Positions 1 to 32,080 of a stretch of DNA of 32,080 nucleotides are shown here, piece after piece. The stretch is from NCBI GenBank assembly GCA_900317575.1, contig ONHH01000024.1, positions 1 to 32,080 of the forward strand. The letters are read 5' to 3'. A program made the position numbers and the translations under genes. The notes under the pieces were generated by a model. The model was not told the origin of the DNA and searched no databases. It saw nothing but the letters and a program-made list of their open reading frames with translations. Origin of the DNA: an uncultured Bacillota bacterium. Its GTDB lineage: Bacteria > Bacillota_I > Bacilli_A > ML615J-28 > CAG-313. The first letter of the stretch is position 1; every line of letters starts with the position of its first letter.

Positions 1-1271
1 TATATTATTGAACTAAGATAATGCATGGTATCTATATTCATTTTAGTAACATATTCATTAGTTTTACTATCATATTCTTCATAATAGAGTTCAAAATCAT
101 GATTACTATATGTTTTATTTGGAGTTATTATTTCAAATTCATCAATTAATTTACTTATATTACTTAAGGTTACATAACATTTATCATCATTAATTAAAAG
201 TTTTGGAAATGCTTCATAATATACACCAGTTATTCCAAGTGTATTAAATGTATTAATTCTCCCTTCTTTAAGTTCTACATCATTCCAATATCTTTTTTCA
301 TAGGCTTTTAATATTTTTATCTGTTCTAAATATGGAAGGATATTATTTGGTATGATTAAATAATTAGTAAAATCTGGTACAATTAAATCGTAGTCTATAA
401 CATAAGCAATGTTATAATATTTTGCATAGCTATATAAGTAATTGATGTAGTGAGTGGTCGTTTTCCTCTTACTTATGAATTCTTCATAATCTATATCATT
501 AACTAATTCACAAGAGAAACCATTTTTATCATTTATAATTACTATTTCTGGATAAGGAACCTCTATTTCTAATGCTTTTAAATAATAATAGAATAATGAA
601 TCAGATAATTTATCTACTTTACCATTAACTTTTAAATCATAATAGTTATAAAAATTTATTTCTCTTTCTTTAAATGCTATTCTACTCTTAAGTCTTGTTA
701 CTAGCAATTCAAAATCTTCATCGCTTAAGTTAGTAAAAGCATCATCATATTTAAATCTAATAGATTCTACTAAATCTAAATTATCATACGTTCCATTACC
801 AGATATATATGCTACAAATAGACGATATCCATAATATCTATCATTTCTTTTTTCAACTATTTCGATAAGTATTTTTTTATTATCTATAAGATAAGTATTT
901 TTAATGTCGTTGTAATCATAAGGATAAGGTCTTTCAATTGCATATCTAGTAATACTATTTCTATTTTTTGGTATAGAATAATAAGTGTCTTTTTTATATA
1001 ATATTTTAGATTTACCTGTTAATTCCCCTATATAATCTTCACTAAATCTAAAATAGCGTTTTATATCTTGATATAGTGGTGAAAATTCAACAAATATACC
1101 ACTTGTTCCAGAAAAAGTACCCATTATATTATATTTAATATCATCAAAATGCTCTTCAAACTTTACAAAACTTAGATCCTTTTCTTCTTGTTCTTTATCT
1201 CTATCTTTCTTACAACTAGTTACTATAAATATAGATAATATTATGATAAATAATAATATACATTTTTTCAT
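1..1271 (-). CDS. Uncharacterised lipoprotein, 3'-truncated by the window edge (>=423 aa)
   Basis: Not in the ORF track. Manual translation from ATG at 1271 (GAGGT SD at 1279-1283) gives MKKCILLFIIILSIFIVTSCKKDRDKEQEEK..., i.e. basic N-terminus, hydrophobic core and lipobox VTS-C20. No in-frame stop down to position 1. Confidence 0.85.
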   Translation of the reverse strand, partial: MKKCILLFIIILSIFIVTSCKKDRDKEQEEKDLSFVKFEEHFDDIKYNIMGTFSGTSGIFVEFSPLYQDIKRYFRFSEDYIGELTGKSKILYKKDTYYSIPKNRNSITRYAIERPYPYDYNDIKNTYLIDNKKILIEIVEKRNDRYYGYRLFVAYISGNGTYDNLDLVESIRFKYDDAFTNLSDEDFELLVTRLKSRIAFKEREINFYNYYDLKVNGKVDKLSDSLFYYYLKALEIEVPYPEIVIINDKNGFSCELVNDIDYEEFISKRKTTTHYINYLYSYAKYYNIAYVIDYDLIVPDFTNYLIIPNNILPYLEQIKILKAYEKRYWNDVELKEGRINTFNTLGITGVYYEAFPKLLINDDKCYVTLSNISKLIDEFEIITPNKTYSNHDFELYYEEYDSKTNEYVTKMNIDTMHYLSSII

Positions 1272-1289
1272 AACTCATACCTCTTTTGA

Positions 1290-1319
1290 ATTATACCATG
1301 TTTTAACCTTTTTTACCAA
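1290..1319 (-). promoter_or_regulatory. Putative sigma-A promoter of the lipoprotein gene
   Basis: Extended -10 TGGTATAAT (1290-1298) with TTGGTA (1314-1319) 18 nt upstream of the hexamer. Confidence 0.5.
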
Positions 1320-1350
1320 ATAAAAAGATTCCTCTAATAAGAGGAATCCT
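1318..1350 (-). terminator. Intrinsic terminator ending the S10-spc-alpha cluster
   Basis: Stem GATTCCTCT (1327-1335)/AGAGGAATC (1340-1348), 4-nt loop, minus-strand U-tract, just after the rplQ stop. Confidence 0.85.
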
Positions 1351-1360
1351 ATTTTATTAA

Positions 1361-1723
1361 TTATTCTACGAATTCAATGATTGCCATTTCTGTTGCGTCA
1401 CCTCTACGTGGACCAAGTTTTAATACTCTTGTATATCCACCGTTACGGTTAGCAAATTTTGGAGCAATTTCACTAAATAGTTTTTGAATAGCGTAATTGT
1501 TTTCTTCGTCTTTTTCAAAACGTACAAGTTTAGCTGCTTGTCTTCTAGCTGCTAAGTCGCCTTTTTTACCTAATGTAACCATTCTATCAGCTAATTTTCT
1601 TAATTCTTTAGCTTTTGCTACAGTAGTTTCAATACGGCCATTTAATATTAAATCAGTTACTAAGTCACGGAATAGGGCTTTACGCTCAGCACTATGTTGA
1701 CTAAATCTGCGATATTCTGCCAT
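1361..1723 (-). CDS. rplQ: 50S ribosomal protein L17
   Basis: [13 protein letters not shown] and [17 protein letters not shown] motifs; position after rpoA. Confidence 0.98.
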
Positions 1724-1746
1724 TTTAATCTCCTTCTATCTTTCGA

Positions 1747-2829
1747 TTATTCTTCATCATCTGATTCATCTTCATCTTCATCATCTAAATCAAAGTTGAA
1801 AGTACTATTCTTTAAACTTAAGCCTTTAGAGTGAAGAACTTGGATTACTTGTTTTAATGATTTACGTCCTAAGTTTCTGATCTTCATCATTTCTTCTTCT
1901 GTCTTATCGATTAAATCACGAACTGTATTGATTTGTGCTCTCTTTAGACAGTTATAAGGACGAATATCTAAGCCTAATTCCTCTAGAGGTAGATCTAATA
2001 AGACATTGTCTACCTTTTCTTTTTCTTGAGTCATGTAATCTTTTTGAGCAATTTCAGTATTTAATGTTTCGATTACTTCATAATGATTGATTAAGAATCT
2101 AGCAGCAAGAGTGATTGCGTTAGTAGCAGTGATTGAACCATTAGTCCAAACTTCTATAACTAATTGATCACAGTCGAAATCATCTTCATAACGAGTCTTA
2201 CTAACTTCATATTTACAACGATCTACTGGAGTAAATATTGAATCTATTGCAAGATAGCCATTTAGACGAGTATATTCATCTTTACAATATAATTTATTGT
2301 TTTCAGTACTTGATACATAACCTACACCATTACGTACTAATAGACGCATATCTAAAGTTTTACCTTTTGATAAAGTACAGATTACTTGATCTTTATTAAC
2401 TACTTCGATGAAATCTTGTCCTTCAACATTAATTTGACCTGCTGTTACTGCAAATTCATTATCAGTATCATTAGTGAAATTAAGAGAAACTTCATATGTT
2501 TGATCTTGATCACCAAAATCACCTTTTTCACAATCTTCACGATTAATAGTAAAGATAATGTTTTTAATATTAAGAATGATTTCAGTTACATCTTCTTTAA
2601 TTCCTTCAACTGCACAGAATTCATGAGCTACGCCTTCAATTTTTACCGCAAGTGCTGCTGCACCTGGGATTGAAGAGATAAGAACTCTTCTTAAAGAATT
2701 ACCTAAAGTCATACCATAGCCACGTTTAAGTGGTGATATTTTTAACTTACAGTAATTATCATCAACAGTTCCATCTTCAAGTGGAATTAGCTCTAATTTT
2801 GGTTTTATAAATTCAATTCTTTTATTCAT
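1747..2829 (-). CDS. rpoA: RNA polymerase alpha subunit
   Basis: PLKRGYGMTLGNSLRRVL, IDSIFTPV and CTD NCLKRA...RNLGRKSL motifs; lies between rpsK and rplQ. Confidence 0.98.
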   Translation of the reverse strand: MNKRIEFIKPKLELIPLEDGTVDDNYCKLKISPLKRGYGMTLGNSLRRVLISSIPGAAALAVKIEGVAHEFCAVEGIKEDVTEIILNIKNIIFTINREDCEKGDFGDQDQTYEVSLNFTNDTDNEFAVTAGQINVEGQDFIEVVNKDQVICTLSKGKTLDMRLLVRNGVGYVSSTENNKLYCKDEYTRLNGYLAIDSIFTPVDRCKYEVSKTRYEDDFDCDQLVIEVWTNGSITATNAITLAARFLINHYEVIETLNTEIAQKDYMTQEKEKVDNVLLDLPLEELGLDIRPYNCLKRAQINTVRDLIDKTEEEMMKIRNLGRKSLKQVIQVLHSKGLSLKNSTFNFDLDDEDEDESDDEE

Positions 2830-2880
2830 TAATTCCTCCTATAAAAGTATGAATTGTGTATTTATTGTATAGTTTATCTC

Positions 2881-3267
2881 TTATACGTGACGAGGTTTTG
2901 GAGGACGACAACCATTATGTGGAATTGGTGTTACGTCTTGAATTGAAACAATTTGTAAATGTGCTACTTGTAAAGCTCTAATTGCTGATTCACGACCTGG
3001 GCCTGGACCTTTAACTACAACTTCTACTTTTTGCATACCATTATCTACAGCTGTTTTGCCTGCAGCTTCTGCTGCTGTTTGTGCTGCGAATGGAGTAGAC
3101 TTTTTACTACCTTTAAAGCCAACTGCACCTGCAGATGACCATGCAACTACATTACCTTCAGGATCAGTAATAGTTACAATTGTATTATTATAAGTTGAGT
3201 GAATATGAGCAACTCCTAATGGAACGCTCTTCTTAACTCTACGTTTACGAACTACTTTTTGTGCCAT
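2881..3267 (-). CDS. rpsK: 30S ribosomal protein S11
   Basis: [14 protein letters not shown] and [14 protein letters not shown] motifs. Confidence 0.99.
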
Positions 3268-3283
3268 TATTTGTTACCTCCTA

Positions 3284-3649
3284 TTATTTCTTCTTATTAG
3301 CTACTGTCTTAGCAGGGCCTTTTCTTGTACGAGCATTTGTTCTTGTTCTTTGACCTCTTACAGGAAGACCTTTACGATGTCTAAGTCCACGATAGCTTCC
3401 AATTTCCATTAATCTCTTGATATCCATTGCGGTATCACGACGTAAGTCACCTTCTACCTTATGTTGTGCTACGCCTTGACGGATTAATGTTAATTCTTCT
3501 TCATTTAAATCTTTTACTCTTTTAAGTGGATCAATACCAGCATCTGCTAAAATTTTAGCTGCTGTTGGTCTACCGATACCATAAATATATGTTAATGAAA
3601 TTCCAATATTCTTTTCATTTGGAATATCAACACCTGCGATACGTGCCAT
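3284..3649 (-). CDS. rpsM: 30S ribosomal protein S13
   Basis: [10 protein letters not shown] and [18 protein letters not shown] motifs. Confidence 0.99.
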
Positions 3650-3662
3650 ATTATGCCTCCTC

Positions 3663-3779
3663 TTATCCTTGTCTTTGTTTGTGTTTAGGGTAAGCAGAGC
3701 AAATTACCATAACACGTCCATGTCTTTTAATTACTTTACATTTATCACAAATAGGTTTAACTGATGGTCTAACCTTCAT
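3663..3779 (-). CDS. rpmJ: 50S ribosomal protein L36 (Zn-binding type, 38 aa)
   Basis: Below the ORF-track size cutoff. Manual translation [38 protein letters not shown]; AGGAGGT SD upstream. Confidence 0.97.
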
Positions 3780-3839
3780 GTGTGTTACCTCCTAAATTTT
3801 AAAACAACGAATTGTTTATTGCTCATTAAATATTAATCG

Positions 3840-4061
3840 TTATTTATAACGATATGTAATTCGTCCACGTGTTAAATCATATGGCGATATTTCGACAGTC
3901 ACTTTATCACCTGGTAAAATGCGGATCGTATGCATACGTATTTTACCAGAAACGTGGGCTGTAATAACTTGACCATTTGCGGTAAGCTTTACTTTAAATA
4001 CAGTATTAGGTAATACTTCAACGACTGTTCCTTCGGTTTCAAATACATCATTCTTTGACAT
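3840..4061 (-). CDS. infA: Translation initiation factor IF-1
   Basis: AHVSGKIRM...[26 protein letters not shown]. Confidence 0.99.
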
Positions 4062-4085
4062 TATTCTTCTCCTATACCGCCAGCA

Positions 4086-4736
4086 TTAATTGAATTTCTT
4101 TAGTGCTTCAACGATTAAATTAGTAGTATGTTCAGCACTCTTATTAGAATCAATAGTTATAAGAAGATTTCTTTTCTTATAATATTCAATTAATGGTTCT
4201 GTTTGTTCGCTATATATAGCAAGTCTTGTCTTAATTGTTTCTTCGTTATCATCTTTTCTTTGAATTAATGGAGCACCACATACATCACAAATACCATCTT
4301 TCTTTGGTTTCTTTGTAACTAAATTGTAGCTTGCGTCACATTTAGAACATAAACGACGATTAACAATTCTTTGAATAATTAATTTATGATCAACATCTAG
4401 ATCGATTGTAGCATCTAGTTTCATTCCTAATTCTTTTAGAATATCATTTAATTTATCTGCTTGATTAATATTTCTTGGAAATCCATCAAGTAGGAAACCT
4501 TTTTTACAATCATCTTGACTTAAACGATCTTTAACAAGACCACATGTAACTTCATCAGGTACAAATTTACCATTGTCAATTAGTTCTTTAGCAATTTTAC
4601 CTAATTCAGTTTGATTCTTTATTGCTTCACGAAACATGTCTCCAGTTGAGATATGGGGGATGCCGTAGATCTTAACTAAGTCTGCGGCAGCAGTCCCCTT
4701 ACCAGAACCAGGAGCACCTAGTAATATTAGATGCAT
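4086..4736 (-). CDS. adk: Adenylate kinase (Zn-LID type)
   Basis: P-loop GAPGSGKGT, HISTGDMFR, LLDGFPR and LID CSKC...CDVC. Confidence 0.99.
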   Translation of the reverse strand: MHLILLGAPGSGKGTAAADLVKIYGIPHISTGDMFREAIKNQTELGKIAKELIDNGKFVPDEVTCGLVKDRLSQDDCKKGFLLDGFPRNINQADKLNDILKELGMKLDATIDLDVDHKLIIQRIVNRRLCSKCDASYNLVTKKPKKDGICDVCGAPLIQRKDDNEETIKTRLAIYSEQTEPLIEYYKKRNLLITIDSNKSAEHTTNLIVEALKKFN

Positions 4737-4760
4737 TAATTCTTTCTCCTTTTGATCATT

Positions 4761-6080
4761 TTACATGAAGCCACGATAGTCTTGAGACTGAGTAGCTGTC
4801 TTAATTTGCTTAAATGTCTCAATGGCTACACCAACTACGATCATTAATGATGTACCACCAATTTGTACACTTGATGGTAAGTTAGTAAAGATTAAACCTA
4901 CAATCATTGGTAATGCCGCAAGAATAGCTAAGTATGTTGCGCCTAGTAGGGTAATCTTAAATAATACTTTTGAAATATATTGAGCTGTTGCTTCACCAGG
5001 TTTAACACCAGGAATATAAGCATTTTGCTTCTTTAAGTTATCACTAATCTTATCTGGATTAATTTGTAAGAAAGAATAGAAGAAGCTAAAGATAAATATT
5101 AAAATAATATATATAGCAAATCCTATTGGTTTCTTGAAACTAAATACGATTGTCCACCATTCACTTACTGTCTTACCACTATTTTCTAAGAAATTAATAA
5201 TAGTTGTAGGGAAAGATAAAAGTGTTGATGCGAAGATTACTGGGATAACTGAAGCACTATTAAGCTTTAATGGAATATTTGAATCTTGATTTCCAGCAAA
5301 TCTTGATGCAGCTGGACGGTTAGCATATTGAATAGGAATCTTTCTTACTAAACCTTCCATCCATACAACACCAACAATTATTGCAACGAATAGTAATAAT
5401 ACTAATACATAATACAAGATACCTTGCCATTGTAATACGCCATCAGTATAATAAGTACCTGTCTTAGATCCTAAGAAGTATTCCCAAAGTGATGTCATCA
5501 TTGTAGGGAAGCTTGCGATGATACCAGCAGTAATCATCATTGAAGCACCATTACCAACACCATGAGCACTCATTTGATCGGCAAGCCATAGTACAAATGC
5601 TGAACCAGCTGTTACTACTAATGCCATATAAATATATGTAAAGATATCATATTCAGTATTAGGAACATATTGGAAGAATTGATAATTGTAGCTTACTTTG
5701 TAACCAACAATTAATGCAAGACCTTCAACAAATGCAAGGAATAGAGCGATGTAACGAGTCCATCTATTTAATTTTTCTTTTCCTGCTTCACCTTCTTCTG
5801 CCCATTCAGCAAATTGAGGTACGATATCCATTTGTAATAATTGAACAATGATACTAGCGTTAATATAAGGGCTAATACCTAAAGCTAGAATTGAGAAGCT
5901 TTGTAAAGCACCACCGGTAAAGATATCTAAGAATCCAAAGATTGATGTAGATGTAGTACCCTGAGAAAATTCTACAAAAGGTAATCTAATATGTACACCA
6001 ACACGCCAGATAAATAGGCATAAAGCTGTAAATAATATTGCAAGAATTAATTTCTTATTCTTTGAAAAGAATGCAGCCAT
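4761..6080 (-). CDS. secY: Preprotein translocase subunit SecY
   Basis: FSILALGISPYINASIIVQLL, GVGNGASMMI, IPGVKPG and GGTSLMIVVGV motifs; about 10 TM segments. Confidence 0.98.
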   Translation of the reverse strand: MAAFFSKNKKLILAILFTALCLFIWRVGVHIRLPFVEFSQGTTSTSIFGFLDIFTGGALQSFSILALGISPYINASIIVQLLQMDIVPQFAEWAEEGEAGKEKLNRWTRYIALFLAFVEGLALIVGYKVSYNYQFFQYVPNTEYDIFTYIYMALVVTAGSAFVLWLADQMSAHGVGNGASMMITAGIIASFPTMMTSLWEYFLGSKTGTYYTDGVLQWQGILYYVLVLLLFVAIIVGVVWMEGLVRKIPIQYANRPAASRFAGNQDSNIPLKLNSASVIPVIFASTLLSFPTTIINFLENSGKTVSEWWTIVFSFKKPIGFAIYIILIFIFSFFYSFLQINPDKISDNLKKQNAYIPGVKPGEATAQYISKVLFKITLLGATYLAILAALPMIVGLIFTNLPSSVQIGGTSLMIVVGVAIETFKQIKTATQSQDYRGFM

Positions 6081-6081
6081 C

Positions 6082-6522
6082 TTACTTGCCCTCGATTGTT
6101 CCGCCAGCTTTGACTATTTTTTCTTCAGCAGCCTTTGATAACTTAGCTACTTTAAATGTTAATGCTTTATCTAATTCGCCAACTGCGAGTACTTTAACTC
6201 CTTCATATTCCTTTTTAATTAAGCCGACTTTCTTTAGTGATTCACTATCAACTACAGCACCAGCTTCAAATTTGTCATTAATTTGTTTTAAATTAACAAC
6301 TGCATATTCATGAGCGTGAATATTTGTAAAACCTCTCTTAGGAATACGTTTGAATAATGGAGTTTGTCCACCTTCATAACCAGGTCTTACACCTCTTCCA
6401 CGAGCATTTTGTCCCTTAGTTCCACGGCCAGCTGTTTTACCAGTTCCGCTTCCAATTCCACGACCTACTCTTTTACGATCACGTACTGCACCATCAGCAG
6501 GTTTTAATTCATTTAATTTCAT
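6082..6522 (-). CDS. rplO: 50S ribosomal protein L15
   Basis: [17 protein letters not shown] and GYEGGQTPL motifs. Start moved to MKLNELK (ATG 6522, AGGAGG SD). Confidence 0.97.
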
Positions 6523-6532
6523 TGTTTGCCTC

Positions 6533-6721
6533 CTACTCTTCTTCAACAGTTACTAAATGAGCAACTGTTTTAGCCATTGCTTTAACTTCTGGATTATTAG
6601 GACGGTAAGAAACAGAACCTACTTTTCCTAAACCTAAAGCTTTTAGAGTGGCTTTTTGATTCTTAGTGATGCCAATAGGACTTCTAAATAATGTAATTTT
6701 TAATTGATTTTTATCAGCCAT
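6533..6721 (-). CDS. rpmD: 50S ribosomal protein L30
   Basis: [11 protein letters not shown]...TLKALGL...VAHLV; lies between rpsE and rplO. Start moved to ATG 6721 behind AGGTG. Confidence 0.93.
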
Positions 6722-6733
6722 AGTTCTCACCTA

Positions 6734-7237
6734 TTAAAGAATTTCTTCTTTAGCCTTTCCTCTAACTTGTGCAACTTCTTCAGCTGTACGTACTTGCATT
6801 AAAGCATTGAATGTAGCTCTAACAATATTAATTGGTGTATTTGAACCTTGTGATTTAGATACGATATCTTGGATACCAGCAAGTTCTACTACGTTACGAA
6901 CAGGACCACCTGCTACGATACCAGTACCTTCAGGAGCTGGTTTAAGAAGTACTCTACCAGCATCTTGAACACCGATAATTTCATGAGGAATAGTAGTACC
7001 TACAACTGGAACATTAATAACATTCTTTTTAGCATCTGCTAGTGCTTTCTTGATAGCTTCAGGAACTTCACCAGCTTTACCAGTACCGAAACCAACACGG
7101 CCTTTACGGTCACCAATAACTACTAAAGCAGCAAAACGCATTCTACGACCACCTTTTACTACTTTGGTAATACGATTAATGGTAACAACACGTTCTTCGA
7201 ATTCTTTTTCTTCTTCTCTTCTATTTTGCTTTTCCAT
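6734..7237 (-). CDS. rpsE: 30S ribosomal protein S5
   Basis: [22 protein letters not shown] and GTGIVAGG motifs. Confidence 0.99.
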
Positions 7238-7247
7238 GTGTTACCTC

Positions 7248-7610
7248 CTAGAATTTTAATCCTGCTTCTCTTGCAGCATCTGCTAAAGCTTGAACTCTAC
7301 CATGATATAAGAAACCAGCACGGTCAAATACAACTTCTGTAATACCAGCTTTTAAAGCTCTTTCAGCTAGAGTTTTACCTACTAATTTAGCAGCTTCTAC
7401 ATTAGAACCATTCGCAAATTTATTTTCCTTTTCAAAGCTAGAACTAGAAACTAGTGTAATACCTTTAGTATCATCAATAATTTGAGCAGAAATATTCTTA
7501 TTAGAACGGAATACTGCAAGACGAGGTCTTTCAGTAGTACCACTTAATGTTCTACGAATATGTTTATGACGTTCAGCTCTAGCAATTTTCTTATCTTGAA
7601 TCTTAATCAT
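7248..7610 (-). CDS. rplR: 50S ribosomal protein L18
   Basis: [20 protein letters not shown] and [19 protein letters not shown] motifs. Confidence 0.99.
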
Positions 7611-7631
7611 ATTATACTAAGTCTCTCCTTT

Positions 7632-8168
7632 CTATTTAGCTTTCTTTCCTTCTTTACGACGAATATATTCGCCATGATAGTGGATACCTTTACCTTTATA
7701 TGGTTCAGGTTTACGTACTTTACGAACATTAGCCGCAAATTCACCAACTAGTTGTTTATCAGCACCAGTTATATGAATTTCAGTTGGATTAGGAACAGTT
7801 ACAGTTAAGCCCTTAGGTACTACGAATTCTACTGGATGAGAATAACCAGCAGCAAGTACTAATTTAGTACCTTGTAATTGAGCACGGTAACCAACACCAA
7901 CAATTTCAAGAACCTTTTCAAATTGTTCATTTACACCAACTACCATATTATGGATGTTAGCACGAGTTGTTCCATGTAATGAACGATGAATACGATCATC
8001 ACTTGGACGAGTAACATGAATTTCAGTTCCTTCTACTTTAACACCAATTTCCTTATTAAATGTGTAAGATAATTCACCTTTGCCACCTTTAACAGTAATT
8101 GTATTATCTTTTACTTCAACAGTAACGCCTGCAGGAATAGTAATAGGTTTATTTCCAATTCTTGACAT
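7632..8168 (-). CDS. rplF: 50S ribosomal protein L6
   Basis: MSRIGNKPI and [11 protein letters not shown] motifs. Start moved to ATG 8168. Confidence 0.98.
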
Positions 8169-8176
8169 ATATCCTC

Positions 8177-8569
8177 CTACCAAACATAAGCAATGACTTC
8201 GCCACCAAGTTTTTGTTTTCTTGCTTCACGATCAGTCATAACTCCGTTTGAAGTTGAAATTACTGCAATACCTAAACCATTAAGAACTTTTGGAAGTTCA
8301 GTTGATTTAGCATATACTCTAAATCCAGGTTTACTAATTCTCTTTAAACCTTTAATTACTCTTTCCTTATTAATGTACTTAAGAGTTACTTTAATAACAC
8401 CTTGTTTTCCATCTTCAATCTTTTCATATTCTGCAATGTAACCTTCATTCTTTAAAACATTAAGAATTTCAAGTTTAATTCTTGATGCAGGTAATTCTAC
8501 TTCTTGATGTTTTGCTTGATTAGCATTACGAATTCTAGTTAACATATCTGCAATTGGATCAGTCATCAT
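8177..8569 (-). CDS. rpsH: 30S ribosomal protein S8
   Basis: [19 protein letters not shown] and GGEVIAYVW motifs. Confidence 0.99.
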
Positions 8570-8588
8570 AATTGTCTAGACCTCCTTC

Positions 8589-8774
8589 TTACCAGCTTGA
8601 CTTTGTAACGCCAGGAATTTGTCCTTTATATGCAAGATCTCTTAAGCAGCAACGGCAAAGTTTGAACTTGCGATATACAGAATGAGGGCGTCCACAACGT
8701 TCACAGCGAGTGTATTCTTGTGTACTAAATTTATGCTTTTTATTGCATTTAACTTTTTGAGATGTTTTAGCCAT
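8589..8774 (-). CDS. rpsN: 30S ribosomal protein S14, short Zn-binding (type Z) form
   Basis: 61 aa with RCERCGRP...[11 protein letters not shown]...IPGVTKSSW. Confidence 0.97.
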
Positions 8775-8783
8775 AAAAACCTC

Positions 8784-9326
8784 CTACTTTCTAGCGAAAG
8801 GCATGCCTAATTTAGTTAATAGAGCACGACCTTCCTCGTCAGTTTTAGCAGTGGTAACAATAACAATATCCATACCACGAATTTTTAATACTTTATCATA
8901 GTCGATTTCAGGAAAAATTAATTGTTCTTTAATACCTAAAGTATAATTTCCTCTTCCATCAAAAGCATTAGGATTGACACCACGGAAGTCTCTAACACGT
9001 GGAAGAGCGATTGAAACTAATTTATCATAGAATTCATACATTCTTTCACCACGTAAAGTAACTTTTGCACCGATTGACATTCCTTCACGAAGTTTGAATA
9101 CAGCAATTGATTTCTTTGCTTTAGTAACAAGTGGTTTTTGACCAGTGATTTGAGTTAAATCGTCAACTGCAGCATCTAGTAGTTTAGAGTTGGAGATAGC
9201 ATCACCAACACCCATATTGATTACAATTTTAACAATCTTTGGAACTTGCATTACAGAAGTATATTTAAATTCTTCTTTTAGTTCGGGTAATACATTATTC
9301 TTATAATTTTCTAATACACGATTCAT
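8784..9326 (-). CDS. rplE: 50S ribosomal protein L5
   Basis: [18 protein letters not shown] and FDGRGNY motifs. Confidence 0.99.
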
Positions 9327-9339
9327 TTAATGCTCCTTC

Positions 9340-9663
9340 CTATTTACTAAGTTCAGTACCAGAAAGTTTGCAGAATCTAATCTTAACTTTCTTACCGTCT
9401 TTCTCAATAAATTTATAACCAATTTTTGTAGCTTTCTTTTGTTTTGGATCAAGATAAGCAACCTTTGATACATGCATAGGTGCTTCTCTCTTTTCAATTC
9501 CACCATCAGGTTTTGCGTTAGTAGGACGTTGATGCTTTGTTACAAGATTAACACCTTTAACGATTACTCTTTGAGTGGCTGGAGAGGCAGCTACTACTTC
9601 ACCAGTTTTGCCTTTTTCAGGACCAGATATAACGATTACAACGTCGCCTTTTTTGATTCTCAT
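9340..9663 (-). CDS. rplX: 50S ribosomal protein L24
   Basis: KOW motif IKKGDVVIVISGPEKGKTG; EAPMHVSKV. Confidence 0.98.
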   Translation of the reverse strand: MRIKKGDVVIVISGPEKGKTGEVVAASPATQRVIVKGVNLVTKHQRPTNAKPDGGIEKREAPMHVSKVAYLDPKQKKATKIGYKFIEKDGKKVKIRFCKLSGTELSK

Positions 9664-9675
9664 AATAGCTCCTTC

Positions 9676-10044
9676 CTATAGCACTTCTGGTGCAAGTGAT
9701 ACGATCTTCATATAATCGAAGTCTCTTAATTCTCTTGCAACAGGGCCAAAAATACGTGTGCCTCTTGGAGTCTTATCTTCTTTAATAATAACGCCTGCAT
9801 TATCATCAAATTTAATATAAGATCCATCAGCTCTTCTTAATGGTTTTGTAGTTCTTACGATTACGCATTTAACTACATCACCTTTCTTAACAGTTCCACC
9901 AATGTTTGCATCTTTAACAGAACATACACAAACATCACCTACAGTAGCAGTTTTATGTCTTGCACCACCTAGGATTTTGATAATTAGAAGTTCTTTAGCG
10001 CCGGAATTATCAGCAACTTTTAAACGAGTTTCTTGTTGAACCAT
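9676..10044 (-). CDS. rplN: 50S ribosomal protein L14
   Basis: VADNSGAK and [15 protein letters not shown] motifs. Confidence 0.99.
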
Positions 10045-10059
10045 TGTTAGAACCTCCTA

Positions 10060-10320
10060 TTAAAGAATTATAGCTTCTTGAACAACTCTAACTAAACGAT
10101 AACGTTTAGTAGCTGATAGAGGACGAGTTTCCATAATTTCTACGATATCGCCTTCCTTACAAACATTTTGTTCATCATGAGCTCTAAATTTCTTTGAATA
10201 TTTTACTCTTTTACCATATAAAGCATGTTTACGGTAAGTTTCTACTAAGACAGTTATTGTTTTGTCATTTTTACTAGAAACAACTTTACCAACATATACC
10301 TTACGACTATTTCTTTCCAT
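10060..10320 (-). CDS. rpsQ: 30S ribosomal protein S17
   Basis: [14 protein letters not shown] and [10 protein letters not shown] motifs. Start moved to MERNSRK (ATG 10320, GGAGGT SD). Confidence 0.97.
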
Positions 10321-10337
10321 AGTATTACTTACCTCCA

Positions 10338-10595
10338 TTACTTAGCTTCGCTACGACGTTCAGTTTGAACTGTATAGCATCTAGCGATTTCTTTCTTTAC
10401 TTTACGAAGATCAGCAGTCTTATCTAACTTACCAACTGAAGCTTGGAAGCGTAGGTTAAATAATTCTTGTTTTAATTCGTTAATTCTTTGTTGTAATTCT
10501 TCGTCTGATAAATGTCTAATTTTTTCAGCTGCAGTTTCTCTAACTACTTGCTTCTTAGCTTTTTTATCAGCAACTACTTTCTTTTCCTTAGCCAT
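10338..10595 (-). CDS. rpmC: 50S ribosomal protein L29 with N-terminal basic extension
   Basis: [23 protein letters not shown]...KKEIAR; lies between rplP and rpsQ, with a TAATG stop/start overlap with rplP. Confidence 0.95.
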
Positions 10596-11017
10596 TAACG
10601 TTCACCGCTTTCTTCTTTCTTAACAAATTTTGTTTTAACTGGTAATTTATTAGCAGCAAGTCTAAGAGCTTCTCTTGCAACTACTTCTGATACACCAGCG
10701 ATTTCGAACATAATTGTTCCTTCTTTAACAACTGCATAATATCCATCTGGACTACCTTTACCTGAACCCATACGTACTTCAAGTGGTTTCTTAGTCTTGA
10801 TATTATGAGGGAATATTTTAATCCAAACTTTACCATCACGTTTCATATAACGTGTCATAGCAATACGGGCTGCTTCAATTTGATTAGCAGTGATCCAAGA
10901 TCCTTGTAATGATTGAAGACCATATTCACCGAAAGTAACTTCTTTACCGCCTTTTGCTTTACCTTCATAACTAACACGATGAGGACGACGATATTTTGTT
11001 CTCTTAGGCATTAACAT
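10595..11017 (-). CDS. rplP: 50S ribosomal protein L16
   Basis: [10 protein letters not shown] and EVRMGSGKG motifs. Confidence 0.99.
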
Positions 11018-11019
11018 GA

Positions 11020-11697
11020 TTATTTAGCCTCCTTATTTGCTTTATGATTATCCTTAGGTGCAGTTGGTAATACTTCACCTTTATTAATCCAAACTTTAAC
11101 TCCTAACTTTCCATAAGTTGTTAATGCTTCATCCCAAGCATAATCAATATTAGCTCTTAATGTATGACGAGGAACGCTTCCTTCGCTATAGCCTTCGCCT
11201 CTAGCAATTTCAGCACCACCTAAACGTCCTTTAACTAATGTCTTAATACCTTTAGCACCAGCTTTTAGAGTTTTTTGGATTGCTTTCTTTTGAACCATTC
11301 TAAATGATGCACGGTTTTCTAGATCTTCTGCAATCTTTCTTGCAACTAGAACTGCATCTTTATCTGCTTCATTTTGTTTAACTTCGATAACTGTTAAGAA
11401 TACTGTTTTCTTAGTCATCTTTTGTAATTGTTTAACAGCTTCATTCTTTTTAGAACCACCTGTACCAATTACTACACCAGGCTTTGCAGCATGGATAGAG
11501 ACAATTACTCTCTTACCTGTTCTCTTGATTTCAATACGTGAAACGTATGCAGCTTTATAGAATGATGATAAGAATTTACGAATTCTTAAATCTTCATGTA
11601 ATAGATCAGCAACTTGATTCTTAGGGGCATACCATTTAGCATCCCATTCACGAACGATACCAATTCTTAATCCTATTGGACTTACCTTTTGACCCAT
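11020..11697 (-). CDS. rpsC: 30S ribosomal protein S3
   Basis: [23 protein letters not shown] and TLRANIDY motifs. Confidence 0.99.
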
Positions 11698-11706
11698 ACG
11701 TTCCTC

Positions 11707-12060
11707 CTATCTTTCATCAGAAACCACAACAGTAATGTGGCAACTTCTCTTTAAAATTCGATATCCACTACCTTTAGCACGTGGATGCATTCTCTTTAAC
11801 ATTGTGCCTTCATTAACGAAGATTTGTTTTACAAATAAATCATCTAGGTTAACTTTAGCATCTTTATTTTCATTAGCGAAATTAGCATTTGCAACAGCTG
11901 AATTAAGTACTTTAAGAATTGCTTTACCACGAGGTGATTCAACATTATTTAAAATACCAATTGCTTCGCCAACTTTCTTTCCACGGATTAAATCAGCAAC
12001 AAGTCTAGTTTTACGAGGAGACATAGGAGCTGATTTCTTAATTGCTTTAAATTCTGCCAT
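11707..12060 (-). CDS. rplV: 50S ribosomal protein L22
   Basis: SPRKTRLVADLIRGK, KVLNSAVANA and PRAKG...KRSCHITV motifs. Confidence 0.98.
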   Translation of the reverse strand: MAEFKAIKKSAPMSPRKTRLVADLIRGKKVGEAIGILNNVESPRGKAILKVLNSAVANANFANENKDAKVNLDDLFVKQIFVNEGTMLKRMHPRAKGSGYRILKRSCHITVVVSDER

Positions 12061-12073
12061 ATGTTAAAACCTC

Positions 12074-12349
12074 CTAACGACCTGTCTTCTTATCTTTTCC
12101 GTGACCACGGTAAGTTCTTGTAGGTACGAACTCACCAAATTTGTGACCAACCATATCTTCTGTAACGTAAACTGGTAAATGAGTTTTACCATTATATACA
12201 GCTACTGTATGACCAACAAATTGTGGGAATATTGTAGATCTACGAGACCAAGTTTGAATAACCTTCTTTTGATTTGCAGCATTTAATGCTTCAACCTTCT
12301 TTAGAAGATGTTGATCAATGAATGGTCCTTTTTTAAGTGAACGTGACAT
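12074..12349 (-). CDS. rpsS: 30S ribosomal protein S19
   Basis: [10 protein letters not shown] and [13 protein letters not shown] motifs. Confidence 0.99.
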
Positions 12350-12364
12350 ATTCTAGAGTTCCTC

Positions 12365-13195
12365 CTATCCATTACGACGACGAACAATTAACTTATCAGT
12401 CTTGTTCTTAGTCTTTCTTGTCTTCTTACCAAGTGCAACTTTACCCCAAGGTGTCATAGGTGACTTTCTACCTACTGGTTGTCTACCTTCACCACCACCA
12501 TGTGGGTGATCATTAGGGTTCATTACTGAACCTCTTACTGTAGGGCGAATACCCATATGACGAGTACGTCCTGCTTTACCAATATTAACTAGTGAATAAT
12601 CTAAATTACCAACAACACCAACTGTTGCACGACATTCATTAAGAATTCTACGTACTTCGCCTGATGTTAATCTTACTAGTACATATCTTTCTTCACGACC
12701 TAGGATTTGAGCACTAGCGCCTGCACTTCTTGCGATTTGTCCTCCATGTCCAGGATGAAGTTCGATATTGTGAATAACTGTACCAACTGGAATATTAACG
12801 ATTGGCATTGTGTTACCAACTTTAATATCTACTTTTTCGCCTGATAGAATTGTTTGACCAACTTTTAGTTCATCAGGTGCAATAATATATCTCTTTTCAC
12901 CATCTAAATAATTGATTAAAGCAATGTTAGCACTACGATATGGATCATATTCAATTGTAGCTACTTTACCAGGGATGTTGTCTTTATTACGTTTGAAGTC
13001 AATTAGACGATATTGTCTACCTTGAGCTCCACCTTTATGACGAACTGTGATTGAGCCTGAGTTATTACGACCAGCTTTATAATTTAATTTTACTAGAAGG
13101 CTTTTCTCGGGTTTACTTGTTGTGATTTCTTCATTAGTTAGAGTAGTCATATCACGACGACCATTAGTCGTTGGCTTATATACTTTGATACCCAT
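12365..13195 (-). CDS. rplB: 50S ribosomal protein L2
   Basis: [13 protein letters not shown] and [21 protein letters not shown] motifs. Confidence 0.99.
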
Positions 13196-13210
13196 ATTTG
13201 TTTCCTCCTA

Positions 13211-13495
13211 CTATACTTCGAATGCATCGATCTTTTGACCTTTAGCTAGAGTTACAATTGCTTTTTTGTAACCTGGCTTAAAGCCTTCATAACGATTCAT
13301 TCTTTTAGCCTTTCTTTTAACATTGATTGTTTGAATCTTTTCAACTTTTACATTAAAGATTTTTTCAATTGCATCTTTAATTTCTACCTTATTAGCTTCT
13401 CTTGCTACTTCGAATGTATATACTAATTTTTCTGCAAGTTGTGAGCTCTTTTCAGTAATGATTGGTCTAATTACAACATCATAAATACTTTTCAT
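13211..13495 (-). CDS. rplW: 50S ribosomal protein L23
   Basis: PIITEKS, ANKVEIKDAIE and YKKAIVTL motifs. Confidence 0.98.
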   Translation of the reverse strand: MKSIYDVVIRPIITEKSSQLAEKLVYTFEVAREANKVEIKDAIEKIFNVKVEKIQTINVKRKAKRMNRYEGFKPGYKKAIVTLAKGQKIDAFEV

Positions 13496-14121
13496 TATTG
13501 TAATGCCTCCTCATATTTTTCTACTGCTGCTTTAGTTACAACTAAGGTATTTGCGTTCATTAATTGATATACAGAAGCATGAGATTGAGTTTGAACTAAT
13601 ACATTTGGTAGATTTCTTCCTGCTAATTCAACATTAGGATTAGTTTCATCTAAAACAATAATTACTTTCTTGTCTTCAATCTTGAAGTTCTTTAATACTT
13701 CGATTAATCCTTTTGTTTTGAATGTTTCAAGTTCTAGATTGTCAAGAACAAATAAGTTTTCTTCTCTTAATTTTGAACTTAAAGCACAGCGTGTAGCAAG
13801 TCTAACTACTTTCTTATTAACTTTTAGGTTATAAGATCTTGGTGTAGGAGCAAATACAACACCACCACCACGCCATTGAGGAGCACGGATAGAACCTTGA
13901 CGAGCACGACCAGTACCTTTTTGTCTCCATGGTTTTCTACCACCACCGCTAACTTCATGTCTAGTCTTTGCTTTTTTTGTTCCTTGACGCATTGCTGCTC
14001 TTTCAGCTACAATTGTTTGGTAGATTGCTTGAGCATTATCTTCTTGAGCAAATACTTTTTCGCTTAATTCTAATTCTCCGCAAGCTGATCCATTTTGATT
14101 GTATAATACAACTTTAGGCAT
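13495..14121 (-). CDS. rplD: 50S ribosomal protein L4
   Basis: KTRHEVSGGGRKPWRQKGTGRARQGSIRAPQWRGGG. Confidence 0.99.
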   Translation of the reverse strand: MPKVVLYNQNGSACGELELSEKVFAQEDNAQAIYQTIVAERAAMRQGTKKAKTRHEVSGGGRKPWRQKGTGRARQGSIRAPQWRGGGVVFAPTPRSYNLKVNKKVVRLATRCALSSKLREENLFVLDNLELETFKTKGLIEVLKNFKIEDKKVIIVLDETNPNVELAGRNLPNVLVQTQSHASVYQLMNANTLVVTKAAVEKYEEALQ

Positions 14122-14135
14122 GTGTTACTCCTTTC

Positions 14136-14795
14136 TTATGCTAATGCTTCAGGATTGATTGTAGCATTCTTTGATTTAACTGCGTTCTTAACTACTACAA
14201 AGCTATTTTTAGCTCCTGGAACATTACCTTTAATTAAAATTACGTTGTTTGCAGCATCATATTTAACAAATGTTAAATTTTGAACTGTCTTAGTTTCGCC
14301 GCCCATACGACCAGCCATATGTTTACCTGGTTTAATACGTGCAGGATTGATTGAACCCATTGAACCAATACCTCTGTGGTATCCAGATCCATGTGCTTTA
14401 GGACCAATGTGAGCATTCCAACGTTTAACTACGCCCGCATAACCCTTTCCTTTTGAAGTACCTGTAACATCTACAAGTTCACCTTCAACAAAAATATTTC
14501 CCTTAACTTCACTGCCAACTTCAAACACTAGCATTTCTTCCCCAGCGATTTCTTTAATGAAGCGCTTAGGGGCTGTGTTTGCTTTTGCAGCATGTCCAGC
14601 TTCAGGCTTGATGACTTGTTTTTCTTTCTTGTCAGCATAGCCTAATTGTACTGCGTTGTATCCATCTGTTTCAACAGTTTTCTTTTGTAATACAACGTTT
14701 GGAGTAACTTCAATTACTGTAACAGGAATTAATGTGCCTGCTTCAGTAAAGATTTGAGTCATTCCGACTTTTTTACCTAAGATTCCTTTGGCCAT
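14136..14795 (-). CDS. rplC: 50S ribosomal protein L3
   Basis: [24 protein letters not shown] and KGNVPG motifs. Confidence 0.99.
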
Positions 14796-14822
14796 GATTT
14801 TTTCCTTTCTTTATTTTCTTTC

Positions 14823-15131
14823 TTATTTTAGAACGATATCTACACCTGATGGTAATTCAAGGTGAGCTAAAGCGTCCATTGTTTTAGGATTAATATTTTC
14901 AATATCAATTAAACGTTTGTGAGTACGACGTTCAAATTGTTCACGACTATCTTTATATTTGTGTGGTGAACGTAAGATTGTAAATACTTCCTTTTCTGTA
15001 GGTAGCGGAATTGGACCTGATACTGATGCACCAGTTCTCTTTGCTGCTTCTACAATTCTTTTTGCAGATTCATCTAGTAATCTGTGATCATAAGCTAATA
15101 ATCTAATTCTTAGCTTTCTTGTCTTTGCCAT
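14823..15131 (-). CDS. rpsJ: 30S ribosomal protein S10
   Basis: GPIPLPT...[25 protein letters not shown]. Confidence 0.99.
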
Positions 15132-15139
15132 ATTTTTTT

Positions 15140-15262
15140 CCTCCTATAGCTTGGTTTTATAAGCTATCTAGACTCCATGCGAATTCCCTGGTCATAACGT
15201 ACGACTAGGCAACTCTGCCGTGCGTACCAGCAACCTCGCATATCTTAGCCCTTCTTTTAGCC
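15140..15262 (-). ncRNA. S10 (rpsJ) operon leader, structured cis-regulatory RNA
   Basis: GC-rich island in an AT-rich intergenic region. Nested helices ATGCGA(15241-36)/TCGCAT(15182-77), CTGGT/ACCAG and GGCA-GAGT-TGCC. The GAGGTTGCTG...TTGCC...CAGG...GGAG-TCTA pattern resembles the Firmicutes S10 leader as I recall it. Confidence 0.75.
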
Positions 15263-15268
15263 TTATAT

Positions 15269-15296
15269 ATTATACACTTTTTGCAAAATATAGCAA
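15269..15296 (-). promoter_or_regulatory. Putative sigma-A promoter of the S10 operon
   Basis: TTGCTA (15291-15296)-N16-TATAAT (15269-15274), directly upstream of the leader. Confidence 0.65.
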
Positions 15297-15345
15297 TTAA
15301 TATGCTCATTAATAAAAATGTAAACCGTTTTCTTAATTTTGAGCT

Positions 15346-15389
15346 AAATAAAAAAGAGAATAACTCTTATCATTTTTCGAGTTATTCTC
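15346..15389 (-). terminator. Intrinsic terminator after the M16 peptidase gene
   Basis: 11-bp stem GAGAATAACTC (15356-66)/GAGTTATTCTC (15379-89) followed by a minus-strand U-tract. Confidence 0.8.
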
Positions 15390-15415
15390 CTAAAATGTTG
15401 TTAATTATTTATAAT

Positions 15416-18298
15416 TTATTCCATTAATTTGACTTTATTCTTCAAATATTTTGATTCATTTTCAATTTTTTGTTCATTACCTACTACACATATTACAGCA
15501 TTTTTGATTGCATCTACATATATAGGTAGAACTTTTTTAATATCTTCAAGACTACAATTAATGATTTGATCTCTTATTTTTTGAATATCTTTTGCGGTAA
15601 TACCTTTTTGATAATATATATAATCAGAATTTCCTTGAGCTCTAGGACTTCTAGGTGCATCAAGTGGACCGATTGCAGCGATGATAGAATTAGTTAATTC
15701 TTCTTCAGTTAGATTTAATTCAGATAAATATGTCGGAATATCTAAAAAAGTTTCAATCGAATTTTCGAGATTTGGGTCACGATATGTCGTTCCTTCAAAG
15801 ATCCCTGGTCTTATGAATGAACAAGATACTCCATATGCACCACCTTGTACACGAGTTTTGATATATAAATAATCATTATTTATACTTACTTCTGCAACTC
15901 TTATTATTCCTTCATTACCTATTAATTTATCAGTACTTCCCGCCACCGCAACATATTGGATTTGTGATGGTGTCATTAAGCCTTCATTCTTAATATCTTT
16001 CTTAAAGAGTTTTCTTTCTTTTAAAGGATATATATCTTTATTTAATTTATTTAAAAATTTAGGTAGAACTTCTTTATATGTATTTTCTAATGAAGTATAA
16101 GATATAATTAAATTGTCTTTTCTAAATAGTAATTGACATAATTTATTTAATTTTGAAGATAGTTCATCAATATTTAAATTCTTATTTAGCTTTGCGATAA
16201 AGCGATATGCGTCTATTTCATTAATGATTTGATTATAATATGCTACTTCATTGATATATGATTCAGCTCTTTTAATTGCAGTTGCATCACCACGATTAAT
16301 AAATCTAGATTCTTTTAACGATTGTAGTTCTTTTAAGATTTCGCTTATACGTTTTTTATCAGTAAATTTAGACTCATACATTATTTCATGTGTTAAATCT
16401 AATGCTTTTTCTAAATTATTATCAAGACATGAGATACTTAATTCAAATCTTATATTAAGTTTTCCATCTTTTTCATATGTAGTATTTACTGTAGAAATAC
16501 CACCAGTTAATATTTTCTTTTCTAAATCTAATTCTAAATATGTATGTTTTTTTGTATCAACATATCCTAATAGTTCTGTAAGTAAACCTATATATGGAAT
16601 ATCTTCATCATCTACACTAGCTGCATCAAATGATAAATTAATGTAATCAATGCCATTAGTATTATACATATGTCTAACTAAAAGTGTATTATCTATATAT
16701 TCTTCTTCGTTAGATAGTTTTATTTCATCTTTACTAATATCATTTTTACTTAATTTTGGCATCGTTGCCAATTCTTCTTTAGTTGACGGAGTCTCTTGAT
16801 ATATCTTTAAATGCTTTGTATCTTCAATTAATTTATTAATCTCTTCATCGCTCATTCCATCTTTTAGTTTCTTTAATTTATCTTTTAATTCTTGATTCTT
16901 TCTTTCTAAATAAGTAGTTGATGGGTTTAAGGTAACTAAGGCTTTAAAGTTATTATTAATGATATATGTTTCAATGATTTTTTCAAAATAATCAGTATCA
17001 ATTTTCTCTCTTAAAGCTTTAAATAGATGAGTGTATTCTAAATATTTGCCAGGGAATGTGTCTTCATAAATCCATGGAGATAGATCAAACATATATATAA
17101 GGCCCATTGGAGCACGTCCAAAGTCTTTTTCTCTTGCTTTAAACTCAAAATAATTTAAAGTAGCAAGTAATTGTTTTTTATCAATTCCATTTTTAATTAC
17201 TTCTTTACATGTATTAATGATTGTGTCATAGAATTCTTGTGCTCTATTTGCTGGCGCATCTTTACTTATTATAACTAAAGCAGGCTGAAGTAAGCTAGAT
17301 GTGAATTGAGAAGATATATCTACACCTAATCCTTTATCTAATAAAGCTTGTTTTATTGGGGCTCCTTCTGATGAAATTAATATATCTTCTAAGATGTTCA
17401 TTGCAAGAATTAATTCTTGATTTTTATAATTATCAATTGATATTCCTAATGAATAATAAGTCTTGTTAGATATATCATCGTTTTTACCTATAGGATATTC
17501 AAACTCAGATATCTTAATTTTATTAAATGGTTTTTGATATTCAATTTGAGTATTAACTTCTATTTTATCAAAATAAGATAAATATTCTTTATCCATCCAT
17601 TCAAGTCTTTCATCCATATCCATTTTTCCATAAAGGAAAATATAGCTATTAGCTGGACTATAGAAAGTTTTATGGAAATTTAAAAAGTTCTCATAAGTTA
17701 AATCAGGAATAAATTCTGGATCACCGCCAGATTCACATCCATAGGTGTTATCTGGATATAATTCATGACGCAATCTTCTAAATAATACTTCAATTGGATT
17801 AGAAAATGCTCCCTTCATTTCATTATATACAACACCATTAATCTCTATATCACTATCTTTATCTTTTAATTCATAACGCCAGCCCTCTTGTCTAAAGATT
17901 TCTTCACGCTTATATACATTAGGATAGAATACAGCATCCATATATACTTCCATTAAATTCTTGAAATCTTTTAAATTACAGCTTGCAACTGGATATATAG
18001 TCATATCAGGAGCAGTCATTGCGTTGATAAATGTAGTTAATGAACTCTTAATTAATTCTGTAAAAGGATCTTTTACTGGAAATTTCTTTGATCCACATAA
18101 AGTTGAATGCTCTAATATATGTGGCACCCCAGTATCATCTGTAGGTGTAGTTCTAAATGCAATACCAAAAACTTTATTAATGTCTTCGTTTTCAATAGTT
18201 AAAACTCTTGCTCCAGACTTAATATGTCTATATTCTGATACGGTAGATTTTATATCTTCAATATATTTCTTTTCTATAAATGTGTAATTCTTGTTCAT
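15416..18298 (-). CDS. M16C (presequence protease PreP/Cym1-like) Zn-metallopeptidase, 960 aa
   Basis: Inverted zincin motif HILEH(STLCGS), INAMT.PD.T.YP, GVVYNEMKG, SGGDP and C-terminal RVQGGAYG/YRDPN. No signal peptide. Confidence 0.93.
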   Translation of the reverse strand: MNKNYTFIEKKYIEDIKSTVSEYRHIKSGARVLTIENEDINKVFGIAFRTTPTDDTGVPHILEHSTLCGSKKFPVKDPFTELIKSSLTTFINAMTAPDMTIYPVASCNLKDFKNLMEVYMDAVFYPNVYKREEIFRQEGWRYELKDKDSDIEINGVVYNEMKGAFSNPIEVLFRRLRHELYPDNTYGCESGGDPEFIPDLTYENFLNFHKTFYSPANSYIFLYGKMDMDERLEWMDKEYLSYFDKIEVNTQIEYQKPFNKIKISEFEYPIGKNDDISNKTYYSLGISIDNYKNQELILAMNILEDILISSEGAPIKQALLDKGLGVDISSQFTSSLLQPALVIISKDAPANRAQEFYDTIINTCKEVIKNGIDKKQLLATLNYFEFKAREKDFGRAPMGLIYMFDLSPWIYEDTFPGKYLEYTHLFKALREKIDTDYFEKIIETYIINNNFKALVTLNPSTTYLERKNQELKDKLKKLKDGMSDEEINKLIEDTKHLKIYQETPSTKEELATMPKLSKNDISKDEIKLSNEEEYIDNTLLVRHMYNTNGIDYINLSFDAASVDDEDIPYIGLLTELLGYVDTKKHTYLELDLEKKILTGGISTVNTTYEKDGKLNIRFELSISCLDNNLEKALDLTHEIMYESKFTDKKRISEILKELQSLKESRFINRGDATAIKRAESYINEVAYYNQIINEIDAYRFIAKLNKNLNIDELSSKLNKLCQLLFRKDNLIISYTSLENTYKEVLPKFLNKLNKDIYPLKERKLFKKDIKNEGLMTPSQIQYVAVAGSTDKLIGNEGIIRVAEVSINNDYLYIKTRVQGGAYGVSCSFIRPGIFEGTTYRDPNLENSIETFLDIPTYLSELNLTEEELTNSIIAAIGPLDAPRSPRAQGNSDYIYYQKGITAKDIQKIRDQIINCSLEDIKKVLPIYVDAIKNAVICVVGNEQKIENESKYLKNKVKLME

Positions 18299-18310
18299 AT
18301 GCTTTCCTCA

Positions 18311-18365
18311 TTTTCGCAAAATAATTTGCACAAACTCTTCATTTGCACAAATTATTTTTCACAAA
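18311..18365. repeat. Four TTT(G/T)C(A/G)CAAA boxes within an inverted repeat upstream of the peptidase
   Basis: ttttcgcaaa at 18311, tttgcacaaa at 18325 and 18342, ttttcacaaa at 18356; inverted pair aaaataatttg (18318-28)/caaattatttt (18348-58). Confidence 0.55.
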
Positions 18366-20671
18366 TTCTTATTTTTTTTTAAAATAAAATATAAAAGTGA
18401 AATACAACTTAGAAGTTCTACTAATACTATGCTCTTTTTTCCACACTTTTTCTTAGTAGGAGTTTCTTGTTTATTTAAAGTTTCATCATAAGATACCATT
18501 ATTTCATCAGATATCATACTCTTTCCACTTGAATATTTAACATTTAATCTTACTGCAAAATCTCCAGTTGCTAGATCGATATCACTAATTTCATATGTTC
18601 TTGCATCTCTTTCTGCATACATAGATATATATTTTTCTTGACTTACTGGACGATATTCAATAAATATTGCTTCAATTTGTTTATCAGAATCATCAATATC
18701 AAAATTTAATTTAAGATTTTTATTATCTATATTTGTTGCAGTTAATGACTTAATTAATGGTTTATTAATATTAATAGTTGTGAATTCTAAATAATCTTCA
18801 CAATTCATATCTTTATTTAATAATTCATCGTGAACTACATATTCTACTTTAATTAAATAATTAGTGTTACGATTTAAATTATTAAATGTATATTTATCTC
18901 CAAATTGCTTTAAATCAATACTTTGAAGGACTTCTGTTTGTCCTGCTAATAATATAGAAGCTTTAGTAGATATATATTTACTATAATAAGTTGATACATA
19001 TTCAATAGTAGCTGATGTTGCATTTATATCTATTAATTCAATACCATGTCTTGGTGGTACATATTTTGCAGTGCTACCTTTTAAGTTAATATATCTTTCA
19101 ACAGAGTTAATTGTATAATACAATTTAACATCATATTCAGTATCTTCATTTAAATCATTAATAACAATATTACCATTTTCGCCTGGATAGAATTTTTTAT
19201 TATTACATTCAGCATATATATTACTAATTACATCTTTATTATAATCATTAATTTTTGATAACGTAATTGATGTTCTAGTTGAATCTTTTCCATAACAAGC
19301 ATATCCAGGATCTCTAACAACAAAGAAGCATCCAGAAATGACATTTCTTTGTCTAACTCCTGAATCATTTGATTCATTTACAATATCAAATGAACCGGTT
19401 GGAGTTCTAACAATAGCTGTTACTGAACCACCACCATCTTGTTGATATGCCTCTACTACGCCATAATTCTTTAAAATAGCATTTGATTCATCATGATCAG
19501 TACCAGTAAAGTTACCATTATTAACTAATCCTCTCGCAACCGTCATTAGCACATATGTACCATCTGCTTTGCGGCCAAAAATTGATCGATTATAACGATT
19601 AGTATTATATGGAGCAGTACTTTCAACATCAGCGTTACCCTTTCTTTGTAAAGAATGATATCCAAATGCTGATTCAATATTATTTAATTTATCATCTATA
19701 TAATGTAATTGAACTCTTACTCTTGTTCCTTTGGTAAGAATTGATTCCAATCCATCTCCTTCAATACCAAAAGTAAATCTATTGAATGTATATGAATCAA
19801 ATATTTCGCTTACAGTACCCCTTCCAAACACAATATCTTCTTTTGAACCAACTGAATAAGTTCTAGAATTACTCATATATGCAAGTTCAGGATCTTCAAT
19901 TATATATAATTTTGATGAAGAATTTACTTCAATTGGATTGCAAATGCCATTTGATTCTTCATTATTATATGGAAACCAAACGGATATTTTTCCACTAGTT
20001 GGTGAAGAATTAATATTGTCTACATCATATATACTAAGAATGTTTCCATCATTATCTAATATTTCAAGTTTCAAACCGCTAAAAATTTCTGCTGCATTAT
20101 TTGTTGATGTCGGATAAATAAATGGTTCATTATATTTATTATTTGATATACCTATAAAGTTACTATAATTTCCAGTTGGACTAGCTGCAAATCTTCTTTC
20201 GCCATCCATAAACAAAGGATAATATGGTTGAGGAGAATAAAAGAATGCACCTGATGTATATAAATCTGAACCAAAATATTGGAAATATTGATCTCCATTT
20301 ACACCAGCAGTAACAATCCAACCTGGGTGAGTCTTTTCATAATCCTCTGCTATATATGTCAAACCAGCTCTACCATATTTATCATTACCACTTTGAATAG
20401 CCCATGCAACTAATTTTGAATTAATTCCATCAGTTTTCATTTCTAAAAGATTAATCATTTGATTGCCATCAGAAGAATATCTTGTAGAAGTAGTTGTACC
20501 ATATGCTTTTAAATGTTTAGTTCCATATATATCCTGAACTTCTTCGGTTTTAGGAGTCCATGACGCTTTACCATTATCAGATGTATTTGCATTAAATTTG
20601 TTTAAATTAATAAACATTAAACTAATTAATAATGTAATTATAAAAGAAAAAATGTATTTATATAGTTTCAT
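18359..20671 (-). CDS. Secreted phosphodiester glycosidase-family (NAGPA/DUF2233-like) protein with FN3-like stalk and KKCGKK-TM-basic C-terminal tail (paralog 2)
   Basis: N-terminal signal peptide; GVNGDQYF, NRSIFGRKADGTYVLMTV and AYQQDGGGSVT motifs; FN3-like DLNEDTEYDV and NLNRNTNYLI. Start moved to ATG 20671 behind GAGGTG. Confidence 0.8.
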   Translation of the reverse strand: MKLYKYIFSFIITLLISLMFINLNKFNANTSDNGKASWTPKTEEVQDIYGTKHLKAYGTTTSTRYSSDGNQMINLLEMKTDGINSKLVAWAIQSGNDKYGRAGLTYIAEDYEKTHPGWIVTAGVNGDQYFQYFGSDLYTSGAFFYSPQPYYPLFMDGERRFAASPTGNYSNFIGISNNKYNEPFIYPTSTNNAAEIFSGLKLEILDNDGNILSIYDVDNINSSPTSGKISVWFPYNNEESNGICNPIEVNSSSKLYIIEDPELAYMSNSRTYSVGSKEDIVFGRGTVSEIFDSYTFNRFTFGIEGDGLESILTKGTRVRVQLHYIDDKLNNIESAFGYHSLQRKGNADVESTAPYNTNRYNRSIFGRKADGTYVLMTVARGLVNNGNFTGTDHDESNAILKNYGVVEAYQQDGGGSVTAIVRTPTGSFDIVNESNDSGVRQRNVISGCFFVVRDPGYACYGKDSTRTSITLSKINDYNKDVISNIYAECNNKKFYPGENGNIVINDLNEDTEYDVKLYYTINSVERYINLKGSTAKYVPPRHGIELIDINATSATIEYVSTYYSKYISTKASILLAGQTEVLQSIDLKQFGDKYTFNNLNRNTNYLIKVEYVVHDELLNKDMNCEDYLEFTTININKPLIKSLTATNIDNKNLKLNFDIDDSDKQIEAIFIEYRPVSQEKYISMYAERDARTYEISDIDLATGDFAVRLNVKYSSGKSMISDEIMVSYDETLNKQETPTKKKCGKKSIVLVELLSCISLLYFILKKNKNL

Positions 20672-20727
20672 AATAATCACCTCATGAAAAATATATCATA
20701 TTTTGACATTATATTCTATAAATTAAC

Positions 20728-20768
20728 AAATAAAAAACTTAGTGTATTTTAAATTTACACTAAGTTTT
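20728..20768 (-). terminator. Intrinsic terminator between the two NAGPA-like genes
   Basis: 13-bp stem AAAACTTAGTGTA (20734-46)/TACACTAAGTTTT (20756-68), flanked by A/T tracts. Confidence 0.8.
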
Positions 20769-20784
20769 ATTTTATTATTTTATA

Positions 20785-23076
20785 TTACTTTTTTCTTCTA
20801 ATAACAAACGCTAGTAATGTAGATGCAGTTAATAAACCAACAATTAATTCTGCATTTTTCTTTCCACATTTTTTAGTTTTTTCAGGAGCTGGGGCTGGAG
20901 TATCAGGTGTTTCAGGAGCTTTTTGCATTTCATAATGTAGAACTGAACTTTCTAATTTAGTTCCTTTAAATACAAGAACTAATTTTATATCATAAGAATT
21001 CTTTGTAAAATCTAGACCAGTTACATCAACACTACCAGTTCTTGCGGTTAAAACTTGATATTCAGCACCATTTAAAGATATATATGCTTTTTCAACTACT
21101 CTATCTGGGTCAGAATATTTATATGAAATAGTTACACTATTATCTGTTTTAGAACTTTCACTAAAATTACTAATAGTTGGTAATTCATAATCAGTTGTAT
21201 GTAATATTAATTCTTCTGTACTACCACTAAATGTCTTTTTGCTTACAGGATCATATATATCATATGTAAAATAGTATGGATATTCTTGATCATATAATAA
21301 GTCAGTTGCAGTATATTCAGCAGCACTACCCATATTAAATGTTTGATCACCTAAATGAATTACAATATTAGATATATTTTCAGCATAATCTGTATTACAT
21401 TTTACAAATGTAGCTGATGTCTTACTAACAGATTTTAATTCTACTGTTTCAGTTGGGAATACATAAGCACCAGTTTTAAAAGTCTTATTAAATGATGATT
21501 TTTTAGTTTGGCCATTAATAGTAATATCATATTTAATATTTAATTCATATTCAGTCTTTTCATCTAAACCATCTAATACTAATTCACTATCATTAAAATC
21601 ATATTCTTTTCCTAATAGGCCTACTTTAATATTAGATATTGTAGCATTACCTGCAACACTTGCTTTAGTTAATTTAACAGAATGATATGTAATATTGCTA
21701 TCTAAGCATTGAACACCTGGATCTCTAATTACAAAGAATAGATAACTAAAGTTTTCTCTTGGTAATTCTGGCTTTCCTGAATCTTTAGGGAAATTAGTTA
21801 CCTTAAATGATCCATCTGAATTTCTAACCATGGCAGTTACAGATCCACCACCATCCATTTGATACATATCTTGAACACCATAATATTCTGCTAAAGCATT
21901 ACATTCTGTCCAAGTCATACCAAATGAACCAAGTGATGTTACATAGTCAGCAGTTAATAATACATATGTACCATCTGCTTTTCTACCGAATAATGCTCTT
22001 GAATAATGGTTAGTATCATATGACGCCGTTGTTGAATTATCAATACCATTTACACGATGACATGAATGATATCCTATTGCTTCTTCAACTTTATTCATTG
22101 CTTCATTTGCAAAATATTGTTCAACTTTAATTCTTTTTCCATTAGACAAAGCACTAATAACTTCTGGATTAGATGTTTCAACAGCAAATTGTCCTTTAGT
22201 TAATGTATAAGATGTAAGTGTATCATTTGATATATATCCTTTTGCAAAAATTGTATTAGTATTATAATGTCCAGGATAATATTCATCATCACCATTTTGA
22301 TACATACTCATAAATGCAGTTTCTGCATTTTCAACAATAAATAGTTTATTAGTTGTTGATACAGGTTGATCTTCAGCAACCTGAGAAAGTCTCTTACTGA
22401 AGTGGAAACACCAAACACTTGTGCCGTTTGCACTAGCATTTTTATTTAATGCTTCAACTGGGAATGTTTTTAATACCGTATTATTTTCATCTATAACACT
22501 TAATACATATCCTCCAGCTCCTTCTGAAGATACAAAACTATTAACAGAGCCATCATTTGTAAAACCAATTACACTAGTTGCATTACCAGTTGCACTAACA
22601 GTAAATAATTTATCACCATTAGAAACCATTGGATAATATGGTGAAGGTTCCATTATTGCTGATCCATCTAATCCTAAATCTGTACCAAATTTAAAGAAAT
22701 ATTGGTCAGCATTAATTCCACTTACAACAATCCAGCCAGGATTTTTTGCTTCATAATCTTTTGCGGCTTGAATGATATTCTTTCTTACATATGATGAACT
22801 ATCCTTTTGAACAGCCCAATTGACTAATTTTGATGAAAAGCCATCAGTCTTCATTGCAAAAGCATTAATGAATTGTCCATAATTTGCGCCTTTTGTTGTA
22901 GTTGTAGCTTTAACAATTTGATGATCAACTCCATAAACCACTTCTTTTTCAACATTATTAATTGTTAAAGTACTTGTGCCAGTACTATCACTGACAGAGT
23001 CTGCTTTAAAATTAACAAGATTAAAAGAAGCTACCATAATAGCAAATGCTATTATTGCAAACAAAACTTTTTTCAT
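20785..23076 (-). CDS. Secreted phosphodiester glycosidase-family (NAGPA/DUF2233-like) protein with FN3-like stalk, Pro-rich linker and KKCGKK-TM-basic C-terminal tail (paralog 1)
   Basis: Signal peptide MKKVLFAIIAFAIMVASFNLVNFKA; GINADQYF, SRALFGRKADGTYVLLT, GMTWTE and MYQMDGGGSVT motifs; FN3-like GLDEKTEYEL and DLLYDQEY. Confidence 0.82.
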   Translation of the reverse strand: MKKVLFAIIAFAIMVASFNLVNFKADSVSDSTGTSTLTINNVEKEVVYGVDHQIVKATTTTKGANYGQFINAFAMKTDGFSSKLVNWAVQKDSSSYVRKNIIQAAKDYEAKNPGWIVVSGINADQYFFKFGTDLGLDGSAIMEPSPYYPMVSNGDKLFTVSATGNATSVIGFTNDGSVNSFVSSEGAGGYVLSVIDENNTVLKTFPVEALNKNASANGTSVWCFHFSKRLSQVAEDQPVSTTNKLFIVENAETAFMSMYQNGDDEYYPGHYNTNTIFAKGYISNDTLTSYTLTKGQFAVETSNPEVISALSNGKRIKVEQYFANEAMNKVEEAIGYHSCHRVNGIDNSTTASYDTNHYSRALFGRKADGTYVLLTADYVTSLGSFGMTWTECNALAEYYGVQDMYQMDGGGSVTAMVRNSDGSFKVTNFPKDSGKPELPRENFSYLFFVIRDPGVQCLDSNITYHSVKLTKASVAGNATISNIKVGLLGKEYDFNDSELVLDGLDEKTEYELNIKYDITINGQTKKSSFNKTFKTGAYVFPTETVELKSVSKTSATFVKCNTDYAENISNIVIHLGDQTFNMGSAAEYTATDLLYDQEYPYYFTYDIYDPVSKKTFSGSTEELILHTTDYELPTISNFSESSKTDNSVTISYKYSDPDRVVEKAYISLNGAEYQVLTARTGSVDVTGLDFTKNSYDIKLVLVFKGTKLESSVLHYEMQKAPETPDTPAPAPEKTKKCGKKNAELIVGLLTASTLLAFVIRRKK

Positions 23077-23087
23077 TTAATCCTCCT

Positions 23088-23966
23088 CTATTTATTATAT
23101 TTTCCTAATTTTTTCTCTTTATAATCATCTTTTGCTTTATCAATCATTATGAATTTATCACGGTAATTCTTATCTCTTGTTCTAATTTCTTTTCTTTCTT
23201 GATGAGCAAGTTTCTTATCAATTTTAATATACTCTGGATCAATATATTTATATTCATCCCATAAATAATATCTATTTCTGGTTTCATAATATAAATCCAT
23301 TATATCTCTTTCATAAGCTTTTAAGGTAATAAATAATAGTTTTCTTGATATTGTACGATAGTTTTGATTTCTAAAAGCACAGTTTTGTGCTAATACTACA
23401 TCATATCCTAGGTTTCTAATTCTTAAACAGTATTCATAATCAAAAGTAGTTTGATAGTATTCAGTTTTAATGAAGGGACTTTCTTTATATATATGTAAAT
23501 TTAATAACGCACCTAATAATCGACATCCTTTAATAGTTCTATATGCTTCAGATTTTCTTTCATGAATCTCACATGCTAAAAGGGGCATAGGAGTTAAAAT
23601 GGCTAATTTTGATAAGTCAGAAGTAGCTAAATATTTCTTTAATTCAGAAAATACACTCTCCTCATAGAAATATCCAGGACGTATATAAGTAACAAAATCA
23701 GCATTTTCTTGTATAGATTTATTAACTAATTCTTGATAAATCTCTGCTTCCCCATATCCATATGCATCTACATATTCAATTTTTTGTGATGCATTTATGC
23801 TAGAAATAAACTTTTTAATATCTGATTTTGTCTGATTATATATATATAATTTATCTAAATGTGGTAAATATGTAGCAAGATTATCTAAATATTGTTTAAT
23901 GTCTTCATCAGAATAAATAGGTCTATCAACAAAATATCCAGCATATATTCTCAATTCTAAAGCCAT
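23088..23966 (-). CDS. Glycosyltransferase family 2, rhamnosyltransferase-like, with degenerate nucleotide-sugar site
   Basis: C-terminal half matches the RfbF-type pattern (GALLNL..., FDYEYCLRIRNLGYDV, YYETRNRYYL). The N-terminal VDN and DQD motifs are replaced by YNQ and RPG. Confidence 0.7.
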   Translation of the reverse strand: MALELRIYAGYFVDRPIYSDEDIKQYLDNLATYLPHLDKLYIYNQTKSDIKKFISSINASQKIEYVDAYGYGEAEIYQELVNKSIQENADFVTYIRPGYFYEESVFSELKKYLATSDLSKLAILTPMPLLACEIHERKSEAYRTIKGCRLLGALLNLHIYKESPFIKTEYYQTTFDYEYCLRIRNLGYDVVLAQNCAFRNQNYRTISRKLLFITLKAYERDIMDLYYETRNRYYLWDEYKYIDPEYIKIDKKLAHQERKEIRTRDKNYRDKFIMIDKAKDDYKEKKLGKYNK

Positions 23967-23969
23967 ATT

Positions 23970-25940
23970 TTAACCTACTTGATTTTCTAATTCTACTAAT
24001 TTATTATAATTTGTAACAAGACTCTTACCTTGATTTGAAATAGTATTATATAAATTTCTTGCGTATGAAACAGTTGTTTTATTAACTACTGCTCTAGCTG
24101 TAGTTAAATTATATATATACATTTCTGTCATTTCAATCTTTTGTTGATCAACAAATTGCTCATTAACTATCCATTTAGCATATAGAACTTTATTATTTCC
24201 TATCTCTGTAACTGCACTTCCATTACATTCTGGATTATCATACCATCCACCAAATGTATATCCTCTAAGATGAATATTGGAATTAATATCAGTAAAATTA
24301 TTAACAACACATGCACAATTTTGAAACATATCAATCATTCTACGAGATTGAACATAAGAAGTTTCATCAGTAAAGTAGAAGAATTTACCAATATCTACTG
24401 TTGGAGCCCATGCTTCAGCAAATAAATCAGCTCCATAATTATTTAAACTTGCATATCCTTCATCTAATCTCCAATAAGCAAAGAACAAATAAATAAATGG
24501 TAAAAAGTCTGTATATAAATTATTAATATTGCAGAAACCTAAGAAATAATCTTCTGTTTGGTTATCATATATACCATTGATATCTTTTTGAAGTAGATAT
24601 TCTCCCGCAATATCACCTATTGCTCTCATTTCTCCTCTTCCATAATTATAATCGCCTGCTAGACTAATAAATGATTCAAGACTATTAATCTTATTATCAA
24701 TTAAATCGTTCTTTAGTGGGTGATTCATTGAAATGAAAAAGTAAAAATCTGTAAAGAATGCTTTAAATAATTGTTCTCTAGATGTATAAATACCTTGATT
24801 TAATCCATTAGAGAATATATATTTAACTTCATCTTTATCATTATTGATGAAATTTAATAGATATTCTAGTTTTCCATGATATGCTACAGATTTAGTATTT
24901 TCATCTAAATTATTATATTCTCTTTCTAATTCTAGAATTCTATCCTTATTAACAAACTCAGTTCCAACTTGAATACTCATTACTTCTTTATTAAATGGAG
25001 CTGCCGTAAGTATTGCTTCTCTATATAAAGCATCAATACGTCCTTTAAGTACTTCATAATTAGAATAATTAGTAATATAACCTTTTAATTCATTAGACAA
25101 TTTATTATATTTTTTATCAATATCGTTAGTTTTATATATATCACTAGCAATAATTGAATCTTGATTTAATAATTCATTGATTAAATCACTAACTTCTTTA
25201 GCTGGTTTTAATGTGTTTGTTTTCTTTTTTGCAGCATCTAATTTATCAAAATTTGTTATTTTTAGTCTCTTTGATGGTTTTAACGATAAATATTCATCAT
25301 ATACTTCATTAATTAAATCAAAGTCATCAAAGCTAATTTCATCAGGTAATGAATCAATTCTTTGAATTACATATTCAACATTATATTCATATTCTGCAAA
25401 TAATTCTACAGTAGAATTTTCATTAATTTTAATTGTAGATGGATTAATTGTTGTACCATCACTATCACACCATCTCAAAAATGAACAGTTTAATTTAACA
25501 GGATCAGGTAAATTTATTGATTCAAAATTTAATTGCTTTAATAATTCTTTATCAATTGATCCTTTATTTAAATTAAGTTTTATTTCTTTTTGAGTAATAA
25601 AAGTTTGTATTACTGGACTAATAGTTATATTTTTATCAGTCTTTATAGGACTAACTAATTCTTTTCCTGATTCATCAATCCACTTTACAAATATATATTT
25701 ATTATTTCTTTGAATTACACTTGTATAATCTTCTTTTTCATCAACAATTATATCATTGATATATATAGTATTCTCTGTAACAGTTGGAAGTTCAAATGAT
25801 TTATTCTTTTCAACTATTAATTCACTATTATATTGAAATCCATATTCATTTTCAGCAAATGTAATTGTGTAAGTTTGCTTTTTACATGCACTAAACACAA
25901 GTAAAAATAATAATAAAACACCTATAATTATTTTTTTCAT
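23970..25940 (-). CDS. Surface lipoprotein with InlB B-repeat-like units and helical repeats, 656 aa
   Basis: Lipobox FSA-C19; B-repeat-like RGYTFGGWYDN...VLYAKW and LPDPVKLNCSFLRW...LFAEY; repeated Y..L......(I/V)TN(Y/F)..L helical units. Confidence 0.8.
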   Translation of the reverse strand: MKKIIIGVLLLFLLVFSACKKQTYTITFAENEYGFQYNSELIVEKNKSFELPTVTENTIYINDIIVDEKEDYTSVIQRNNKYIFVKWIDESGKELVSPIKTDKNITISPVIQTFITQKEIKLNLNKGSIDKELLKQLNFESINLPDPVKLNCSFLRWCDSDGTTINPSTIKINENSTVELFAEYEYNVEYVIQRIDSLPDEISFDDFDLINEVYDEYLSLKPSKRLKITNFDKLDAAKKKTNTLKPAKEVSDLINELLNQDSIIASDIYKTNDIDKKYNKLSNELKGYITNYSNYEVLKGRIDALYREAILTAAPFNKEVMSIQVGTEFVNKDRILELEREYNNLDENTKSVAYHGKLEYLLNFINNDKDEVKYIFSNGLNQGIYTSREQLFKAFFTDFYFFISMNHPLKNDLIDNKINSLESFISLAGDYNYGRGEMRAIGDIAGEYLLQKDINGIYDNQTEDYFLGFCNINNLYTDFLPFIYLFFAYWRLDEGYASLNNYGADLFAEAWAPTVDIGKFFYFTDETSYVQSRRMIDMFQNCACVVNNFTDINSNIHLRGYTFGGWYDNPECNGSAVTEIGNNKVLYAKWIVNEQFVDQQKIEMTEMYIYNLTTARAVVNKTTVSYARNLYNTISNQGKSLVTNYNKLVELENQVG

Positions 25941-26021
25941 TTAGATAAGTCCTCTTTTCACAATTATATTTTATCATATTTTTTTATTAATTGTTTTTTG
26001 ATTAATAATATTTTATTGATT

Positions 26022-26057
26022 AAATAAAAAAAGTGTTTTAGAAATATCTAAAACACT
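26022..26057 (-). terminator. Intrinsic terminator after fba
   Basis: Stem AGTGTTTTAGA (26032-42)/TCTAAAACACT (26047-57), 4-nt loop, minus-strand U-tract. Confidence 0.85.
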
Positions 26058-26068
26058 ATATTTATTTA

Positions 26069-26944
26069 TTATTCAGCTTTACCATAAGAGCCGAATGCTT
26101 TTAATAATTCAGTTACTTTTTCTTCAATTGCTTGACAGCCAGGTTTTAATAATTTTCTTGGATCAAAACCTTTTGCAGCTTTGTCTAAATCTTTACCAGC
26201 TTCGAAATATGTTCTTGTTCCAGCAGCAAATGCAAGTTGTAAATCAGTATTAATATTTACTTTACTTACGCCTCTTTCAATTGCACCTCTTACCATATCA
26301 AATGGAATACCAGTTCCACCATGTAAAACAAGTGGTTTACCAGATGTTGCTTTTTGGATTTCTTCTAATAAATCAAGATTTAATCCTTTCCAATCAGCAG
26401 GATATATACCATGAATATTTCCAATACCTGCAGCTAAGAAATCAACACCTAATTCAGAAATAATTTTACATTCTTTAGGATCAGCTTGTTCACCAGCACT
26501 TGTTACACCATCTTCTGAGCCACCAATTCCACCTACTTCACATTCTACTGAAATACCTTTTGAATGTGCAAGTGCAATGATTTCTTTTGATTTTTCTAAA
26601 TTTTCTTCAAATGGATAATGTGAACCATCAAACATTACAGATGTATAACCAGCTTCAATAGCTTTTTTTGCACCTTCATATGTACCATGATCTAAGTGTA
26701 ATGCTACTGGAACAGTAATTCCTAGAAATTCTACAATGTTTTCTACCATATTTGCAACGGTTTTGAAGCCACACATATATTTGTTAGCTCCTTCACTTAC
26801 TTCAAGAATAACTGGTGCTTTTGCTTTTTCGCATGCAGTTAAGATTGATTTAGTCCATTCTAAATTATTAATGTTAAATGCACAGATAGCATAATGTCCT
26901 TCATGTGCTTTATTAATCATTTCTGTTGCGCTTACTAATGCCAT
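26069..26944 (-). CDS. fba: Class II fructose-1,6-bisphosphate aldolase
   Basis: AFNINNLEW, VPVALHLDHG, SVMFDGSH, GNIHG, LVLHGGTG, KVNINTD and DPRK motifs. Confidence 0.96.
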   Translation of the reverse strand: MALVSATEMINKAHEGHYAICAFNINNLEWTKSILTACEKAKAPVILEVSEGANKYMCGFKTVANMVENIVEFLGITVPVALHLDHGTYEGAKKAIEAGYTSVMFDGSHYPFEENLEKSKEIIALAHSKGISVECEVGGIGGSEDGVTSAGEQADPKECKIISELGVDFLAAGIGNIHGIYPADWKGLNLDLLEEIQKATSGKPLVLHGGTGIPFDMVRGAIERGVSKVNINTDLQLAFAAGTRTYFEAGKDLDKAAKGFDPRKLLKPGCQAIEEKVTELLKAFGSYGKAE

Positions 26945-26973
26945 ATTTTTATTTCTCCTTTTTTTACCCTCGT

Positions 26974-26982
26974 ATTATATCA
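26974..26982 (-). promoter_or_regulatory. Extended -10 promoter element for fba
   Basis: TGATATAAT about 30 nt upstream of the fba ATG and its AAGGAG SD; no clear -35. Confidence 0.5.
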
Positions 26983-27023
26983 TAATTTAATATTGATAGA
27001 CTTTAATTTGCTTTTGAAAACAT

Positions 27024-30000
27024 TTAACTAATTTTTATATTTTCTAGAAATTTTGTTAAGATATATATATAATTTTCTTTTAATTTTCTTGGGTCGAATC
27101 TTACTCTAAATTTCTTATCAACAAAATCATAATCAAAACTCTTAGATATTTCTTTCATTTCTTTAGTTGGATTTGAATATTGAATTCTTGGAGTAGTATA
27201 TTCATCAAAAATAAATTCTACTTTAGTTTCGCTATCGCTAAATAGTTCTACTCCTTTAGATTTAAGTAAAAATTCTAAATACTTTTCTTCAATATATAAT
27301 CTTAAATTTTCATCAATTGTACCATATCTATCAGTAAATTCAGTTATTAACTCATTAATCTTTTCTCTTGAAGTTATACGATTTATCTTTTTATGCATTT
27401 CAATTCTTAATGCATCATCACTAACATAATTAACATCAATATGTTTATTAACTAAAACATTAAAATACCTGCTATTATCTTCTTCTTTAACAACACCTTT
27501 TAATTCATCAATTGATTCATTTAATAATTTTGTATATAAATCAATACCAATGGAATCAATAAATCCTGATTGCTCATCACCTAAAATGTTTCCTGCTCCT
27601 CTTATCGCAAGATCTCTTGTTGCAATCTTATATCCACTACCTAAAGATGTAAATTCTTTAATTGCTTCAAGACGTTTTACAGCTGTAGTAGTAATAGTTT
27701 TATTGGGATTATACATTAAATATGCATAAGATAATCTATCGCTTCTTCCAATTCTTCCTCGAATTTGATATAACTGACTTAGTCCTAGCATATCTGCTCT
27801 TTCAATAATTAGAGTATTTGCGTTAGGTATATCAATTCCCGTCTCAATAATAGTAGTACATACTAGAACGTTATATATATTATCTAAGAAATTTACTAAT
27901 TCATTTTCAATGACTGTTTTATCCATTTGGCCATGAATAACACCAATTGTAGCGTCAGGACACAATTTTTTTATCTTATCTACTGTTCTATCTATTTGAT
28001 CTATTCGATTCAATAAATAGAATACTTGTCCATGACGTCCTATTTCTCTATTGATTGCGTCTCTAATAACTGAATCATTTTCTTCAATTACATATGTTTG
28101 TATAGGTAATCTGTTTTGTGGAGGTGTATCAATAATGGATAAATCCTTTAATCCTGATAGAGCCATTTGTAGAGTACGAGGAATAGGCGTTGCAGTAAGT
28201 GTTAACACATCAACATTTGCTTTAATTTCTTTAATTTTTTCTTTATGAGTTACACCAAATCTTTGTTCCTCATCAATAATTAATAAACCTAAGTTTTTAA
28301 ATTCAATATCTTTAGACAAGATACGATGTGTGCCAATAATTATATCAACATATCCACTTTTTAGACCTTTTATTATTTCTGTTTGTTTCTTTCGTGGTAC
28401 AAATCGATTAATTAATTCAACTCGAACACCATATTTTTCAAAACGTTCTTTAAAAGTGAAGAAATGTTGACGAGTAAGAATAGTTGTAGGAGCTAAATAT
28501 GCAACTTGTTTATTACTTAAAACAGCTTTAAAAGCAGCACGCATAGCCACTTCAGTTTTACCAAAACCTACATCACCACAGATAAGTCTATCTACAGGCT
28601 TTTCAGATTCCATATCTTTTTTAACTTCTTCTATTGCTCTTAATTGATCTGCAGTTTCTTGATAATTAAAGTCATTTTCAAATTGTATTTGTTCTTCAGT
28701 ATCTTTAGAATATATATATCCTTTTCTTAATTCTCTTTCTGCTTGAACTTTTATTAACTTTTTAGCAAGATCAATAACCTTTTCCTTTATAGCTGCTCGC
28801 TTTTTCTTCCATTCTTTTCCATTTAGAGAATTAAGCTTTGGTACATGATCACTATTATTTATATATTTCTCAATTAAATAGATGTTTTCAATTGGTACAT
28901 ATAGTTTTCCATCTTCCGCAAATTGAATATATAGATAATCATTCATCTTTCCGCGTACTTCTTTTGTTACTATTCCATTATAAATACCAATTCCATAGTC
29001 TTGATGAACTACATAATCACCTTTATTTATTTCATCTTTATTATATATTTGTTGACTATTAGCATAAAATTTTTGATATTTTGATCTATTTTGCGCATGT
29101 CCCGGAGCATATTCATATGGGGTAATAACTGATAGATTCATCTCTAAATCAGTGAAACCATATATATCACTAGAAATAATTAATTGAATTCTTTTAGAAT
29201 TATCGTTTTCTAAACATATATCTAATTCATTGGATTTAAAAATTGTAATTAAATAATCTAATCCTTTTTGATCAAATGCTGTAATAATATATTTTCTATC
29301 CACATTAATCTTTATTTCATCGATAACTAATTTCATATTATTGTTATATTCAAAACTATTTACAGTCTTAAAATCAATTAAATCTAACAATTTAACTTTT
29401 GAAATGTTAGTTAATGTCTTAGATAGATAGATATTTATATCAGCTAAGTTCATTGTTGAAGTAACATCATTATAGAAATTCTTATCAAATTTAAAATTAA
29501 TGCTCTTATAATAATTAATCATTTCTTCATAATTATAATTATAATGCTTAATAATTTGATCAATATTCTCATAAACAACAATAGCTTTATCAAATAATTC
29601 TAAAAAACATATATATTTTTCATCAATAATTGGCAAATAACAATATAATTGATCTATTGAAGAATAATCATTAATCTTGTTTATATCTTTTTCAACTTTA
29701 CTTGATTCTCCATATTTCTTTTGAATCTTATCAATTATTTTATCTTTATCTTTTTGATCATAATAAATATCATATAACGGGAAAATAATTAATTCAGTTA
29801 ATTTATCAACACTCATTTGTGTTGATATATCTATTTTTTTAATAGTTTCTATTTCATTATCAAAAAAATTAATTCTAAATGCGCTGTCTCCATTAATAGG
29901 ATATATATCAATAAGACTTCCTCTTACGCTAAATGAACCCATTTCTTCGGTTACTGCGGCTTTTTGATATCCTCTCTCATATAATTTATTGACTACTTCA

Positions 30001-30452
30001 TCAATTTCTATTATATCCCCTATTTTAAGCTTAATAATCGAATTATTAATTCTCTCTTTTGACATCATTTTTCTCGTTATTCCAAGTGAACAAGTAACAA
30101 TTACTTGAGGAATATTGTTGATAACTTTATTTAATGTCATCATTCTTGCAAGTCTAAATGGATAACTTGATGCTACAAGCTCACTTGATACGAACTCTTC
30201 AACGGGAAAAAAGCTGACAAAGTCAGCTCCTAAAATGTTACATAACATATCATACGCATGATTTGCGTTAGATACATTATCACATGTATATATAATTGTT
30301 TCTTTATTTTTTTGAAAGTAATCAGCAATAACTAATCTAGATAAAGAAGTTGAAATATTATTAATACATATATTACCTGCATTAATATTAGTTAATTTCT
30401 TTACTAAACTAGAATATTTACTATTACTATTTAAGAAATCTAATGCATTCAT
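27024..30452 (-). CDS. mfd: Transcription-repair coupling factor Mfd
   Basis: UvrB-like FSVRGSLIDIYP, RID GDYVVHQDYGIG, Walker A GDVGFGKT, DEEQRFG, TATPIPRT, QIRGRIGR and TRG DLAIRGAGNILG motifs. Confidence 0.98.
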   Translation of the reverse strand: MNALDFLNSNSKYSSLVKKLTNINAGNICINNISTSLSRLVIADYFQKNKETIIYTCDNVSNANHAYDMLCNILGADFVSFFPVEEFVSSELVASSYPFRLARMMTLNKVINNIPQVIVTCSLGITRKMMSKERINNSIIKLKIGDIIEIDEVVNKLYERGYQKAAVTEEMGSFSVRGSLIDIYPINGDSAFRINFFDNEIETIKKIDISTQMSVDKLTELIIFPLYDIYYDQKDKDKIIDKIQKKYGESSKVEKDINKINDYSSIDQLYCYLPIIDEKYICFLELFDKAIVVYENIDQIIKHYNYNYEEMINYYKSINFKFDKNFYNDVTSTMNLADINIYLSKTLTNISKVKLLDLIDFKTVNSFEYNNNMKLVIDEIKINVDRKYIITAFDQKGLDYLITIFKSNELDICLENDNSKRIQLIISSDIYGFTDLEMNLSVITPYEYAPGHAQNRSKYQKFYANSQQIYNKDEINKGDYVVHQDYGIGIYNGIVTKEVRGKMNDYLYIQFAEDGKLYVPIENIYLIEKYINNSDHVPKLNSLNGKEWKKKRAAIKEKVIDLAKKLIKVQAERELRKGYIYSKDTEEQIQFENDFNYQETADQLRAIEEVKKDMESEKPVDRLICGDVGFGKTEVAMRAAFKAVLSNKQVAYLAPTTILTRQHFFTFKERFEKYGVRVELINRFVPRKKQTEIIKGLKSGYVDIIIGTHRILSKDIEFKNLGLLIIDEEQRFGVTHKEKIKEIKANVDVLTLTATPIPRTLQMALSGLKDLSIIDTPPQNRLPIQTYVIEENDSVIRDAINREIGRHGQVFYLLNRIDQIDRTVDKIKKLCPDATIGVIHGQMDKTVIENELVNFLDNIYNVLVCTTIIETGIDIPNANTLIIERADMLGLSQLYQIRGRIGRSDRLSYAYLMYNPNKTITTTAVKRLEAIKEFTSLGSGYKIATRDLAIRGAGNILGDEQSGFIDSIGIDLYTKLLNESIDELKGVVKEEDNSRYFNVLVNKHIDVNYVSDDALRIEMHKKINRITSREKINELITEFTDRYGTIDENLRLYIEEKYLEFLLKSKGVELFSDSETKVEFIFDEYTTPRIQYSNPTKEMKEISKSFDYDFVDKKFRVRFDPRKLKENYIYILTKFLENIKIS

Positions 30453-30456
30453 AGTA

Positions 30457-31020
30457 TTAATTATATTTATTCATAACAAATTCAATATCTTTAACAATCA
30501 TGTCTTCAATTATTAATGGCATTTCATCTTTTATTTGATTAATTGTTTCCATTTCTTTTTTTGAAAACTTCGATAACACATAATCAACTACTTCTTCTTG
30601 AGATTCTGCATCATTATGACCTATTCCAATTTTAATTCTTTTAAAATTTTCAGTTCCTAATTCATTAATAATTGATTTAATTCCATTATGTCCGCCAGAA
30701 GAACCTGATTTTCTAATTCTTTTTTTTCCAAAAACTAAATCCATATCATCATGGATTACTATTAAATCGTTTGGATCAAATTTATAATAATTCATAAATG
30801 ATCTTATTGGGGTTCCTGATAAATTCATATACATTTGTGGTTTTAATATATAATGTTTTTCACCATTGAATTTAAATTCAGCTATTTCTATTTGGAATTT
30901 GTTATTTAATTCAAATTTTGTTTTAAAATGTTCTGCAAGGCAATCTGCCATGATAAACCCAACATTGTGGTGAGTATTTTCATATTTCTTTCCCGGATTG
31001 CCTAATCCCGCAATTATCAT
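30457..31020 (-). CDS. pth: Peptidyl-tRNA hydrolase
   Basis: GLGNPG...HNVGF, KPQMYMNLSG, HDDMD and GGHNGIKS motifs; pth-mfd synteny. Confidence 0.98.
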   Translation of the reverse strand: MIIAGLGNPGKKYENTHHNVGFIMADCLAEHFKTKFELNNKFQIEIAEFKFNGEKHYILKPQMYMNLSGTPIRSFMNYYKFDPNDLIVIHDDMDLVFGKKRIRKSGSSGGHNGIKSIINELGTENFKRIKIGIGHNDAESQEEVVDYVLSKFSKKEMETINQIKDEMPLIIEDMIVKDIEFVMNKYN

Positions 31021-31028
31021 ATATCCTC

Positions 31029-32080
31029 CTATGATAAATTGATTATATCTCCATTTTCATCTAAATCTATCTTTTCTGCAAGTGGTACTCTTGGTAAACC
31101 TGGCATTGTCATAATAGTTCCAGTTAAGCAAACTAAGAATTTTGCACCTGCTGAAATTCTAATTTCTTTAATTGTTACAGTAAATCCTTTTGGAGCACCA
31201 ACAATTTTTTGATTATCTGTTAATGATAAAGGAGTTTTTGCGACACAAATAAAGTATTTTTCATATTCTGTGCCACGAATCTTATTTAAAGTTTCTTTAG
31301 CTTCGTCAGTAAAGACAATATCTTTTGCGCCATAAACATTTTGAGCAATTTTTAATATTTTATCTTCAACAGGTTCATCTAAATTATACATATATTTAGG
31401 TGTGCGAGGTTGATCAATAATCTTAATTAATCTATTTGCTAAATCAATACCACCTTTACCACCATTAGCGAATACACTGGATAATGCATATTCAACACCA
31501 TGTTCTTTTGCCCAGTCATCAAATGCTTTTAATTCAGCTTTAGTATCGCTAGCGTATTGATTTAATGCAACAACATATGGAATACCAAATTTATCTAATG
31601 TATCCATGTGTTTTTCTAGATTAACAAGTCCAGCCTTTAAAGCATCAACATTTTCTTCTGTAACAATTGCTTTATCAACACCACCATGATATTTTAAGGC
31701 TTTAAGAGTTGCAACAAGAACTACTGCACTTGGTTTAAGACCTGCAATACGGCATTTAATATCTAAGAATTTTTCTGCACCTAAATCAGCGCCAAAACCA
31801 GCTTCTGTTACAACATAGTCTCCTAGTTTTAATGCAAGTTTAGTTGCAAGGATTGAATTACATCCATGTGCTATATTAGCAAAAGGCCCCCCATGAATAA
31901 TAATTGGATTATTTTCTAATGTTTGAACAAGATTTGGTTTAATTGCATCCTTAAGTAGAACTAATACACTACCAGAAATCTTTAAATCTTTAACTTTAAC
32001 TACTTTATTATCATATGTATATGCAACAATTAACTCTTCAATACGATGTCTTAAATCTTCAACACTTGTCGCAAGACATA
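31029..32080 (-). CDS. fhs: Formate--tetrahydrofolate ligase, 5'-truncated by the window edge
   Basis: The frame continues upstream of the tracked 192-aa ORF: HGGPFANIAHGCNS, VVTEAGFGADLGAEKFLDIKCR. C-terminal ICVAKT and MTMPGLP motifs. Confidence 0.97.
   Translation of the reverse strand, partial: CLATSVEDLRHRIEELIVAYTYDNKVVKVKDLKISGSVLVLLKDAIKPNLVQTLENNPIIIHGGPFANIAHGCNSILATKLALKLGDYVVTEAGFGADLGAEKFLDIKCRIAGLKPSAVVLVATLKALKYHGGVDKAIVTEENVDALKAGLVNLEKHMDTLDKFGIPYVVALNQYASDTKAELKAFDDWAKEHGVEYALSSVFANGGKGGIDLANRLIKIIDQPRTPKYMYNLDEPVEDKILKIAQNVYGAKDIVFTDEAKETLNKIRGTEYEKYFICVAKTPLSLTDNQKIVGAPKGFTVTIKEIRISAGAKFLVCLTGTIMTMPGLPRVPLAEKIDLDENGDIINLS

Follow-up and report, generated by a model that had tools for sequence, protein, structure and literature searches.

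The window analyzed here is a 32,080-nucleotide stretch of DNA from an uncultured Bacillota bacterium, whose assembly is referred to below as the source genome. On its reverse strand, two open reading frames encode secreted NAGPA-type proteins with housekeeping genes adjoining them (Table 1). Protein 1 comprises 773 aa when translated from the GTG codon, or 770 aa if the start is the ATG at 20671, and matches the Pfam NAGPA family (PF09992) over residues 315–450 (window ∼19331–19738; E 9.3e-11). The match of protein 2 to the same family covers residues 289–434 (window ∼21775–22212; E 5.5e-12). Overall identity between the two is 32%, and the C-terminal stalk of protein 1 is FN3-like, with weak fn3 matches in Pfam. 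A hydrophobic signal-like segment starts each protein, in line with the signal peptides that a first-pass annotation had assigned to both, and that of protein 1 was also classed as hydrophobic in a genome-wide hydrophobicity scan. At the other end, protein 1 closes with ETPTKKKCGKKSIVLVELLSCISLLYFILKKNKNL and protein 2 with PAPAPEKTKKCGKKNAELIVGLLTASTLLAFVIRRKK, each followed by the stop codon. The translations and the positions of the Cys codons agree exactly with the earlier description of both proteins as ending in a KKCGKK motif, a helix, and a basic tip.

Table 1. Coordinates of the two NAGPA-type proteins and of their terminal segments in the window
Feature	Position	Strand	Basis
Secreted NAGPA-type (phosphodiester glycosidase) protein 1	18359..20680	(-)	ORF translation
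Protein 1, N-terminal signal-like hydrophobic segment MKLYKYIFSFIITLLISLMFINLNKFNA	20588..20671, limits approximate	(-)	Sequence reading
Tail 1, KKCGKK signature motif	18434..18451; Cys codon 18443-18445	(-)	Pattern match and translation
Tail 1, hydrophobic helix SIVLVELLSCISLLYFIL, mean KD 2.56	18380..18433	(-)	Translation, hydrophobicity scans
Tail 1, basic tip KKNKNL and stop codon	18359..18379	(-)	Translation
Secreted NAGPA-type protein 2, 763 aa	20785..23076	(-)	ORF translation
Protein 2, N-terminal signal-like segment MKKVLFAIIAFAIMVASFNLVNFKA	23002..23076, limits approximate	(-)	Sequence reading
Tail 2, KKCGKK signature motif	20857..20874; Cys codon 20866-20868	(-)	Pattern match and translation
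Tail 2, hydrophobic helix NAELIVGLLTASTLLAFVI, mean KD 2.16	20800..20856	(-)	Translation, hydrophobicity scan
Tail 2, basic tip RRKK and stop codon	20785..20799	(-)	Translation

The tail is a module of 30–35 residues, composed of a Pro/Thr/Glu linker, a Lys-rich box that contains the Cys, a helix of ∼18–19 residues, and a Lys/Arg tip of 3–6 residues. Up to 13 copies occur per genome, on Sec-exported hydrolases and adhesin-like proteins from unrelated families. The source genome encodes 13 Cys tails of any form, seven of them with KKCGKK; composition predicts 0.013 occurrences of this motif per proteome (1202 ORFs, 435,995 aa), so the observed number is above chance, and all seven lie 22–24 residues from the stop codon. 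The tail is not restricted to the paralog pair in the window. Its carriers in the source genome are NAGPA and GHL10 proteins, a purple-acid-phosphatase-like protein (Metallophos+Pur_ac_phosph_N+Flg_new), a BspA LRR_5 protein, and two proteins with no Pfam match, that is, at least four unrelated Pfam architectures and two unassigned proteins. One carrier also bears an N-terminal lipobox-like FSSC. Five signal-bearing ORFs of the same genome are anchored C-terminally by segments that have no Cys, and their cytoplasmic ends differ and are mostly longer.

A collection of 96 tails from 19 genomes defines the module more closely. The Cys is the sole invariant column in tail alignments A2, A4, and A6 (71, 70, and 52 tails). 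Because a Cys-containing pattern or profile was used to collect the 96 tails, this invariance is inflated, an effect that motif-blind scans offset in part. Gly adjoins the Cys in 92 of the 96. The Cys is positioned 3–4 residues ahead of the helix and 24–29 residues from the end of the protein (25–27 residues in 93 tails), and every protein terminates 3–6 residues past the helix, in a tip dominated by Lys (221 K versus 106 R). Homologs from different genera retain the Cys, and the motif around it varies: KKCGKK is the form of one genus, and KKGCKK or GGC is found in sister genera. The hexamer KKCGKK, which had been put forward as the signal itself, is thus only one genus's variant. A better consensus is [K/G][K/G]-(G-C or C-G)-[K/S/G], which includes the KKGCKK and GGC forms.

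The signal is restricted to a single order of uncultured gut Bacilli, where it occurs in two families, f1 and f2. The broad profile A6 found matches in 45 of 48 f1 genomes and 28 of 57 f2 genomes, and the narrower profile A2 in only 2 of the 347 genomes from other families of Bacilli. At the DNA level, the exact KKCGKK pattern is present in 8 of 10 congeners at 3–7 copies each, with no occurrence of the reversed-pattern control; among the 42 places fetched from congeners, 35 of the 37 in-frame motifs sit 22–24 residues ahead of a stop codon. Matches to the DNA pattern beyond the genus are out of frame. A search for KKKCGKKS across 185,579 species yielded 15 confirmed loci, all in MAGs of the source genus. 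Protein-homology searches, for whose index the tail is too short, returned at least nine matches among the 8000 candidates listed when the tail profile was used and the self-match only when the tail region of a window protein was used.

The first-pass annotation had placed these proteins in a lineage that has no LPXTG sortase and is probably wall-less. The former holds: sortase (PF04203) gave no match in the source genome, and only 2 of the order's 106 genomes have it. The latter fits the source genome, in which no PBP transpeptidase was found, and does not fit the tail system as a whole. Most tail-bearing relatives retain two PBPs; 43 of the 48 f1 genomes carry PBPs, and 7 of the 10 other genomes of the genus have both PBPs and tails. 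Since these PBP-carrying f1 genomes and congeners keep their tails, the tail is not an adaptation to wall loss. A wall is not required for tails either, because they are present in three of the four genomes of the genus that have no detected PBP: 13 in the source genome (G000), 4 in G001, and 10 in G003, with none in G008, which is 69% complete. Neither rhomboid protease (PF01694) nor exosortase (PF09721) was found in the source genome, which is 95.8% complete.

Among the described systems that come closest is MYXO-CTERM with its myxosortase MrtX (Haft preprint 10.1101/2023.06.07.544157; PMC11980579). These signals share with the present tails a tripartite layout at the extreme C terminus, in which a signature motif with an unvarying Cys next to Gly is followed by a helix and a basic tip. 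They likewise occur in a restricted lineage, where each genome has many copies attached to exported proteins of unrelated families. Experiments have shown that a CPBP enzyme cleaves MYXO-CTERM in a Cys-dependent manner (Guo, Haft & Wall, PMC11980579). The flanks and the tip of the present tails are rich in Lys instead of Arg, and the tips of the described Cys signals are Arg-rich; there is no match to a myxosortase equivalog, and the presence of CPBP proteins does not track the signal. Because the host belongs to a Bacilli lineage, neither an outer membrane nor a type II secretion step would be expected. Synerg-, JDVT-, and CGP-CTERM, for which the preprint (10.1101/2023.06.07.544157) predicts the CPBP enzymes MrtS, MrtJ, and MrtA, are also Cys-containing, tripartite, and limited to narrow lineages, but their motif chemistry is different, and for the tails the searches turned up no CPBP gene that lies alongside or co-varies with them.

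Other anchoring systems resemble the tail in part. LPXTG/sortase A signals have the same position and layout, and their cargo also consists of Firmicutes surface enzymes and repeat proteins; in contrast, the tails have no LPXTG motif, sortase is absent from the source genome, and the tails are kept in genomes lacking PBPs. PGF-CTERM and archaeosortase A offer a precedent for replacement of a C-terminal helix by lipid in a single-membrane cell, although the PGF-CTERM motif, as given in the preprint (10.1101/2023.06.07.544157), is a different one without Cys, and no exosortase/archaeosortase gene was found in the source genome. The lipobox of the Lgt-Lsp pathway similarly places a Cys, with a small residue ahead of it, at the outer membrane face; in the KKGCKK and GGC forms of the tail that residue is Gly. 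However, the lipobox Cys follows an N-terminal hydrophobic core, whereas the tail Cys precedes a C-terminal helix and, in KKCGKK, is itself preceded by Lys.

No cognate enzyme emerged when the occurrence of the tail was compared with that of CPBP proteases and Lgt paralogs, or from the surroundings of the tail genes. Around the 13 tail genes of the source genome, out to 9 kb, the only family that recurs is the tail proteins themselves. Two Rce1-like proteins are encoded there. One CPBP protein, CPBP-A, keeps the motifs EExxxR, FxxxH, and HxxxN/D in all 19 ortholog ORFs (20 loci), with E198, E199, R203, H228, H285, and N289 unchanged throughout 18 sequences. A plausible class of protease is present in this sense. 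CPBP-A is not a named myxosortase, its best NCBIfam match, MroQ, reaching 37.9 bits where the cut-off is 270, and as the cognate enzyme it fails to discriminate: it was found in 24 of 24 f1 and 13 of 16 f2 genomes, also where few or no tails were detected, and CPBP family proteins occur in 104 of the 106 genomes of the order regardless of tail detection. Complex predictions for CPBP-A and the tail (alignments A5 and A4), run without controls, gave scores of 0.01 and 0.02 where the mark is 0.32, which speaks neither for nor against a pairing. CPBP-B, a zinc-ribbon CPBP-like protein, was present in all four tail-bearing f1 genomes tested and in none of six tail-bearing f2 genomes. Of the tail-negative genomes, G012, G027, G034, and G040 lacked it, and it was weak in G018. 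Its restriction to f1 means that it cannot be a general partner.

On the lipidation side, the source genome contains LspA and two Lgt paralogs, of which Lgt-2 is divergent (91.5 bits, below the 118.9 cut-off of TIGR00544). Lgt-2 is missing from five genera, all of which fall within the nine tail-negative genera, an overlap with a hypergeometric chance of ∼7e-4 that treats genera as independent when they are not. As a specific partner Lgt-2 was rejected: Lgt-2-type genes also turn up in 62 of the 347 genomes from Bacilli beyond the order, a group in which tails are hardly known, so it is not order-specific, and it is retained only as a weak lead.

The tail is very probably a portable anchoring module in which the Cys is under selection. 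That it is instead a functionless relic of one paralog family can scarcely be credited, even though six of the seven KKCGKK proteins of the source genome are NAGPA paralogs: GHL10, metallophosphoesterase, LRR, and unassigned proteins end in the same tail, which refutes shared ancestry as the sole explanation. In a Cys-anchored ungapped comparison of the seven KKCGKK proteins (21 pairs), the seven-residue motif is 93% identical against 9% for the adjoining 29-residue linker and 33% for the helix, bearing out the first impression of an identical motif beside diverged stalks. Membership as a divergent branch of a curated family (MYXO-, Synerg-, JDVT-, CGP-, or Heimdall-CTERM or LPXTG) is very unlikely. 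Sub-threshold scores do occur among 19 Cys tails, the best being 17.5 bits for Heimdall-CTERM (cut-off 24), 14.8 for JDVT-CTERM (27), 7.5 for Synerg-CTERM (22.5), and 10 for MYXO-CTERM (TIGR03901; 20), the last on a single tail with no match on the rest; LPXTG_anchor gave at most 14.3 bits (15.9), and the CGP-CTERM model gave no match. None of the 19 reaches the cut-off of any NCBIfam CTERM model, and the weak matches, including that of LPXTG_anchor, span the helix and basic tip and leave the motif outside. This agrees with the first-pass annotation, which did not recognize KKCGKK as one of the cataloged CTERM signals, and a literature search found no published description of the tail. Attachment of the Cys or an adjoining bond to peptidoglycan or another envelope polymer by a transpeptidase-like enzyme, as a replacement for LPXTG and sortase, would suit the rarity of sortase and the retention of PBPs in most tail-bearing relatives; it is improbable given the tails of the PBP-less G000, G001, and G003, and no candidate transpeptidase was seen.

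The more serious alternative is a permanent type-I membrane anchor, possible but less probable than processing, in which the helix is kept as part of a shuffled stalk-and-anchor module. The Lys box would then bind anionic lipid head groups, and the Cys would form an intermolecular disulfide pairing stalks, undergo reversible S-acylation, or bind metal. In 73 of the 96 tails, four or five Lys/Arg lie no more than three positions from the Cys, which fits such head-group binding, and the moderately conserved polar positions of the helix (34 of the 96 tails have E at +6 and 25 have S at +10) could aid helix packing. Cleavage is not needed for surface retention, because the helix alone anchors a protein in a single-membrane cell, and the failure to find a dedicated enzyme of matching distribution or neighborhood points the same way. 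However, a plain anchor needs neither an invariant Cys-Gly pair at a fixed distance from the end nor so short a cytoplasmic end in every tail, and the non-Cys anchors of the source genome have neither feature. The Cys is retained while its neighbors shift from KKCGKK through KKGCKK to GGC, and the layout is that of all known processed sorting signals.

The reading preferred here, that the tail is a portable, lineage-specific Cys-type C-terminal sorting signal that is processed at the surface, is about evenly balanced as a full explanation, and the processing steps, Cys lipidation and helix removal, which are modeled on known systems, are themselves as probable as their opposite. By analogy with MYXO-CTERM/myxosortase and PGF-CTERM/archaeosortase, once the protein is exported the helix would serve as its stop-transfer anchor, the basic tip lying inside and the Cys consequently at the outer membrane face. 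The thiol may then be acylated or lipidated, and the helix and tip would be cut off by a membrane-embedded endopeptidase, most plausibly CPBP/Rce1-like, to leave the enzyme on the cell surface via a C-terminal lipid. A wider and more tentative proposal, perhaps somewhat against the balance of probability, is a hitherto undescribed pathway, akin to eukaryotic CAAX processing, in uncultured gut Firmicutes that have lost sortase. A Gly-Cys box would be lipidated outside the single membrane and the helix clipped, so that whole sets of surface hydrolases are held by lipid; KKCGKK/KKGCKK would be the version of this order, and the enzyme would be new or a re-purposed Lgt/CPBP paralog.

The tail is probably the means by which this sortase-poor order retains proteins on the cell surface, and the findings suggest that these gut Bacilli display up to 13 large enzymes per genome via a Cys-based C-terminal signal. 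To date, Cys-type sorting signals have been described from Myxococcota, Synergistales, and a small number of further lineages. Should lipidation of the Cys and cleavage of the helix be borne out, such signals would reach single-membrane Firmicutes, and the tail proteins would form a testable substrate set for the enzyme responsible. With a tail profile, annotation pipelines could also mark which glycan- and phosphate-scavenging enzymes of gut MAGs are exposed on the surface.

Two tandem genes of the window encode proteins of NAGPA, a phosphodiester glycosidase family, which share 32% identity and both begin with a hydrophobic signal-like segment. In the window translation each ends in KKCGKK, a hydrophobic stretch of 18–19 residues and a basic tip, KKNKNL in protein 1 and RRKK in protein 2, followed by the stop. 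The tripartite tail described for both proteins in the first-pass annotation, including the positions of the Cys codons, was recovered exactly. Directly upstream of the pair (23088-25940, minus strand) lie two further protein genes. One product, of 292 aa, has no Pfam match and a weak rhamnosyltransferase-like match; the other, a lipoprotein-like protein of 656 aa (…VFSACKKQ), contains a Listeria-Bacteroides repeat. Together with the NAGPA pair they may form one surface-glycan operon.

Coordinates of the tail-bearing genes in the window and of the Lgt paralogs in the same genome
Feature	Position	Strand	Detail
NAGPA-type protein 1	18359-20680	minus	773 aa; Pfam NAGPA match
NAGPA-type protein 2	20785-23076	minus	763 aa; Pfam NAGPA match
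KKCGKK codons, tail 1	18434-18451	minus	Cys codon 18443-18445
KKCGKK codons, tail 2	20857-20874	minus	Cys codon 20866-20868
Lgt paralog, contig C70	L117:769-2286	minus	
Lgt paralog, contig C98	L118:1495-2946	plus	

The whole genome that holds the window (G000; 1.43 Mb, 140 contigs, 95.8% complete) was scanned in six frames. Seven ORFs carry KKCGKK followed by 22–24 residues to the ORF end, where 0.013 occurrences are expected in the proteome from the composition of 1202 ORFs. Six are NAGPA paralogs; the remaining one matches GHL10 (PF02638, E 1e-50) and is glycosyl-hydrolase-like. A motif-blind scan for a C-terminal helix and basic tip added six tails with Cys at the equivalent place, in the contexts KKCGSK, KKCKKK, KKSCKK (twice), SGCN and AGCT; they end a second GHL10 protein, two purple-acid-phosphatase-like metallophosphoesterases, a BspA-type LRR protein and two proteins without a Pfam match. 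Shared ancestry alone, as among the NAGPA paralogs, is excluded by this occurrence on unrelated N-terminal domains, for which the first-pass annotation had proposed to look. In a second motif-blind scan (ORFs of at least 200 aa whose hydrophobic segments number no more than two and include a C-terminal one), a Cys box was present in 12 of 22 ORFs; the cytoplasmic ends of five signal-bearing ORFs without the box differ and are mostly longer. An N-terminal signal-like segment was found in 11 of the 13 Cys-tail proteins, the other two being truncated at contig ends. Cys-anchored comparison of the seven KKCGKK proteins (21 pairs) gave identities of 93% in the motif, 33% in the helix and 9% in the linker, in agreement with the earlier remark that the motif is kept while the stalk has diverged. 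One NAGPA protein of this genome (C27:5081-7453, minus strand) has an N-terminal lipobox-like sequence (…ITFSSCKKE; FSSC) as well as the KKCGKK tail and may be anchored at both ends.

Within the genus, the DNA pattern AARAARTGYGGNAARAAR was found three to seven times each in 8 of 10 other genomes, with no match for the reversed-pattern control; in other genera it occurred as a single copy in 4 of 30 genomes, a frequency about equal to that of the control. Of the 43 places outside G000, all but one at a contig start were fetched. Thirty-five of these 42 were in frame, 22–24 residues ahead of a stop, and two were in frame without being tails; the other five were out of frame, and every one of the four places in other genera was among them. 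Carriers in the genus again include NAGPA and GHL10 proteins, and also Metallophos+Pur_ac_phosph_N+Listeria-Bacteroides-repeat proteins. A scan of 185,579 species representatives for KKKCGKKS returned 105 pattern matches. The 15 that were confirmed come without exception from contigs of uncultured gut MAGs (Erysipelotrichaceae, Bacilli, Firmicutes, 'Staphylococcaceae' bacterium) and appear to belong to genomes of the same genus already counted. Other genera of the family f1, to which G000 belongs, were matched by a profile of 42 tails, with boxes such as KKGCKK(S/K), GCKKE and KKGCGS, and Gly-rich forms (GGGCAFG, GGCSFG, SSCNFG) were found on NAGPA homologs of genomes that had earlier seemed tail-negative.

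The order comprises 106 genomes in two families, f1 and f2. A Lys-rich profile, A2 (E ≤ 1e-4), detected tails in 36/48 f1 and 14/57 f2 genomes, and a broader one (E ≤ 1e-3) in 45/48 and 28/57, covering 22 of 31 genera. When the class was sampled evenly, A2 found tails in 17/23 f1 and 5/28 f2 genomes; outside the order, this profile gave single matches in 2 of 347 genomes from 28 other families, in keeping with the proposal of a lineage-specific signal. Cys is the sole invariant column in alignments of 71, 70 and 52 tails, so it is conserved in homologs, within a collection biased toward Cys. Among 96 tails from 19 genomes, gathered by Cys-containing pattern or profile and so favoring Cys (the motif-blind scans of G000 being the independent check), Gly adjoins Cys in 92, the Cys lies 25–27 residues from the end in 93, and the terminus falls 3–6 residues past the helix in all; the basic tips hold 221 Lys and 106 Arg. 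In better-assembled relatives the tail genes form multigene islands within tens of kilobases (G006:C3 332-397 kb, G062:C1 292-343 kb, G021:C6 28-56 kb). In G042 and G049, several profile matches fall within open frames of only 32–75 aa (e.g., G042:C4:292923-293009, G049:C32:1750-1842); these may represent disrupted genes, contig ends or independent tail-like peptides.

Membership in a curated CTERM family is excluded, in line with the first-pass annotation, which did not recognize the motif as one of these. When 2 tails of the window, 10 of other genera and 7 of GGC type were scored against the NCBIfam CTERM and LPXTG models, not one of these 19 Cys tails reached a cut-off, and the weak matches span helix and tip with the motif outside. 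The best scores were 17.5 for Heimdall-CTERM (cut-off 24), 14.8 for JDVT-CTERM (27), 14.3 for LPXTG_anchor (15.9), 10 for MYXO-CTERM (20) and 7.5 for Synerg-CTERM (22.5). Full-text literature searches on the tail motifs, the CTERM signals and CPBP in Bacillota returned no description of the tail; apart from unrelated papers, they yielded only bee-venom tertiapin, the paper on myxosortase and preprints by Haft. The Haft preprint on Cys-type signals (10.1101/2023.06.07.544157) mentions none of Firmicutes, Bacillota, Mollicutes and Erysipelotrichia. Three NAGPA homologs of G018 in genus g9 (L120, L124, L128) lack the Cys tail; in its place they have GLPTGA or GLSTGA ahead of a Gly-rich helix and a final KRKK. 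One g9 homolog exceeds the LPXTG_anchor cut-off (16.7 versus 15.9 bits), although searches of G018 (92% complete) revealed no sortase and no PBP.

The proposed anchoring without an LPXTG sortase agrees, as to the enzyme's absence, with the presence of sortase in only 2 of the 106 genomes. The suggested wall-less host fared less evenly. G000 itself is probably wall-less, because its Mur-ligase-type genes number only two and a PBP transpeptidase was not found. As a condition of the tail, wall loss does not stand: two PBPs occur in 43/48 f1 genomes and 7/10 other genomes of the genus, and tails are carried there too. Four genomes of the genus (G000, G001, G003, G008) show no transpeptidase, and seven congeners (G002, G004–G007, G009, G010) have two PBPs each, which looks like recent peptidoglycan loss within one genus; the former are also smaller (1.0–1.4 versus 1.4–2.1 Mb). 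The order (uncultured, from the gut, sortase-poor and partly without peptidoglycan) resembles RFN20 or ML615J-28 as described in PMC10868615.

Neither rhomboid nor exosortase was found in G000, and no gene family recurs beside its tail genes. Profiling against CPBP and Lgt genes, suggested earlier, singled out no cognate enzyme. Two Rce1-like (CPBP) genes are present. CPBP-A (C19, 300 aa) has EExxxR, FxxxH and HxxxN motifs, which all 19 ORFs recovered at 20 ortholog loci retain and which do not vary across an alignment of 18 sequences; its homologs occur in 24/24 f1 genomes tested, so its presence argues for neither side, and the CPBP family is found in 104/106 genomes of the order. CPBP-B (C61, 267 aa), which has a zinc ribbon at its N-terminus and lacks obvious His motifs, occurs in 4/4 tail-bearing f1 and 0/6 tail-bearing f2 genomes. 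In four walled relatives (G016:C22, G021:C52, G022:C18, G014:C56) its gene and the second PBP gene are 1–3 kb apart, and G000 retains CPBP-B despite the lack of a PBP. Of the two Lgt paralogs, Lgt-1 (506 aa) combines an ordinary Lgt with a fused PpaX-like HAD phosphatase domain (172 bits; TIGR00544 cut-off 118.9), and Lgt-2 (484 aa) is divergent, with a C-terminal extension and a score of 91.5 bits, below that cut-off. The same Lgt region reads GRWGNFVNQEAFG in the first paralog and GRLGCFFAGCCYG in the second, whose C-terminus carries an additional helix and domain. Five genera of the order, every one tail-negative, lack the divergent type, yet it occurs in 62/347 genomes outside the order and is rejected as a tail-specific partner.

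By analogy with MYXO-CTERM, whose cleavage by a CPBP enzyme is Cys-dependent (PMC11980579), and with PGF-CTERM, a comparison case from single-membrane archaea in the Haft preprint, the Cys would be modified and the C-terminal helix taken off, a reading for which we judge the chances evenly balanced. The main rival, a permanent membrane anchor whose Cys serves some other purpose, seems to us possible but somewhat doubtful. The tail as first described is confirmed, and its interpretation in part: it is portable, uncurated and belongs to a sortase-poor lineage, without the tie to wall loss. Within the literature searched it is an unpublished, new Lys-flanked variant among Cys-type C-terminal sorting signals. 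The module is portable and C-terminal; in a lineage nearly devoid of sortase it ends exported proteins that belong to unrelated families, and selection acts strongly on a single Cys-Gly pair whose distance from the C-terminus is fixed.
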